The notes under the pieces were generated by a model. It had not been told where the DNA came from, ran no database searches, and saw only the letters and a list, made by a program, of their open reading frames with translations. This document shows positions 1 to 64,000 of a DNA stretch of 64,000 bases, piece after piece (within the stretch, counting starts at the first letter, position 1; each line of letters starts with the position of its first letter). Source of the stretch: Stenotrophomonas sp. Its GTDB lineage: Bacteria; Pseudomonadota; Gammaproteobacteria; Xanthomonadales; Xanthomonadaceae. The position numbers were made by a program, and so were the translations under genes. The DNA lies in the NCBI GenBank assembly GCA_051885115.1, contig JBJEWP010000024.1:12002-76001 (forward strand), read 5' to 3'.

Positions 1-1
1 G

Positions 2-280
2 CAGGCGCCGGCACTGCCAGTGGTGCAGAACGTGGATGCCACCGTGCATGAAGGCACCGCCGCGATCACCGAAGCGCTGGTCAAGCAGCTTTACCTGCCG
101 GTGCAGTGGACTGGCTGCGTGCAGACCCTGGCGGCGCAGGGCATCAGCGCCGTGGCCGAGTGTGGCCCGGGCAAGGTGCTGACCGGCCTGATCAAGCGGA
201 TCGACAAGACAATGGATGGCCGCGCGCTGGGCTCGCTGGCTGATTTCGATGCGGCCCTGACACAGTGGTCGCGTGGTTGA
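2..280 (+). CDS. fabD: Malonyl-CoA:ACP transacylase, C-terminal part (truncated by window start)
   Basis: PVVQNVDA...LVKQLYLPVQW...ECGPGKVLTGL C-terminal motifs; directly upstream of fabG. Confidence 0.9.
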   Translation, partial: QAPALPVVQNVDATVHEGTAAITEALVKQLYLPVQWTGCVQTLAAQGISAVAECGPGKVLTGLIKRIDKTMDGRALGSLADFDAALTQWSRG

Positions 281-336
281 TGACACCGGCGTGCGCTTTG
301 GCGCCGCGGTATGGATCAAGTGTGAGGATGGATTGA

Positions 337-1080
<744 letters not shown>

Positions 1081-1227
1081 CCGAAAGGTTATGTCAATTG
1101 TTTCAACTGATTGATTCAAGTGGTTTTTTTTGGTGACACTTGTCCCGGAAGTTTCCACTACACTATCCAACGGCCACCATCAGCGGTGGCGTCTTTTGAA
1201 CCACAACTCCATCTGGAGCGATACCCA

Positions 1228-1467
1228 ATGAGCACCATCGAAGAGCGCGTCAAGAAAATCGTCATCGAACAGCTTGGCGTCAAGGAAGAAGAAGTCACCA
1301 CCACTGCATCGTTCGTCGATGACCTGGGTGCCGACTCGCTGGACACCGTTGAGCTGGTGATGGCACTGGAAGAAGAGTTCGAGTGCGAAATCCCGGACGA
1401 AGAAGCTGAAAAGATCGGCACCGTCCAGGCTGCCATCGACTACGTCAAGGCGCACGTCAAGGCCTGA
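1228..1467 (+). CDS. acpP: Acyl carrier protein
   Basis: [11 protein letters not shown]...[11 protein letters not shown] phosphopantetheine site; GGAG RBS upstream of ATG 1228. Confidence 0.98.
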
Positions 1468-1520
1468 TCGCGGTCGCCACTTGGTGGCTGGCATCAAGCC
1501 GGTCATCAAGGCGTACCAAG

Positions 1521-1547
1521 AAGGGTCGCATAGCGACCCTTTTTTTT
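1521..1547 (+). terminator. Intrinsic terminator after acpP
   Basis: AAGGGTCGC-ATA-GCGACCCTT hairpin followed by a T run. Confidence 0.85.
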
Positions 1548-1592
1548 ACTCAAGTGTCACCACCGGCCTTGCGCTGGGCAGGAGAAAACAAC

Positions 1593-2825
<1,233 letters not shown>

Positions 2826-2851
2826 GCCCGGTTGCCTCAGCGGTTGCCCGA

Positions 2852-2879
2852 GGAGCCGGCCGCATGGCCGGTTCCTTGT
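2852..2879 (+). terminator. Probable terminator after fabF
   Basis: GGAGCCGGCC-GCAT-GGCCGGTTCC hairpin with a short T tail. Confidence 0.55.
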
Positions 2880-2947
2880 ATCTGCAGGGCGGTACGCAGG
2901 CCGGCGCGGTATCCTGTAACACCTGAGTGAACCCTGCGGAGACCTGG

Positions 2948-4012
2948 ATGGCCCCGACCAAGCGCGGATGCCTGCGTACTGTGCTGTTGCTTGTACTGAT
3001 CGTCGGGCTGTTGTGTGCCGGGGTGATCGGCTGGGCCTGGCAGGCGCAACGCGACTTTGCCGACCAGCCCCTGCATCCGCAGGCCGAACGGGTGGTGATC
3101 GAGCGCGGCGACAGTTTCAGCCGGGTGCTGGGCAAGCTGCGTGCGGCCGGTATCGACAATGGCCTTGACCAGCAATGGCAGCTGCTGGCACGCCAACTCG
3201 ATGCTGCCGGCAAGCTCAAGGTCGGCGAGTACGACCTGACCGCCCCGTTGACCGTGTCCGAGCTGCTGCAGCGTATGCGCGACGGCAAGGTGGTGCAGCA
3301 CCGGCTGACGATCGTGGAAGGCTGGAACTTCCGCCAGCTGCGCAATGCACTGGCGCGGGCTACCCCATTGGAGCAGCAGACCGTGGACCTGGATGATGCC
3401 GCCGTGATGGCTGCACTCGGCCATGAAGGCCAACATCCGGAAGGCCGCTTCCTGCCGGAAACCTACGTCTACCAGCGCGGTGACAGTGACCTGGATGTGC
3501 TCAAGCGCGCCTATGCGGCGATGTCCCGGGCGCTGGACCAGGCCTGGCAGGGCCGGGCCGAGGGCCTGCCGCTGAACAGCCCCTACGAGCTGCTCACCCT
3601 GGCCTCGATCATCGAGAAGGAAACCGGGCTGGCCGCCGAGCGCCCGCAGATTGCCGGGGTGTTCACGCGCCGCTTGAAGATGGGGATGCGCCTGCAGACC
3701 GACCCCACCGTGATCTACGGACTGGGTTCGGCCTATGACGGCAACATCCGCAAGGCCGACCTGACCACCGACACCCCCTACAACACCTATACCCGTGCCG
3801 GCCTGACCCCGTCGCCGATCGCCATGCCCGGAGTTGCCGCGCTGCAGGCGGCGGCCCATCCGGCCGACGGCGATGCGCTGTATTTCGTGGCCATCGGCGA
3901 TGGCAGTGGCGGCCATGTGTTCTCCGCCACCTATGCCCAGCACCAGGCTGCGGTGGCCGGCTACCTGCAGCGCCTGCGCCAGGCGCGTCAACAAACGGCT
4001 TTGCAACAATGA
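2948..4012 (+). CDS. mltG: Endolytic transglycosylase MltG (YceG family)
   Basis: N-terminal TM, EGRFLPETY, LASIIEKE (catalytic Glu), LQTDPT, SPIAMPG; start 2948 (GGAG RBS) or GTG 2927. Confidence 0.95.
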   Translation: MAPTKRGCLRTVLLLVLIVGLLCAGVIGWAWQAQRDFADQPLHPQAERVVIERGDSFSRVLGKLRAAGIDNGLDQQWQLLARQLDAAGKLKVGEYDLTAPLTVSELLQRMRDGKVVQHRLTIVEGWNFRQLRNALARATPLEQQTVDLDDAAVMAALGHEGQHPEGRFLPETYVYQRGDSDLDVLKRAYAAMSRALDQAWQGRAEGLPLNSPYELLTLASIIEKETGLAAERPQIAGVFTRRLKMGMRLQTDPTVIYGLGSAYDGNIRKADLTTDTPYNTYTRAGLTPSPIAMPGVAALQAAAHPADGDALYFVAIGDGSGGHVFSATYAQHQAAVAGYLQRLRQARQQTALQQ

Positions 4013-4671
4013 ATGATGTACTTCCCCGCCGGCCCCGCTTGATCACCCTGGAAGGCGGCGAGGGCGCCGGCAAGAGTACCGCCCTGGCCACCGTGCGGGA
4101 TTGCCTGCTGGCCGCCGGCGGTCAACTGGTGGTCAGCCGCGAACCTGGCGGTACCCCGCTGGCCGAACAGCTGCGGGCGATGGTGCTGCATGCCAGCCGC
4201 CAGGACGATGCCGACGAGCGCCTGCACCCGGCGGCCGAGCTGCTGATGGTGTTTGCTGCCCGCGCCCAGCATGTGGCCGAGGTGATCGAGCCGGCACTGG
4301 TCAGGGGTGACTGGGTGCTGTGCGACCGTTTCACCGATTCCAGCTTTGCCTACCAGGGCGGCGGGCGAGGCCTGGACATGGCCTGGCTGGCCGAGCTGGA
4401 GCGTCGCGTGGTCGGCTTCGTGCCCGGCCTGACCCTGTGGCTGGATGTGCCGGTGGCCATTGGCCGCGCCCGCGTCCAGGGCCGGGGTGGGGTGCCGGAT
4501 GCGATCGAGCGCGAACACGATGACTTCTTCGAGCGCGTGCACGCCGGTTTTGCCGCGCGCATGGCGGCCGATCCGCAGCGCTTTGTGCGTATCGATGCGG
4601 CTGCACCACTGGCAAGCATGGTGGCGCAGATCAAGCAGGCGGTGACCGCCTACCTGGCCCAGGTGCGCTGA
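4009..4671 (+). CDS. tmk: Thymidylate kinase
   Basis: ITLEGGEGAGKST P-loop, REPGG, DRFTDSSFAYQG. Confidence 0.96.
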   Translation: MNDVLPRRPRLITLEGGEGAGKSTALATVRDCLLAAGGQLVVSREPGGTPLAEQLRAMVLHASRQDDADERLHPAAELLMVFAARAQHVAEVIEPALVRGDWVLCDRFTDSSFAYQGGGRGLDMAWLAELERRVVGFVPGLTLWLDVPVAIGRARVQGRGGVPDAIEREHDDFFERVHAGFAARMAADPQRFVRIDAAAPLASMVAQIKQAVTAYLAQVR

Positions 4672-5627
4672 TGGACGCACTGGCACCGTGGCAGCAGCGC
4701 CTGTATGAGCAGTTGATCGCCAGCCAACAGGCCGGCCGGCTCGGGCATGGCCTGCTGTTTGCCGGCCCGGCCGGCATTGGCAAGCGTGTGGTGGCCTTGC
4801 GTCTGGCCCGCCACCTGCTGTGCCAGGGCGAGCCTGCGCTGGCCGCGCGCAGTGCCCACCTGATCGATGCCGGCACCCACCCGGACCTGCAGCTGGTGTC
4901 CTTCATTCCCAACAAGAGCGGGGACAAGCTGCGTACCGAAATCGTGATCGAGCAGATCCGTCAGGTCAGCCAGCAGCTGGCCCTGACCCCGCAATACGGT
5001 CAGGCCCAGGTGGTGATCATCGACCCGGCCGAGGCGATCAACACCGCAGCGGCCAATGCCCTGCTCAAGACCCTGGAAGAACCGGCGCCGGGGCGCTATG
5101 TGCTGCTGCTGGCCAATGAGCCAGCGCGGCTGCCGGCAACCATCCGCAGCCGCTGCCAGAAGCTGGAACTGCGCCTGCCGCCAGGCGATGAAGCGCTGGC
5201 CTGGCTGGTTGCCCAGGGCCATCCGGCAGAGGTGGCCGCCGCCGCCCTGCAGGCGGCACGGGGGCATCCCGGCCTGGCTGCACAATGGCTGGCAGGCGAG
5301 GGCTGGGCCCTGCGTGGCGAGGTGGCAGGTGAGCTGGAACAACTGGCTGCCGGGCGGCAATCGGCAGCGGCGCTGGCCGTGCGCTGGAGCGCCGATGCCC
5401 AGCTGGCCCTGCGCCTGCGTCATGCCGCCGACCTGGCACTGGAGCAGGCGCGCAGCTGCAGCTTGACCATGCCGGCGCGATTGCCCAAGCTGGCCGCTTG
5501 GTTTGATGCCGCCAATGCCACCGCGAACCTGTTGCACACGACTGTACGCGCGGACCTGGCCTTGGTTGAATTGCTGATGGGGTGGCCGGCTGCCGTGGCC
5601 GGGTTGCCCAAGGGGACAAGACAATGA
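4671..5627 (+). CDS. holB: DNA polymerase III delta' subunit
   Basis: HGLLFAGPAGIGK, HPDL, AANALLKTLEEP, TIRSRC; follows tmk. Confidence 0.95.
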   Translation: MDALAPWQQRLYEQLIASQQAGRLGHGLLFAGPAGIGKRVVALRLARHLLCQGEPALAARSAHLIDAGTHPDLQLVSFIPNKSGDKLRTEIVIEQIRQVSQQLALTPQYGQAQVVIIDPAEAINTAAANALLKTLEEPAPGRYVLLLANEPARLPATIRSRCQKLELRLPPGDEALAWLVAQGHPAEVAAAALQAARGHPGLAAQWLAGEGWALRGEVAGELEQLAAGRQSAAALAVRWSADAQLALRLRHAADLALEQARSCSLTMPARLPKLAAWFDAANATANLLHTTVRADLALVELLMGWPAAVAGLPKGTRQ

Positions 5628-5977
5628 GTGCTCTCAATGCGCGTCAGGGCATCCTGTCGCTGGTGGTCAAGGACAAGCCGTCGCTGTACAGCGCCTACAT
5701 GCCGTTCGTGAAGAACGGCGGGGTGTTCGTGCCCACGCCCAAGCGCTACTTCCTCGGTGACGAGGTATTTGTCCTGCTGACTTTGCCCGACTCGGCCGAG
5801 CGTCTGCCGGTGGCCGGCAAGGTGGTCTGGACCACGCCGATGGGCGCCCAGGGCAACCGCGCCGCGGGCATCGGTGTGCAGCTGGCTGATGGCCCGGAAG
5901 GCGAGGCCATCCGCAACAAGATAGAGACCCTGTTGGCCGGCACGCTGACTGCTGACAAGCCGACGCAGACTATGTGA
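5624..5977 (+). CDS. pilZ: Type IV pilus assembly protein PilZ
   Basis: 117 aa, LYSAYMPFVKNGGVFVPT...GDEVFVLL...GIGVQ; canonical holB-pilZ order. Confidence 0.95.
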   Translation: MSALNARQGILSLVVKDKPSLYSAYMPFVKNGGVFVPTPKRYFLGDEVFVLLTLPDSAERLPVAGKVVWTTPMGAQGNRAAGIGVQLADGPEGEAIRNKIETLLAGTLTADKPTQTM

Positions 5978-5997
5978 GATTTTTTTTCACAAAAGTG

Positions 5998-6025
5998 TTG
6001 ACCTGCACGGATTACCCTCTATAAT
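5998..6025 (+). promoter_or_regulatory. Sigma-70 promoter of tRNA-Val
   Basis: TTGACC-N16-TATAAT with an A/T-rich upstream tract, 16 nt before the tRNA. Confidence 0.85.
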
Positions 6026-6041
6026 TTCCATATCGCGACAC

Positions 6042-6116
6042 GGGCGGTTAGCTCAGCGGTAGAGCATTGCCTTCACACGGCAAGGGTCACAAGTTCGAAC
6101 CTTGTACCGCCCACCA
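6042..6116 (+). tRNA. tRNA-Val (anticodon CAC)
   Basis: Acceptor GGGCGGT/ACCGCCC, D stem GCTC/GAGC, anticodon stem TTGCC/GGCAA with loop TT-CAC-AC, T arm ACAAG-TTCGAAC-CTTGT, encoded CCA. Confidence 0.98.
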
Positions 6117-6125
6117 CGCGAAACG

Positions 6126-6155
6126 AAAAAAGCCACTGGGTACAGTGGCTTTTTT
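6126..6155 (+). terminator. Intrinsic terminator after tRNA-Val
   Basis: AAAAAGCCACTG-GGTA-CAGTGGCTTTTTTT. Confidence 0.9.
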
Positions 6156-6348
6156 GTTGCCCGGAATTTGCCATGGTTCCCGCCGGGGGGGGCGGGTGCA
6201 GTTGAACTGCAGGGCGACCTGGTGATGCGGGTGGCGTCGATGATCCACTTGCCTTTGCCCTTCTCGCCACACAGGCACCCGTGCTGGCAGGATGCGGGAT
6301 CTTTTTTTGTTCGCGGTGGCACTGGGCATGGCGAGGTGGATCAAACCG

Positions 6349-7353
6349 ATGGGCAAGTCGGCGGCAACGCTGGCATTGCTGGGGGCGGCAATCTGGGGGG
6401 CGGGAGTCATCCATTTCCATGCCGGTGGCTGGCTGTACGCTGCCGGGCTGCTGTTGTGGGGCGGGCTGGCACTGGCGCTGCTGGTGCTGCTCTGGCGTGG
6501 CGGGCGGGCAAGGGTCTGGGTCGGCGCTGCCTTTGTGCTGGGTCTGCTTGGCCTGGGGCTGTTCTTCAGCAGCCTGCAACCGGCGCAGGACCGGCAGTGG
6601 GCCGATGATGTGGCCCGTCGGCTGCAGGTACGCAGCTTCGATGGCCGCCATGTGGTGCTGGACAACGTGCGCAACTTCAGCTGGCGCAGCCAGACCGATT
6701 ACGACATCGTCTGGGAGCAGCGCCGCTATGACCTGGACCAGCTGCAAAGTGCCGACGTGCTGTTGTCCTACTGGATGGGCCCGGCCATTGCCCACACCCT
6801 GGTGTCCTTCGGTTTCACCGACGGCCGCCAGCTGGTGTTCTCGCTGGAGATCCGCAAGGAGCACGATGAGTCCTTCGATGCCCTGGCCGGTTTCTTCCGT
6901 CGCTATGAGGTGACCCTGGTCGCGGCCGACGAGCGCGACATCATTGCCACCCGCACCAATGCCCGTGGCGAGGATGTCTACCTGTACCGGGTGGCGGCCC
7001 TGCGCGGGCAGGCCTTGCGCCAGTTGTTCGTGGCCTACCTGGAGCAGGCGCGGGCGCTGGATCGGGCGCCGGCCTTTTACAATACCTTGACCAGCAACTG
7101 CACCACGATCGTCTGGCAGCTGGCCCGCCAGGTCAGCCCGCAGTTGCCGCTGGACTGGCGTTTGCTGGCCTCCGGCTATTTTGATGACTATCTGCAGCAG
7201 CTCGGGGCCCTGCCGGCAGGGGTGGCCCCGGAGCAGTTGAAACAGCGTGGGCGGATCACCGAGCGTGCGCGTGCCGACGGCGGCAGCGTGCAGTTCTCGC
7301 AGCGTATCCGTCAGGGCGTACCAGGAATCGGGCAGGGGGCGGTGGATGAATAA
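6349..7353 (+). CDS. DUF4105 (Lnb N-terminal-like) membrane protein
   Basis: Three N-terminal TMs, DNVRNFSW, IAHTLVSFGF, SLEIRKE, FYNTLTSNCTT; start 6349 chosen for the GAGGTGG RBS (6328 and 6292 possible). Confidence 0.8.
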   Translation: MGKSAATLALLGAAIWGAGVIHFHAGGWLYAAGLLLWGGLALALLVLLWRGGRARVWVGAAFVLGLLGLGLFFSSLQPAQDRQWADDVARRLQVRSFDGRHVVLDNVRNFSWRSQTDYDIVWEQRRYDLDQLQSADVLLSYWMGPAIAHTLVSFGFTDGRQLVFSLEIRKEHDESFDALAGFFRRYEVTLVAADERDIIATRTNARGEDVYLYRVAALRGQALRQLFVAYLEQARALDRAPAFYNTLTSNCTTIVWQLARQVSPQLPLDWRLLASGYFDDYLQQLGALPAGVAPEQLKQRGRITERARADGGSVQFSQRIRQGVPGIGQGAVDE

Positions 7354-9358
7354 GAGGCAGGATTGGCGGCTGTGGGGCCGCTTGCTGGTGGCGGCAGTGT
7401 TGCTGGGCATGGCCAGCGGCTGTGCGATGGTGAAGATGCGCGCGGTGAGCACGCCGGATTTCACCGCTGCCAAGCGCTCGGATGTGCTCAGCAGTGGCAA
7501 GCTGGGCCATGCCACCCAGGAGGCGTTGCAGGTGATCGGCCTGGACCCGGCCAGCTGCGGGCGGGCGCAGGCCGACTGCATTGCGCAGATGAGCCAGCGC
7601 CCCGGGGTGGGCAGCGAGGCGCGCCTGGCGGCCCTGGCCGAGTTGTGGACACAGGCGGCATTGCTGGCTTCCGAAGCCGAGCGCAAGGCAGGCAACACGC
7701 CGGGTGCTGCCGCTTCCCCGGCCGCCGGCGAGGCCTGGCTGGAGGCGGCCAGGCATGCCTATGCCTACCTGTTCTTCTCCGGGCGCAGCCCGGCCCAACG
7801 GGCGATGGAAGACCGCCAGCTACAGGTGCGTGACTACTACAACCACGCCGTCGAGCAGTTGACCGCCAGTCTGTTCGAGCGTGCACGCGAGCAGGCCAGT
7901 GCCGGTGGCAGCGGCACCCGTCTGCAGGTTGCCGAGCAGGGCTGGAAGATCACCGCCGATTACGCTGCACTGCAGTTGCAGAGCGTGCCCAAGGCGATGA
8001 TGGCCGCTTCCAGCATCAGTTTTGCCGGCCTGCGCAGTACCTACCGGCGTGATGGCTTCGGTGCCGAGCTGGTGGTGATGATGGAGCCCGAGCAGCTGGT
8101 CCTGCCGCTGGCCGCGAACGAGCAGGAAGAAGGCGGCCGGCGTACCCGGGACAACATCCCCGTCTTCAGTGAGATGCCGGCCATCAATGCCACCGCGGTG
8201 TTGCGTTTTGCCGGGGCCACCCTGGAGCAGGTGCTGGCGACGCGGGAGCTGAGCCTGGTGGTGTACCCGCCCGAACGTACCGCCAGCATCGAGATGGAAG
8301 GCAACCAGGTACCGCTGGCAGCCAATTACACCGCCGCCTACGGCCTGTGGCTGGCCAACTCGGGGTTTGCCGGTGAATCGCTGCGCACCCTGTTCGGGCG
8401 CAGCGAGGGCATCACCCAGCCGCATATCTACCTGATGCAGCCGTATGACCCGGACAAGCGGATCCTGTTCCTGCTGCATGGCCTGGCCAGCAGCCCGGAA
8501 GCCTGGGTCAACCTGGTCAACGAGGTCACCGGTGACCCGGTGCTGCGTGACAATTACCAGGTATGGTCGGTGTACTACCCGACCAACGCCCCGGTGGGCT
8601 TGAACCGCTACACCATCAGCCGGGCGCTCAACCGTACCCTGGCCCATTTCGACCCGCAGGGCAGTGCGGTGGCCAGCCGGGACATGGTGTTTATCGGCCA
8701 TTCGATGGGCGGAATCCTGGCCCGGCTGATGCTCAGCACGCCGGGTGACAGCCTGATGGACGCCATGATGAGTGACTTCCGGCTTGATGCGCAGCGACGT
8801 GAGCGGGTGGAGCGACGGTTGGGGCCGGTCCTGCGCTATCAGCCGCAGGCCAATGTTAGCCGGGCGATCTTCATCGCTGCCCCGCACCAGGGCACGGATA
8901 TCGCCGGCAACCGTTTGGGCCGCTTCATCGGCAAGCTGGTGCGCCTGCCGCTGACCATCCTGGGCGGCTTTGCCGATGTGGTGCAGTTGTTGGCAGACCC
9001 CAATGCGGTGGACGAGGAGCAGGCTGCAGAAAAGCCACGGGTGCCCAACAGCATCGACAACCTGAAGGCTTCCGACCCCTTCATCCGGGCGGCGGCACGC
9101 CTGCCGTTGCGGCCGGGCCTGCCGTATCACTCGATCATTGCCCGGCGTGACCCGGAGGTGCCCTTGGAGCAGTCCAATGATGGCCTGGTGCCGTACTGGA
9201 GTGCCCACCTGGACGGGGCGCAGTCGGAAAAGGTGATCAACTCCTGGCACAGCGTGCAGGAAACCCCGGAGGCGGTGCTGGAGGTGCGGCGGATCCTGCA
9301 CCAGGAGCTGGCCGCCGACGGCAACCTGCCTGGCGGCCTGCAGCCGGGCCAGCTGTAA
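7346..9358 (+). CDS. Lipoprotein alpha/beta hydrolase (esterase/lipase-like)
   Basis: Lipobox ASG-C, LLHGLASSP oxyanion region, GHSMGG nucleophile elbow, NDGLVP, SWHS; overlaps the DUF4105 stop. Confidence 0.8.
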   Translation: MNKRQDWRLWGRLLVAAVLLGMASGCAMVKMRAVSTPDFTAAKRSDVLSSGKLGHATQEALQVIGLDPASCGRAQADCIAQMSQRPGVGSEARLAALAELWTQAALLASEAERKAGNTPGAAASPAAGEAWLEAARHAYAYLFFSGRSPAQRAMEDRQLQVRDYYNHAVEQLTASLFERAREQASAGGSGTRLQVAEQGWKITADYAALQLQSVPKAMMAASSISFAGLRSTYRRDGFGAELVVMMEPEQLVLPLAANEQEEGGRRTRDNIPVFSEMPAINATAVLRFAGATLEQVLATRELSLVVYPPERTASIEMEGNQVPLAANYTAAYGLWLANSGFAGESLRTLFGRSEGITQPHIYLMQPYDPDKRILFLLHGLASSPEAWVNLVNEVTGDPVLRDNYQVWSVYYPTNAPVGLNRYTISRALNRTLAHFDPQGSAVASRDMVFIGHSMGGILARLMLSTPGDSLMDAMMSDFRLDAQRRERVERRLGPVLRYQPQANVSRAIFIAAPHQGTDIAGNRLGRFIGKLVRLPLTILGGFADVVQLLADPNAVDEEQAAEKPRVPNSIDNLKASDPFIRAAARLPLRPGLPYHSIIARRDPEVPLEQSNDGLVPYWSAHLDGAQSEKVINSWHSVQETPEAVLEVRRILHQELAADGNLPGGLQPGQL

Positions 9359-9364
9359 GACATG

Positions 9365-9391
9365 AAAAAGGCCGCGGCATTGACCGCGGCC
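9365..9391 (-). terminator. Terminator between convergent genes
   Basis: GGCCGCGG-N6-CCGCGGCC hairpin with a T5 tail on the minus strand. Confidence 0.7.
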
Positions 9392-9414
9392 ATGGAACCC
9401 GGGTGAGGCGGGGC

Positions 9415-9822
9415 TTACACCGCCGCTTCGATTTCCGGCATCGCCAGACGGGCCTTGGTCAGGGCCATGCCCAGGTTGGCGGTACGCCGGCAGACAAACA
9501 CCATCACGTAGCTGGGGTAACGCTTGCCACGCATGAACACGTGGATCAGGTTCTCGCTGTTGACGATGATTTCCTGGAAGTAGTGTGCGCCTTCGCCCTC
9601 GGGCAGGCCGCGCGAGCGGCGGAACAGCTGCTCGATGGTGCGCACGTTCGGGCCTTCATACAGGTCGGCGGTAGCTGCGGCGACCAGATCCAGCACTTCA
9701 CGCGGGTGCGAATCGACGGTACGCACGGACAGCAGCATGCCCGAGGAAATGTCGACATAGCCGGCGGCCAGGCATTCGGGGATGCTGCTGACGGATTTTT
9801 GGATGACCGAATCAAGTGACAT
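9415..9822 (-). CDS. Hypothetical 135-aa protein, possible Roadblock/LC7-like fold
   Basis: AGGAAGGA RBS; MSLDSVIQKSVSSIPECLAAGYVDISSGMLL; helix-beta-beta-helix-beta-beta-beta-helix pattern; fold is inferred. Confidence 0.7.
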   Translation of the reverse strand: MSLDSVIQKSVSSIPECLAAGYVDISSGMLLSVRTVDSHPREVLDLVAAATADLYEGPNVRTIEQLFRRSRGLPEGEGAHYFQEIIVNSENLIHVFMRGKRYPSYVMVFVCRRTANLGMALTKARLAMPEIEAAV

Positions 9823-9851
9823 GAGGTGTTCCTTCCTGTTGCGGGTGGGGG

Positions 9852-11342
9852 TCAAAGGTCTGGGGCACGGATGAGCAGGTTGATTTCCAGTTCGTGCAGC
9901 AGTTGTTCCTGTACGGCCGACTGCACAAAGCCCGGCTCGATGGCGCGCAGGCGGCGCAGCGATTCCTCGGCGGTCAGGCCCTGGCGGACCAGCCAGCTGC
10001 CAAGCACGGTGCCGGTGCGGCCCAGCCCGGCCAGGCAGTGCACGGCCACCACCTCGCCCTGGTCGAGCAGGCGCTCGATCTTGACCAGCAGCATCTTCAT
10101 CCACATCAGTGGCGGCGCATGGCGGTCTACCACGCTCATGTGCAGGGTGCGCAGGCCAGCGGCAGGAATGGCCGTCTGGGTCATCGGCCTTTCGGTGAGG
10201 TTGATCAGCACGGTGATTCCGACGTTGCGCAGCAGGGCCAGGTCATGTTCCAGCGGCAGCATCGCTCCGGGCATCGGGCAGCCGGCCAGCTTGCCCGGCA
10301 CCAGCCAGTGGAAGCCGGTGGGGCCGCGGCTGGCAGGCAGCACCCCGGGTGGCAGGGTGTCCGGCCGACCCAGATCACGGGTCAGGCTGGCTGCGTTGCC
10401 ATCGGCCGGAGTCATGGCAATGGGGGCGGGGGCATTGACGGCCAGCGGTGGCGTTGTGGCAGGTGCTGCAGGTGGTGCAGTGACGGCCGCAGGTTCGGTG
10501 GCAATCCCGCCCATATTGTCGTAGCCGGCTTCCAGATCTTCCGGGCGGCTGTCCGGGGCAGCGACATGGCAGCTGCCGGTGCGCAGGAACTGGGCCAGCA
10601 CCGGGTGATTGTCCGGGTTGGCGAAGAAGCCGGCGTTGTCGCAGGCCACCTGGACCCGGCCGCCGGCCAGCAGGACGAGGTGGTCGGCAATCTGCCTTGC
10701 CTGCTGCTGGTTGTGCAGCACCACCAGGCAGGTGTGGCTGCCGCCCAGCTGGCGGATCAGCTGCAGCACCCGCTCGCTCTGGCCAGCATCCAGCTCGCTG
10801 GTCGGCTCGTCGATGAGCAGGATCTGGCTGCCGGTCAGAACCGCGCGCACGATCATGGCGCAGCGCATCAGCTCGCGCGGCAGGTCGAACAGGCGTTGTT
10901 CGCACTTGTCCAGCAGCTCGGTCAGGCCGTAGTGCTGCAGGGCGTCCAATGCGCGCTGGCGCATCTGTGCCGGGCTCAGTGTCATGCCGCTGACACGTTG
11001 CGCCGCTACAAGGGAGTCGAGCAGGCTGAAGTCCAGCTCGCGTGGGTGCTGCTGGGCCAGGGCTGGAGGGGCACCGGCCAGCGTATGCAGTGGCTGACCG
11101 TCAATCTGGATGCTGCCCTGGACGCTGCCATGGGCGCTGTGCAGGCCGGCAAGGGTCTTGAGCAGAGTGGATTTCCCAGTTCCCCCCGGGCCCATCACGA
11201 CGGTGATGCCCGGGCCACGGATGGACAGGTTGATCCCGGTCAGGATGGTGCGCCGGCCAAGCTGGATGCCCCAGTCGACAAAATCAATTTGCCCGCCCGG
11301 TAATTGCTGCTCACCGTCAGGACAGGAAAAATCTACCGTCAT
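9852..11342 (-). CDS. ABC-type ATPase domain fused to a dual-specificity (CX5R) phosphatase
   Basis: Walker A GPGGTGKS, Walker B ILLIDE, H-loop VLHN, P/A-rich linker, FHWLVPGKLAG...VHCLAGLGRTG; start ATG 11342 or GTG 11375. Confidence 0.85.
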   Translation of the reverse strand: MTVDFSCPDGEQQLPGGQIDFVDWGIQLGRRTILTGINLSIRGPGITVVMGPGGTGKSTLLKTLAGLHSAHGSVQGSIQIDGQPLHTLAGAPPALAQQHPRELDFSLLDSLVAAQRVSGMTLSPAQMRQRALDALQHYGLTELLDKCEQRLFDLPRELMRCAMIVRAVLTGSQILLIDEPTSELDAGQSERVLQLIRQLGGSHTCLVVLHNQQQARQIADHLVLLAGGRVQVACDNAGFFANPDNHPVLAQFLRTGSCHVAAPDSRPEDLEAGYDNMGGIATEPAAVTAPPAAPATTPPLAVNAPAPIAMTPADGNAASLTRDLGRPDTLPPGVLPASRGPTGFHWLVPGKLAGCPMPGAMLPLEHDLALLRNVGITVLINLTERPMTQTAIPAAGLRTLHMSVVDRHAPPLMWMKMLLVKIERLLDQGEVVAVHCLAGLGRTGTVLGSWLVRQGLTAEESLRRLRAIEPGFVQSAVQEQLLHELEINLLIRAPDL

Positions 11343-11523
11343 TGAAAATCCCGAAACGTCGCTGTTCTTTGCCACTCCTGCGGAGCGGCTCCCCTGTACA
11401 AACCGTGCAACCGGACTTCAACGCCCAAACGTGTGTTCAGTGTTGCCCGTGCTGCCTTCCCTGTCCACGTCAGAAAGTGTGGTGCAGGGCACAAAAGTGT
11501 GCGCCATTGTGCAGTCTTGCCAA

Positions 11524-12342
11524 TTAACCCAGCTTGGCCAACTCACGTCCGCGTTGGCAGGCCGCGGCAATGGCCTGGCTGACCAGCGGCTGCAGGCCAC
11601 CGCCAGCCAGCACTTCCAGTGCGGCCTGGGTGGTGCCGTTGGGCGATGTGACGGCCTGGCGCAACTGGGTCGGCGACTGGCCGCTCTCGCTGAGCATGCG
11701 GCCGGCGCCGAGGATGGTCTGCACCACCAGCTGGTGGGCGCTGTCGGCATCCAGGCCCTGCTCGATCGCCGCCGCCTGCATCGCTTCGGCCAGGGCAAAG
11801 ACATAGGCCGGGCCGGAGCCGGACACCGCGGTCACCGCATCCATCAGGCTTTCATCGTCGATCCAGCGCACCTGGCCGGCGGCCTGCAGGATGCGCGCCG
11901 CCTGTTCGCGCTCGGCTTGATCGCTGCGTGCGTCGGCATACAGGCCGGTCATGCCGGCACCAAGCAGGGCTGGGGTGTTGGGCATGGCGCGCACCACCCG
12001 CGCGGCATCCCCCAGCCACTGCTGCAGGGTGGCGCTGGTGATGCCGGCGGCAATGGAGATGACCTGCTGGCCGGCGGGCAGGCGCGGGGCCAGTCCGGCG
12101 CAGACGCTGGCCATCACCTGCGGCTTGACTGCCAGCACCCAGCTGGCCGCCTGCAGGCTGGCGCTGTCGATGCTGGCGGCAACACGCACCGCGTACTGCT
12201 GCTGCAGCGCCTGGCGCAGGCTGTCCACCGGCTCGACGACCTCGATCGCGTCGGGCTCGGTGCCGCCCTTGAGCAGGCCGGCAACCAGGCTGCGCGCCAT
12301 GTTGCCGCCACCAATGAAGCTCACCAGAAGGGTTGAAGACAT
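11524..12342 (-). CDS. proC: Pyrroline-5-carboxylate reductase
   Basis: FIGGGNMA, LAVKPQ, RAMPNTP, AVSGSGPAY, VTSPNGTT. Confidence 0.97.
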   Translation of the reverse strand: MSSTLLVSFIGGGNMARSLVAGLLKGGTEPDAIEVVEPVDSLRQALQQQYAVRVAASIDSASLQAASWVLAVKPQVMASVCAGLAPRLPAGQQVISIAAGITSATLQQWLGDAARVVRAMPNTPALLGAGMTGLYADARSDQAEREQAARILQAAGQVRWIDDESLMDAVTAVSGSGPAYVFALAEAMQAAAIEQGLDADSAHQLVVQTILGAGRMLSESGQSPTQLRQAVTSPNGTTQAALEVLAGGGLQPLVSQAIAAACQRGRELAKLG

Positions 12343-12364
12343 GGCCGGGTTCCTTGTGCTGGGG

Positions 12365-13066
12365 TCAATTCTGGGCGGGGCCGGGGGCGGGTTTGCCGGG
12401 GCGCGCACCGAACAGGGCGCTGCCGACCCGGACCAGGGTGGCGCCGGCGCTCACCGCCTGCGGGTAATCGGCACTCATGCCCATGGACAGGGTGTCGGCT
12501 TGCGGGTAGCTGGCCTGCAGTCGCCGCTGCAGTGCAGCCATGGCCTGGAAGGCCGGCAGTGACAGCTGCGGGTCGTCATGGGCGGCGGGAATGGCCATCA
12601 GCCCGCGCAGGCGCAGCCGGGGCTGGGCAGCGATACGTGCGGCCAGCGGCATCACCTGCGACGGGGTGCAGCCGTGCTTGCTGTGCTCGTCGTCAATGTT
12701 GACCTGGATCAGCACGTTCAGCGGTGTGGCAGCGGCCGGACGGTAGCGGGCCAGGGCGTCGACCAGCTTGTCGCGGTCCACGCTGTGCACCCAGTCAAAG
12801 TGGCTGGCGGCCAGCTCGGCCTTGTTGGACTGCAGATGGCCGATCAGGTGCCACTCCAGCGACAGGTCGGCCAGCTCGGCGATCTTGGCCAGTGCTTCCT
12901 GCACGTAGTTCTCACCGAACGCGCGCTGGCCTTGCGCGGCCAGGGCGGCTACCGATGCTGCCGGCTGGGTCTTGGACACCGCCAGCAGCTGTGCAGCCGG
13001 CCGGCCGGTGGCTGCGGCGAGCTGCTGCAGGCGGCTCAGGATCAATGACAGCGGGGTGGCGGACAC
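12365..13066 (-). CDS. yggS: PLP homeostasis protein (YggS family)
   Basis: LLAVSKTQ, FGENYVQE, WHLIGHLQSNK, LSMGMS, VRVGSALFG; GTG start inferred. Confidence 0.95.
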   Translation of the reverse strand: MSATPLSLILSRLQQLAAATGRPAAQLLAVSKTQPAASVAALAAQGQRAFGENYVQEALAKIAELADLSLEWHLIGHLQSNKAELAASHFDWVHSVDRDKLVDALARYRPAAATPLNVLIQVNIDDEHSKHGCTPSQVMPLAARIAAQPRLRLRGLMAIPAAHDDPQLSLPAFQAMAALQRRLQASYPQADTLSMGMSADYPQAVSAGATLVRVGSALFGARPGKPAPGPAQN

Positions 13067-13151
13067 GGCATTTCCAGCTTGGGCAAGGAGGCTATACTGC
13101 CCCCCGGGGACATTTCCTTCCAGCCAACGGCTACCCAGGGGATCAAAAAGT

Positions 13152-14189
13152 ATGGATATCGCCGAACTACTGGCGTTCTCGGTCAAGAACAAGGCCTCGG
13201 ACCTGCACCTGTCTGCCGGCCTGCCGCCGATGATTCGCGTTGATGGCGACGTGCGCCGCATCAACATTCCGGCACTGGACCACAAGCAGGTCCACGCGCT
13301 GGTCTACGACATCATGAGCGACAAGCAGCGTCGTGACTTCGAAGAATTCCTCGAGGTCGACTTCTCCTTCGAAATTCCCTCGCTGGCGCGCTTCCGTGTC
13401 AACGCGTTCAACCAGAACCGTGGCGCCGGTGCGGTGTTCCGTACCATTCCTTCCGAAGTGCTTACCCTGGAAGACCTGGCCTGCCCGCCGATCTTCCGCG
13501 AGCTGATCGAACAGCCGCAGGGGCTGATCCTGGTCACCGGGCCGACCGGCTCGGGCAAGTCGACCACGCTGGCGGCGATGATCGACCACATCAACAAGAA
13601 CGAATACGGCCACATCCTCACCGTCGAGGACCCGATTGAATTCGTGCACACCCCGCAGAAATGCCTGATCAACCAGCGCGAAGTGCACCGTGACACCCAC
13701 GGCTTCAACGAAGCGCTGCGTTCGGCCCTGCGTGAGGACCCGGACATCATCCTGGTCGGCGAATTGCGTGACCTGGAAACCATCCGCCTGGCGCTGACCG
13801 CGGCGGAAACCGGCCACCTGGTGTTCGGCACCCTGCACACCAGCTCGGCGGCCAAGACCATCGACCGTATCATCGACGTGTTCCCGGCCGGCGAAAAGCC
13901 GATGGTGCGCTCGATGCTGTCCGAGTCGCTGCGCGCGGTGATTTCCCAGGCCCTGCTGAAGAAGGTTGGCGGCGGCCGAGTTGCCTCGCACGAAATCATG
14001 GTGGCCACCCCGGCCATCCGCAACCTGATCCGCGAGGACAAGGTGGCGCAGATGTATTCGGCCATCCAGACCGGCCAGGCGATGGGCATGCAGACCCTGG
14101 ACCAGAACCTGCAGGACCTGGTCAAACGCAGCCTGGTCACCCGCAACCAGGCCCGCGAGTACGCCAAGGACAAGCGTTTGTTCGAATGA
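13152..14189 (+). CDS. pilT: Type IV pilus retraction ATPase PilT
   Basis: MDIAELLAFSVKNKASDLHL, GPTGSGKST, LREDPD, AIRNLIRE. Confidence 0.98.
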   Translation: MDIAELLAFSVKNKASDLHLSAGLPPMIRVDGDVRRINIPALDHKQVHALVYDIMSDKQRRDFEEFLEVDFSFEIPSLARFRVNAFNQNRGAGAVFRTIPSEVLTLEDLACPPIFRELIEQPQGLILVTGPTGSGKSTTLAAMIDHINKNEYGHILTVEDPIEFVHTPQKCLINQREVHRDTHGFNEALRSALREDPDIILVGELRDLETIRLALTAAETGHLVFGTLHTSSAAKTIDRIIDVFPAGEKPMVRSMLSESLRAVISQALLKKVGGGRVASHEIMVATPAIRNLIREDKVAQMYSAIQTGQAMGMQTLDQNLQDLVKRSLVTRNQAREYAKDKRLFE

Positions 14190-14279
14190 TCCACCCGGCA
14201 CGGGCCGGGGCGCTGTGCCCTGGCCGGTGCCGGCAACACTGTTACCGACGTCCCCCGCCGCCTACCGCCGGAGTAGCCC

Positions 14280-15410
14280 ATGAGCAGCCTCGACTTCACT
14301 TCCTTCCTCAAGCTGATGGCGCACCAGAAGGCGTCGGACCTGTTCATCACCGCCGGCATGCCGCCGGCGATGAAGGTGAACGGCAAGATCAGCCCGATCA
14401 CCCAGACCCCGCTCACCGCGCAGCAGAGCCGCGACATGGTGCTCAACGTGATGACGCCCAAGCAGCGCGAGGAGTTTGAAAAGACCCACGAGTGCAATTT
14501 CGCCATCGGCGTGGCCGGGGTGGGGCGTTTCCGTGTCAGCTGCTTCTACCAGCGCAATCAGGTGGGCATGGTGCTGCGCCGGATCGAGACCCGCATTCCC
14601 ACCGTGGAAGAGCTGTCGCTGCCGCCGGTGATCAAGTCACTGGCCATGACCAAGCGCGGCATCATCATCTTCGTCGGCGCCACCGGCACCGGCAAGTCGA
14701 CCTCGCTGGCAGCGATGATCGGTTACCGCAACCAGAACTCGTCCGGCCACATCATCACCATCGAGGACCCGATCGAGTTCGTGCACAAGCACGCCGGCTG
14801 CATCATCACCCAGCGTGAAGTGGGAATTGATACCGACACCTGGGAGGCGGCGCTGAAGAACACCCTGCGCCAGGCCCCGGACGTGATCATGATCGGCGAG
14901 GTGCGCACCCGCGAGGGCATGGACCACGCCATCGCCTTCGCCGAAACCGGCCACCTGGTGCTGTGCACCCTGCATGCCAACAACGCCAACCAGGCGATGG
15001 ACCGCATCATCAACTTCTTCCCCGAAGACCGCCGCAACCAGTTGCTGATGGACCTGTCGCTGAACCTGAAGGGTGTGGTGGCCCAGCAGCTGGTGCCGAC
15101 CCCGGACGGCAAGGGGCGCAAGGTGGCGATGGAAATCCTGCTCGGCACCCCGCTGGTGCAGGACTACATCCGCGACGGCGAGGTGCACAAGCTCAAGGAA
15201 GTGATGAAGGATTCGGTCCAGCTGGGCATGAAGACCTTCGACCAGAGCCTGTTCGAGCTCTACCAGGCCGGTGAGATCAGCTACGACGACGCGCTGCGCT
15301 TTGCAGACTCGCAGAACGAAGTGCGGCTGCGCATCAAGCTGTCCCAAGGCGGCGATGCCAAGACCCTGGCCCAGGGCCTGGATGGGGTGGAGATCGCCGA
15401 AGTTCGTTGA
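14280..15410 (+). CDS. pilU: Type IV pilus retraction ATPase PilU
   Basis: GATGTGKST, LRQAPD, TLHANNANQ; follows pilT. Confidence 0.97.
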   Translation: MSSLDFTSFLKLMAHQKASDLFITAGMPPAMKVNGKISPITQTPLTAQQSRDMVLNVMTPKQREEFEKTHECNFAIGVAGVGRFRVSCFYQRNQVGMVLRRIETRIPTVEELSLPPVIKSLAMTKRGIIIFVGATGTGKSTSLAAMIGYRNQNSSGHIITIEDPIEFVHKHAGCIITQREVGIDTDTWEAALKNTLRQAPDVIMIGEVRTREGMDHAIAFAETGHLVLCTLHANNANQAMDRIINFFPEDRRNQLLMDLSLNLKGVVAQQLVPTPDGKGRKVAMEILLGTPLVQDYIRDGEVHKLKEVMKDSVQLGMKTFDQSLFELYQAGEISYDDALRFADSQNEVRLRIKLSQGGDAKTLAQGLDGVEIAEVR

Positions 15411-15438
15411 TCGTGCGAGCAATTCCGGCTTCAAGCTG

Positions 15439-15469
15439 ACGCCCGGCTGCCTGCCGGGCGTTTCCTTTT
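15439..15469 (+). terminator. Terminator after pilU
   Basis: ACGCCCGGC-TGCCT-GCCGGGCGT then TTCCTTTT. Confidence 0.75.
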
Positions 15470-15536
15470 GTGCGGATGCAGCAAAAATAGTTTCAATTGT
15501 GTCTAATACACTTCCCCCCGCACGATCCCCGCTGGC

Positions 15537-16211
15537 ATGCCTGCGTCCGTTCCTCCGGCCGCCTCTCCGGCCGTTCCCTCGACTGTCCCGCCGCGGCCCC
15601 AGGCGCCGGGCAGTGGCCATGGCCCGATTGATGACATCCAGGGCCTGCTGCTGGCCACCCTGGTCAGTTCGATGGGCCTGGCCATCCTGGCCCACGACAA
15701 CCTGCTGGTTGGCGGCATGGCCGGGCTGTCGTTGTTGCTGCACTACGCCTTCGACTGGCCGTTCTCACTGGTCTTTGTGCTCGGCAACCTGCCGTTCTAC
15801 TGGCTCTCGGTGCGCCGCATGGGCTGGGAGTTCACCCTCAAGACCTTTGTCGCGGTGGCAGCCTGCGGCGCCCTGACCGATATCCTGCCGCACTGGATCG
15901 ACATCACCTTCAGCGGTGACAGCGCCCTGATGTCGGCGGTGATCGGCGGCTGTCTGACTGGCCTGGGCATCCTGTTTTTCGTGCGTCACCGCGCCTCGCT
16001 GGGCGGCATCGGCATCCTGGCCATCTACCTGCAGCAGTCGCGTGGCTGGAACGCAGGCCTGTTCCAGCTGGCCTATGACCTGCTGTTGATGGCCGTTGCG
16101 CTGTTGGTGCTGCCGGCCAGCAATGTGGCTTATTCGGTGGTCGGAGCCATCCTGATCGGCATGGTGCTGGGCTTCAACCACCGCCCCGGGCGCTATCAGG
16201 GCCGCTGCTGA
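15537..16211 (+). CDS. YitT family membrane protein
   Basis: GGMAGLSLLL, NLPFY, RHRASLGGIGILA; about 6 TMs. Confidence 0.85.
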   Translation: MPASVPPAASPAVPSTVPPRPQAPGSGHGPIDDIQGLLLATLVSSMGLAILAHDNLLVGGMAGLSLLLHYAFDWPFSLVFVLGNLPFYWLSVRRMGWEFTLKTFVAVAACGALTDILPHWIDITFSGDSALMSAVIGGCLTGLGILFFVRHRASLGGIGILAIYLQQSRGWNAGLFQLAYDLLLMAVALLVLPASNVAYSVVGAILIGMVLGFNHRPGRYQGRC

Positions 16212-16747
16212 AGGCCCTGGGCCCAGGCAGCGCCGGCATCGATGGTGCGGGCGTGGACCGGGCAGTCGGCGGCATGGGCACCGGGCAGCCAGCCGGTGCT
16301 CATCAGGAACTCGCCGGTGATCTGCCCGCCGGTGAAGCGGAAGGTCTTCCTGAACAGCTTGACCCAGTCGGCCTTGCTGCGCGGGTGGTGGGCCGCCAGC
16401 CAGGCGTGGAAGCCGCCATGGCTGTGGCGCAGGGCCTTGATCACTTGCGCATTGTGGATGGCGGCGGCCACCTTCAGCCGGTTGCGGATGATGCCGGCGT
16501 CGGCCAGCAGGCGCTGCACCTGGTCCGGGCCGTAGGCGGCCACCGTGTCCACGTCGAAACCGTCATAGGCACGGCGGAAGTTGTCCTGTTTGGCCAGGAT
16601 GGTCAACCAGCTCAGCCCGGCCTGGTTGATCTCCAGCACCAGACGTTCGAACAGGGCGGCTTCCTCGCTGACCGGAAAACCGTAATGACGGTCGTGGTAG
16701 GGCCCGTGCAGCGGGTGGCCGGGAGCAAACTGGCAGTAACTGGACAT
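16196..16747 (-). CDS. tag: DNA-3-methyladenine glycosylase I
   Basis: YHDRHYG, LEINQAGLSW, IIRNRLK, EFLMSTG, H..DC zinc ligands. Confidence 0.92.
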   Translation of the reverse strand: MSSYCQFAPGHPLHGPYHDRHYGFPVSEEAALFERLVLEINQAGLSWLTILAKQDNFRRAYDGFDVDTVAAYGPDQVQRLLADAGIIRNRLKVAAAIHNAQVIKALRHSHGGFHAWLAAHHPRSKADWVKLFRKTFRFTGGQITGEFLMSTGWLPGAHAADCPVHARTIDAGAAWAQGLQQRP

Positions 16748-16802
16748 GAGGGTGTGCCTTCGTGCACGGCCTGAAACAGCCGCAAGGCGATAGAATGGCG
16801 CA

Positions 16803-17369
16803 ATGTCCAGTCCCGCGCTTGCCCTGACCAACCACCTGCTGGTGGCCGCTCCCTCGCTGCAGAGCGAGCCGTTCGCCCGTGGTGTGGCCCTGATCTGCCA
16901 GCACGACGACGACGGTGCGATGGGGGTACTGGTCAACCAGGCTTCCGAATATACCCTCGGCGATGTGTTCGAGCAGATCGGCCTGCACAGTGACGATGCG
17001 CAGCTGCAGGCGGTGCCGGTGCTCAACGGCGGCCCGGTGCACACCGAGCGCGGCTTTGTGATCCATGACGATGCCCGCCGCTGGGGCTCGAGCCTGACTG
17101 TGGCCGAAGGCCTTTTTTTGACCACCTCGCGCGACATCCTGCAGGCCATGGCCGAAGGCAACGGCCCGCGCAATGCGCTGGTTGCCCTGGGCTGCGCCGG
17201 CTGGGGACCGGGCCAGCTGGAGGCCGAGCTGGCCGAGAACAGCTGGCTGACCGTGCCCAATGGCGGGCCGATCCTGTTCCAGGTACCGCTGGCCGAGCGC
17301 TGGCAGGGTGCGGCCGGCCTGCTCGGGGTGGACATGGCCCACCTGGCCGACTACAGCGGGCGGGCCTGA
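16803..17369 (+). CDS. algH: YqgE/AlgH family protein
   Basis: GAMGVLVN, GGPVHTERGF, LGCAGWGPGQLE. Confidence 0.93.
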   Translation: MSSPALALTNHLLVAAPSLQSEPFARGVALICQHDDDGAMGVLVNQASEYTLGDVFEQIGLHSDDAQLQAVPVLNGGPVHTERGFVIHDDARRWGSSLTVAEGLFLTTSRDILQAMAEGNGPRNALVALGCAGWGPGQLEAELAENSWLTVPNGGPILFQVPLAERWQGAAGLLGVDMAHLADYSGRA

Positions 17370-17372
17370 GCC

Positions 17373-17831
17373 ATGGGCCACATTCCTGCCGACAGCACCG
17401 TGCTGGGCTTTGACGTGGGCTCGCGCCGGATCGGCGTGGCCATCGGTTCGGCCTTTGCGGTGGCCGCACGTGCGATTGCGGTGGTGGAAATTCCCGCCGC
17501 CGGCATCGACTGGGCCGCCATCGACCGGCTGATCGCCGAATGGCGGCCGCAGGGCCTGGTGGTCGGTGACCCGCTGACCCTGGAGGGCGAGGACCAGCCC
17601 AACCGCAAGCGTGCCCATGCCTTTGCCCGCCAGCTGCTGAGCCGCTATTCGGTGCCGGTGGTGCTGGTGGATGAACGATCTTCTTCGGTCGAGGCGGCGC
17701 GCCGTTTCGCGCAGCAGCGTGCCAGCGGGCACAAGCGCAAGCGTGATGCAGCCAGCCTCGACGCCGTTGCCGCGGCAGTGATCATCGAGCGCTGGCTTGA
17801 TGCCCCCGGTGACGCCCTTCCGGTTTCCTAG
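17373..17831 (+). CDS. ruvX: Holliday junction resolvase-like / pre-16S rRNA nuclease (YqgF/RuvX)
   Basis: LGFDVGSRRIGVAIG, VVGDP, DERSSS, DAVAA. Confidence 0.95.
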   Translation: MGHIPADSTVLGFDVGSRRIGVAIGSAFAVAARAIAVVEIPAAGIDWAAIDRLIAEWRPQGLVVGDPLTLEGEDQPNRKRAHAFARQLLSRYSVPVVLVDERSSSVEAARRFAQQRASGHKRKRDAASLDAVAAAVIIERWLDAPGDALPVS

Positions 17832-17851
17832 GCTCCCCCACCCCCTGCATC

Positions 17852-18808
17852 ATGACTGCCCAGCAATTGGATTCAACCGGCCGCCTGCGTCACCTTCTCA
17901 CTCTGGAGGGGATGCCCCGTCCCGTCCTTGAAGACCTGCTGGAACGGGCCCAGGCCTGCCATGACAGCGCCATCGGCCGCGACCAGTCGCGCCGCCAGGT
18001 GCTGGCCGGAAATGCGGTGTGTACCCTGTTCTTCGAGCCGTCCACCCGCACCCGTTCCTCCTTCACCCTGGCCGCGCAGCGGCTGGGTGCGGACGTGATG
18101 AGCTTTGATGCCTCTACTTCCTCGGCCAAGAAGGGCGAGACCGATAGCGACACCCTGCGCAACCTTGAAGCGATGGGCGTGCGCGGTTTTGTCATCCGCC
18201 ACCCCGACGACGGTGCAGTGGCCCGCCTGGCCGCGTCAGTGAAGCCGGAAACCTGCCTGCTCAATGCCGGTGACGGCCGTTCCGGCCACCCGACCCAGGG
18301 TCTGCTGGACATGCTGACCATCCGCCAGGCCAAGGGTGCTGACTTTTCCGCACTCAAGGTGCTGATCGTCGGCGATGTGAAGCATTCGCGGGTCGCGCGT
18401 ACCGACCTGCATGCGCTGCGTACCCTGGGCACCGGGCACATCGGTGTCTGTGGCCCGGCCAACCTGCTGCCCGAGGCCGATGATCCGGTGCTGGCCGGTT
18501 GCACCGTCGGTGAGGACTTCGATGCGATGGTGCAGGGCGTGGATGTGCTGATGATGCTGCGTCTGCAGCACGAACGCATGAGCGAAGGCCTGGTGCCGTC
18601 GCTGGAGCAGTACCACGCCCAGTACGGCCTGGATGCGCGTCGTCTGGCGATGGCCGCACCCGATGCGATCGTGATGCATCCGGGCCCGATCAACCGCGGG
18701 GTGGAAGTCACCGACGAGGTGGCCGATGGCCCGCAGTCGTGGATCCTGCGCCAGGTGGCCAATGGCGTGGCTGTGCGCATGGCCGCGTTGCAGGCCGTGC
18801 TGGGCTGA
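17852..18808 (+). CDS. pyrB: Aspartate carbamoyltransferase catalytic subunit
   Basis: FFEPSTRT, HPTQGLLD, GDVKHSRV, MHPGP. Confidence 0.97.
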   Translation: MTAQQLDSTGRLRHLLTLEGMPRPVLEDLLERAQACHDSAIGRDQSRRQVLAGNAVCTLFFEPSTRTRSSFTLAAQRLGADVMSFDASTSSAKKGETDSDTLRNLEAMGVRGFVIRHPDDGAVARLAASVKPETCLLNAGDGRSGHPTQGLLDMLTIRQAKGADFSALKVLIVGDVKHSRVARTDLHALRTLGTGHIGVCGPANLLPEADDPVLAGCTVGEDFDAMVQGVDVLMMLRLQHERMSEGLVPSLEQYHAQYGLDARRLAMAAPDAIVMHPGPINRGVEVTDEVADGPQSWILRQVANGVAVRMAALQAVLG

Positions 18809-18830
18809 GTAGCTGGACAGCAGCGGACAG

Positions 18831-18858
18831 ACAAAAGGCGCCGCAGGGCGCCTTTTGT
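18831..18858. terminator. Bidirectional terminator
   Basis: ACAAAAGGCGCC-GCAG-GGCGCCTTTTGT between convergent genes. Confidence 0.9.
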
Positions 18859-18876
18859 CGTTGTGGTTGCCGCCTT

Positions 18877-19146
18877 TCAGCTCCGGTGGGCGTGGAAGGC
18901 GTCCAGCAGCGCCAGCTGTTCCACCGCTTCGGGGTGGCCTGCCGCGGCAGCGGCCTGGACCTGGTCCAGGCCGGGGTGGATCACCACCAGCAACAGGCAC
19001 TCGCAGTGCGGGCAGCTGTATTCGCTCTGCTCGCGATGTGCGTCCATGGCCATGGCGGCGGCGTTGCCCTGCCAGCCACAGGCTGCACAGGTCTGCAGCT
19101 GGTCGCGCCAGAGCGGGGCGTAGTAGTTTTCGATGGTGGTGATCAT
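18877..19146 (-). CDS. Small hypothetical protein with CxxC...CxxC (zinc-ribbon-like)
   Basis: CAAC and CPHC pairs; located 17 nt after the mgtE stop and ending at the terminator. Confidence 0.65.
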   Translation of the reverse strand: MITTIENYYAPLWRDQLQTCAACGWQGNAAAMAMDAHREQSEYSCPHCECLLLVVIHPGLDQVQAAAAAGHPEAVEQLALLDAFHAHRS

Positions 19147-19162
19147 GACGACTGCGCCCGGG

Positions 19163-20524
19163 TCATTGCAGCAGGAACAGGGTGGCCAGGCCGAGGAAGG
19201 TGAAAAAACCCATCGAGTCGGTGATCGCGGTCAGGAAGATGCCGCTGGCCAGTGCCGGGTCGAAACCCAGGCGCTTGAGGGTGATTGGAATCAACACCCC
19301 GGCCGAGGCCGCCAGCAGCAGGTTGCAGGTCAACGCGGCGAAGATCACCGCCGACAGGCCGGGATTCTGGAACCAGGCCAGTACGATCAGCCCCAGCACC
19401 GCGCCCATCAGCAAGCCGTTGAGCAGGGCCACACGCAGCTCTTTCCACAACAGGGTCCTGACGTTGGAGGCACCGACCTGACCCAGCGCCAGGCCGCGGA
19501 TCATCAGTGCCAGCACCTGGGTGCCGGCATTGCCGCCGAGGCCGGCGACCATCGGCATCAGCACCGCCAGCGCCACCAGGTGATCGATGGTGCCTTCGAA
19601 GCGGCCGACCACGTTGGCGGCGATGAAGGCGGTGCACAGGTTGACGAACAGCCATACCAGACGGCGGCGCATCGCGCGCCGTACCGGGCTGAACAGGTCT
19701 TCGTCCTCGTCCAGGCCGGCGGCGCCCAGGGCCTGGTGCTCGGCCTGGCTGCGGATGATGTCGACCACGTCGTCAATGGTGATGCGGCCGATCAGGATGT
19801 TGTTCTCATCCACCACCGGGGCGGAGACCCAGTCATGGTCGGAGAACTGACGGGCCACTTCCTGGTCGCTTTCATTGACGTCGATGGCCGGTTGCTCATC
19901 GTCGATAAGACGATTGATCGGGGTGGTGTCTTCGTGGGTGACCAACGAGGCCAGGGACAGCCGGCCCAGGTACTGGTGGCGGCGGCTGACCACGAACAGA
20001 TGGTCGGTGTGGTCGGGCAGTTCGCCACGCAGGCGCAGGTAGCGCAGCACCACATCGACATTGACATCGGCGCGCACGGTGACCACATCCGGGTTCATCA
20101 GGCGCCCGGCAGTGTCCTCGGGATAGGACAGCACCTGCTCCAGACGCTCGCGGTTCTCGCGGTCCATCGACTTGAGCACTTCGTCGATGACGGTGTCGGG
20201 CAGATCCTCGACCAGGTCGGCCAGGTCGTCGATGTCCAGGTCTTCGACCGCGGCGATGATTTCATCCGGGTCCATGTGCGCCAGCAGGCTTTCACGCACT
20301 TCGTCACCGACGTGGACCAGCACCTCGCCATCGTCCTCGGCATCGACCAGGCCCCAGACCACCTCGCGCTTGCCCGGCGGCAGCGATTCAAGCAGGTTGC
20401 CGATCTCTGCCGGTGCCAGGGTGTTGATCAGGCGGCGGACAGGGCCCAGGCGGCCACTGTCCAGGGCATCGGAGAGCAGGCGCAGCTGGCGTGCGGTCTT
20501 GTCGTGGCGTACAGCTTCGGCCAT
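19163..20524 (-). CDS. mgtE: Magnesium transporter MgtE
   Basis: N domain, two CBS domains (TAGRLM, GRITIDDV), GGNAGTQ, TAITDSMG. Confidence 0.97.
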   Translation of the reverse strand: MAEAVRHDKTARQLRLLSDALDSGRLGPVRRLINTLAPAEIGNLLESLPPGKREVVWGLVDAEDDGEVLVHVGDEVRESLLAHMDPDEIIAAVEDLDIDDLADLVEDLPDTVIDEVLKSMDRENRERLEQVLSYPEDTAGRLMNPDVVTVRADVNVDVVLRYLRLRGELPDHTDHLFVVSRRHQYLGRLSLASLVTHEDTTPINRLIDDEQPAIDVNESDQEVARQFSDHDWVSAPVVDENNILIGRITIDDVVDIIRSQAEHQALGAAGLDEDEDLFSPVRRAMRRRLVWLFVNLCTAFIAANVVGRFEGTIDHLVALAVLMPMVAGLGGNAGTQVLALMIRGLALGQVGASNVRTLLWKELRVALLNGLLMGAVLGLIVLAWFQNPGLSAVIFAALTCNLLLAASAGVLIPITLKRLGFDPALASGIFLTAITDSMGFFTFLGLATLFLLQ

Positions 20525-20641
20525 GTGCGGCTCCCGGCGTGGATCAAGGGTGGCCGACAGCGTTGAGGTGACGGCTTGGGTAGGGCACTTTCTGCGCGCC
20601 ATTATCCTCTGGCCGGCGCAGCCTGCACAGCCCTTGAGGGC

Positions 20642-22363
20642 TCAGGCCAGCGTATTGGCAGCCAGCCAGCGTTCAATTGCGCGGCGGTCGCGCGCGCGCA
20701 GCAGGGCTGGCAGCGCGGCCTGCAGCTGTCCCAGGTCGCAGCGGCGGATCGCCTGGCGTACTTCCAGCAGGCCGGCCGGGTGCAGGCTCAGCTCGCGCAG
20801 CCCCAGGGCCAGCAGCAGCGGCACCAGACGTGGGTCACCGGCAATCTCGCCGCAAATGCACACCGGTATCCGGGCCTGGTTGGCGGTGTCGACCAGCCGG
20901 ACCAGCAGTTGCAACAGGGCCGGATGCAGCGGGTGGTAATAGCCGGCAACGGTGGGGTTGTTGCGGTCGGCTGCGAGCAGGTACTGCACCAGGTCATTGG
21001 TGCCGACGGAAAGAAAATCGACCAGGTCGATGAAGCCGTGCAGGGCCAGTGCGGCGGCGGGTACTTCGATCATCGCGCCCAGTGCCACCTGTTCGGAGAC
21101 CGCATGGCCGCTGTCGCGCAGCTGGCGCTGCAGCAGACGCAGGCGGCGGCGTACTGCCAGCACTTCCTCGCGGCCGCTGACCATCGGCAGCAGGATGCGC
21201 ACCGGACCATAGCCGGAAGCACGCAGGATTGCCCGCAGCTGGGTATCGAACACCTCCGGGTTGCCCAGGGCCAGGCGGATGCCGCGCAGGCCCAGAGCCG
21301 GGTTTTCCTCGTGGCTGGGGGCCAGCCCGGCACGGTCGGCCTTGTCCGCACCCAGGTCCATGGTGCGGAAGGTGGCCGGGCGTCCGGCCATGGCGAGCAC
21401 TGCATCGCGGTAATGTTCGAACTGGGTCTGCTCGTCTGGCAGCTGGCGGCCCTGCAGGAACAGGAACTCGGTGCGGTACAGGCCCAGCCCGGCCGCGCCC
21501 AGGCGGTGCACCTGGGCAAAGTCCTCGCTGCTTTCGGCGTTGAGCAGCAGGACGATGTCGGTGCCGTCAACAGTACGGCTGGGCTTGCTGCGCAGGCGCT
21601 GCAGCTCGCGTCGCTCACGTGCCAGTTCGCGCACGCGCAGCCGGTACTGGCGCAGCTGCTCGGCATCCGGGTCGGGGATCAGCTGGCCGCTTTCACCGTC
21701 GATGATCAGCAGCTGGCCACTGTGCAGGCGGTGCAGGGCCTGTTGCGCGCCGACCACCAGGGGCAGGTGCAGCGAGCGGGCGAGGATGGCACTGTGCGAG
21801 AGCAGGCTGCCGCCGGTGGTGACCACGCCGACTACGCCACTGGCCGGCAGCTGCACCAGTTCGGCCGGGGCGATGGTCTCGCAGACCAGGATTTCCCCGG
21901 CGGTGCCGGCGCTGGGACGTTGCTGCGGGTTGAGCAGCTGCAGCAGACGGCCGATGACGTGGTCCAGGTCATCCAGCCGGCTGCGCAGGTAGTCATCTTC
22001 CATCTGCTCGAACAGGCTGGCCAGGCGCTGGCGTTGTACGCCCAGAGCGCAACTGGCGCTGTAGCGCTGGCTGCGGATCAGCTCGTCCAGTGCGGCCAGC
22101 AGTTCAGGGTCATCCAGCAGCAGGGTGTGCAGGTCGAGGAATTCGCCCACTTCGGCCGGCATCGCGCCGTGCAGGCGCTGGCGCAGCACGCCCATCTCCT
22201 GACGTGCGGCGTCCACTGCCAGGTGCAGGCGCTGGACCTCCTCCTCCACCCGGCTTGCGGCAATGCGTTCGGGCCCGATCTCCGGCAGCAATGGCTGGCG
22301 CACACGGGCACGGCCCAGAGCGGTGCCCCGTGACGCGCCCTGGCCGAGCAGCCGGTTGCCCAT
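20642..22363 (-). CDS. ptsI: Phosphoenolpyruvate-protein phosphotransferase (Enzyme I)
   Basis: GASRG, SHSAILAR phospho-His, GLYRTEFL, RTMDLGADK, SVGTNDLVQY, CGE. Confidence 0.93.
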   Translation of the reverse strand: MGNRLLGQGASRGTALGRARVRQPLLPEIGPERIAASRVEEEVQRLHLAVDAARQEMGVLRQRLHGAMPAEVGEFLDLHTLLLDDPELLAALDELIRSQRYSASCALGVQRQRLASLFEQMEDDYLRSRLDDLDHVIGRLLQLLNPQQRPSAGTAGEILVCETIAPAELVQLPASGVVGVVTTGGSLLSHSAILARSLHLPLVVGAQQALHRLHSGQLLIIDGESGQLIPDPDAEQLRQYRLRVRELARERRELQRLRSKPSRTVDGTDIVLLLNAESSEDFAQVHRLGAAGLGLYRTEFLFLQGRQLPDEQTQFEHYRDAVLAMAGRPATFRTMDLGADKADRAGLAPSHEENPALGLRGIRLALGNPEVFDTQLRAILRASGYGPVRILLPMVSGREEVLAVRRRLRLLQRQLRDSGHAVSEQVALGAMIEVPAAALALHGFIDLVDFLSVGTNDLVQYLLAADRNNPTVAGYYHPLHPALLQLLVRLVDTANQARIPVCICGEIAGDPRLVPLLLALGLRELSLHPAGLLEVRQAIRRCDLGQLQAALPALLRARDRRAIERWLAANTLA

Positions 22364-22415
22364 CAGCCGGCGACCTGACAGGCCAGGGGGCGCTGGGCAG
22401 GCCGGCTGCCGGCAC

Positions 22416-22685
22416 TCATTGTGCTTCGTCGAAGTTGCGCTGGAACAACTCCACCACCGCTGCCAGCGCCTGGGCCTCGTCGGGCCCATCCACGCGCACG
22501 GTGACCGGGGTGCCCTGGCCGGCGGCCAGCAGCATCACGCCCATGATGCTCTTGGCATTGACCTCGCGGCCCTTGGCCATCAGGGTGGCATTGGCGCTGA
22601 AGCTGGAGAGGGTCTGGACCAGCTTGGCGGTAGCGCGGGCATGCAGGCCCAGCTTGTTGGATACGGTCAGCTCTCGCTCAAGCAT
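22416..22685 (-). CDS. ptsH: Phosphocarrier protein HPr/NPr
   Basis: LGLHARA (His15), NAKSIMG (Ser46). Confidence 0.95.
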   Translation of the reverse strand: MLERELTVSNKLGLHARATAKLVQTLSSFSANATLMAKGREVNAKSIMGVMLLAAGQGTPVTVRVDGPDEAQALAAVVELFQRNFDEAQ

Positions 22686-23076
22686 TGTCGACAATGGCTC
22701 CATCGTGGGGCGCGCGGGCGGCGACGGCAGTCAGCTCGTCCAGCGCAAGGTGGGGGTAATTCATCACGCGCAGCAGCATCGGCAGGTTCAGCCCGGAAAC
22801 CCTGCGGCAGTGGCGGTGAAGCGTATGCAAACGCGATGCCAGATTACTCGGCGAGGCGCCGTACAGATCACTCAGGATCAGCACGCCGGCTCCGGTATCC
22901 AGACACTGCAGGTTTGCCATGGCAGCAGGCAACAGGGCAGCAGGGTCGCCGTGGTAGTCCACTTCCAGGCAGTGACAGGGCAGCGGCAGCGGGGCCGGGC
23001 CGAGCAGATGCCGGACCACCTCCAACAGCGCATTGCCCAGGCCGGGATGGGTGACCAGCAGGATTCCACAACGCAT
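22678..23076 (-). CDS. PTS EIIA component, mannose/fructose family
   Basis: ILLVTH, ILSDLYGASPSN, VSGLNLPML. Confidence 0.88.
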   Translation of the reverse strand: MRCGILLVTHPGLGNALLEVVRHLLGPAPLPLPCHCLEVDYHGDPAALLPAAMANLQCLDTGAGVLILSDLYGASPSNLASRLHTLHRHCRRVSGLNLPMLLRVMNYPHLALDELTAVAARAPHDGAIVDNA

Positions 23077-23152
23077 GCTTGCGACCTTAACAGGTCACGG
23101 AGGTGGCGGATACACGAACAACCACTTCGTTTCCTGCTTTCATGACGCCGGC

Positions 23153-24025
23153 TTACTGCTGTTCACGATGGAAGGTGGCCACGTCGCTCCAGCCTTGTTC
23201 GCGGGCGTGCCGCGCCATGCGTTCGGCCATGTATACCGAGCGGTGCTTGCCGCCGGTGCAGCCGAAGGCAATGGTCACGTAGCTGCGGGTTTCATGCTGC
23301 AGACGGGGCAGCCAGGTGTCCAGCAAGGCACTGATCTGACGGCTGTACAGGGCCACATCGGGCTGCTGGTCCAGGTAGTCACGGACCGGGCCGTCACGCC
23401 CGGTCATCACCCGCAGGTCCGGTTCCCAGTGGGGGTTGGGCAGCAGACGGGCATCGAACACGAAGTCGGCCTCGATCGGTACCCCGTGCTTGTAGGCGAA
23501 GGATTCAAACAGCAGGGACACCTTGCCATGGCTGGCCAGGGCGAACTCGGTGATGATCTTGCGCCGCAGCTGGTGCACGTTCATGCCGGTGGTGTCGATC
23601 ACCGCATCGGCCTGTGCGCGCAACGGGGCGCTGAGCTCACGTTCGTGGGCAATGGCTTCGGGCAAGGCCAGACCACGCTGGCTCAGCGGATGGCGCCGGC
23701 GGGTGTCGGCATAGCGCGACAGCAGGGTGTCGCGGGTGGCCTCGAAGAACAGCAACTGGGTCTGCAGGCCGTTGTCGATTGCCTGCTGACGCCAGTCAAG
23801 CAGCTGCTCCGGAGTGGTGCGGGCGCGGGCGTCGATGCCGATGGCGATGCGTACCGGAGCGTCGCCGGCCTGGCTGCCCAGCACGTTGCGCACGTACTCC
23901 GGCAGCAGGCTCAGCGGCAGGTTGTCGCTGCAGTAGTAGTCCAGGTCCTCGAAGGTCTTCAGTGCAACGCTCTTGCCCGAACCGGACAGACCGCTGACGA
24001 TGATCAATGAGGGCGCAGTGTTCAT
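23153..24025 (-). CDS. rapZ: RNase adapter RapZ
   Basis: [30 protein letters not shown]. Confidence 0.96.
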
Positions 24026-24972
24026 GGGATACGTTGCTCCAGCAGGTTGGAATGGCGGGCGATGAACATGGCCGCCGGGTCGATGCCCTTGGTGCGCAGG
24101 ATGTGCAGGCGGGTGGCCGCCTCGGTCAGCACCGCCAGGTTGCGACCGGGCATCACCGGCAGGGTGATCAGCGGCACATCCAGGTCCAGCACATGCCGCT
24201 TGCCGGAATCGCCGGTCAGGCGTTCGTAGCCATGGGGCGTGGGTTCGGTCATCGGTTTGGTCAGGTGGACGATCAGCCGAAGGTACTTGTTCTTCTTTAC
24301 CGCGGTGTCACCGAACATGTCGCGGATGTTGAGCACGCCCAGGCCACGCACTTCCAGCAGATCCTGCAGCAGCTCCGGGCAGGTGCCGTCGAGCACGTCT
24401 GGAGCGATCTGGGTGAACTCCGGGGCGTCATCGGCAACCAGGCGGTGGCCGCGGCTGAGCAGCTCCAGTGCCAGCTCGCTCTTGCCCGACCCAGCCTCGC
24501 CGGTGATCAGCACGCCGATGGAGTAGATCTCCATGAACACCCCGTGCAGGGTGATACGCGGGGCCAGGGTACGGGCCAGGTGGTAGGAAATGTGGTTGAG
24601 CAGCTCATGGCCGCGGCGTGGCGAAACCCACAGCGGGGTGGCCGATTCATCGGCCGCCGCCCGCAGGTCTTCCGGGCAGCTGTGGTTTTTGGTGATCACC
24701 AGCGCCAGCGGCCGCGCCTGCATGATCTTTTCGATGGTTTCCCAGCGCTGGCGTGGGTCCAGCGAGTCCAGCCAGTCCAGTTCCTCGCTGCCCAGGATCT
24801 GCACCTTGTTGGGGTAGATGGCATTGAGATAACCGGCCAGCGAAGGGCGGCGGGAGACCGTGTTGCCGGCTTCCAGGTCGCGCTGGCCACCGGTCTGCCC
24901 GGCCAGCCAGCGCAGTGAGAGCTTTTCCTTCTGCTGCTCGAACAGTTCCTGGGCGGTGATGCGGGTATTCAT
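24022..24972 (-). CDS. hprK: HPr kinase/phosphorylase
   Basis: [26 protein letters not shown]. Confidence 0.97.
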
Positions 24973-25060
24973 GCGTACGGGGTGCCGGATACGTGATCGC
25001 CTGCCGGCAGGGCAGGCGATCGGTGGAGGTGGCCGACAGTGTCAGCTGCCGGCCGGAGGG

Positions 25061-25378
25061 TCATTCGACGCTGTCGCGCAGGCTGCTGCCGTCGTGGCTC
25101 TGGCTCTTTTCCTTGTGCTTGAGCAGCAGGCGGTCCAGCTTGTCGGCCAGGATGTCGATGGCCGCGTACATGGTCGGGGCAGTGGCATCGGCGTGCAGGG
25201 TGCGCCCGGGCAGGTTGACCGTGGCAATGGCCTGGTGGTCGGGCTTGTTGATCGAAAGTTGGGTGCGCACTTCGCAGTGATGGCTGAAGTGGCGGGCCAG
25301 GCGTTGGAACTTGGTTTCCACGTACTCACGCAGGGCCGGGGTGATTTCCAGCTGCTGGCCATAGGTTTCGATTTGCAT
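25061..25378 (-). CDS. hpf: Ribosome hibernation promoting factor
   Basis: MQIETYGQQLEITPALREYV...MYAAID...KLDR; GGAGG RBS. Confidence 0.95.
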   Translation of the reverse strand: MQIETYGQQLEITPALREYVETKFQRLARHFSHHCEVRTQLSINKPDHQAIATVNLPGRTLHADATAPTMYAAIDILADKLDRLLLKHKEKSQSHDGSSLRDSVE

Positions 25379-25436
25379 CGCTTGCCTCCTGATTGGATCG
25401 GATGGACGCATGAACCTGCCGCCGTTGCCCGGAGCG

Positions 25437-26879
25437 TCAGCCGATGCGTACACGCTCGTGCGACGGCGGGATGTTCATGGCTTCACGATACTTCGCTACC
25501 GTGCGCCGCGCCACCGTCATCCCGGATTGTTTTAGAAGCTCTGTCAATTTGGCGTCGGACAGGGGCTTGCGCGGGTTTTCGGCCTCGATCAGCTGGCGCA
25601 GCGTGGCCTGGATCGCACTGCTGGCGGTCTCTTCGCCGTTGCCGGTATCCATGCCGCTGCTGAACAGCTCGCGCAGGGCGATGGTGCCGCGCGGGGTGCG
25701 CACGTACTTGCCGGCAATGGCGCGTGAGATGGTGGACTCGTGCAGCTCCAGCTCGGCGGCCATCTCGCGCAGGGTCAGCGGGCGCAGTGCCTGTGGGCCG
25801 TATTCCAGATAGGCAGCCTGGTGCACGATCAGGGCCCGGCTGATGCGCAGCAGGGTCTGACCGCGCTGCTGCAGTCCGCGGATCAGCCAGCGGGCCTGTT
25901 GCAGGTGCTGGCGCAGGTAGCTGCCGTCGCGCTCATTGCACTGGCCCAGCAGCTGCAGGTAGCCGCTGTGGATGACCAGCGGCGGGCCGCTGTGCCCGGC
26001 CAGCGCTGCCTGCCAGCGGCCACGCTGGCGCCAGATCACCACGTCGGGCATGACCCAGTCGTTGGTCGCCGGCGTGCCCACCTGACGCCCGGGGCGAGGT
26101 TCGAGCCGGCGCAACAGGTCAACCGCGGTCTGCATGGCCGGCACGGGTTGGCGCAGCTCGCGGGCCAGGCCCTCGATGCCGGCCCGGGGCAGCCGGGGCA
26201 GGGCGTGCCGGGCCACCTGCAGGGCCAGCTCGCGGCCGGGGGTGTCAGCTGGCAGCAGCTGCAGCTGCAGGCCCAGGCATTCGCCCAGGTCGCGGGCGCC
26301 CACGCCGGTAGGCTCCAGCCCCTGGACATGGCGCAGCACAGCGAGGATCTCCTCGTCGCTGGCATGCAGTTCCGGCTGCAGGGCCTGGGCAATGGCCGGC
26401 AGGGTCTCGCGCAGGTAGCCATCACTGTCGATGGCATCGAGCAGGGCCAGGCCGATGCTGTGGTCACGCGCGCTGAGCCTGAGCAGGTTGAACTGCGCGC
26501 GCAGGTGGTCGATCAGGTCCTGGCCGGCGCCACTCAGACGCAGTGCCGCCGGTTCACGGTCGTCGTCTTCGTGGTGGCTGCCGGTAGCCCAGGGGCCTTG
26601 GTCGGGAATCCAGTCATCGCCGTGGCCATCGCCGCCATCGTGGCTTTCCCCTTCCGCCCCCGCACTGGCTGTGGGCGCTGCCGCGGCCGGCTCGGCGGGG
26701 TCTTGCGCGGTGTGCTGGCGGGCCTCGTCGGCCCACTCCAGCAGGGGGTTGGAGTTGACCGCCTGGGCCAGCTCCAGCTCCAGTTCGGCGGCCGACAGCT
26801 GCAGCAGGCGCAGGGCCTGCTGCAGTTGCGGGGTCAGCGTCAGTTGCTGGCTCAAGGTGGTGTTGAGACGGGTTTTCAT
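25437..26879 (-). CDS. rpoN: RNA polymerase sigma-54 factor
   Basis: LTPQLQQALRLLQL region I, HESTISR, RpoN box ARRTVAKYRE. Confidence 0.97.
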   Translation of the reverse strand: MKTRLNTTLSQQLTLTPQLQQALRLLQLSAAELELELAQAVNSNPLLEWADEARQHTAQDPAEPAAAAPTASAGAEGESHDGGDGHGDDWIPDQGPWATGSHHEDDDREPAALRLSGAGQDLIDHLRAQFNLLRLSARDHSIGLALLDAIDSDGYLRETLPAIAQALQPELHASDEEILAVLRHVQGLEPTGVGARDLGECLGLQLQLLPADTPGRELALQVARHALPRLPRAGIEGLARELRQPVPAMQTAVDLLRRLEPRPGRQVGTPATNDWVMPDVVIWRQRGRWQAALAGHSGPPLVIHSGYLQLLGQCNERDGSYLRQHLQQARWLIRGLQQRGQTLLRISRALIVHQAAYLEYGPQALRPLTLREMAAELELHESTISRAIAGKYVRTPRGTIALRELFSSGMDTGNGEETASSAIQATLRQLIEAENPRKPLSDAKLTELLKQSGMTVARRTVAKYREAMNIPPSHERVRIG

Positions 26880-26915
26880 GGCCTCCCCATGCACCGCGCC
26901 ACGCAGGCCGCCGGT

Positions 26916-27635
26916 TTACAGCTTGAAGGTGTCGCCCAGGTACACGCGGCGCACGTCCGGGTTGTCCAGAATCTGTGCAGGGCTCCCCTGTGCCAGTACC
27001 CCGCCTTCGGCAAGGATATAGGCGCGGTCGCAGATCCCCAAGGTTTCGCGCACGTTGTGGTCGGTGATCAGTACACCGATGCCGCGGTTTTTCAGGTGGG
27101 TGATGATGCGCTGGATATCGCCCACCGAGATCGGGTCGACGCCGGCGAACGGTTCGTCAAGCAGGATCAGCCGTGGCTTGGCGGCCAGCGCGCGGGCAAT
27201 TTCCACCCGTCGGCGCTCGCCACCGGACAGGCTGGCGCCTGGCTGCTCGGCCACGTGGCTGATCTGCAGCTCTTCCATCAACGAGGCCAGCTCGCGCTCG
27301 CGCCCGGCGGCATCCAGGTCATCACGCAGCTCCAGCACCAGGGCAATGTTGTCGGCCACGCTGAGCTTGCGGAACACCGACGGTTCCTGCGGCAGGTAGC
27401 CGACGCCGAGCTTGGCGCGCTCGTACATCGGTTCGTTGGTGATGTCGCGGCCGTCCAGTTCAATGCGGCCCGAATCGGCGGCGACCAGGCCGACGATCAT
27501 GTAGAAACAGGTGGTCTTGCCGGCACCGTTGGGGCCGAGCAGGCCGACCACCTCACCGGCATCGAGCTGCAGGCCGAACGAACGCACCACTTCGCGCTGC
27601 TTGTAGCGCTTGGCCAGTCCTTGGGCAACGAGCAT
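26916..27635 (-). CDS. lptB: LPS export ABC ATPase
   Basis: [38 protein letters not shown]. Confidence 0.97.
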
Positions 27636-28144
27636 TACTTGCTCTCCGTGGCGGGGCGCGCCTTGGGCTGCAGCACGGTACGTACACGGCTGCCATCACC
27701 ACCACTGGTCATGTTGCCGGTGGCCATGTTGTAGGTCATGCGCTGGCCGGCATTGGTGCCGCGCGGGCTTTCCACCTTGTAGTTGCCGGTCAGCACGATG
27801 GTGTCGCTGGCAATGTTGTAGTCCATGGTGTTGGCAGTGGCGGTCATCGGCGTGCCGTCATCCATCTGCTGGCGCAGGGTGGCCTGGCGGCCGGTAAGCA
27901 CCACCCGGCTGGGCTCACCGTTGCTGCGGTAGACATCAGCCGCGTCGGCGGTGATGTGCAGGGTGCCTTGTTCGATCACCACGTTGCCGCTGAAACGGCA
28001 TTTGCCGTTCTCGTCGGCCAGATTGCAATCGGTGTTGTTGGCATCCAGGTTCATCGGCTGGTTGCGGTCCGACGAGCGTGCCAGGGCCAGGCCAGGCAGC
28101 AGCAGGGCAATCAACGCAAACTTAGCGGGCAGCGGAAGGTTCAT
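27635..28144 (-). CDS. lptA: LPS transport periplasmic protein
   Basis: Signal peptide, [17 protein letters not shown] OstA-like jellyroll; context. Confidence 0.9.
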
Positions 28145-28691
28145 AGCGGGTCTTGACCTGGGAAAGGAGGCTTAAGGTGTTGGCGGCGGCATCCACACGC
28201 ATGCCCACGCCGCGCTGGGTCAGCCCGGGCTGGGTCATTTCCACCGCATCGGCGGTTTCGGCCAGGCTGCGGCGCGGGTAGACGGTGAGGGTATCGCTGC
28301 GGAAGGTGGTCGGGGTGATGGCCGCATCAGCCGGGCTGTCGCCCTTGACCCCACCGCGCAGGATCATCTGCTGCCCATCGGCGCTGACCCAGCCGGTGGC
28401 CGCGGCCAGCTGCCAGTGGTTGCCGTTGGCATCGGGCAGCAGGAACAGCGGGGTGTCGATGTCCAGGGTTTCGTCCCCGCTGTTGCGTGCCAGGCGCGGC
28501 GCGCGCAGGGTCACCGATTCCTTGCCCTGCGCATCCAGGGCAACGATCTGGAAATCATGCAGCACATAGTCATGGCCGGCCGCCGCGTCGCTGGTGGTGG
28601 CCTTCTCGCGGTTGTTCCAGGCCTGCCAGCCCGACCACAAGGTAGCCAGCAGCAGGGCCGGAACGATGAGGTGGCGTTTGCCCAGGCTCAT
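28122..28691 (-). CDS. lptC: LPS export protein LptC
   Basis: N-terminal TM followed by a beta-jellyroll; between kdsC and lptA. Confidence 0.88.
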   Translation of the reverse strand: MSLGKRHLIVPALLLATLWSGWQAWNNREKATTSDAAAGHDYVLHDFQIVALDAQGKESVTLRAPRLARNSGDETLDIDTPLFLLPDANGNHWQLAAATGWVSADGQQMILRGGVKGDSPADAAITPTTFRSDTLTVYPRRSLAETADAVEMTQPGLTQRGVGMRVDAAANTLSLLSQVKTRYEPSAAR

Positions 28692-29236
28692 GGCTGCACC
28701 CCGGCCAGCACGGCATCCAGGTGGCCGCCGGCGGCCAGCAGCACATCGCACAGCTGGCGGGCAGCGCCACGGCCACCGCCGGCCAGCGTTTGCCAATGCA
28801 CGGCCTGGGCTACCCAGGGGTGGGCATCGGCCGGGGCCACGGCCAGGCCGACCACGCGCAGGCAGGTGATGTCGGGCAGGTCATCGCCGATGAAGGCCAC
28901 CTGGTCCAGGCTGATGCCTTCGCGCTGGCACAGCTGCATCAGCAGGGCCAGCTTGTCGCGCACGCCGACGTGGGTCTCGATCTTCAGATCGGCGCCGCGG
29001 CGCGCGGCCGAGGCACTGTCACGCGCGGTGATGATCACCGGCACGATGCCGTGGCGCTGGATCAGCTTCAGGCCCAGGCCGTCCTGGACAAAGTAGGCCT
29101 TGCTCTCGTTGCCGAGGTGGTCGTAGTACAGCTGGCCGTCGGTCAGGGTGCCGTCGACATCGAAGCAGGCCAGGCGGATGCGGCCGGCACGCTGGGCAAG
29201 CTCGGCGGACAAAGTGTCCAGCGGGTTGTAGGGCAT
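28688..29236 (-). CDS. kdsC: KDO 8-phosphate phosphatase
   Basis: HAD motif FDVDGTLTDG, DGLG, IGDDLPD, GGRGAA. Confidence 0.94.
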   Translation of the reverse strand: MPYNPLDTLSAELAQRAGRIRLACFDVDGTLTDGQLYYDHLGNESKAYFVQDGLGLKLIQRHGIVPVIITARDSASAARRGADLKIETHVGVRDKLALLMQLCQREGISLDQVAFIGDDLPDITCLRVVGLAVAPADAHPWVAQAVHWQTLAGGGRGAARQLCDVLLAAGGHLDAVLAGVQP

Positions 29237-29274
29237 CGGCTGCTCGGACTGGGATGAATGGGGCATGGGCTCGG

Positions 29275-30276
29275 TTAAACCACGCGTGCGCGCAACAGGT
29301 CATGAATGTTCAGGGCGCCCACCGGACGGTTGTCGCCATCGACCACGACCAGGCCGTTGATCTTGTGCGTCTCCATCAGCCGGGCCGCTTCCACCGCCAG
29401 GCGGTCGGCACCAATGGTACGTGGATTGGCGGTCATCACCTCGGCAATGCGCGCGCTGCGCACGTCGATGTCGGTATCCAGCGCGCGGCGCAGGTCACCG
29501 TCGGTGAACAGCCCGGCCAGGCGGCCGTCGGCATCGACCACACAGGTCATGCCCAGACGTTTCTGGCTCATTTCCACCAGCGCCTGGCTCAACGAGGCGC
29601 TGGCATCGACCTGCGGCAGCTCCTGGCCACTGTGCATGACATCGGTGATGTGCAGCAGCAGCCGGCGGCCGAGGCTGCCGGCCGGATGCGAACGGGCAAA
29701 GTCATCGGCGGTGAAACCGCGGGCTTCGAGCAGGGCCACGGCCAGCGCATCGCCCATGGCGATGGAGGCGGTGGTGCTGGAGGTCGGGGCCAGGTGCAGC
29801 GGGCAGGCTTCCTCGGGCACGCTGACATCCAGGTGGACCTCGGCGGCCTTGGCCAGGCTGGACTGTTCGCGGCCGGTCATCGCGATGAGCACGTTGCCCT
29901 GGCGCTTGAGAACCGGCAGCAGCATCAGGATTTCGTCCGACTCGCCCGAGTAGGACAGCGCCAGCACCACATCGCCCTCGGTGATCATGCCCAGGTCGCC
30001 ATGGCCGGCCTCGCCGGGGTGGACGAAGAAGGAGGGCGTGCCGGTGGAAGCCAGGGTGGCGGCAATCTTGCGCGCGACATGGCCGCTCTTGCCCATGCCG
30101 ATGGTGACCACCCGGCCATGGCTGGCCAGCACATGCTGGCAGGCCGCGGCAAAGGCCTGGCCCATACGGGCGGCGACCGCGGCCAGGGCTTTCTGCTCGA
30201 TGGCGAACACGCGCTGCCCGCTGTCCACCAGAGACTGGGCGGTGGGGGCGGGCTGGTTCAGGGACGGGACGGTCAT
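29275..30276 (-). CDS. kdsD: Arabinose-5-phosphate isomerase
   Basis: SIS domain (GMGKSGH, HGDLG, PTSSTT) plus two CBS domains. Confidence 0.96.
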   Translation of the reverse strand: MTVPSLNQPAPTAQSLVDSGQRVFAIEQKALAAVAARMGQAFAAACQHVLASHGRVVTIGMGKSGHVARKIAATLASTGTPSFFVHPGEAGHGDLGMITEGDVVLALSYSGESDEILMLLPVLKRQGNVLIAMTGREQSSLAKAAEVHLDVSVPEEACPLHLAPTSSTTASIAMGDALAVALLEARGFTADDFARSHPAGSLGRRLLLHITDVMHSGQELPQVDASASLSQALVEMSQKRLGMTCVVDADGRLAGLFTDGDLRRALDTDIDVRSARIAEVMTANPRTIGADRLAVEAARLMETHKINGLVVVDGDNRPVGALNIHDLLRARVV

Positions 30277-30328
30277 GGACACGGCAGCCGGAGAGTAGAA
30301 TGGACGGCCATTTTATTAGGAAAGCCGT

Positions 30329-30559
30329 GTGGACGCTGAAACCATCGCCAATCTGATCCGGACCGGCCTGCCTGATGCCCATGTGGATGTTCAAGGCGAT
30401 GACGGTGTCCATTTCGAAGCCACGGTGGTCAGCGCGGCATTTGCCGGCAAGATGCCGCTGGCCCGCCACCGCATGGTGTATGCCACCCTCGGCGAGCTGA
30501 TGGGCCGTGAGATCCACGCCCTGGCCCTGACCACCCTGACCCCGGACCAGGCGCGCTGA
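30329..30559 (+). CDS. BolA/IbaG family protein
   Basis: DGVHF, RHRMVY, EIHAL; upstream of murA. Confidence 0.92.
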   Translation: MDAETIANLIRTGLPDAHVDVQGDDGVHFEATVVSAAFAGKMPLARHRMVYATLGELMGREIHALALTTLTPDQAR

Positions 30560-31866
<1,307 letters not shown>

Positions 31867-31867
<1 letters not shown>

Positions 31868-32169
31868 TGCTGCGCCGCGCTCCGTTCACCCCCCGCCGAC
31901 GGGCCCTGTTGGCCCTGGTGCTGCTGGTGCTGGCCTGGCTGGGCTGGTCGTGGTGGGCCGGGATGGCCATCACCGCCGGGCTGGAGCGGGCGCAGATGGA
32001 CTGGAACGGCGACGGTGTCACCACTGGGCAGGAGCTATGGCAGGCGGTGCACGCGGTGCGCGTGGTCAAGACGGTCGATGGCAACCGCCACTGCCAGCAG
32101 TTCAGCTGGACCGCCGACGATGCGGTGATCCGGGTCGATTGCCGCACCCAGCTGCAGCCGGCCCCGTAA
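31867..32169 (+). CDS. Membrane-anchored EF-hand-containing protein
   Basis: TM helix, then 12-residue loop [12 protein letters not shown]; TGATG overlap with murA. Confidence 0.7.
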
Positions 32170-32199
32170 CCCCGGTTTGCTGCCCTCCCGCCGGAAATG

Positions 32200-32227
32200 A
32201 AAAGCCCCCTCGACGAGGGGGCTTTTT
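32200..32227. terminator. Bidirectional terminator
   Basis: AAAAGCCCCCTC-GAC-GAGGGGGCTTTT. Confidence 0.9.
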
Positions 32228-32247
32228 GTTGCGGCCGGCAGGCCTGG

Positions 32248-32931
32248 TCAATGCACCGACTTGATGGTCAGGTCCAGCTCGTCGCGGCCGCCCTTGCGCT
32301 GCAGCAGGCGCAGCGGCACCGGATAGTCGGGTGAAATCCAGGCAATCATTTCCTTGTCGCCGTCCACCCGCGACACCCGGGTGACCTCGACGCCGCGGCC
32401 ATCCAGCTGCAGGGTCTCCTTGCCGCCGACGGTGTAGCGCATCTGCTTGATCCGACCTTCGTCGACCATGCGGTAATTCAACGGCCGGCCGGCGGCCAGG
32501 TCGCGGGCGATGGCCAGATTGATCAGCAGTGCATCCATGTCGCCTTCGCGCAGTGCGACGGGGCCGCGGCGGTCGGCACGCAGGTCGCCACGCCAGGTGG
32601 CCTGGCGGTCGGCCCAGTCATAGCTGGCCTGGATGTTGCGGCGCTTGATCAGCAGGTTGGCGCTGTCCTCGCTGCTGAGCGGGCGCAGGTTGCCGTTGTG
32701 CTCGTCAAATACCGTGCTCTGGCGCAGGTCGGCCATCTGGTTGCGCACGTGCAGGCTGTAACGCCAGCGGTTGCCTTCCTGACGTTCCAGCTGCATCACG
32801 CCATCGGCCTGCAGGCCCATGTAGTTGGCCCGGTAGTCGGCCTTGAACGGGGCAACGGCCAGCGCCGGCAGGCTGGCAGCGGCCAGTACCAGGGCCACAA
32901 GGGGGCGGGTGAAGCGGCCAACGATGCTCAT
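32248..32931 (-). CDS. DUF3108 family exported protein (copy 2)
   Basis: Signal peptide, [24 protein letters not shown]. Confidence 0.75.
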
Positions 32932-33719
32932 TGTTGTTCTCCTTGGTATTGGATCAATTGCAGGTCGATGGTGTCCTGGCCGTCCTCGCGCTGGGAAATG
33001 CGGATCGGGGTGGGCACACCACTGGCCAGCCACAGCGTCATCGCATCGCCCGGACTGCTGTTGCTGCGTTGCACGCGCAGGGCGTCGTAACTGAGTTCAC
33101 TGACTTCGGTGATCGCGGTGGCTGCATCGGCCTGGTACTGGTGCAGGCGTATCCGGCCGACGTCGGCAAAGCGGTACTGCATCTTCGCCCCGGGGCGGGC
33201 GTCGCGCATGATTGCCAGGTTGATCAGCAGGGCGCTGAGGTCGCCGGGCTGCAGGGCCACCGGCGCGCGACGCCTGCGTTCGATATCGCCCTGCCACTGG
33301 GCCGTGCCGGCCGACCAGTCATAGCGGCCATGTACCTTCTTGCCCAGGAACAGGCCGCGGCGCTCGGTCAGCTGGGACAGCGGCCGGAACTGGCCGCCGA
33401 GTTCTTCGAATTCGGTGGTCTGCAGCAGGTTCAGGCCGAGCACTCCGGCAAAGCCGCGCTTGCCGCGCACTTCCAGGCTGACCTGCCAGCGGTTGCCGCT
33501 GGTGTGGGTCAGGGCCAGGGTGGCATCGCCGGCCAGTTTGCCCTTGTAGAAGGCCTGATAGGTGCCCACGAACGGAGCCAGCTGGCTGATTGGCTGCCAC
33601 TGGCTGGCCGGGTCCAGCGGGTTGGTGGTGGCGGCAGGCACATCGGTGCCGGCTGCGGCCGTCAGGGGGCACAGGGCAAGGCTCAGGCAGGCAGTCAGCA
33701 GCAGTCGGGTCAGGGTCAT
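32928..33719 (-). CDS. DUF3108 family exported protein (copy 1)
   Basis: Signal peptide, [25 protein letters not shown]; paralog of the next gene. Confidence 0.75.
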   Translation of the reverse strand: MTLTRLLLTACLSLALCPLTAAAGTDVPAATTNPLDPASQWQPISQLAPFVGTYQAFYKGKLAGDATLALTHTSGNRWQVSLEVRGKRGFAGVLGLNLLQTTEFEELGGQFRPLSQLTERRGLFLGKKVHGRYDWSAGTAQWQGDIERRRRAPVALQPGDLSALLINLAIMRDARPGAKMQYRFADVGRIRLHQYQADAATAITEVSELSYDALRVQRSNSSPGDAMTLWLASGVPTPIRISQREDGQDTIDLQLIQYQGEQQ

Positions 33720-33753
33720 GGGCCAGCAATCAAGGACGGGTGCCGGCGCTCGC

Positions 33754-34407
33754 TCACACGTGTAGCCGACCGGCGGAATCTAGGGTGAGAGGGTTAAACA
33801 GGGTGTGACCGTCGAGTACGGGCTTGCCCTCGTGTTCAGCCAGGCGGCCGCTGCACAGCAGCCGCAGGCTGTCCACCAGCAGCGGGTGTTCCACCGCCAG
33901 CACGCGCTGCGCCAGTTGCTCGGCGTCATCGCCCGGCAGCACCGGCACCCGGGCCTGGGCCAGCACCGCCCCGGCATCCAGCTCGGTGGTGACCAGGTGG
34001 ATGCTGGCTCCGTGCTCGCTGTCGCCGGCATCGATGGCCTGCTGGTGGGTGTGCAGGCCTTTGTGGCGGGGCAGTAGCGATGGATGGATGTTGATCATCC
34101 GCCCGGCGAAACGGTTGACGATGTCCGCACCAAGGATGCGCATGTAGCCGGCACACAGGATCCAGTCCGGGTTGTGCCTGGCGATTGCATCACCAAGGGC
34201 CAGCTCGTAGGCATCGCGGCTGCTGAAATCACGCGGGCGTGCTGCCCAGCGCAGCGGTTGCGGCACCCGCTGCAGGGCAGCGGCGTCGGGCTTGTCGGAA
34301 AACACCCCGACCACCTGCGCATCCAGCCGGCCAGCGGCAATGGCATCAAGCACGGCCTGCAGGTTGGAGCCCCGCCCGGAGGCCAGTACGGCAATTGATG
34401 TGCTCAT
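33754..34407 (-). CDS. purN: Phosphoribosylglycinamide formyltransferase
   Basis: LASGRGSNL, AGYMRIL, NIHPSLLP, HLVT.ELDAG. Confidence 0.97.
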   Translation of the reverse strand: MSTSIAVLASGRGSNLQAVLDAIAAGRLDAQVVGVFSDKPDAAALQRVPQPLRWAARPRDFSSRDAYELALGDAIARHNPDWILCAGYMRILGADIVNRFAGRMINIHPSLLPRHKGLHTHQQAIDAGDSEHGASIHLVTTELDAGAVLAQARVPVLPGDDAEQLAQRVLAVEHPLLVDSLRLLCSGRLAEHEGKPVLDGHTLFNPLTLDSAGRLHV

Positions 34408-34411
34408 GGAA

Positions 34412-34840
34412 TCAGGAAACGAAGGCGTCCTTCACGCCCGGGCGCATCAGCACCACGATGGAGAAAACACCCAGCACGGTACCCAGCGGCATCATCAGGC
34501 AGGCCAGCCCGGCCACCACCACACAGGCGGTGTGACGCTGGCGGCGGGCCAGATTGCGCCCGCTCCAGGCCAGGGCGGCGGCCAGCGCCAGTCCCAGACC
34601 GATCATCACCGCGGCAACCAGCATGAACAGCAGGCCGAACAGGCGGTCGGCCGGCTGCCCCTGGTCAAGCTGGCCGGTGAGCATGGCCAGGCCGATCACC
34701 AGGTGGATCACCGGGAACAGCGCAAACAGGGTGGTGATTCCGGCCAGTACGTAGTGGCCGATGGCCAGCAGCGACAACTGCTCCAGCCCCGGCGGGGCCG
34801 GGGGGTGGGGCAGGGCAGGCGCTGGCAGCGGCTCAGCCAA
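34412..34840 (-). CDS. Hypothetical membrane protein (3-4 TM)
   Basis: Hydrophobic ORF exactly filling the purM-purN gap; [18 protein letters not shown]-terminus. Confidence 0.7.
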
Positions 34841-35891
34841 TGTGCACGCGCTCGCTGTTGCCGGCGTGGGCGACCACGCGGCCGATCTGGCGCTGTTCCA
34901 GGCCCAGCCCGGCCACGGCCGAAGCCACGGCGGCAGCGCGCGCGGCCGGAACGATCAGCACAAAGCCGATGCCGCAGTTGAAGGTGCGCCACATCTCGGC
35001 ATCGGCCACGTTGCCAGCCTGCTGCAGCCAGGCAAACACCGGCGGCAGGGTCAGGGCGGCCGCGTCGATGTCCAGGCCCAGGCCGTCGGGCACCACGCGG
35101 ATGATGTTTTCGGTCAGACCGCCACCGGTGATGTGGGCCATGCCGTGGATGTCGGCGCGGTTGCTGCCCAGCAGGGACAGCACCGGCTTGACGTACAACC
35201 GGGTCGGCGCCATCAGCGCATCGACCAGGTCGCTGCCGTCGGCCAGTACCACGTCGGTCGGCGAGCCGGCACGTTCGTAGATCTTGCGCACCAGCGAGTA
35301 GCCGTTGGAGTGCGGGCCGGAAGAAGCAATACCGATCAGCACGTCGCCCTCGGCCACACCGGCGCCGTCGAGCAGCTGGTCCTTCTCCACCGCGGCAACG
35401 GTGAAGCCGGCCAGGTCATACTCACCCGGGGCGTACATGTCCGGCATTTCGGCCGTTTCGCCGCCGATCAGGGCACAGCCGGCCTGCACACAGCCTTCGG
35501 CAATGCCGCCGACCACCGCCGCAGCGGTGTCGATGTCCAGCTTGCCGGTGGCGAAGTAATCCAGGAAGAACAGCGGCTCGGCACCCTGCACCAGAACGTC
35601 GTTGACGCACATGGCCACCAGGTCGATGCCGATGGTGTCGTGGCGGCCCAGTTGCTGGGCCAGCTTGAGCTTGGTGCCCACGCCATCGGTGCCGGACACC
35701 AGCACCGGCTCACGGTACTTGCCGGCCAGGTTGAACAAGGCGCCAAATCCGCCCAGGCCGCCCATCACTTCCGGACGGAAGCTGCGCTTGACCAAGGGTT
35801 TGATGCGCTCCACCAGCGCGTTGCCAGCGTCGATATCGACACCGGCATCACGGTAGGTCAGGGGAGAGTTGCTCGAAGTCGGACTGGTCAC
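34833..35891 (-). CDS. purM: Phosphoribosylformylglycinamidine cyclo-ligase
   Basis: [48 protein letters not shown]; GTG start inferred. Confidence 0.97.
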
Positions 35892-36003
35892 GGCGGCCAC
35901 ACGGTCAGAGAACAATCCGGTAATTTTAGCAGGCTTCGATTGGCGAGCTGGCCGCCTTCAGGCCACAATTACCCCCTACCGGCCCAAGAATGAAGCGGAA
36001 TTG

Positions 36004-37131
36004 ATGATGCGTCCTATCCTGGCGTTCGTGTTGACAGCAGTACTGAGCCTTTCCAGCGCGCCGCTGCTGGCCCAGTCGGGCATGCGTACCGAAGGCGATG
36101 TGGCTGCCGCCCAGGGGGTTTACGAGGCCGAGGTGCCAGTCAACAGCCAGACCGATGCCGATCGCACCGGTGCCCTGGCGCGCGCGCTGGGCCAGGTGCT
36201 GGCCAAGATGTCCGGTGACCGCCAGGTGACTTCCCGCCCGGGCGTTGCACAGATGCTGCGTGATGCCGGGCAGTACGTGCGTTCGTACGACTACCGCCAG
36301 GACCGTGGCACCTCGGCCAGTGGTGCGCCGAGCTACCGGATGATGCTGGTGGCGCGTTTTGATGGTGAAAAGGTCGAGGGTCTGGCGTCCGCCCTGGGCC
36401 TGCCGGTCTGGGCCCAGCCGCGGCCCAAGCCGGTGCTCTGGCTGGCCATCGACGACGGCAGCGGCCCGCGGCTGGTCAGCGTGCAGCAGTCCAATGCGGC
36501 ACGCCCGGTGCTGGACAAGGCGATCGAGCGGGGGTACCGGCTTGGCCTGCCGACCGGTGGTGCCGCCGAACAGGCCCTGGTCGGTGCGATCTGGCGTCTG
36601 GATACCGCCGCAGTGGCCCGTGCTTCGGCCCGCTATGCGCCGCCGATGCAGTTGATCGGCAAGCTCTACCGCGGCAGTGGTGGTGGCTGGGTGGCCGATT
36701 GGGTGTTCGTGGACAACGGCCGTGAACTCAACCGCTGGAGCAGCCGTGAGAACGATGCCCGGCGGGCCATGGCCGGCGGGGCCGACGGCGCAGCCGATGC
36801 CTTGGTGCGGCGCTATGCCAAGGCCCTGCCCAGCGGTGCGCCCGGGGTGCACCGGGTGATCGTGCACGGGGTCAACTCGGCCGATGACTGGTTGCGGGTG
36901 TCGGCCAGCCTGCAGGGCCACCCGATGCTCAAGGCGATCCGCCCGGTACGGGCCAGCACCGACCGTATCGAGCTGGACCTGGACCTGGCCACCGGTCTGG
37001 CCGGCTTCAACCGTCTGCTGGGGGCTGATTCAGCGCTGCAGCCGTTGTCTGCCAGCCCGGCCGGTATGGTCGACAACCCTGCCCTGCCGGCTGCGCCGCC
37101 CAGTGGCCCTGCGGAGTACCGGGTGAAATGA
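36004..37131 (+). CDS. DUF2066 family exported protein
   Basis: Signal peptide; ALGQVLAKMSG, PKPVLWLAI; conserved position divergent from purM. Confidence 0.8.
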   Translation: MMRPILAFVLTAVLSLSSAPLLAQSGMRTEGDVAAAQGVYEAEVPVNSQTDADRTGALARALGQVLAKMSGDRQVTSRPGVAQMLRDAGQYVRSYDYRQDRGTSASGAPSYRMMLVARFDGEKVEGLASALGLPVWAQPRPKPVLWLAIDDGSGPRLVSVQQSNAARPVLDKAIERGYRLGLPTGGAAEQALVGAIWRLDTAAVARASARYAPPMQLIGKLYRGSGGGWVADWVFVDNGRELNRWSSRENDARRAMAGGADGAADALVRRYAKALPSGAPGVHRVIVHGVNSADDWLRVSASLQGHPMLKAIRPVRASTDRIELDLDLATGLAGFNRLLGADSALQPLSASPAGMVDNPALPAAPPSGPAEYRVK

Positions 37132-38306
37132 ACCAATCGGCCCCGCTGGAAGAAATTGCCCGTTTCCTGCGCCACATCAAGCGCGGTGTGGTGACCTTGG
37201 CCCTGGTGTGGGTCATCTGGCTGCTGGCCCCGATCCTGACCCCGTTCGTGGCCTCGCTGATGCTGGCCTGGCTGGGTGACCCGCTGGTGGACCGGCTGGA
37301 GGCGGCGGGGCGCTCGCGCAACACCGCGGTGCTGCTGGTGTTCGTGTTGATGACCGCGCTGGTGGTGGCGGCGGTCCTGATCCTGTTGCCGATGCTGCAG
37401 AGCCAGGTGCAGACCCTGGTCGCGGCCCTGCCGCAGATGCAGGTGTGGCTGCTGGATACCGCGATACCGGCAGTGGAGCGTCGTTTCGGCTTTACCCTGG
37501 CCGAGTGGATGGACCCGGAACGGCTGATCGACTGGGCGCGCAGCCATTGGCAGGCCGCCGGTGGTGCGGCGGCCACGGTGTTCGGCTATCTGGGCCGTTC
37601 CAGCTTCGCGGTGATCACCTTCGTGGTGAACCTGTTGCTGACCCCGATCGTGACCTATTACTTCCTGCGTGACTGGGACCGCATGGTCGAGCGCGTGGCC
37701 GCGTTGATCCCGCGTGACCACATCGCCACGGTGAGCAAGCTGGCACGTGAATCCAACGAGGTGCTGGGCGCCTTCGTGCGTGGCCAGTTCGTGGTGATGC
37801 TGGCGCTGGGCGCGATCTACGCCTCCGGCATGGCCTTGGTCGGGCTGAACCTGGGCCTGTTGATCGGCATGGTTGCCGGGCTGATCAGCTTCATCCCCTA
37901 TCTGGGCGCCACCACCGGGGTGATCCTGGCGGTACTGGCCGCGCTGGTCCAGGCCCAGGGCGTGGACCTGCAGTTGCTGGTCGGTGTGGCGGTGGTGTTC
38001 ACCGTTGGCCAGTTGCTGGAAAGCTATGTGCTGACCCCGCGCATCGTCGGCGACAAGATCGGCCTGCACCCGGTGGCAGTGATCTTTGCGGTGATGGCCG
38101 GCGGCCAGCTGTTCGGTTTTCTGGGCATGCTGCTGGCACTGCCGGTGGCGGCGGTGGCCAACGTGCTGCTGCGTTATGCCCAGGAGCGCTACCGCAGCAG
38201 TGAGTGGTACACCGGCCAGCGCACGGTGATCATGCCGCCGGGCGTGGTGGACCAGGTTGACCAGCTGCAGGTGAGCGCCGCCAGCGGAGAGTCGACATCG
38301 CCGTGA
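37128..38306 (+). CDS. AI-2E family transporter (PerM-like)
   Basis: FIPYLG, QLLESYVLTPRIVG, GLHPV, GMLLALP. Confidence 0.9.
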   Translation: MNQSAPLEEIARFLRHIKRGVVTLALVWVIWLLAPILTPFVASLMLAWLGDPLVDRLEAAGRSRNTAVLLVFVLMTALVVAAVLILLPMLQSQVQTLVAALPQMQVWLLDTAIPAVERRFGFTLAEWMDPERLIDWARSHWQAAGGAAATVFGYLGRSSFAVITFVVNLLLTPIVTYYFLRDWDRMVERVAALIPRDHIATVSKLARESNEVLGAFVRGQFVVMLALGAIYASGMALVGLNLGLLIGMVAGLISFIPYLGATTGVILAVLAALVQAQGVDLQLLVGVAVVFTVGQLLESYVLTPRIVGDKIGLHPVAVIFAVMAGGQLFGFLGMLLALPVAAVANVLLRYAQERYRSSEWYTGQRTVIMPPGVVDQVDQLQVSAASGESTSP

Positions 38307-39007
38307 TTACCCCGCAATTGACCCTGGGCCTGCGTTATCCGGCAGACCAACGTCTGGAAACCTACCTGGGAGCACCGCCGGCGGCGTTGGCCCAGCTGCG
38401 TGCGCTGGCGGTCGGGGCGGTAGCGGATTGGCTGTATGTCAGTGGTGCGGCCGGTACCGGCAAAACCCACCTGGCACTGGCCGTCTGTGCGGCTGCCGAG
38501 CAGGCCGGGCGGCGTGCGATCTACCTGCCGCTGGAAGCGGCACGCGGGCGGGTCGCCGATGCGGTGGAAGGCTTGGAACAGCATGATGTGATCGCGCTGG
38601 ATGGCCTGGAAGACATCGCAGGCCATCGTGGTGACGAGATTGCCCTGTTTGATTTCCACAACCGGGTACGGGCTGCGGGGCAGGCCTTGCTGTATACCGG
38701 CCAGGCGCTGCCCGAAGGCCTGGGCCTGGTGCTGCCGGACCTGCGCTCGCGGCTGGGCCAGTGTGGCCGGATCAGCCTGCATCCCTTGAGCGAGGCCGGT
38801 CGTGCCGAAGTACTCAAGGCACGCGCCAAGCGCCGCGGGCTGGTGCTCGAGGACAGTGCACTGGAATGGCTGCTGACCCGCACCGGGCGCGACCTGGGCT
38901 CGCTGGTCAGTGTGCTGGACCGGCTGGACCGTGAATCCCTGGCCGCCAAGCGCCGGCTGACCGTGCCCTTCCTGCGCAACGTGCTGGGCGAGGGCGAGCA
39001 CGGCTGA
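38303..39007 (+). CDS. hda: DnaA regulatory inactivator Hda
   Basis: QLTL clamp-binding motif, GTGKTHL, LPDLRSR. Confidence 0.95.
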   Translation: MITPQLTLGLRYPADQRLETYLGAPPAALAQLRALAVGAVADWLYVSGAAGTGKTHLALAVCAAAEQAGRRAIYLPLEAARGRVADAVEGLEQHDVIALDGLEDIAGHRGDEIALFDFHNRVRAAGQALLYTGQALPEGLGLVLPDLRSRLGQCGRISLHPLSEAGRAEVLKARAKRRGLVLEDSALEWLLTRTGRDLGSLVSVLDRLDRESLAAKRRLTVPFLRNVLGEGEHG

Positions 39008-39042
39008 AGCCGTGCCCGCGGCAGGCGTGGCGGTCTGTGGGC

Positions 39043-40751
<1,709 letters not shown>

Positions 40752-40827
40752 GCAAACCCAGGCGGCGCGGATGCCGCAATCACAACAGCGTATCGCCAGC
40801 CGTGCCGGCTGTGCAGGGGGATGCAAC

Positions 40828-40853
40828 GACGGCGGCCCCGTAGGGCCGCCGTC
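40828..40853 (-). terminator. Strong hairpin after the M20 peptidase gene
   Basis: GACGGCGGCCC-CGTA-GGGCCGCCGTC; weak U tail. Confidence 0.5.
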
Positions 40854-40880
40854 ATGCAACAGGCAGGGCCGGTTGCCGGC

Positions 40881-42374
40881 TCAGCAGCAACCGAAATTGC
40901 CGTGGCGGGTACCCGAGTCGGCATGCACGCCGCAGCCGCGGGTTTCACCACGGACACTGGCGGCATGGTGCTGCAGCAACACGTGGGAGACACAGGCGGT
41001 GACCCGCTTGCCCATCGGGATATGCAGGAACTCGTTCGGGCCGTGGGCGTTGGAGTGCGGGCCGAGCACCCCGGTGATCATGAACTGTGCCCCCGGGAAC
41101 TTCTCGCCCAGCATGCCCATGAACGGGATCGAGCCGCCTTCGCCCATGTACATCGCCGGCTTGCCGAAGAAGGCCCGGGAGGCATCATCGATGGCCGTCT
41201 CCAGCCACGGCGACATTGCCGGAGCGTTCCAGCCGGTGGAGGCCTTTTCCAGATCCAGGCTGACGTGGGCGCCGTTGGGCGGGTCACGCAACAGGGCCTG
41301 CTTGAGCAGCTCGCCGCAATCCTTGCCGTTGGCGGTCGGCGGCAGGCGCAGCGACAGCTTGACCGAGGTTTCCGGGCGCAGCACGTTGCCGGCCGACTCC
41401 AGCGGCGGCATGCCGCCGATGCCGGTCACCGACAGCGCCGGACGCCAGGTACGGTTGAGCACCAGTTCGGTCAGCACCTCGTTCATCGGGGTCAGGCCGT
41501 CAACCATCGGGAACTTCTTGAAGATCGCCGTATCGACCACTTCGGCGGCACGCTTGGCCTGTTCCAGGCGCTCGGCCGGGATCTCCACGTGCAGGCCGTC
41601 CAGCAGGATGCGGCCGGTGTTCTCGTCCTCGATGCGCGACAGCAGCTGGCGCAGCAGACGGAACGAGGATGGGACCACGCCGGAGGCATCACCGGAGTGC
41701 ACGCCTTCGTTGAGCACCTTGACGGTGAAGTTGCCGCCGGTCAGGCCGCGCAGCGAGGTGGTGCACCACAGCTGTTCGTAGTTGGCGCAGCCTGAATCCA
41801 GACAGACCACCAGCGACGGCTGGCCGATGCGTGCGGCCAGGTGGTCGACATAGGCCGGCAGGTCGTAGGAGCCGGATTCTTCGCAGGCCTCGATCAGGAT
41901 CACGCAGCGTGCGTGCGGCAGGCCCTGGTCGTGCAGGGCCAGGATCGCGGCCAGCGAGCCGTACATGGCATAGCCGTCATCGGCGCCGCCACGGCCATAG
42001 AGCTTGTCGCCGCGCAGCACCGGGATCCACGGGCCCAGACCCTCGTCCCAGCCGGTCATTTCCGGCTGCTTGTCCAGGTGGCCGTACAGCAGCACGGTGT
42101 CATCGCCGGTTTCCGGGCCGGTCGCCGGAATTTCCAGCAGCAGCAGCGGGGTGCGGCCTTCCAGCTGCACCACTTCCACCTGCAGGCCGGGAATGTTCTG
42201 CGCGCGCGCCCAGGTCTCCATCAGGGTCACGGCCTGGTCCATATAGCCGTTCTCTACCCAGTTGGCGTCGAACATCGGCGACTTGTTGGGAATGGCGATG
42301 TATTCAATCAGCTGCGGGACGATCTCGCTGTCCCACTTTTCGTTGATGAACTGACCGAGCTTGGCGCTGTCCAT
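40881..42374 (-). CDS. M20 family metallopeptidase (dipeptidase-like)
   Basis: YGHLDKQP, GRGGADD, CEESGS, CLDSG, GEGGSIP, AHGPNE. Confidence 0.92.
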   Translation of the reverse strand: MDSAKLGQFINEKWDSEIVPQLIEYIAIPNKSPMFDANWVENGYMDQAVTLMETWARAQNIPGLQVEVVQLEGRTPLLLLEIPATGPETGDDTVLLYGHLDKQPEMTGWDEGLGPWIPVLRGDKLYGRGGADDGYAMYGSLAAILALHDQGLPHARCVILIEACEESGSYDLPAYVDHLAARIGQPSLVVCLDSGCANYEQLWCTTSLRGLTGGNFTVKVLNEGVHSGDASGVVPSSFRLLRQLLSRIEDENTGRILLDGLHVEIPAERLEQAKRAAEVVDTAIFKKFPMVDGLTPMNEVLTELVLNRTWRPALSVTGIGGMPPLESAGNVLRPETSVKLSLRLPPTANGKDCGELLKQALLRDPPNGAHVSLDLEKASTGWNAPAMSPWLETAIDDASRAFFGKPAMYMGEGGSIPFMGMLGEKFPGAQFMITGVLGPHSNAHGPNEFLHIPMGKRVTACVSHVLLQHHAASVRGETRGCGVHADSGTRHGNFGCC

Positions 42375-42430
42375 GGATCGTGCTCCGGGTAACGGTGTAG
42401 ATGATCGGGCCATTGTACGCCTGCCCCCTA

Positions 42431-42444
42431 TAGGAAATTTCCTA
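42431..42444. promoter_or_regulatory. Perfect 14-bp palindrome, candidate NarL/FixJ-family regulator site
   Basis: TAGGAAATTTCCTA in the divergent M20/comEA intergenic region. Confidence 0.6.
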
Positions 42445-42573
42445 CGCCACGCAGGGCGGTCGGCTGGCTTCCTGAACGCGCCGCCGGCGATAGGATGGCA
42501 ACCGGTGTCGCGGGAAGGTGGATCCACCGGCAAGGAGCCGGTCCACCGTCGCAAAGACACAAGGAGTACGACC

Positions 42574-42891
42574 ATGAAATGGATCGCCGTGACCTGGAAG
42601 TCACTGGTATTGAGCATGGTTCTGGCAGGTTGGGCGTCGGCCACGGAAAAGGTCGACATCAACAGCGCCGACGCCGCCACGCTGGATCGCGTGTTGGTCA
42701 ACGTCGGTGCTGCCAAGGCGCAGGCCATCGTGGATTACCGGCAGGCCAATGGCCCCTTCCGTAGCCCAGAGGAACTGGCGCAGGTCCGGGGTATCGGTCT
42801 GCGCACTGTGGAGATCAACCGTGACCTGATCACGGTGGGTGCCGCAGACCAGGCTCCGGCCAGGACGGCCGGGCAGGTGCCACGCCGCTGA
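42574..42891 (+). CDS. comEA: ComEA helix-hairpin-helix DNA uptake protein
   Basis: Signal peptide, VDINSADAATL, VGAAKAQAIVDYRQANGPF, VRGIG; AAGGAG RBS. Confidence 0.93.
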   Translation: MKWIAVTWKSLVLSMVLAGWASATEKVDINSADAATLDRVLVNVGAAKAQAIVDYRQANGPFRSPEELAQVRGIGLRTVEINRDLITVGAADQAPARTAGQVPRR

Positions 42892-42899
42892 GCGTCACA

Positions 42900-43043
42900 A
42901 CGGTTCAGCAGGTGTTGCTTGCTGCAGGATGCAGCCGGCAATACCGGTAGGGGAAGGATTCCAAAAGGATCAGGCACGGATGCCAACAGGGATGTGTATC
43001 GCCCGGTGGCGCACAGTGACGTGCGGCCGGGCGATTTGTTTTT
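42900..43043 (+). ncRNA. CsrA/RsmA-sequestering small RNA candidate (RsmU-like) in the comEA 3' UTR
   Basis: ANGGA motifs with GGA at 42927, 42956, 42967, 42978, 42990; four sit in stem-loops; ends in a terminator; 5' end uncertain. Confidence 0.75.
42998..43043 (+). terminator. Terminator closing the GGA-rich RNA
   Basis: ATCGCCCGG...CGCAC-AGTGAC-GTGCG...CCGGGCGAT followed by TTGTTTTT. Confidence 0.75.
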
Positions 43044-43115
43044 GATGCGGGTGCCACCAGTGGGCGTGTGGTCATGGCGACATGGGGATGGCGCCTGGCA
43101 GATGTGGGTGGCGGT

Positions 43116-43167
43116 AACGCACGCACCGGTGAAGGTGGGGCCTTGCCGGTGCGTGCGTTGCTTTTTT
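43116..43167 (+). terminator. Second long terminator hairpin
   Basis: AACGCACGCACCGG/CCGGTGCGTGCGTT 14-bp stem plus AAGG/CCTT, followed by GCTTTTTT. Confidence 0.75.
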
Positions 43168-43435
43168 GGAGGCAACAGCGCGAGGCTACCGGCTATCGGC
43201 TACCAGTTCCCGCCATGTGCTGTGTTCCACAGGCAACAGTTGCGTGCAACTGGCAGGGGCTGCGGGCTGGCAGCGGCCCGTGGTTGCGGCATGGCCGGCT
43301 GTAGATTGCTGCCTGCCGACAATGACGACCATACTTGCTGCGCCGCAACGGCGGCATTTTTTGTTTATGGTCAGCGGTGTCCGCGGGGCCGGCAACTGCC
43401 GGTGACCTTGGATTACCGTTCTTCAGGCAGGTTCC

Positions 43436-44665
43436 ATGCACAGCGCACCCTTCGTCTCGTTCCGGCGTATTGCCCTGCTGGTGGCAGGGTTGTCGATGTT
43501 CGGCCCGTTCGCCATCGATGCGGTGTTCCCGGCCTTTCCGCGCATCGGCAGCCAGTTCGGGCTGGACAAGCTGGCGCTGCAGCAGGTGATCAGTGTCTAC
43601 CTGCTGGCCTATGCCCTGATGAGCCTGGTCCACGGCGCGTTGTCCGATGCGCTGGGGCGCAAGCGGGTGATCGTCGGTGGCCTGCTGGTGTTCATTGCGG
43701 CTTCGGTGGGCTGCGCGCTGGCCCGCGACATGCCCACCTTGCTGTTCTTCCGCGCCCTGCAGGGGATGTCGGCCGGGGTGGGCTACATCATCGGCCGGGC
43801 GGTGATCCGTGACCTGTATGCCGGCGACGAGGCCCAGCGCCTGATGAGCCAGGTGTCGATGATCTTCTCCATTGCCCCGGCCATTGCCCCGATCATCGGC
43901 GGCTGGCTGCTGGGCTGGGGCAACTGGCCGCTGATCTTCTGGTTCCTGGTGGGTTTTTCTGCCCTGCTGCTGGCCGCGACCCTGCGCTGGTTGCCGGAAA
44001 CCCATCCGCCGCAGGCGCGGCTGGCGCTCAAGCCGCTGTCCCTTGCACGCGATTACCTGCAGATCGCCCGCAACGGGCGGTTCCTGCGCCTGGCCGGCGC
44101 CGGTGCGCTGGGGTTTGGCGGCCTGTTCCTGTACATCGCCTCGGCCCCGGCGGTGATCATCGACCTGCTGGGGCTGGGCGAGCGCGATTTTGCCTGGCTG
44201 TTCGTACCCACCATTGCCGGCATGAGCCTGGGTGCCTGGGTATCCGGGCGCAGCGCCGGGCGCATCAGCGGTGAACGGGCGATTGCCTGCGGTTTTGCCG
44301 TGCTCGCGCTGTCGGTGTTGTGGAATGTCGGCTACAACCTGTCCACCGACACCCCGCAGGTGCCGTGGGCGATGCTCGGCCTGAGCCTGCATGCCTTCGG
44401 TACGGCGCTGATCTTCCCGGTGCTGACCCTGCGCATCCTGGACATGTACCCGCGTCAGCGCGGCTCGGCCTCCTCGATGCAGGCCTTCAGTGTGCTGGTC
44501 ACCAACACCCTTGTGGCCGGGGTGCTGTCGCCGTTGCTCAGTCACCATGGCCTGCACCTGGCGCTGGGGGCGGCGGCCTTCATTGCCGCGGCCGGCCTGC
44601 TCTGGTGGCTGGAGTTGCGGGCCATCACCCGCTCAGGCAAGCGTGCGCCTGATCAGGGACAATGA
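43436..44665 (+). CDS. Bcr/CflA family MFS drug efflux transporter
   Basis: PFAIDAVFPAFP, GALSDALGRK motif A, RAVIRDLY, LPETHP; 12 TM. Confidence 0.92.
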   Translation: MHSAPFVSFRRIALLVAGLSMFGPFAIDAVFPAFPRIGSQFGLDKLALQQVISVYLLAYALMSLVHGALSDALGRKRVIVGGLLVFIAASVGCALARDMPTLLFFRALQGMSAGVGYIIGRAVIRDLYAGDEAQRLMSQVSMIFSIAPAIAPIIGGWLLGWGNWPLIFWFLVGFSALLLAATLRWLPETHPPQARLALKPLSLARDYLQIARNGRFLRLAGAGALGFGGLFLYIASAPAVIIDLLGLGERDFAWLFVPTIAGMSLGAWVSGRSAGRISGERAIACGFAVLALSVLWNVGYNLSTDTPQVPWAMLGLSLHAFGTALIFPVLTLRILDMYPRQRGSASSMQAFSVLVTNTLVAGVLSPLLSHHGLHLALGAAAFIAAAGLLWWLELRAITRSGKRAPDQGQ

Positions 44666-44716
44666 GCGCCGTTGCCCGGCTGCCGGCGGGGCAGGCCTCT
44701 TACCCGGAAGTGATTG

Positions 44717-45118
44717 ATGTCCACTGATTCAAAAAACCGCCGCGAGGCAAAGAAAAAGCAGGCCGAACGTGCCGCCAACCAGAATGCCGAGCGCCTGCGT
44801 CAGGCCGTGCGCAAGGTCGAGCCGCATGCCGAGTTGCGGGACCCGCAACGCAACCTGCTGGCCGGGGTGGTACGCCGTGATGGCCAGTGGGTGCTGGGCA
44901 TGGACGGCAAGATCGCCGGGGAAAGTGACAGCGCCGCGCATGTGCTGGCCATGGTGATGGCCGCCGGCGAGCTCCACGAGCGGCAGGGCAAGCCGGTGCG
45001 CCTGATGTATTCCGATGCGCTGCGTGATGCCGCCAATGCCGAAGTTGCGGCCATGGGCCAGACCTTTGAGCAGTTCAAGAATGACCTGGTGGCGCGTCTG
45101 GGCGGCAAGCTGCACTGA
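44717..45118 (+). CDS. Hypothetical protein
   Basis: Native codon usage, basic N-terminus, followed by a terminator. Confidence 0.7.
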   Translation: MSTDSKNRREAKKKQAERAANQNAERLRQAVRKVEPHAELRDPQRNLLAGVVRRDGQWVLGMDGKIAGESDSAAHVLAMVMAAGELHERQGKPVRLMYSDALRDAANAEVAAMGQTFEQFKNDLVARLGGKLH

Positions 45119-45149
45119 GCGCGTCCACCGTGCCGATTGACCCATGCAA

Positions 45150-45180
45150 CAAGGGCGCCGTGATGGCGCCCTTGCTGTTT
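45150..45180. terminator. Terminator between convergent genes
   Basis: CAAGGGCGCC-GTGAT-GGCGCCCTTG hairpin. Confidence 0.7.
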
Positions 45181-45226
45181 GGCGGCTGGCTGCAGGCCGG
45201 GGTGCCCGGACTGCAGGTGCCTGCGC

Positions 45227-47227
45227 TTACGGCTGTGCCGGGCTGGCCGCTGCCGGGGTGCTGCCCGGGGCCTGCCAGCCGCAGGTCTGGCCGGCATTCT
45301 GCTGCTGCAGCCATTCCTGCAGCGGGGCAAAGTAGGCCAGCATTGGCGCGGCATCGAGCTGTTCGCTGCCGGTCACTTCCTTCAGCGTGGCCTGCCACGG
45401 CTGGCTGGCACCCTTGCCCAACATGGCCCAGAACTTCTTGCCGGCCTCGGCATTGCCATAGAAGCTGCACTCGTGCAGCGGCCCGCTGAAGCCGGCGGTG
45501 TCGCACAGGCCCTTGTAGAACTGGTACTGGTAGATGCGTGCCAGGAAGTAGCGCAGGTACGGGGTGTTGCCCGGTACGTGGTACTTGGCACCGGCATCGA
45601 AGAACTCCTCGCCGCGCGGGGTGGCCGGGGCCACGCCCTGGTACCTGGCCTTCAGCTCCCACCAGGCCTTGTTGTAGTTGTCCGGGGTGATCGAGCCGTC
45701 GAATACGCCCCAGCGCCAGCGGTCGGTGAGCAGACCGAAGGGCAGGAAGGACACCCCGCTCAGGGCCATGCGCATCTGCGCGTTGATGGTGGCCTCATGG
45801 CTCTCGGCCTGGGCATCGACCAGCCCGATCGAATTCAGGTACTTGGGGGTCATCGCCAGCACGATGGTGTCGCCGATGGCTTCGTGGAAGCCGTCGTTGG
45901 CACCGCCCTGGAACAATGGCGGCAGCGGGTTGTAGGCCAGGTCGTAATAGATGTGGCCCAGCTCGTGGTAGATCGTGGTGAAGGTTTCCTCGGTCGGGGT
46001 GATGCACATCTTGGTGCGCACGTCCGGCTGGGTGCCGCCTTCGCCGCCCATGTTCATGTCCCACGCGCTGGCGTGGCAGACCACGTTGCGGTCCAGCGGC
46101 TTGATGAACTGCGTGTTTGCCCAGTAGCTGTCCGGCAGCGCCGGCATGCCCAGCCCGGTGTAGAACTGCTCGGCCTGGCGGGTCATGTCCTGGGCGGTCT
46201 TCAGTTCGGCCGCGCGCTGGGCCATCAGCCGCTGTTCGACGCTGGCTCCGGCAGGCAGGCCGGCCTGGGCCTTGCTCAGGTTGGCCTGGTGCTGCTTTTC
46301 CAGGGCGGCGGTGATGTCCAGCGAACCGGCACCCGGGTAAGGCTGCAGGATGTCCCACAGGTTGGACCATTCCTGCTGCCACATGTTGCCGGTCAGGTGC
46401 GCCGGGATCAGCCCACCCTCGACCTGGCCCTTGTCGGCACCGTATTCGGCCACCAGCTTGGAGCGGGTGTAGCAGTGCAGCTGCTCGTACAGCGGCTTGA
46501 CCTGGTCCCACAGGCGGTCGGTTTCGCTGACCACCTGCTCGGCCGGCATGTCATAGCCGCTGCGCCACATCGCGCCGGCATCGGCATAGCCCATCTGGCT
46601 GGCGCCTTCGTTGACCAGCTCGACAAAACGCTGGTAACGGGCGCGCGAGGCGGTGGCGGTGGAATGCCAGCCGCTCCAGGCATCGAGCTGGGCGTTGTAG
46701 TCACGCGAACGGGCCAGCACGTTTTCCAGCTGGCCCAGCTGGCGGCAGTTCTGCCTGTCGCCCTCGCCGGTGCAGTAGGTGCCGGCACCGTAGTCGCCTT
46801 CCAGCTTGGCGGCGATGCTGGCCAGCTCGGCCAGCTTGGCCGGGTCGCGCGGGGCGGGCATGGCGGTCATCAGCTTGAGCAGGGAGATCGCACGGGCAGT
46901 GTCGGCGCTCATCGGCTGGCCATCGTACTTGCCGGCCTGCTCGATCCAGCCGTTGAGCACGGTCATCCAACGCTCGTTGCTCTTGGCTGCGATGCGCTCC
47001 GAATCCGGGTTGATATAGGTCGAGGCCAGCCACTGGGCCGAGGTCATTTCCGGGTACATGGCCTTGTACTCGGCGTTGACCCGGGCAATGAAGTCATCGG
47101 CGCTTTCGGCCGGGGCCTGGGTACTGGCGGCCGGCGCGGCGGTGTCGGTTGCCTGCTTGTTGCAACCGGCCAGGACGAGCAGGCTGGTGCTGATGGCGGC
47201 GGCCAGGAGCAGATGACGCTGTTTCAC
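45227..47227 (-). CDS. M2 family peptidyl-dipeptidase (ACE-like) lipoprotein
   Basis: Lipobox LAG-C, HLTGNMWQQ, CHASAWD, HELGH, GFHEAIGD, YLRYF; GTG start. Confidence 0.93.
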   Translation of the reverse strand: MKQRHLLLAAAISTSLLVLAGCNKQATDTAAPAASTQAPAESADDFIARVNAEYKAMYPEMTSAQWLASTYINPDSERIAAKSNERWMTVLNGWIEQAGKYDGQPMSADTARAISLLKLMTAMPAPRDPAKLAELASIAAKLEGDYGAGTYCTGEGDRQNCRQLGQLENVLARSRDYNAQLDAWSGWHSTATASRARYQRFVELVNEGASQMGYADAGAMWRSGYDMPAEQVVSETDRLWDQVKPLYEQLHCYTRSKLVAEYGADKGQVEGGLIPAHLTGNMWQQEWSNLWDILQPYPGAGSLDITAALEKQHQANLSKAQAGLPAGASVEQRLMAQRAAELKTAQDMTRQAEQFYTGLGMPALPDSYWANTQFIKPLDRNVVCHASAWDMNMGGEGGTQPDVRTKMCITPTEETFTTIYHELGHIYYDLAYNPLPPLFQGGANDGFHEAIGDTIVLAMTPKYLNSIGLVDAQAESHEATINAQMRMALSGVSFLPFGLLTDRWRWGVFDGSITPDNYNKAWWELKARYQGVAPATPRGEEFFDAGAKYHVPGNTPYLRYFLARIYQYQFYKGLCDTAGFSGPLHECSFYGNAEAGKKFWAMLGKGASQPWQATLKEVTGSEQLDAAPMLAYFAPLQEWLQQQNAGQTCGWQAPGSTPAAASPAQP

Positions 47228-47324
47228 GGGTGATCCCCTGCAACGAGTGGTAATTGCCGCAGGCTAGGCTGCCGCGGGCAGGCCTGCAAGTGGCACAGGC
47301 CATGCCGTGCAGGGGGGCAAGGCT

Positions 47325-48968
47325 TCAGGGCTGGCAGCCGGCAAACAGGTCCTGGTCGGGGCGGTAGGCGGCGGTGCCGACCTGCATCAGCCCCAGCACC
47401 GAGGCAAACAGGTTGTCATGCGAGGCCGGCTGGCGGCTGCGCTGTTGCAGGCAGGCCAGGTCCAGCTGGCGCGAGTGACTGAAGCCGGAGGAGAACCACA
47501 TCACCATCGGCACCCGGGTTTGTTCCTGCGGGGCAATGGCCCAGGGCAGGCCGTGCAGGTACAGGCCCTTTTCGCCGAGCGATTCACCATGGTCGGAGAC
47601 ATAGATCAGGGCGCTGTCGTAGTCCTCCAGCGTCTTGAGCCGGGCGATGCTGGTGGCCAGGAAATGGTCGGTGTAGCGCACGGCATTGTCATAGCTGTTG
47701 GTGATCTGCTGGCGGCTGCAGCGGCCCAGGTCAGTGGACTGGCAGCCGGGCAGGTAGTGGTTGAAGCTGGCCGGGTAACGCTGGAAGTAGGCCGGGCCAT
47801 GGTTGCCCAGCTGATGCAGCACCACCACGCGGTCGCCCTCTACCGCGCGCACGCGTTGTTCCAGCTGTTGCAGCAGGATTTCATCCATGCAGCGGCCGTC
47901 CTCGCACAGGCCGGGCAGCTGGGCATCATCGAGCCGGTCCACCGTCAGGCCGCTGCACACGCCCTTGCAGCCGGACTGGTTGTCGCGCCAGAGCACGCCG
48001 ATGCCGGCACGGTCGAGCACATGCAGCAGCGATTGGTGGCCCTTGATCGCGTCCTCGTCGTAATCGGCCCGCCCCCAGGGCGAGAACATGCATGGCAGCG
48101 AAACCTCGGTGCTGCTGCCGCAGCTGTGCATGTCGGGGAAGTTGATCACCCCGGCGGCGGACAACTCCGGGGTGGTCTGGCGCTGGTAACCGTTCAAGCC
48201 CCAGTTCTGGGCGCGCACGGTCTCGCCGACCACCAGCACCAGCAGACGCGGTTTGCGCCCGGCCACGCTGGACAGTGCGCGCGCATCGCTGGCTACCGGC
48301 AGCAAAGTGCGCTGGCGCAGCGGATTGCTGGCCTGCAGGCTGCGCGGCAGGGCCACCAGGTAGTTGACCGGGGTGGCCAGATAACGGATCTCGCGCTGGT
48401 TGCGCATCAACGAGGCCAGGTTCTGGAAGTCCAGCAGGGCGCCGCCGAGCCCGGTCAACAGGGCCAACAGCAGCAGCAGAAAACGCTGTCCCAGCGCCTG
48501 ACGCCAGGATTGCCGGCGCAACTGCAGCAGACTCAAGGCCATGCCCGGCAGCAGGCCGACAACGAGCACGGCCGGCAACAGCGACCATCCCAACAGTTCG
48601 CTGGCCTCCTTGTGGTCGGTATGCAACACGTTGCGCAGCATGTCCACGTCCAGGTACACGTTGTAGCGGTTCATCCAGTGCACGGCCATGGCGGTGACCA
48701 GCAGCAACAGCGGTACCAGCACGCGGGCATTCCAGCGCCAGACCAGCAGACCCAGGACCAAGGTGTTGGCTGACAGCAATACCAGCCCCATGGACAGGGC
48801 CAGGCGCAGGTCGGCTTGCGCCCCGCCCAGCACTGCCGCCCAGAAACGCTGGTTGCACAGCAGGGTGAAAAAGGCCGCCAGGATCAGCACCAGCCAGTGG
48901 CTGCTGCACTGGACACCCGGCAGGCGGAAGCCGGCGCTGCGGCCGAGAGGGGCGAGGATGGTGTTCAT
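47325..48968 (-). CDS. eptA: Lipid A phosphoethanolamine transferase
   Basis: Five TMs, VVGET, SCGSST (catalytic Thr), HQLGNHGP, YDNAVRYTD, SDHGES, LHG. Confidence 0.92.
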   Translation of the reverse strand: MNTILAPLGRSAGFRLPGVQCSSHWLVLILAAFFTLLCNQRFWAAVLGGAQADLRLALSMGLVLLSANTLVLGLLVWRWNARVLVPLLLLVTAMAVHWMNRYNVYLDVDMLRNVLHTDHKEASELLGWSLLPAVLVVGLLPGMALSLLQLRRQSWRQALGQRFLLLLLALLTGLGGALLDFQNLASLMRNQREIRYLATPVNYLVALPRSLQASNPLRQRTLLPVASDARALSSVAGRKPRLLVLVVGETVRAQNWGLNGYQRQTTPELSAAGVINFPDMHSCGSSTEVSLPCMFSPWGRADYDEDAIKGHQSLLHVLDRAGIGVLWRDNQSGCKGVCSGLTVDRLDDAQLPGLCEDGRCMDEILLQQLEQRVRAVEGDRVVVLHQLGNHGPAYFQRYPASFNHYLPGCQSTDLGRCSRQQITNSYDNAVRYTDHFLATSIARLKTLEDYDSALIYVSDHGESLGEKGLYLHGLPWAIAPQEQTRVPMVMWFSSGFSHSRQLDLACLQQRSRQPASHDNLFASVLGLMQVGTAAYRPDQDLFAGCQP

Positions 48969-49687
48969 GCGTTGACAGCCGGGGCAAGGGGGGAGGAGGG
49001 CAGCAGCCAGCTGGCCAGGGTGCGTGCGCACAGCCAGCACAGGGCCAGGCTGGCCAGGTCATGGGAAGCGAAATGGGCGCCACGCAGTTGCTGGGCCAGG
49101 CCGAATGCTGCGCCCAGTGCCAGGGCCAGCAGCAGGGCCGGCCAGCGCCAGCGCGGTGCGCGCGCCGCGGCCAGGAAATACAGTGCGATCCAGGCGTAAC
49201 CGGCACTGGCATGCCCGGCCGGGAAGCAGCCGCTGGCGGGGCCGCGGGCCAGCCAGGCCCGGGGCAGGCTCAGCCAGGGGTGCTGGCCGCCATAGCGCGC
49301 CAGGTCCCAAGGGCAGTCCACCGCGCTGACCGACTTGGCCAGGCTGACCAGCACGGTGGACAGCACGACACTGAGCAGCAGGTAAGCCAAGGGGCGTCGC
49401 CAGTGGGCCAGGCCGGGACGACAGCAGGCCAGCAAGGCCGCGCCGGCCACGCCCAGGCCGGCGGCGACACTGAGCCATTTGCCCCCCTGGTGCAGCAGCT
49501 GGCTGGTCCACCACGCATCGCGGTAGTGCCACTGGCCCCCTTGCCAGGCATACAGGTGGTCGGCCCACCAGCGGTCGCCACCGTGCTGGAGCAGGGCCAT
49601 GGCGGCCAGCAACAGCAGCACCGGCAGCATGCGCGGCACAGCGATGGCAGGTTGGTACAGCGCGGGCAGTGGCATCGGGCCGGGCAT
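48965..49687 (-). CDS. PAP2 family phosphatase (membrane)
   Basis: K...CPW, CFPAGHAS, QQLRGAHFASHD; start 49687 or 49675. Confidence 0.85.
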   Translation of the reverse strand: MPGPMPLPALYQPAIAVPRMLPVLLLLAAMALLQHGGDRWWADHLYAWQGGQWHYRDAWWTSQLLHQGGKWLSVAAGLGVAGAALLACCRPGLAHWRRPLAYLLLSVVLSTVLVSLAKSVSAVDCPWDLARYGGQHPWLSLPRAWLARGPASGCFPAGHASAGYAWIALYFLAAARAPRWRWPALLLALALGAAFGLAQQLRGAHFASHDLASLALCWLCARTLASWLLPSSPLAPAVNA

Positions 49688-49778
49688 GGCGGTCAATCCG
49701 GGGAGCAATGCCGGTCATGCTCGGGGCGCTGGCGTCGGAGGGCGGTGGGAACAGCGTCTGAAATCTGTCCGAGTGCAA

Positions 49779-49792
49779 TTAAGCGTGCTTAA
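49779..49792. promoter_or_regulatory. TTAAGC-GT-GCTTAA palindrome, candidate OmpR-family (PmrA/ColR-like) site
   Basis: Perfect inverted repeat containing two TTAA 10 bp apart, about 90 bp upstream of the PAP2-eptA operon. Confidence 0.45.
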
Positions 49793-50125
49793 CAATTGCC
49801 CGTACTTGTCCCCTGCAGGCCGCAGCCGCTGGTGTCTGCCGTGACCGGCAACAGTGACGGCCAGCCAGAGGGGCTTGCGGTGACCGTGGTGCGCGCAGGC
49901 ACCTGGCCGGGGTCTGTCCGCCATCGGCGGCCAACCCTGCCGGAGGTCTGCTGACCGCCGCCATCGTGCCGCTTGCCATGGTTGGGTCAGTTGTCCACCT
50001 GCTGCCGGTGCCGGGCAGGATCAACGCCGCCGGAGAGCCCGCACCTTTCCGACAACACTACGACCTTGCCGGCCGCATACTGTTGCGGTGTGCCACCACC
50101 GGTGGCAACGATCCGGGTGGCGGAC

Positions 50126-50827
50126 ATGCGGTTGCTGGTGATTGATGACAACCAACATCTGGTTGCCAACATCTTTGATTATTTCGAGTCCCGTGGGCAC
50201 GTGCTGGACGCGGCCCCGGACGGGGTGACCGGGTTGTACCTGGCCACCACCCAGGACTACGACGCGATCATCCTGGACTGGATGATGCCGCGGTTGGAGG
50301 GCACCGCCCTGCTCGAGCGCCTGCGCCTGGAGCACGGCTCCCGGGTGCCGGTGATCATGCTCACCGCCCGTGGCGAGCTGCCGGACAAGATTGCCGGTTT
50401 CCGCAGCGGTGCCGATGACTACCTGGTCAAGCCGTTCGCCCTGCCCGAGCTGGAGGTGCGTCTGGAAGCACTGCAGCTGCGCCGCGATGGCCGCGCGCCG
50501 TTGCAGCGGCTGCAGGTGGGCGACCTCAGCCTGGACCTGTCCACCCTGGAGGCCCGCCGTGGTGGACAGACCCTGCACCTGTACCCGGCCTGCCGCAAGC
50601 TGCTGGAGGTGTTGATGCGTGCCAGCCCGGCAGCGGTGCCACGTGAACGCCTGGAGCAGGCGCTGTGGGGCGATGAATTGCCCGATGGCGACATGCTGCG
50701 TTCGCATATCTATGAGTTGCGGCGGGCCATGGACGGGCCGTTCGCGGTGAAACTGCTGCATACCCTGCCCAAGCTGGGCTACCGTCTTCGGGTTCCTGAT
50801 GCCGGAGTACAGGACACGACGCGATGA
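50126..50827 (+). CDS. OmpR family response regulator (ColR-like)
   Basis: LLVIDD, ILDWMMP, MLTAR, GADDYLVKPF, winged HTH ending LHTLPKLGYRL. Confidence 0.92.
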   Translation: MRLLVIDDNQHLVANIFDYFESRGHVLDAAPDGVTGLYLATTQDYDAIILDWMMPRLEGTALLERLRLEHGSRVPVIMLTARGELPDKIAGFRSGADDYLVKPFALPELEVRLEALQLRRDGRAPLQRLQVGDLSLDLSTLEARRGGQTLHLYPACRKLLEVLMRASPAAVPRERLEQALWGDELPDGDMLRSHIYELRRAMDGPFAVKLLHTLPKLGYRLRVPDAGVQDTTR

Positions 50828-52128
50828 ATCGCCGCCCGACCCTGCGGCGCAAACTGCTTGGCTGGCTGCTGGGCTATCTGGCCCTGGTCACCGTGGTGGT
50901 GTTTGCCGCCGCCAATTACGTGCATGAACACGCAGAGCATGCGGTCTGGCGGGCGATGCTCAACACCGAGTTGGACCGGGTGATCAGCCACCTGCGTCAG
51001 CAGCCCGGTTACCATTGGCAGGATTCGGACACCATGCAGCTGTTCCGCGGCGATGCCGTTGGCAACGGCTTGCCACCAGCGCTTCAGGCCCTGCACCCGG
51101 GCCTGCATGACGGCCCCTTGCTGGAGGGCCGCGACAGTGCGGTGATGGTGCGCCAGACCGATGATCTGGGGCGGCTGGTGATGGTGATGGACATCACCGA
51201 CTTTGCCGCGATGGAGTCGTTGACCACCCGCCTGGCGATCCTGGCCGGTGCCGCCCTGGTGCTGGTGACCCTGCTGATGGCCTGGCTGGGCATGGCCCGG
51301 TTGGTGCGGCCGCTGTCCAGCCTGGCCCAGTCCATCGCCGCCCTGCGCGAGGGTCAGATCAACCAACGGGTGGCAGTGGACCGGCGTGGCAGCGTCGAGC
51401 TGGAGGTGATTGCCAGCGCCGTCAATGACTACCTGGAGCGCAACCAGCGCTTTGTCGAGCGCGAACGCACCTTCATCAGCACTACCAGTCATGAGTTGCG
51501 CACGCCGATGGCGGTGATCAGCGGGGCCGCCGAGCTGGGTCTGGACCAGATGGACCTGCCCGAGCGTGCACGGCTGCAGCTGCAGCGTATCCGCAGTGTT
51601 TCCGGCGGCGTTGAACAGCTGATCAGCCTGCTGCTGGTGCTGGCGCGTGACCCCAGCCGGCTGGCCGCGCTGGGCGAGCAGATCGACCTGGTGCAGTTGA
51701 TCGCTGACGGGGTGCAGGACCACCAGCACCTTGCCGCAGGCAAGGAGCTGCAGATCAGCTATCGCATTGACAGTGATGCCCAGATATTTGCCCCGCCGGG
51801 GGTGGTCCAGGCGGCCATAGGCAACCTGTTGCGCAATGCCATCGAGAACAGTGACCGTGGCCAGGTGGTGGTATCGCTGCAGGCGCCGGCGCTGGTGCGC
51901 ATCACTGACTCGGGCCATGGCATGTCACCGCAGGAAATCAGTGCGTTGTACGCGCGGCTGGCGCGTGGCCGGGAGCAGGGCCATGGCGGTATTGGCCTGG
52001 CCTTGATCGCCCGCTTGTGCGAGCACCTGGGCTGGCAGCTGGCCCTGCAGCCGCACGCAGGTGGCGGCACGGTGGCCGAACTGGACCTGTCGGCGTCGTT
52101 GATTCCGGATGAAGCCAGTGGCAGTTGA
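50824..52128 (+). CDS. Sensor histidine kinase (ColS-like)
   Basis: Two TMs, HAMP, SHELRTP, NLLRNA, DSGHG, GIGLAL. Confidence 0.92.
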   Translation: MNRRPTLRRKLLGWLLGYLALVTVVVFAAANYVHEHAEHAVWRAMLNTELDRVISHLRQQPGYHWQDSDTMQLFRGDAVGNGLPPALQALHPGLHDGPLLEGRDSAVMVRQTDDLGRLVMVMDITDFAAMESLTTRLAILAGAALVLVTLLMAWLGMARLVRPLSSLAQSIAALREGQINQRVAVDRRGSVELEVIASAVNDYLERNQRFVERERTFISTTSHELRTPMAVISGAAELGLDQMDLPERARLQLQRIRSVSGGVEQLISLLLVLARDPSRLAALGEQIDLVQLIADGVQDHQHLAAGKELQISYRIDSDAQIFAPPGVVQAAIGNLLRNAIENSDRGQVVVSLQAPALVRITDSGHGMSPQEISALYARLARGREQGHGGIGLALIARLCEHLGWQLALQPHAGGGTVAELDLSASLIPDEASGS

Positions 52129-52151
52129 AGGCCGCTGCCGGGTGGTGGCCT

Positions 52152-52640
52152 TCAGTTGACCGGCAGCTGGCGCTCGATCAGCCAGCGGCGTGCATCCTCG
52201 GCATCGCCTTCAAACCAGGCCCGGGTCGAGCCCAGCCGGTAGGTATAGCCCCAGGCATCCATGTCGGCCATCAGACGCGCGCTGCCCACGCCGGGCAGAC
52301 GCCCGGCCAGCACGATCTGCAGGTAGCAGGTGGCATCTTCCTCGGCCACCGAGTCGGTGGCATCGGTATCCACCAGCGCGCGCTTGTCGGCGGGCAGCAC
52401 GATCAGGTGGCAGGCCTCGTGCAGCATCGAATGCACCGGGGTGTCATCGCGCACGTAGACATTGGCGCCAATGATCCCGGCCTCCGGCTCACCCCAGTAA
52501 CTGCCGGGGATCTTTTGCCCGGCTGCCACGTGGTGCAGGGTCAGGCCGAAACCGGCGAGCAGGGCGGCGGCATCGCCAAAGTGGATCTGCGCCAGCGTCA
52601 TCACGCTGGCGGCGGGGGCGGGAGTCGATGCAGTGTTCAC
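52152..52640 (-). CDS. Conserved hypothetical protein with HExxH motif
   Basis: IPGSYWGEPEAG, LHEACH, EEDATC; downstream of minE; start uncertain. Confidence 0.75.
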   Translation of the reverse strand: MNTASTPAPAASVMTLAQIHFGDAAALLAGFGLTLHHVAAGQKIPGSYWGEPEAGIIGANVYVRDDTPVHSMLHEACHLIVLPADKRALVDTDATDSVAEEDATCYLQIVLAGRLPGVGSARLMADMDAWGYTYRLGSTRAWFEGDAEDARRWLIERQLPVN

Positions 52641-52682
52641 GCAGGTACCCAACCCCGGCGCGCAGCGGCGCCGGGGCCTTGC

Positions 52683-52934
52683 TTACTTGTCGTCGGGCAG
52701 GGCGACGGAAATGTCGAGCACGTCGTTGGCGCCATCACGGACCAGGTCGACCTTGACTGCATCGACGTCGATATTGACGTACTTCTTGATCACTTCCAGC
52801 AGCTCACGCTGCAGCAGCGGCAGGTAATCCGGGCCGCCACGGCTGCTGCGCTCCTGCGCGATGATGATCTGCAGACGGTTCTTGGCCGTCTCGGCGGTGT
52901 TCTTCTTTTTATGCAGGAAGTCGAGCAATCCCAT
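52683..52934 (-). CDS. minE: Cell division topological specificity factor
   Basis: [36 protein letters not shown]. Confidence 0.97.
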
Positions 52935-52938
52935 GCTT

Positions 52939-53748
52939 TTAGCCTCCGAACAGCTTGCTGAAGAAGCCCTTCTTCTCCACGCTGGTGAAACGCATCGGGC
53001 GCTCTTCGCCCAGGATGCGCATGACGGCATCGTCGTAGGCCTGGCCGGCGATCGATTCGGTATCCAGGATCACCGGCTCGCCCTTGTTGGAGGCATTGAG
53101 CACGTCGGGTGATTCGGGAATCACGCCCAGACACTTCAGACCCAGCACTTCCTCGACGTCGGTGATGGAAAGCATCTCGCCGGTTTCCACTCGTGCCGGG
53201 TTGTAGCGGGTCAGCAGCAGGCGCGATTCGAGCGGCTTGCCGTTTTCCGCACGCAGGGTCTTGGAGTCGAGCAGGCCGATGATGCGGTCCGAGTCGCGTA
53301 CCGAGGAGACTTCCGGGTTGACCACGACAATGGCGCGGTCGGCGTAGTACATGGCCAGGAACGCGCCCTTCTCGATGCCGGCCGGGGAGTCGCACAGGAT
53401 GTAGTCAAAGCCGTCGTCGGCCAGTTCCTTCAGGACCTTGCCCACGCCTTCCTGGTGCAGGGCGTCCTTGTCGCGGGTCTGCGAGGCGGCCAGCACGAAC
53501 AGGTTGTCAAAGCGCTTGTCCTTGATCATGGCCTGTTTCAGGCTGGCCTCGCCGTTGACCACATTGACGAAGTCGTACACCACACGACGCTCGCAACCCA
53601 TGATCAGGTCCAGGTTGCGCAGGCCGACATCGAAGTCGATGACGGCAACTTTCTTGCCCTTGCGTGCCAGGCCACAGGCCAGGCTGGCGCTGGTGGTGGT
53701 CTTGCCGACGCCGCCCTTGCCCGAGGTGACTACGATGATTTCAGCCAA
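52939..53748 (-). CDS. minD: Septum site-determining ATPase
   Basis: [29 protein letters not shown]-terminal GFFSKLFGG. Confidence 0.98.
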
Positions 53749-53781
53749 AGGACTTCTCCTGGTGTGTTGGGTTGAGCCGGC

Positions 53782-54543
53782 TCAGTCCAGAGCGGCGATC
53801 ATGATCTGGTCCTGCTCCAGCCAGACCTGGACGGCCTTGCCACGCAGGTCGGCCGATACATCGTCAAGCACTTTGTAACGGCCGGCAATGGCCACCAGCT
53901 CGGCGTGGAACTCACGACAGAAAATACGCGCATTCGCATTGCCCTGCGCGCCGGCCAGGGCGCGGCCGCGCAAGGTGCCATAAATATGGATGCTGCCATC
54001 GGAGATCACTTCGGCGCCGGCACCGACGGAGGACAGCACGGTGAGGTCGCCGTTGTGGGCGTACAGCTGCTGCCCCGAGCGCACGGTGGTGTGATGCATC
54101 TTGCCTTGCTCGGCATCGCCGGCCGGGGCCACTGGTGGTGCTGCCGCGGGTGCCGGGGCCGGGGCATGAGGCCGGGCCGGGGGCGGCGGTGCGGCATCCT
54201 GGTCACGCTCGTACTGGGCGCGGAACCTGGCCAGCACGGGCAGGCCAAGCTGCCGGCTGAGCTGTTCGGTGGCGCTGGTGCCGTAGGCCAGTGCCACCGG
54301 CAGCACGCCTGCCTGGCGCAGGCCGTTGATCAGGGCCTGTGCCGTGGGCAGGTCGGGCACCTGGGACAGGCCGCCGAAATCCAGTACCACTGCCGCGCGC
54401 GCAAACAGCTTCGGTGCGCGGCTGACGCGCTCCTGCATTTCCTGCACCAGACGTGGGACATCCAGGCTGCGCACACGCAGGTTGGCGATTCCCACCTGGC
54501 CGATCTTCAGTTCACCGGCCTGTTCAAAGTCATTCATCTGCAT
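53782..54543 (-). CDS. minC: Septum site-determining protein
   Basis: TVRSGQQLYA, VGAGAEVI, GSIHIYGTLRGRALAG, AELVAIAG. Confidence 0.96.
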   Translation of the reverse strand: MQMNDFEQAGELKIGQVGIANLRVRSLDVPRLVQEMQERVSRAPKLFARAAVVLDFGGLSQVPDLPTAQALINGLRQAGVLPVALAYGTSATEQLSRQLGLPVLARFRAQYERDQDAAPPPPARPHAPAPAPAAAPPVAPAGDAEQGKMHHTTVRSGQQLYAHNGDLTVLSSVGAGAEVISDGSIHIYGTLRGRALAGAQGNANARIFCREFHAELVAIAGRYKVLDDVSADLRGKAVQVWLEQDQIMIAALD

Positions 54544-54547
54544 CACA

Positions 54548-55138
54548 TCAATTCCCGGCCGGGGCCGGGGCGACAGGAGTACGCGGCTTGATGATCCAGT
54601 CCGCATCGGGCAACTGCCCACCGTAGGTATCACGGACCCAAGGGTAGCTGCACAGGTCCTTGAGCATCATGCTGGCACGTACATCGACATTGCGCATGGT
54701 GTTCTGGCCGATCTCGCGGAAGCCGAAGCTGCCATGGAACAGCAGGGCGGCATCGGCGCCGTGGTCCAGGAACACCTCGCAGGCGATGTGCGGGTAGCGC
54801 AGCTCGGCATAGCTCTGGATGTCCGCATACAGGGCGCGGCCGACACCGCCGCCGCGACGGCGGCTGGCCACCACGATGCGGTCGATGTAGCAAAAATGGG
54901 CGTAGCGCTGGGCAAACCAGGCAAAGTTGCTGGAATCGTGCGCGCTGGCACTGCCGAAGCCGATCAGGAAGCCGGCCAGGGCGCCGTCGCGTTCGGCAAT
55001 GCGGAAATACTCGGCATGGTCATAGAAATAACGCAGCCGCGCGGCATCCATGGGCAGGATGGCAGAGCCGGCATTGTTGTTCAATGCCAGGACAGCATCG
55101 AGCTCCTGCTCGCGGACATCGCGGATGACAATGGACAT
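54548..55138 (-). CDS. GNAT family N-acetyltransferase
   Basis: YIDRIVVA..RRGGGVGRALY acetyl-CoA motif; FHGSFGF. Confidence 0.88.
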   Translation of the reverse strand: MSIVIRDVREQELDAVLALNNNAGSAILPMDAARLRYFYDHAEYFRIAERDGALAGFLIGFGSASAHDSSNFAWFAQRYAHFCYIDRIVVASRRRGGGVGRALYADIQSYAELRYPHIACEVFLDHGADAALLFHGSFGFREIGQNTMRNVDVRASMMLKDLCSYPWVRDTYGGQLPDADWIIKPRTPVAPAPAGN

Positions 55139-55271
55139 GCACACTCCGGTGGGGCGAACGAAAGGCGCCAGGGCGCGGCCGATTATCGCACGCCCTGCCC
55201 GGCGGGCGAAGGGCGGCGGGCATGACCATCGGTACGGTGCCGGCGCGCGTGCACTGGCTTTAAGATGAACC

Positions 55272-56489
55272 ATGTTCGGACAACTCAGTCATACCCGCGT
55301 GCTGCGTCACGCCGGCCTGTTCACCTGGGCCCTGGTGGCCCTGCCGCTGGCCTACAGCCACTTCTACCCGTCCTGGGATGATCTGGGTGGGCAGGGGGCA
55401 CAGCTGTTTTGTGCCTACACCGGTTTCGGTGCCGGCTACTGGTGGCTCACCCGTGGGCTGGAAACCGGTGGCCACTCCGGCTGGTATGACCGCCTGCTGC
55501 TGGTGGCGCTGACCTGTTTTGCGCTGATGGTCAGCTATGCCAGCTGGTCGGGCCTGGGCTCGATCCTGATGATGGTCGCGGCCGGGGTGATCCCCTGGCT
55601 GCTGCCGGTGCGCGCCGGGGTGGCCTGGTTGTTGATCAGCCAGCTGGCAGTGCTGCCGGTGTACTGGTTGAACCTGCACATGTCGCTGTTCGAGGCCTTG
55701 ATGCAGACCCTGCTGTATGCCGGTTTTTCCATGTTCGTGTTTGTCACCTCGCTGGTGGCCCGGCAGCAGGCCCATGCCCGCGAACTGCAGCGTCGGCTCA
55801 ATGCCGAGCTGCGTGCAACCCGGGTGCTGCTGGCCGAAAGTGCCCGGGTCAACGAGCGCACACGCATTTCGCGCGAGCTGCATGACCTGCTCGGTCACCA
55901 CCTGACCGCACTGAGCCTGAACCTGGAAGTGGCCGGCCACATCACCCAGGGCCAGGCGCGCGAACATGTGCGCCAGGCCCACGTGTTGGCCAAGCTGTTG
56001 CTTACCGACGTGCGCGAGGCGGTCAGCACCATGCGTGAAAGCGGCGCCATCGACCTGGCCGCGACCCTTCGCCCGCTGGCCGAAGGGGTGCCGTCGCTGG
56101 CAGTGGAGCTGGACATTCCCCAGCAGCTGGAGATCGACGACCCCGAGCGCGCCCACGTGCTGCTGCGCTGCGCCCAGGAAATAATCACCAATACCGCCCG
56201 CCACGCCCGCGGGGCGCGTTCGCTTTACCTGCGCCTGGCGCGCCGTGACGGCCAGCTGGTGCTGAGCTCGCGCGATGACGGTGCCGGTGCCGACCCGGCG
56301 CGGTTTGCCGCAGGCAACGGCTTGCGCGGCATGCGCGAACGCCTGGCCCAGCTGGGCGGCAAGGTGGAGATACAGACGGCACCGGGCAAGGGCTTTGCCC
56401 TGACCGTGATGCTGCCCGAACACTCGCCAGGCATTACGCTGATGCCTACCGATGAGGAGAATGTTGATGATTCGCGTCTGCCTGGTTGA
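55272..56489 (+). CDS. Membrane sensor histidine kinase, HisKA_3 (DesK/NarX-like)
   Basis: Five or six TMs, ERTRISRELHDLLGHHL, QEIITN, DDGAG, GNGLRGMRER. Confidence 0.92.
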   Translation: MFGQLSHTRVLRHAGLFTWALVALPLAYSHFYPSWDDLGGQGAQLFCAYTGFGAGYWWLTRGLETGGHSGWYDRLLLVALTCFALMVSYASWSGLGSILMMVAAGVIPWLLPVRAGVAWLLISQLAVLPVYWLNLHMSLFEALMQTLLYAGFSMFVFVTSLVARQQAHARELQRRLNAELRATRVLLAESARVNERTRISRELHDLLGHHLTALSLNLEVAGHITQGQAREHVRQAHVLAKLLLTDVREAVSTMRESGAIDLAATLRPLAEGVPSLAVELDIPQQLEIDDPERAHVLLRCAQEIITNTARHARGARSLYLRLARRDGQLVLSSRDDGAGADPARFAAGNGLRGMRERLAQLGGKVEIQTAPGKGFALTVMLPEHSPGITLMPTDEENVDDSRLPG

Positions 56490-57108
56490 TGACCAGACCC
56501 TGGTACGCCAGGGGATCCGCTCGCTGCTGGCGCTGGACGGCGGCATCGAGGTGGTGGCCGAGGCCGCCGATGGCCGCCAGGCTGTGGCCATGATCCCGGC
56601 CCAGCGACCGGATGTGGTGCTGATGGACATGCGCATGCCGGTGATGAGCGGGCTGGAGGCGCTGCAGACGCTGGCCGCGGCCGGGCAGCTGCCGCCGACC
56701 ATCATCCTGACCACCTTTGATGACGACCAGCTGGTGCTGGCCGGGCTCAAGGCCGGGGCCAAAGGCTACCTGCTCAAGGATGTCTCGCTGGAGCAGCTGG
56801 TCGGCGCGATCCGCACCGTGGCCGATGGCGGCTCGCTGGTGCAGCCGGCAGTGACCCAGCGCCTGCTCTCCGGGCTGGAGCACATGCGCAACGAGTTCGT
56901 CAGCCTGGACCGCCCGGACCCGCTGACCGAACGCGAGACCGAGATCCTGCGGTTGATGGCCAGCGGCTTTTCCAACAAGGAAATCGCCAACTCGCTGGGC
57001 GTGGCCGAGGGCACGATCAAGAACCACGTTTCCAACATCCTGTCCAAGCTCGGTGTACGTGACCGTACCCGCGCAGTGTTGAAGGCCTTCGAGCTGCAGC
57101 TGGTCTGA
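56467..57108 (+). CDS. NarL/LuxR family response regulator
   Basis: LVDDQ, LMDMRMP, LTTF, LTERETEIL...SNKEIA...TIKNHVSNILSKL. Confidence 0.94.
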   Translation: MIRVCLVDDQTLVRQGIRSLLALDGGIEVVAEAADGRQAVAMIPAQRPDVVLMDMRMPVMSGLEALQTLAAAGQLPPTIILTTFDDDQLVLAGLKAGAKGYLLKDVSLEQLVGAIRTVADGGSLVQPAVTQRLLSGLEHMRNEFVSLDRPDPLTERETEILRLMASGFSNKEIANSLGVAEGTIKNHVSNILSKLGVRDRTRAVLKAFELQLV

Positions 57109-57193
57109 TCCGGCGCGAACAACCCACGGTACCGGCCGCGGGCTGTTCAGGAAGGGGGGGCGCCATTAGGATTGTTTGGGTCACGTTCAGCAC

Positions 57194-57209
57194 TGTGATT
57201 GATTTCACA
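57194..57209. promoter_or_regulatory. Consensus CRP/Clp box
   Basis: TGTGA-TTGATT-TCACA (TGTGA-N6-TCACA), about 140 bp upstream of the 57348 ATG. Confidence 0.65.
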
Positions 57210-57347
57210 TCGAACACGCGCCCCCGGCCAAGCAAAGCCCCAGTGGAAGTGGGGTCAGAATGTAATAAACAAGCGGCGCGAAGCCTGCTAGGATGCGAGC
57301 TTCGCTTCAATTAACCCGGCCGTGGCATCGGCCTCGGAGACTCTTGC

Positions 57348-58418
57348 ATGACCCGTATTATCGAGTTCCTGATCGCCTTGGGGATCGTGGCAATCCTGTT
57401 CGTCATCATCGGCGTCTGCCTGCCGGGTGAGCGCCATATCAGCGAAAGCATCGAAACCAACCGCAAGATGACCATCGTCAATGACACGGTCAACAGCCTG
57501 CGCCGGTTCAAGGACTGGAACCCGCTGGTGCTGCGCGATCCGGCCATGAAGCTGTCCTACAGCGGCCCGGCCAGCGGCGTTGGTGCCCGTATGGAATATG
57601 ACTCTGCCGACATGGGCAAGGGCAGCTGGGAAATCACTGAGAGCCAGGAAAACGAGCGTGTTGTCTACACCCTGGACAACAGCCAGCGTGGTTCGGACAA
57701 GACCATGACCTTCCTGCTCGAGCCGACCGGCAAGGACAACCGTAACGTCAAGATCACCCAGGAATACTCGGTGAAGTACGGTATGGACCTGTTCGGCCGC
57801 TACGCCGGCCTGTATGTCAGCCGCCACGTCGGTGATGACATCAAGATGGGCCTGGGCCGCCTGCAGACCATGCTGGCCGGTGTGCCGAACATCGACTACC
57901 GCGATTCGAACACCACCCTGGCCGACCTGGGTGTGGTTGACCTGGCTGCCGAAGACGTACTGGTGGTCAACGCCGGCAACATCGATCGCGGCAACGAGAC
58001 CATCCGCCAGTCCATCAAGGACAACCAGGAGTGGATCAAGCGCGTGATGGACAACAACGGTCTGGAAGCTGCCGGCCCGCTGCGCATCATCACCACCGAT
58101 TTCGGCGCCGAGAAGTACGCCTTCGACGTGGCCCAGCCGGTGCGCAAGAAGGGTGCCACCGAAGTGTCGGCCGAAGAGCTGAGCGTGAAGGTTGATGGCA
58201 CCCCGGTGACCTACAGCCGCCTGCCGGCCCGCAAGTCGGCCCACGCTACCTATGTCGGCCACATGGCTGGCCTGGATGTTGCCCGCAACGCCCTGCGTTC
58301 CTGGGCCACCACCAACGGCCACGAGTTGATCGAGCGTCCGTACGAATCGTGGAACGATGGGCTGGACAAGTCCTTCACCCAGGAAGGCAGCTACGACATC
58401 TACTGGTCGGTCAAGTAA
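57348..58418 (+). CDS. SRPBCC/polyketide cyclase domain protein with a C-terminal GyrI-like domain
   Basis: N-terminal TM, F.DWNP...GP.SGVGA SRPBCC pattern; C-terminal ATYVGH..GL and PYESW resemble GyrI-like folds. Confidence 0.75.
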   Translation: MTRIIEFLIALGIVAILFVIIGVCLPGERHISESIETNRKMTIVNDTVNSLRRFKDWNPLVLRDPAMKLSYSGPASGVGARMEYDSADMGKGSWEITESQENERVVYTLDNSQRGSDKTMTFLLEPTGKDNRNVKITQEYSVKYGMDLFGRYAGLYVSRHVGDDIKMGLGRLQTMLAGVPNIDYRDSNTTLADLGVVDLAAEDVLVVNAGNIDRGNETIRQSIKDNQEWIKRVMDNNGLEAAGPLRIITTDFGAEKYAFDVAQPVRKKGATEVSAEELSVKVDGTPVTYSRLPARKSAHATYVGHMAGLDVARNALRSWATTNGHELIERPYESWNDGLDKSFTQEGSYDIYWSVK

Positions 58419-58445
58419 GCGCACCGCGCTCACCTGCTGGTCCTG

Positions 58446-58476
58446 AAAAACGCGCCGCGCAAGCGGCGCGTTTTTT
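58446..58476. terminator. Intrinsic terminator
   Basis: AAAAACGCGCCGC-GCAA-GCGGCGCGTTTTTT. Confidence 0.9.
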
Positions 58477-58530
58477 GTTGCCGGGCATTGTTTGCCACAA
58501 TCGCTGGCAGTGACGTTTCGCAGGTGAACC

Positions 58531-58899
58531 ATGAAGGATTTTGCAAGGCGCGCCCAGGGCAGCTGCGGTGCGTTGCTGGCCCTGCTGGCCATCGGCTGTT
58601 CGGCCTGGGCCACCCACGGCTTGCCGCCGGGGCGGGCGCAGCACAACGTGCTGATGGCCTGCCTGTATGCCTTCGGCCACGGCGCGGTACTGGCGGTGCT
58701 GGCGCAGCAGGCACTGTCAGCGCTGGCACGCGCAGGGCTGTGGGTGCTGTTGTGTGGCGTGCTGCTGTTTTCCGGCAGCCTGCTGGCCGGGGCGGTGCTG
58801 GGCTGGTCGACCCGGGCGGCGCCCTTGGGCGGGCTGCTGTTGATGCTGGGCTGGCTGTTGCTGTCGCTGGGCTTCTGGCAGCGCAAGGGCGAAGCCTGA
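58531..58899 (+). CDS. DUF423 family membrane protein
   Basis: AWATHG, LLFSGSL, APLGGLLLMLGW. Confidence 0.8.
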   Translation: MKDFARRAQGSCGALLALLAIGCSAWATHGLPPGRAQHNVLMACLYAFGHGAVLAVLAQQALSALARAGLWVLLCGVLLFSGSLLAGAVLGWSTRAAPLGGLLLMLGWLLLSLGFWQRKGEA

Positions 58900-58930
58900 A
58901 TGAACAAGCCGCCTGACGGCGGCCTGTTGC

Positions 58931-59740
58931 TCAGCAGTCGCTGGCCACCCGGTGACACCAGTGCCAGGGCTCGTAAACGATGCCGTGCGGGTTGTCGCGC
59001 GGGTAGCTGAGCTGGAAACCGAAGCGGCCGGCATGGGCCTGCAGCCAGGCGAAGGCGGGGGTGGCCTCGAAGCTTTCCTCGGCCGCCGGCTCGCCCGGGG
59101 TGCCGATGTCCAGGGCACGCCCGCTGTGGTGTTCGGAAAAGCCGGGGGCGGCATTGACGGTGAGGATCTGCTCAACGCTCAGGCCGCGGGCCTGTTTGCG
59201 GGCAAAGATGCCGGCCTGGTAGGCGTGCGAGCGGTAGCCGGAGATTGCCTCAAGGACGATGCCATCGGCTGACGCGGCCAGGCGCATGCGCTGCCAGCTG
59301 CGGCCGGCGTGGCGGGTCAGCCACAGCGGCCGGCGCCAGCGGTCCAAGCCGGCCAGTTCCAGCCAGGCCGGTTCGGCGCACAGGGCAAGGCCGCTGTCGG
59401 TGGCGTACTGGTCTGCTTCCAGCCCCAGCCCCTGCAGCTGGGCCAGCAGGCCGTCCAGCGGCAAGTGGGCAGCGGCCGCCGGCAGTTGGCCGCGGATGCC
59501 GATGCCGTCGAGCACGCGCAGGGCGGCGATCAGGCCGGGTTCGTCGGGCAGGCGGCTGACCAGCGGCAGCAGGCCACCGGGCAGGCGGGCGGCCAGGTAG
59601 CGGCCGTCGGCCTTGCGCCGCAACAGCCAGTCGGCCAGGGACAGGCTGCGGGCATCACGGTTGCTGCGTGCGCGCAGCAGGCTGGCCGGCAGGATCTCGA
59701 TCTGGGGGCTGTTGTACAGCCGCAGGGGGGCATTGCGCAT
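58931..59740 (-). CDS. M15B D-alanyl-D-alanine carboxypeptidase (VanY-like)
   Basis: SGYRS, APGFSEHHSGRALD, YEPWHW. Confidence 0.9.
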   Translation of the reverse strand: MRNAPLRLYNSPQIEILPASLLRARSNRDARSLSLADWLLRRKADGRYLAARLPGGLLPLVSRLPDEPGLIAALRVLDGIGIRGQLPAAAAHLPLDGLLAQLQGLGLEADQYATDSGLALCAEPAWLELAGLDRWRRPLWLTRHAGRSWQRMRLAASADGIVLEAISGYRSHAYQAGIFARKQARGLSVEQILTVNAAPGFSEHHSGRALDIGTPGEPAAEESFEATPAFAWLQAHAGRFGFQLSYPRDNPHGIVYEPWHWCHRVASDC

Positions 59741-59749
59741 CGCCCAAGC

Positions 59750-60319
59750 TTAGGCCCGGGCGGGGTTGCTGGCCAGTTGCTGCAGGTGCTCCAGCAGTGC
59801 CTGCGCCCGTTGCGGCTGCAGCAACAGGTCATAGCCCTGGTCGGTGGGCAGCCACAGCACCCTGTCCTGGTTGTAAATGGCCACCAGCGCCTTGTTGCCG
59901 TTGGCCAGGCGGTACCAGCCGCTCTTCAGCCCGGGCAGGCTGGTGCCATTGGTCTTGCGCCGGGGGCGGTAGTCGGTGTGTTCGGCCAGGTCGATGACCC
60001 GGGCCTTGTCCAGCTGCAGGCTGGTCAAGGGCAGGTGGCGACGATAGAAGCTGCTGGTGATCTGCAGCCCGTGCTTGTCCAGGCGCAGCTGCTGGCGGCG
60101 CAGCAGCCAGTCCAGGGCAAGCCAGACCGGCACCAGCAGCAGGGCCACCGCGGCGTAGCTGGCATACACCCCGCCAAAGCGCGCGTGCTTGCCCAGGTCC
60201 GCATCGAAGCTGGTCAACAGCAGCGGCACCAGCACCACCACGACGAAGGCGAGCAGGCGGGTCAGTTTCCCGGGGCGCTGCAACTGTGCGGCATCGGGCA
60301 GGCGGGTGATCGGGTTCAT
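59750..60319 (-). CDS. Membrane protein with bacterial PH domain
   Basis: Two TMs, then RKTNGTSLPGLKSGWYRL motif. Confidence 0.8.
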   Translation of the reverse strand: MNPITRLPDAAQLQRPGKLTRLLAFVVVVLVPLLLTSFDADLGKHARFGGVYASYAAVALLLVPVWLALDWLLRRQQLRLDKHGLQITSSFYRRHLPLTSLQLDKARVIDLAEHTDYRPRRKTNGTSLPGLKSGWYRLANGNKALVAIYNQDRVLWLPTDQGYDLLLQPQRAQALLEHLQQLASNPARA

Positions 60320-61608
60320 CGGGCGAGGATCCAGTGGGCAATGTCGTTGATCAGGCCGGTGTCCACCTTGCCCGGTTGCTGGTATTCGGCCAGCGTGCCC
60401 GGGCCTTCACCGGCGATGCCCAGGTGATTCAGGGCCGGGTAGTGGTGGAAAGTGAAACGCTCGCCCTGCAGGCCGGCGGTGAGCAGCTGCCAGTCGGTGT
60501 CGACGACCTGGAAGTCACGCCCGCCCTGCAGCAGCAGGGTGGGCAGGCCACTGGCCCGGGTTTCGCCCAGCACATCCACCGCTTCCAGTTCCTGCCAGTA
60601 GGCGCCGGTGAGGCCAGGCAGCTGCGGCAGCTGGGCGGCCGGGTCGCTGCGCAGGGCGGTGATCTGGGCATCAAGCTGCTGCAGGTGGGCCTGGGCGGCG
60701 GCGGGGTCCACCCCCGGGCTGTGCGCCAGCAGGTACACGTTCTGCTCGCGCAGCAGGTCCAGGATCGGCCGTGCCGGGCTGGCCAGCATGATCACGCCGG
60801 CGGCATTGCTGGCGCTGGCGATACGGCTGGCAAGCATTGCACCCTGGCTGTGTCCAAGCACATGGACCTTGCCGGCATCGATCCCGGGTTGCTGCTGGAG
60901 CAGGGCGACGGCGGCAACCGCGTCATCGGTGGTTTCCAGGGCCAGGCTGGCACCGTGGGCGAAATCCTGGGGGCGGGCCTGGCTGCGCTTGTCATAGCGC
61001 AGCACCGCGATGCCGGCCGTGGCCAGGCCATGGGCGAGGTCGGCAAAAGGCTTGTTCGGGCCCACGGTTTCATCGCGGTCCTGCGGGCCGGAGCCATGCA
61101 CCAGCACCACCGCCGGGAACGGGCCCGGGCCCTTGGGCAGGCTCAGGGTGGCGCCCAGCGGGCCGGGGCCGGCGGCAAGCTGCAGGGTGGTTTCGCTGAA
61201 GGCCGCATCGCTGGGTACCGCGGCGGTGGCAGCGGCGGCCGGGGTCAGCTGGAAACCGGCGATTTTGCCTTGGGCATCTACCACGGTGGTGGCCAGGATG
61301 CCGCCCCGGGCAAACTGCAGGCGTTGGCTGATGCGGTCGTGGCCGGCATCGATGGGGGTCAGGGTGGCTTGGCCCACCTGCTGCAGCGGGCCCAGTTGCT
61401 GGCCCAGCGATTGCCAGACCTGTTCCAGTGCGGCCGCCGGCACCGCCTTGGCCATGGCGGCGCTGAAGCCGGCCTCGGCCTGCTGGAACTGGCCGGCCTG
61501 CAGTTGTTCGATCAACTGCCGTGCGGCCTGTTGCGGCGGGCTGGCCAGGGCGCTGGTGGCGGTGGCCAGCAGCAGGCAGGACAGGGCAAGACGACGGTGC
61601 AGGTGCAT
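60316..61608 (-). CDS. Exported alpha/beta hydrolase with N-terminal DUF3887-like domain
   Basis: Signal peptide, VLVHGSGPQDRDE, RYDKR, GHSQG, QGGRDFQV, LNHLG. Confidence 0.85.
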   Translation of the reverse strand: MHLHRRLALSCLLLATATSALASPPQQAARQLIEQLQAGQFQQAEAGFSAAMAKAVPAAALEQVWQSLGQQLGPLQQVGQATLTPIDAGHDRISQRLQFARGGILATTVVDAQGKIAGFQLTPAAAATAAVPSDAAFSETTLQLAAGPGPLGATLSLPKGPGPFPAVVLVHGSGPQDRDETVGPNKPFADLAHGLATAGIAVLRYDKRSQARPQDFAHGASLALETTDDAVAAVALLQQQPGIDAGKVHVLGHSQGAMLASRIASASNAAGVIMLASPARPILDLLREQNVYLLAHSPGVDPAAAQAHLQQLDAQITALRSDPAAQLPQLPGLTGAYWQELEAVDVLGETRASGLPTLLLQGGRDFQVVDTDWQLLTAGLQGERFTFHHYPALNHLGIAGEGPGTLAEYQQPGKVDTGLINDIAHWILAR

Positions 61609-61611
61609 GGC

Positions 61612-61791
61612 TCAGGCCTCCTTCTTGAAGATCAGCAGCATTGGCTGCAGGCCGGTGGCGGCAACGGTCTGTACCAGCTCCCAGCCCTTCAGGCCTTCGC
61701 GGGTCAGGGTGTCCTGCAGCACCTTGGGGTCATGGCCACCCCACAGCTTGGGCTTCATTTCCACGGTGTTGTACTGCCAGCGGGTGCTCAT
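61612..61791 (-). CDS. DUF4177 family small protein (59 aa; absent from the ORF track)
   Basis: MSTRWQYNTVEMKPKLWGG...GLKGWELV...LIFKKEA; ATGA overlap with the upstream gene; GAAGGA RBS. Confidence 0.75.
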   Translation of the reverse strand: MSTRWQYNTVEMKPKLWGGHDPKVLQDTLTREGLKGWELVQTVAATGLQPMLLIFKKEA

Positions 61792-61967
61792 GGTTCTTCC
61801 TTCGGGTCGGGGCGCGGGGCGGGCAGGCGCCCGGCCTTGCGCAGGGCGTCGCGCAGCACGTATTCGATCTGCGCGTTGAGGCTGCGCAGCTCGTCATCGG
61901 CCCAACGCTGCGCCGCCACCAGTACCTCGGCATTGATGCGCAGCGGGTAGGCCTTCTTTTCGCTCAC
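61788..61967 (-). CDS. Arc-like ribbon-helix-helix DNA-binding protein (59 aa)
   Basis: GTG start, KKAYPLRI (beta ribbon) N.EVL..AQRWA..ELRSLNAQIEYVLRDAL. Confidence 0.85.
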   Translation of the reverse strand: MSEKKAYPLRINAEVLVAAQRWADDELRSLNAQIEYVLRDALRKAGRLPAPRPDPKEEP

Positions 61968-62245
61968 TTGCGCATCCTGTGGGCGCGGTGCAGGCGTACC
62001 AGCATCGACAGCGCCAAGGCGTTGACCGCCACGAACACGGCAGCGGCCACCACATACACCCGGGTGCTGTGGCTGCCGGCCCAGTACAGGCCGGCAGCGC
62101 CGCAGAACAGGCTCAGCGCGATCAGCGCCCAGTGCACGGCCTGGTTGCGTGACAGTGGCGAGCCCTCGCGGCCGACCCAGAAGGCAATGCCCAGGGCCGG
62201 GAAGGCGGTCAGGGCGAGGATGAAGGGGGCGAGCAATTGATTCAT
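61964..62245 (-). CDS. Small hypothetical membrane protein (3 TM)
   Basis: Hydrophobic 93-aa ORF filling the gap between the SPFH and Arc genes with a 4-nt overlap. Confidence 0.65.
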
Positions 62246-62256
62246 GGCAACAGTCT

Positions 62257-63135
62257 TCAGTACAGGGAGCCGGCATTGACCACCGGCTGGGTGCCGCGGT
62301 CCGAGCACAGCACGGTCAGCAGGTTGGACACCATCTGGGCCTTGCGCTCCTCGTCCAGTTGCACCGTGCCCCCCTTTTCCAGCTCGGACAGGGCCATTTC
62401 GACCATGCCCACCGCGCCGGCAACAATGCGCTGGCGGGCGGCGATCACGGCATTGGCCTGCTGGCGCTGGAGCATGGCCTGGGCAATTTCCGGGGCATAG
62501 GCCAGGTGGCTGATGCGCGCATCGAGCACCTGCACCCCGGCATCGGCCAGACGCTCGGCCAGCTCGTCCTTCAGGTGCTGGGAGATTTCCGCCGCATGGC
62601 TGCGCAGGGCCAGCTGGCCTTCCTCGTGGGCGTCGTAGGGGTAGCTGGTGGCCATCGCGCGCAGTGCCGATTCACTCTGGATGTGCACGAAACTTTCGTA
62701 GTCATCGACGTTGTAGACCGCCTCGGAGGCATCGTTGACCTGCCAGACGATGACCGCGGCGATCTCGATCGGGCTGCCGTCCAGCTCGTTGACCTTGAGC
62801 TTGCCGGACTCGAAGTTGCGCACCCGCAGGGACACCTTGCGCTTGCTGAAGAAGGGGTTGTTCCAGCGCAGGCCGTTGTCCTTGACCGTGCCGGCGTACT
62901 TGCCGAACAGCTCCAGCACGGCGGCCTGGTTGGGCTGGACCATGTACAACCCGGCGATGGCGACCAGGGCCAGCATGGCCAGGGCCAGCAGGCAGGCCAG
63001 CGGCAGCACCGGCGAACCGCTGCGTGCGAGGGTGCGCACCAACCAGATGCCGGCGACCACGGCCGCGCCGCCGCTGGCCAGGCTGGTCAGCAGCACCGGG
63101 ATGCCGGGGAGGGAGTGCTTGGCAATTTCCTTCAT
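62257..63135 (-). CDS. SPFH (band 7) domain membrane protein
   Basis: Two TMs, [53 protein letters not shown]. Confidence 0.92.
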
Positions 63136-63145
63136 TTCATCCTCG

Positions 63146-63168
63146 ACTGATATCAATTTGATATCAGT
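63146..63168. promoter_or_regulatory. Operator-like palindrome upstream of the SPFH-Arc operon
   Basis: ACTGATATCA-ATT-TGATATCAGT, a perfect 10-bp inverted repeat with self-palindromic TGATATCA halves, abutting the GAGG RBS. Confidence 0.75.
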
Positions 63169-63242
63169 GTTGCCGTTGGTGAGGCAAAATACAAGCTGAA
63201 CAGGTAAAATGCGCCCCCCCTTCGTGATTGGCTGGATTGCTG

Positions 63243-64000
63243 ATGAGTGCCCTGGGTACCCCATTGACCCCTTCTGCCACCCGTGTCCTGTTGCTCGGTG
63301 CCGGCGAACTGGGCAAGGAAGTGGCCATCGAGCTGCAGCGCCTGGGTGTGGAGGTGATTGCTGCCGACCGCTATGCCAACGCCCCGGCGATGCAGGTGGC
63401 CCACCGCAGCCATGTGCTGGACATGCTCGATGGCCAGGCCCTGGCGGCGCTGATTGCCGCCGAGAAGCCGCATCTGGTGGTGCCGGAAATCGAGGCCATT
63501 GCCACCGCTACCCTGGTCGAGCTGGAGGCGGCCGGCCAGCGCGTGGTACCAACGGCCCGCGCCGCCCAGCTGACCATGGATCGCGAGGGCATCCGCCGCC
63601 TGGCCGCCGAGACCCTGGGCCTGCCGACCTCGCCTTACCGCTTCGTCGATGACCAGGAAAGCTACGAGCAGGCGGTGGCGCAGATCGGCCTGCCGTGTGT
63701 GGTCAAGCCGTTGATGTCCTCCTCGGGCAAGGGCCAGAGCACCCTGCGCCAGGCCAGTGACATCATGCCGGCCTGGGATGTCGCCCAGACCGGCGGCCGC
63801 GCCGGTGCCGGCCGTTGCATTGTGGAAGGCTTTGTCGATTTCGATTACGAGATCACCCTGCTCACCGTGCGCCATGCCGGCGGCACCACCTTCTGTGCGC
63901 CGGTCGGTCACTGGCAGAAGGACGGCGACTACCGCGAGAGCTGGCAGCCGCAGGCGATGTCGGCGCTGGCCCTGCAGCGGGCCGAGCAGGTGGCCCGTGC
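63243..64000 (+). CDS. purT: Formate-dependent GAR transformylase, N-terminal part (runs off the window)
   Basis: MSALGTPL...[61 protein letters not shown]. Confidence 0.96.

Follow-up and report, generated by a model that had tools for sequence, protein, structure and literature searches.

An ABC-type ATPase-phosphatase fusion and its predicted Roadblock-fold partner form a conserved two-gene unit associated with Group 3-like MglA systems

A single open reading frame (ORF) in Stenotrophomonas sp. joins an ABC-type nucleotide-binding domain (NBD), a linker, and a CX5R phosphatase, in that order. The ORF lies in the 64,000-nucleotide stretch of one contig analyzed here (the window), and an initial sequence-only reading described it as an orphan NBD fused to a dual-specificity phosphatase, an architecture that it could not match to a characterized protein. 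The locus raises the question of whether the fusion is genuine, with which partner the NBD works if not with a transporter, and in which cellular process the phosphatase could take part. The features discussed below, including the downstream gene encoding the protein designated P0002, are listed in Table 1.

Table 1. Coordinates of the fusion gene (P0001), the partner gene (P0002), and the adjoining genes within the window
Feature	Position	Strand	Basis or remark
NBD-PTP fusion ORF (P0001)	9852..11375	(-)	507 codons from GTG 11375; stop codon 9852-9854
ABC-type NBD, residues 28-270, ending in FFxNP...FLRTGSC tail	10566..11294	(-)	Pfam ABC_tran, AlphaFold2, Foldseek
Walker A GPGGTGKS, K68, residues 62-69	11169..11192	(-)	Conserved in 29/29 diverse family members
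LPRELMR, residues 165-171, at place of LSGGQxQR	10863..10883	(-)	Alignment to P-glycoprotein
Walker B ILLIDE, D189, catalytic E190	10806..10823	(-)	Family alignment
H-loop His221	10713-10715	(-)	Family alignment
Pro/Ala-rich disordered linker, residues 285-339	10359..10523	(-)	pLDDT <50; alignment gaps
DSP/PTP-like phosphatase domain, residues 350-504	9864..10328	(-)	Pfam, PDB matches, motif conservation
General-acid Asp417, in SVVDRHAP (residues 414-421)	10125-10127	(-)	Conserved
Phosphatase P-loop HCLAGLGRT, Cys447, Arg453, residues 446-454	10014..10040	(-)	Family alignment
P0002, 135-aa Roadblock/MglB-fold partner gene (predicted fold)	9415..9822	(-)	AlphaFold2, Foldseek, conserved linkage
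Shine-Dalgarno AGGAAGGA	9830..9837	(-)	Within 29-nt gap, fusion stop codon to P0002 ATG
Intrinsic terminator-like hairpin, then TTTTTC	9370..9391	(-)	Ends two-gene unit
proC	11524-12408	(-)	Context gene
yggS-like	12365-13285	(-)	Context gene
pilT	13155-14189	(+)	Context gene
pilU	14280-15410	(+)	Context gene

Integrity and domain composition of the fusion

The fusion was recovered as a single ORF at 19 of 19 loci from unrelated genomes and in every relative examined (>40 loci), and it is intact in complete genomes and in many independent assemblies from several orders. Database searches with the fusion returned 556 matching clusters, and almost all of the best 120 of these 556 combine an ABC_tran with a DSP/PTP Pfam domain; when the NBD alone served as the query, 118 of the best 120 relatives were already fused. 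The sequence-only reading had named a frameshift or assembly artifact as a way in which it could be wrong. Such an artifact, joining two separate genes, is already refuted by the identical single-ORF layout of complete genomes and independent assemblies across several orders, and with no point found in its favor we regard its probability as negligible. The true start codon is probably ATG 11342, which would give a protein of 496 amino acids (aa), because the identical database protein (P0003) is 496 aa long and the closest homologs start with MTV.

The N-terminal domain is recognized by the Pfam ABC_tran model over residues 45 to 193 (57.7 bits; cut-off, 25) and is modeled confidently by AlphaFold2 from residue 28 to residue 270, with pLDDT mostly >90. 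All of the NBD motifs quoted in the sequence-only reading are present in the ORF, including GPGGTGKS, ILLIDEPTSELD (residues 185 to 196), and VLHN (residues 219 to 222), as is the tail FFANPDNHPVLAQFLRTG (residues 250 to 267). The Walker A motif, the Q-loop Gln, the Walker B Asp-Glu pair, and the H-loop His all occur in P0001 and are kept in 28 of 29 diverse family members, and the A-loop aromatic residue is retained as well. The NBD, a soluble ABC-fold ATPase, has by these residues everything required for ATP binding and probably also for ATP hydrolysis. In canonical NBDs, the LSGGQ signature (C-loop) of one subunit closes the ATP site of the other and is needed for the ATP-sandwich dimer. 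This signature is absent from all 29 diverse members; alignment to P-glycoprotein confirmed that LPRELMR replaces it in P0001, and the trailing Arg (R171) alone is conserved at this position in the family. The retention of ATP-binding and catalytic residues, together with the loss of LSGGQ throughout, agrees with the earlier suggestion that the NBD has been repurposed.

AlphaFold2 also models the phosphatase domain confidently (residues 350 to 504). Three Pfam models match residues 353 to 493 above their gathering scores (PF22785, PF22784, and PF00782; scores of 76.2, 55, and 46 bits), and the best of them, PF22785, is a polymorphic-toxin DSP-PTPase model (Tc-R-P). P0001 has C447, R453, and D417, all three conserved in the family, and an [IV]Q[ST]xxQ motif is also found in the domain. 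The best PDB sequence matches of the fusion are 25xa (DSP-family), DUSP23, and PstB, with archaeal protein tyrosine phosphatases (PTPs) among the matches too. Motifs, Pfam, and AlphaFold2 therefore uphold the proposed Pro/Ala-rich linker and C-terminal CX5R phosphatase with SVVDRHAP and HCLAGLGRT, and the DUSP23-type likeness is borne out by the PDB matches. The linker varies in length among homologs and is absent from the fusions of one of the gene arrangements described below (Type B). Its motifs and relatives mark the C-terminal domain as a Cys-based (CX5R), DUSP23-like protein phosphatase with a full set of catalytic motifs.

A conserved partner gene downstream of the fusion

We consider the 135-aa neighbor P0002, which the sequence-only reading underweighted, to be the key to the system. 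From the gene layout in Table 1, P0002 is apparently cotranscribed with the fusion. Its AlphaFold2 model (pLDDT, 86) has the topology H-E-E-H-H-E-E-E-H, and Foldseek matched this model to Roadblock/LC7 (3kye), MglB (6hjm, 1j3w, and 3t1r), MglC (7ct3), and LAMTOR2 with a probability of 1.00, E values of ∼1e-6, and TM scores of 0.63 to 0.68. Searches of Pfam (including Robl_LC7, PF03259) and NCBIfam gave no match for P0002 or its distant paralogs, so the Roadblock assignment rests on the predicted structure; according to that model, P0002 has a Roadblock/MglB fold.

The linkage between the two genes is recovered however the loci are sampled. Of the 31 loci reached by fusion anchoring or through close orthologs, 30 have P0002 directly downstream of the fusion. 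Each of the 25 close orthologs of P0002 from the class sample, the order sample, and the congeners directly follows a fusion, and fusion-anchored look-ups found a gene for a 134- to 136-aa protein downstream in 13 of 14 cases. The partnerless lineage (P0084, at locus L125) forms a long branch, and its fusion no longer has the catalytic Cys, the acid Asp, or the H-loop His. These patterns of gene order show that P0002 and the NBD-PTP fusion are obligately linked. Across lineages, P0002 is 57 to 97% identical, versus 27 to 72% for the NBD in the same genomes, and on the measure of these identities P0002 is under very strong constraint. Its distant paralogs (∼30% identical) form the last gene of X-GTPase-Roadblock clusters.

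Genomic context and distribution of the pair

Carriers were identified by more than one route. An initial whole-genome search that used the complete fusion as query (E ≤ 1e-40, with 37 candidates scored per genome) yielded 3 carriers among 41 genomes, which is an undercount because the carriers G025, G029, and G035 were missed, and the pair was found there by a search with P0002. A pattern scan of the genome contigs with a generic Walker A and a PTP loop returned ordinary ABC ATPases only (L001 to L080). Gene picking by longest ORF and GC3 proved unreliable at high-GC loci, and genes were anchored there by tblastn instead.

In a sample of the window's own order, the pair lies inside an MglA-like GTPase/Roadblock cluster in 15 of 19 carriers. 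These GTPase-bearing clusters fall into two arrangements, Type A and Type B, each with its own conserved gene order, and the order common to most lineages is REC/wHTH-like protein, MglA-like GTPase, NBD-PTP fusion, P0002, and canonical Roadblock protein. The class sample gave the same picture, with the GTPase in the cluster of the pair in 4 of 4 carriers outside the genus. The GTPase is encoded by 56 of 400 class genomes (14%) versus 6 of 6 carriers (Fisher p = 6e-6), and it is also encoded by five of five further stand-alone carriers, which brings the count to 11 of 11 carrier genomes tested. The genome studied here encodes an X-MglA-Roadblock cluster on contig C123, and no GTPase gene was found within 6 kb of the window locus. 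The stand-alone form of the pair, seen in the window beside proC-pilT-pilU, corresponds to one derived clade, and some genomes of the genus have the GTPase but not the pair (e.g., G012).

Clusters that fit this description were published as the Group 3 MglA systems of beta- and gammaproteobacteria by Wuichet and Sogaard-Andersen in 2014 (PMC4316618). Matched by taxa and cluster description, the pair probably belongs with these published systems and so would not be an isolated architecture. The insertion of NBD-PTP and P0002 and the stand-alone form are additions to that description, since PMC4316618 mentions no phosphatase or ABC-phosphatase fusion. Literature searches on ABC-phosphatase fusions, on Roadblock proteins together with ABC proteins or phosphatases, and on DSP-PTPase found nothing on the module. 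The two-gene unit is, from its recurrence across genomes, real and widely conserved, and we found no publication on it. The earlier statement that the fusion matches no characterized protein therefore stands as far as characterized members in the literature are concerned.

The opposite flank of the window pair carries a convergent Lnb_N protein gene and an alpha/beta-hydrolase gene. The position of the pair on the proC side is shared with congeners (L143 and L144), S. mori (L088), and a Lysobacteraceae metagenome-assembled genome (L147), and pilT/pilU adjoin the pair in the window, the congeners, and S. mori. Further type IV pilus genes are found near the pair in Entomomonas (pilS/pilR directly upstream), Diaphorobacter (a chpA-like gene at 6 kb), and Dokdonella (a pilin-domain protein at 4 kb). 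Type IV pilus adjacency holds in four of nine stand-alone contexts, with a nominal p of ∼0.02 that is soft because the adjacency was noticed after the fact, and no pilus genes were found near Type A or Type B clusters. A role of MglA systems in type IV pilus regulation is published (PMC7519303 and PMC4316618), and in Snodgrassella a mutation of a Group 3 orphan mglB altered pilus-dependent behavior (PMC11112851). Other recurring neighbors of the pair are GGDEF/EAL proteins, truncated globins, and two-component systems.

Proposed mechanism, alternatives, and known systems

The orphan status of the NBD holds, as no permease or binding-protein gene adjoins the fusion in the window or at ∼40 related loci; homologs do not sit with a permease, and the sole transporter gene near any fusion locus (L148) lies on the opposite strand and encodes a complete half-transporter that has an NBD of its own. 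The NBD could instead dock, as a working or decoy ATPase, on a transporter whose genes lie elsewhere (e.g., Pst) and link transport state to the phosphatase. PstB is both the best NCBIfam model for the NBD (TIGR00972) and its best Foldseek match (9k3s/9k3x; TM, 0.79 to 0.82 on the target), in line with the PstB-type tail noted earlier, and at one locus, in Methylotenera, genes for an OmpR-type regulator and a PhoR-domain kinase flank the pair. The likeness is weak, however, at 96.6 to 98.7 bits against a cut-off of 343.2; the genome has its own genuine PstB on contig C104 (384 bits), and 13 of its other ABC ATPases outscore the fusion NBD on the PstB model. With the signature motif missing from every member, the ∼40 loci devoid of adjacent permease or binding-protein genes, and a Roadblock protein rather than a membrane protein as the conserved partner, docking on a transporter is very improbable. 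The decoy subunit envisaged in the sequence-only reading finds no counterpart in the genomic data, where no transporter genes co-occur with the fusion and its partners are the Roadblock protein P0002 and, in most lineages, an MglA-like GTPase together with that GTPase's own Roadblock protein. Less credible still is a toxin-immunity pair made up of the fusion and P0002, as might be suggested by the top Pfam match to a polymorphic-toxin model (PF22785), by the small gene that follows the phosphatase, and by the name “phosphatase domain-containing putative toxin” that NCBI gives to some homologs. The N-terminal part matches an ABC NBD only, and the protein has no secretion or trafficking domain. 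The high identity of P0002 across orders is the opposite of what a polymorphic immunity gene would show, its predicted fold is that of Roadblock proteins, and the pair sits in signaling operons and beside housekeeping genes. PADLOC yielded generic ABC-ATPase similarity only (mad3, mad8, and AriA), which speaks against a toxin and for which a defense-system reading was dropped as well. Alternatively, the phosphatase may dephosphorylate something other than a protein, for which phospholipids or phosphoinositide-like lipids, nucleotides, RNA 5′ ends, and sugar phosphates are examples, with the NBD supplying or sensing the nucleotide. CX5R folds of the DUSP/PTEN/CDC14 type do include lipid, RNA, and glycan phosphatases, and Pfam gave a weak match to PTP-NADK. 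This is improbable, if less so than a toxin or a transporter subunit, in that the best relatives with solved structures (DUSP23 and the archaeal PTPs) are protein phosphatases and the surrounding genes encode signaling proteins, not lipid or nucleotide metabolism.

We favor, with moderate confidence, a cytoplasmic ATP switch with a phosphatase output and a Roadblock partner that works with Group 3 MglA signaling. P0002, probably as a dimer, would bind the NBD in a nucleotide-dependent manner, which would parallel the binding of MglB to MglA or that of MlaB to the ABC ATPase MlaF. Through its ATP state, the NBD would gate the tethered phosphatase in its activity, localization, or access to substrate, and the phosphatase would strip a phospho-Tyr (or phospho-Ser/Thr) mark from an MglA pathway component or target. 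That this output concerns the type IV pilus or surface behavior is more speculative, and the output could be other than the pilus because GGDEF/EAL proteins, truncated globins, and two-component systems recur beside the pair too. A more specific proposal, which we regard as possible rather than probable, is that the pair is an ATP-driven counterpart of MglA/MglB. The Roadblock dimer would here be the dedicated regulator of the ABC-fold ATPase, as its activator or as a reader of its nucleotide state, with the ATPase having lost the capacity for canonical dimerization; the ATP/ADP state would gate the tethered tyrosine-type phosphatase, which would reset a mark in the Group 3 pathway with consequences for pilus or surface behavior.

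The pair might instead be an autonomous ATP-gated phosphatase switch independent of MglA, with the Roadblock protein as a dimeric scaffold or localization adaptor, and its embedding in MglA operons might reflect shared regulation or the shared ancestry of Roadblock genes, not joint action. A whole clade that includes the window keeps the pair in many neighborhoods where no GTPase is adjacent, and some same-genus genomes have the GTPase and not the pair; at the window locus itself, the pair may act without MglA because no GTPase adjoins it. Independence nevertheless appears unlikely, given that a Group 3-like GTPase is present in every one of the carrier genomes tested against the 14% background, that it shares the cluster of the pair in most order-sample carriers in two conserved gene orders, and that distant P0002 paralogs are themselves components of GTPase clusters.

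Were the pair indeed an ATP-driven counterpart of MglA/MglB, a Roadblock protein would for the first time be seen to regulate an ABC ATPase, and a bacterial small-GTPase module to be wired directly to protein dephosphorylation. Many beta- and gammaproteobacteria, including relatives of Stenotrophomonas, Xanthomonas, and Neisseria, have Group 3 MglA systems, which have seen almost no experimental study. An ATPase-phosphatase fusion is added to them here, along with a Roadblock protein under unusual constraint, and protein dephosphorylation is suggested as a concrete output for them. A whole ABC-domain family that has retained its catalytic residues, lost its signature, and taken a Roadblock partner also bears on how ABC domains are repurposed as switches. 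The database names “ABC transporter ATP-binding protein” and “putative toxin” are probably wrong for this family and merit correction.

Each part of the unit has a known relative from which it departs. PstB, the ATPase of the phosphate ABC importer, has a C-terminal tail motif similar to that of the fusion NBD, but the fusion scores far below the family cut-off and has neither LSGGQ nor adjoining pstSCA genes. DUSP23/VHZ and the archaeal SsoPTP/Tk-PTP share with the fusion the HCxxGxGRTG P-loop, a general-acid Asp ∼30 residues upstream, the downstream [IV]Q[ST]xxQ motif, and a compact domain of ∼150 aa. These are single-domain enzymes, whereas the phosphatase of the fusion is tethered to an ATPase and coinherited with a Roadblock protein. 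The MlaF-MlaB complex of Escherichia coli (6xgy/6xbd) provides a precedent for a small alpha/beta accessory protein that binds and regulates an ABC NBD, and Foldseek places MlaF among the best structural matches to the fusion NBD. MlaF, however, has a normal signature motif and serves the permease MlaE, while the fusion NBD has neither; MlaB has a STAS and not a Roadblock fold, and no phosphatase is attached.

The published Group 3 MglA systems (PMC4316618) agree in taxa (Stenotrophomonas, Xanthomonas, and Neisseria), and the X-GTPase-Roadblock(-P0002-like) clusters of this analysis, as well as that on contig C123, conform to their cluster description; the word “phosphatase” has zero occurrences in that paper, in which ABC proteins were discarded as noise. 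MglA-MglB of Myxococcus xanthus and Thermus thermophilus, together with MglC, resembles the unit in that a small Roadblock-fold protein is encoded beside a P-loop NTPase. The P0002 model matches MglB and MglC, and an MglA-like GTPase and a canonical Roadblock protein are present in the operon in most lineages. We know of no GAP or GEF activity of P0002. It differs from MglB in escaping recognition by Pfam Robl_LC7 and in its direct NTPase, which is an ABC-fold ATPase carrying a phosphatase and not a Ras-like GTPase.

Domain architecture and conservation of the fusion

Every motif that the sequence-only reading had cited for this ATPase-phosphatase fusion was found in the ORF, at the positions it had named. 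The frame is open from a GTG, but the closest homologs begin MTV... (the identical database protein has 496 aa), so the ATG at 11342 is the likelier start. Pfam placed ABC_tran at residues 45 to 193 and three DSP/PTP models at residues 353 to 493, each above its gathering score, and the top PDB sequence matches were a bacterial DSP-family protein (25xa), DUSP23, archaeal-type PTPs, and PstB. An AlphaFold2 model built on a 24-sequence alignment shows a confident nucleotide-binding domain (NBD; residues 28 to 270) and a confident PTP domain (350 to 504), joined by a linker (285 to 339) with pLDDT below 50.

A search of 5.8 billion proteins (E ≤ 0.001) matched the fusion to at least 556 clusters. 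Almost all of the best 120 carry ABC_tran plus DSP/PTP domains, and they derive from Stenotrophomonas, other Xanthomonadales, Comamonadaceae, Methylophilaceae, and Entomomonas. When the NBD was searched alone, 118 of its 120 closest relatives had the fused architecture. Both domains lie in a single ORF at 19/19 loci in whole genomes of different families, which refutes a frameshift or assembly artefact as the source of the fusion. In an alignment of 29 members, with NBD identity down to 27%, the Walker A motif, the Q-loop Gln, the Walker B Asp-Glu, and a downstream [IV]Q[ST]xxQ motif are present in all, and the H-loop His, the CX5R loop, and the general-acid Asp in all but one. LSGGQ occurs in none of these diverse members, its sole remnant being the Arg that normally follows it, which bears out the proposal that the ABC signature has been replaced.

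The NBD had been called an orphan, and indeed no permease or binding-protein gene adjoined the fusion at any of the approximately 40 loci inspected; the converse picture, of homologs regularly seated beside a permease, does not apply at these loci. The suggested likeness to PstB stands in structure, with Escherichia coli PstB ranking first in Foldseek (TM ∼0.8 on target) and MlaF of the MlaF-MlaB complex also among the top matches, but it is weak by score (97 to 99 bits versus a cut-off of 343). Contig C104 of this genome encodes the genuine PstB, and on the PstB model the fusion is outscored by 13 further ABC ATPases from the same genome. Docking as a decoy subunit on a transporter is unsupported given the lost signature, the weak PstB score, and the missing permease neighbors. 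Sequence and gene neighborhood together indicate that the fusion is not a transporter subunit.

An obligate Roadblock partner

The small downstream gene, P0002, is key to the system. Its ORF is preceded by a ribosome-binding site, AGGAAGGA, and has no Pfam or NCBIfam match. The AlphaFold2 model (pLDDT 86) has Roadblock topology, and Foldseek returned Roadblock/LC7, MglB, MglC, and LAMTOR2 (probability, 1.00; TM, 0.63 to 0.68). P0002 has 3331 database relatives, and across Xanthomonadales, Comamonadaceae, and Entomomonas it is 70 to 96% identical, whereas the fusion is 40 to 60% identical. Linkage of the two genes is nearly absolute: close P0002 orthologs all lie directly downstream of the fusion (401-genome class sample, 301-genome order sample, and congeners), and a 134- to 136-aa gene occupies that place in 13 of 14 fusion-anchored look-ups. 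The only exception, the P0084/P0083 lineage (L125), lacks the Roadblock gene and forms a long branch within a Stenotrophomonas-like subclade. Its fusion has lost the P-loop Cys and the general-acid Asp, has Arg for the H-loop His, and reads GPVDAGKT at Walker A; such losses fit joint decay of enzyme and partner as one functional unit. At another locus (L111; genome G422, 35% GC), a PP2C-type phosphatase gene precedes two tandem P0002-like genes; here this Roadblock family would have joined a protein phosphatase a second time, independently.

Features of the window, of other contigs of the same genome, and of related loci
Source	Position	Strand	Feature
Window	6042-6116		tRNA-Val(CAC) gene
Window	6292-7353		Lnb_N-domain protein, after the tRNA gene
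Window	~7247-9358		670-703-aa alpha/beta-hydrolase; gene converges on Roadblock-gene terminator
Window	9370-9391	-	Terminator-like hairpin 3' of P0002
Window	9415-9822	-	P0002, 135-aa ORF; start 29 nt past fusion stop codon
Window	9852-11375	-	Fusion ORF, 507 codons open from GTG
C123			X - GTPase - Roadblock
C131			Second GTPase-Roadblock pair
C6	13264-13769		Third MglA-like GTPase gene, split over two reading frames
L107-L110, L127-L134			Type A: X - GTPase - [NBD-PTP] - P0002 - Roadblock
L135, L137, L139-L142			Type B: [NBD-PTP] - P0002 - ~215-aa wHTH-like protein - GTPase - Roadblock
L137; L140	6811-7461; 8331-8975		~215-aa protein of Type B
L109; L110; L129	3591-4781; 3391-5463; 11474-13291		GGDEF or PAS-GGDEF-EAL protein
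L108; L109; L149	3800-5392; 5363-6001; 10190-11332		Truncated globin
L149	7030-12728		Pair and globin gene within two-component genes
L111	3262-5061		PP2C-type phosphatase and two Roadblock genes
L125	7896-9317		Degenerate fusion, P-loop Cys to Gly (VHGLGGLARTG)

GTPase clusters and recurrent neighbors

Distant P0002 relatives (∼30% identity) are the last gene of four-gene clusters, after a ∼335-aa unknown protein, a 175-aa Ras/PF03029-type GTPase, and a canonical Robl_LC7 protein; NBD-PTP is absent from these clusters. Most close orthologs, together with the fusion, are likewise housed within clusters of this kind, whose gene order takes two conserved forms (Types A and B). The ∼215-aa protein of Type B has a weak MarR/ArsR-like wHTH match and may be a short equivalent of X, the REC/wHTH-like protein of Group 3 systems. 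A GTPase shares the cluster with the pair in 15 of 19 carriers of the order sample, and in the class sample it occurs in 56/400 genomes versus 6/6 carriers (Fisher P = 6e-6); five further stand-alone carriers all encode one elsewhere in the genome. The split GTPase gene on contig C6 would be a frameshifted pseudogene or else reflect a sequencing error; the GTPase-Roadblock pairs of C123 and C131 are intact. In a maximum likelihood tree of 26 fusions, all stand-alone versions group together (support, 98/99) adjacent to Type A, and Type B fusions form a separate clade (100/100), which makes the window arrangement a derived, detached form.

The stand-alone pair adjoins pilT/pilU in the window and its relatives, and directly follows pilS/pilR in Entomomonas. 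A chpA-like gene is 6 kb distant in Diaphorobacter, and a pilin-domain gene is 4 kb distant in Dokdonella. Such proximity holds in 4 of 9 stand-alone contexts (nominal P ∼0.02, judged after the fact). Type IV pili are under MglA control in Myxococcus. In Snodgrassella, mutation of a Group 3 orphan mglB changed pilus-dependent behavior (PMC11112851). The module is also repeatedly flanked by genes for GGDEF/EAL proteins, truncated globins, and two-component systems, so outputs other than the pilus are possible.

The GGDEF-type proteins at three loci stand beside Type A clusters, which hints at a link to c-di-GMP signaling. In three lineages the P0002 ortholog is followed by a gene for a bacterial-type (truncated) globin: as the very next neighbor in L109 and L149, at a distance of ∼600 nt in L108. 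Two of the three globins carry fused ferredoxin or reductase domains. These neighbors may provide O2, NO, or redox input to the Cys-based phosphatase. In L149, from a Methylotenera MAG, an OmpR-type response regulator gene flanks the pair and globin gene on one side and a PhoR-domain histidine kinase gene on the other, a curious setting, at one locus only, beside the PstB-like ancestry of the NBD.

Proposed mechanism and relation to known systems

The retained motifs suggest that the NBD probably still binds ATP and hydrolyzes it; lacking the canonical signature-dependent dimer, it would act as a switch rather than a motor. By analogy with MglB-MglA or MlaB-MlaF, we tentatively propose that P0002 docks on the NBD, probably in dimeric form, and reads or sets the nucleotide state of the latter. 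That this state in turn controls the tethered DUSP23-like phosphatase is conceivable at slightly under even chances. Co-occurrence with the GTPase makes it an even call whether the phosphatase target lies within the Group 3 MglA pathway; less probably, the pair may work independently of MglA or act on a non-protein substrate. Type IV pilus or surface behavior is a possible physiological output, though less likely than not. The wording of some database names would make the fusion and small gene a toxin-immunity pair, a reading left unsupported by a fusion in which Pfam found no trafficking domain, by an "immunity" gene that is ultra-conserved and Roadblock-folded, and by the setting of the pair in signaling operons.

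Beside this proposed switch-and-phosphatase module, the component folds are all known and the surrounding GTPase system is already catalogued. Both the layout of the clusters and the taxa that carry them agree with the Group 3 MglA systems described by Wuichet and Sogaard-Andersen in 2014 (PMC4316618), the assignment being by architecture and taxonomy. That study names no phosphatase anywhere and dropped ABC proteins as noise, and a literature search found no publication on the fusion, on the Roadblock protein obligately paired with it, or on the placement of the two in Group 3 systems.

Follow-up and report, generated by a model that had tools for sequence, protein, structure and literature searches.

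The DNA analysed here (called the window below) is a 64-kb stretch, 64,000 nucleotides at its full length, of the genome of a Stenotrophomonas sp. whose assembly comprises 2.86 Mb in 191 contigs and is 95% complete. The closest named genome is that of Stenotrophomonas koreensis DSM 17805, so the original prediction, which had assigned this DNA to a lineage other than Xanthomonas, was right in that respect. A comEA-like gene lies at 42574–42891 (+) and encodes a protein of 105 amino acids with a signal peptide and a helix-hairpin-helix domain of the ComEA type (match to Pfam PF12836 HHH_3, E 3.6e-18). The corresponding ComEA protein of S. koreensis is 98% identical, and the non-coding region that follows the gene, which is our main subject, is 87% identical between these two genomes.

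Downstream of the comEA stop codon the plus strand carries a compact series of GGA motifs that ends in an intrinsic terminator. A spacer from the stop codon to the core of the first hairpin (42892–42920) is the expected region of endonucleolytic processing, with a predicted 5' end of the RNA between 42907 and 42921. Hairpin 1 (42908–42948) has a long stem and presents a GGA (42927–29) in a loop of three nucleotides, and its homologues in other genera are likewise GGA-loop hairpins with compensatory changes in their stems. It is followed by hairpin 2 (GGAA-GGA-UUCC, 42952–42962), which has one GGA in its loop (42956–58) and an additional one in its 5' arm (42952–54, within GGGGAAGGA), and then by the single-stranded sequence AAAAGGAUC (in DNA AAAAGGATC, 42963–42971), whose GGA (42967–69) aligns to a conserved GGGGA spacer of other genera. 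Hairpin 3 (GGCA-CGGA-UGCC, 42973–42984) has its GGA at 42978–80 in the loop, and next to it lies ACAGGGAUGU (42986–42995, ACA-GGGA-TGT in DNA, GGA at 42990–92), a predicted high-affinity CsrA-type site. The terminator (42998–43043) has an outer stem of 10 bp, an inner stem of 4–5 bp and a U-rich tail. Direct reading of the sequence bears out the GGA-loop hairpins, AAAAGGATC and the terminator of the original prediction at these positions, but two of its details need amendment: the cluster of GGA motifs after comEA is there but has six triplets and not five (the extra one being 42952–54), and the first hairpin as it was drawn, GCUGCA-GGA-UGCAGC (42921–35), is present but is only the tip of the longer stem. 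The CsrA SELEX consensus is RUACARGGAUGU, and the proposed resemblance of ACAGGGAUGU to it holds at 10 of the 12 positions; the 10-mer ACARGGATGT occurs only five times in the genome, counting both strands.

The whole region (154 nt) folds better than each of 200 shuffled sequences (z = -3.64). The GGA of hairpin 1 is predicted to be unpaired with a probability of 1.00 and that of hairpin 3 with a probability of 0.91–0.99; two GGAs are thus predicted to be exposed (1.00 and about 0.9–1.0), and the exposure of two others hinges on the outcome of a competition between two folds. An alternative pairing, GAUUC/GGAUC, is favoured thermodynamically and buries the GGAs at 42956 and 42967, and in the long form of the RNA the thermodynamic fold also pairs ACAGGGAU with the U-tail. 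In the S. koreensis orthologue hairpin 2 is preserved and the alternative GAUUC/GGAUC pairing is broken, and for this reason comparison favours the hairpin 2 drawing.

The element is the sole place in the window, on either strand, with at least four loop-presented GGA hairpins per 100 nt, and its six GGAs in 80 nt put it in the top 0.07% of such segments of the 64-kb stretch. When the same lenient criterion for loop GGAs was applied to the whole genome, 71 places satisfied it, so the pattern of GGA hairpins is weak evidence by itself and the case therefore rests on conservation. The densest GGA cluster of the window is a different one (15489–15627, -; 8 GGA in 80 nt). It lies between two plus-strand genes, one for a pilT/pilU-like ATPase and one for a YitT-family membrane protein, on the strand opposite to them, and it folds no better than its shuffles (z = -0.51).

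A search of the sequence between comEA and the RNA revealed no sigma-70-like promoter, a result that fits their co-transcription. Directly 3' of the terminator there is a second long hairpin with a U-tail (43046–43165, +). Comparison of this hairpin with its S. koreensis counterpart shows that its loop GAAGGUGGGGCCU and the upstream sequence GCGACAUGGGGNUGGCGC have been kept and that its stem of about 17 bp has been almost wholly replaced, with compensatory changes; it could represent either another small RNA or a tandem terminator that has been conserved, and an Rfam search of it gave chance-level matches only. A third terminator-like site is found at 43335–43362. The idea that the GGA-rich region is a leader or riboswitch of the MFS gene downstream was considered and rejected, since three terminators lie between the two, the downstream neighbour varies from genus to genus and the upstream comEA is constant.

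A small RNA at the same position is known from Xanthomonas campestris pv. campestris 8004, as the original prediction correctly stated. RsmU (sRX061) is found there as RNAs of 77 nt and 117 nt, the longer of which extends through a terminator of 40 nt; its 5' end lies 25 nt past the stop codon of comEA (XC1332), and its production requires the comEA promoter. Binding to RsmA was shown both in vitro and in vivo (by EMSA and co-immunoprecipitation), and an rsmA mutant has no detectable RsmU (Tang et al. 2020, PMC7694677). Its regulon and that of RsmA are not identical, and BLAST searches led the authors to conclude that RsmU is present with >90% identity in all Xanthomonas and absent from other bacteria (PMC7694677). 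The true RsmU sequence was located with the published primers (PMC7694677): four loci have both of them as exact matches, 117 nt apart and with the first 25 nt past the comEA stop codon, and one of these (L143:1471-1587) serves as our reference.

The Stenotrophomonas RNA aligns with this true RsmU from end to end and collinearly, and 80 of the 114 aligned positions (70%) are identical. Both lie in the comEA 3' UTR, on the same strand and directly after the stop codon, and both have the same order of modules: a GGA-loop hairpin, a second GGA-loop hairpin, a G-rich single-stranded GGA, the GGCNGGANGCC hairpin, ACARGGAYGU, and a terminator of the form CGCCCGGUG...GCAGCCGGGCG. They differ in the host, in hairpin 1, which is lengthened to a stem of about 40 nt in Stenotrophomonas, and in the number of GGA triplets (six, against eight by sequence count in the X. 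campestris RNA). The X. campestris 5' end aligns to about 42921. A heptamer, ACGGTTC (42900–06), was entertained as the context of the cleavage site owing to its similarity to X. campestris, but the multiple alignment does not support it and it was not used in placing the 5' end.

For a test of conservation across genera, the 3' module was aligned in 53 comEA 3' UTRs, with named genomes from Stenotrophomonas, Xanthomonas (translucens and maliensis), Pseudoxanthomonas, Luteimonas, Lysobacter and Vulcaniibacterium; five rows whose anchor fell on the terminator loop and not on the ACARGGA site were omitted from this alignment (A2). None of the 53 aligned sequences departs from CA-GGA-G. RNAalifold predicted only the terminator from the alignment, and the hand-drawn structure (three GGA-presenting hairpins and the terminator, 25 pairs) was therefore tested by pair counting. 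Of the cells so counted 86.6% are paired, compared with at most 41% when the partners are slid; 19 of the 25 pairs change on both sides, and none of 500 shuffles reaches the observed values. The outer helix of the terminator is paired in 96% of cases and has compensatory changes across genera in eight of its ten pairs. Hairpin 2 corresponds to the first helix of the alignment (columns 5–15), in which all three pairs change on both sides, and hairpin 3 to the second, which is 81% paired and in which GGCA/UGCC is replaced by GGCU/AGCC, GGCC/GGCC or GGGC/GCCC. The terminator is thus the best-supported helix; conservation extends to the small hairpins, in which there is a degree of covariation. 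These compensatory changes around an invariant CA-GGA-G are what the proposed covariation check of comEA 3' regions was meant to look for, and loss of the GGA motifs from orthologous loci, which would have spoken against the prediction, was not found except for erosion in one Xylella-like genome (below).

A covariance model (R1) was built from the 53-sequence alignment without any sequences of the X. campestris clade. In the source genome it has a single match, to the 3' module of the RNA (42951–43045, +; G000:C24:54952-55046), with 78.7 bits and an E-value of 3.6e-13, which is a rough figure since calibration was short, and weight is accordingly placed on bit scores and on the locus-specific single-copy pattern. 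The true RsmU loci score about 78 bits with this same model. With the 70% identity and the collinear modules, these nearly equal scores uphold the proposal that the window contains an unannotated RNA of the RsmU type. The element is single-copy in the genome by BLAST as well as by the covariance model, and the genome has one csrA gene, which encodes an intact, canonical CsrA of 65 amino acids.

Among 401 genomes of the family R1 finds matches in 213, which belong to 39 of the 64 genera, and there is almost always one match per genome; these genera include Stenotrophomonas, Pseudoxanthomonas, Luteimonas, Lysobacter and that of the Xylella-like genome. Genus labels such as 'Xylella-like' are deduced from genome size and composition. 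When genomes sampled from the order were searched, every one of the 19 matches fell within the same family, and about 175 genomes of other families gave none. At the best 30 R1 loci comEA is immediately upstream and on the same strand in every case, while the downstream neighbour differs between genera (it is hutD-like in many). Judged by these sequences, RsmU is a family-wide RNA of the Lysobacteraceae/Xanthomonadaceae, which contradicts its published restriction to Xanthomonas; it is an old, single-copy trait of the family in its entirety and is absent from the genomes sampled in neighbouring families.

The number of GGA sites varies widely. In the comEA 3' UTRs of 73 genomes there are 5 to 19 GGAs (median 9) within the 100 to 306 nt between stop codon and terminator, a number that looks to be under selection; the six of the window's version are at the low end of the family. 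Several Stenotrophomonas have 16–19 GGAs in about 300 nt, and in Pseudoxanthomonas a GGCAGGAYGCC-GACARGGAYGU module has been duplicated. Most Stenotrophomonas (loci L011–L019 and L023–L032; same-genus genomes G001–G023) have comEA 3' UTRs of 264–306 nt with 12–19 GGAs. These long UTRs are CsrB-sized, about twice as long as the window's version or X. campestris RsmU.

Homology, position, conserved structure, the invariant GGA context, single copy number and the presence of the CsrA partner all point the same way, and we consider it highly probable that the plus-strand segment from about 42907/42921 to 43043 is the Stenotrophomonas RsmU orthologue, a small RNA in the 3' UTR of the comEA mRNA. 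By analogy with X. campestris we infer its transcription, its processing, its binding of RsmA and its physiological effect in the present Stenotrophomonas sp. Transcription of comEA would start at the gene's own promoter and run on to the end of the intrinsic terminator at 43043, and an endonuclease would cut between the stop codon and hairpin 1 to give an RNA of about 125–137 nt; a shorter form of about 80 nt, without the terminator, is possible in addition. The cut would fall within 42907–42921, where alignment of the X. campestris 5' end suggests a site close to 42921 and the long stem of hairpin 1 suggests one further upstream. The six GGA motifs (three in hairpin loops, one in the near-consensus ACAGGGAUGU and one in the single-stranded spacer among them) would bind CsrA/RsmA dimers, RsmA would be titrated from its mRNA targets, and the bound RNA would itself be stabilised. 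Even in X. campestris the evidence for a sponge is mixed: loss of RsmU by deletion had no phenotypic effect, an RsmU with four GGAs replaced by AAU kept both RsmA binding and the overexpression phenotype, and the regulons of RsmU and RsmA did not coincide fully (PMC7694677).

A serious rival to this sponge model, and one that is compatible with it, is a role chiefly in cis for the GGA-rich 3' UTR: bound RsmA would set the stability or yield of the comEA mRNA and so couple DNA uptake to RsmA, and the processed fragment would be a by-product. We hold this to be possible but not the likely main role. The RsmA of X. campestris binds comEA mRNA at its full length but not the isolated ORF, an rsmA mutation lowers the stability of this mRNA, and deletion of RsmU has no phenotype (PMC7694677), all of which a cis role would explain, as it would the strict linkage to comEA at the 30 best loci. 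On the other hand, 16–19 GGAs in about 300 nt, as in some Stenotrophomonas and Pseudoxanthomonas, exceed what regulation in cis appears to need and are typical of sponges, the 77-nt form reaches very high levels in X. campestris (RPKM 5189, with 997 for the mRNA; PMC7694677), and overexpressing RsmU by itself brings about some of the phenotype of an rsmA mutant (PMC7694677).

Many small RNAs derived from 3' UTRs act by antisense pairing, and an RNA that base-pairs with mRNAs, possibly with the aid of a chaperone, and whose GGAs are incidental is an alternative that we regard as improbable. In its favour, the X. campestris RsmU in which four GGAs had been changed to AAU retained its overexpression phenotype; that mutant also retained RsmA binding (PMC7694677). 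As RsmU has eight GGAs, a mutant in four would keep binding sites, and it could still be active for the reason that these others remain. RsmU, moreover, did not bind Hfq in EMSA (PMC7694677), and the parts that are invariant across the 39 genera are the CsrA-type CA-GGA-G and the GGA loops, with no longer single-stranded seed among them. Finally, that the region is a mere terminator after chance GC-rich hairpins, or one copy of a dispersed REP/SMAG-like palindromic repeat with GGAs in its loops, is very hard to believe in spite of the 71 loop-GGA clusters in the genome, since a repeat is excluded by the single copy and 213 genomes have orthologues of the element at one and the same locus, with a GGA context that is invariant while the stems covary.

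If the Stenotrophomonas RNA is an RsmU that sequesters RsmA, as we prefer, its closest analogues in action are CsrB, CsrC and RsmB and RsmX, RsmY and RsmZ (Rfam clan CL00106), with which it shares GGAs in short hairpin loops and single-stranded spacers, an intrinsic terminator, a CsrA/RsmA partner and the presumed mode of action. The original prediction had likened it to CsrB, RsmY and RsmZ; the likeness of architecture stands, but membership in the clan, by sequence or structure, does not. No Rfam family matched the element at its gathering threshold, and permissive thresholds gave chance-level matches only (the best was CsrC, with 15.8 bits against a cut-off of 61). The bona fide RsmU likewise has no match, as Rfam contains no such family, and the silence of Rfam on the element is therefore uninformative. 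RNAs of the CsrB/RsmY type are also independent genes under GacA/UvrY control, whereas the comEA RNA belongs to the 3' UTR of an mRNA, and its production in Xanthomonas requires the comEA promoter. In its probable biogenesis it resembles the enterobacterial RNAs CpxQ and SroC, which have a parent mRNA, share its terminator and are processed downstream of its stop codon, but these act by Hfq-dependent base pairing and RsmU by binding RsmA, with no binding of Hfq.

What drives the comEA-RsmU transcript is of interest in view of a 2021 review according to which the upstream regulators of RsmA and RsmU are not known (PMC7831014). A perfect palindrome, TAGGAAATTTCCTA (42431–42444), lies 5' of comEA and is a candidate operator for this transcript. 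A sequence of the form (T/G)GTAGG-N6-CCTACA occurs at a fixed distance 5' of comEA in most of the genomes that have the RNA, and also in a few that do not. In the whole 2.86-Mb genome TAGG-N6-CCTA has only two copies; the second (C181:25863) is situated between an isocitrate-lyase-like gene and a gene for a cNMP-binding GGDEF protein and has no GGA-rich RNA after it; the palindrome is therefore not confined to sponge RNAs. Similar palindromes were seen by eye 5' of comEA in two genomes from other families of the order (G038, and also G028, where the spacer is longer). One base in each half-site (A to G) separates the family palindrome from the GacA box, TGTAAG-N6-CTTACA, and a whole-genome motif search found no canonical GacA box. 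The best UvrY/GacA-like response regulator of the genome scores 212 bits against a family cut-off of 280 and is without uvrC downstream; its gene (C146:16813-17445, -) shares a contig with csrA (C146:34708-34863, -), about 17 kb away. Gac-type control of comEA-RsmU is thus a possible lead only.

Two observations in Stenotrophomonas maltophilia may bear on the RNA. In seven isolates comEA is among the most highly expressed genes (PMC7688217), and extra copies of the comE homologue smlt1134 with its own promoter lowered the proportion of blaL2-ON cells from >90% to <1%, while deletion of smlt1134 had no effect; the authors credited the protein (PMC4667094). An effect on overexpression only is the same pattern as that of RsmU in X. 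campestris. It is conceivable, though we would call it speculative and on balance rather unlikely, that comEA-RsmU is the missing family-wide sponge arm of the Csr/Rsm system in the Lysobacteraceae, driven by a regulator through TGTAGG-N6-CCTACA, and that in the S. maltophilia group a CsrB-sized RNA with 16–19 GGAs, and not the ComEA protein, could explain both the high 'comEA' expression (PMC7688217) and the blaL2 switch (PMC4667094).

The findings have several uses. The element very probably gives the 64-kb window an unannotated RsmU orthologue, and the covariance model can now be used for annotation in a family of RNAs that Rfam lacks. In Xanthomonas and related bacteria RsmA/CsrA governs motility, biofilm formation, secretion systems and virulence, and the family offers a natural series of 5 to 19 GGA sites in which the capacity of a sponge could be tested. 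The comEA phenotypes of S. maltophilia, an opportunistic pathogen, also acquire an alternative reading.

Two variants of the element are worth recording. In the Xylella-like genome (locus L151, G049:C1:2076900-2077800, minus strand; a low-GC genome of 2.8 Mb) the scaffold is kept after comEA but the loop GGAs of hairpins 1–3 have become GAU or AGA, a decay that may represent erosion of RsmA binding in a reduced genome. Two genomes of the S. maltophilia group have a second, weak R1 match of about 36–38 bits (L152, G012:C102; L153, G214:C3) in the short 3' UTR of a small membrane-protein gene, where GCGCAGGGAUGCGC and GCAAGGAUGC lie just before the terminator in a miniature two-site design.
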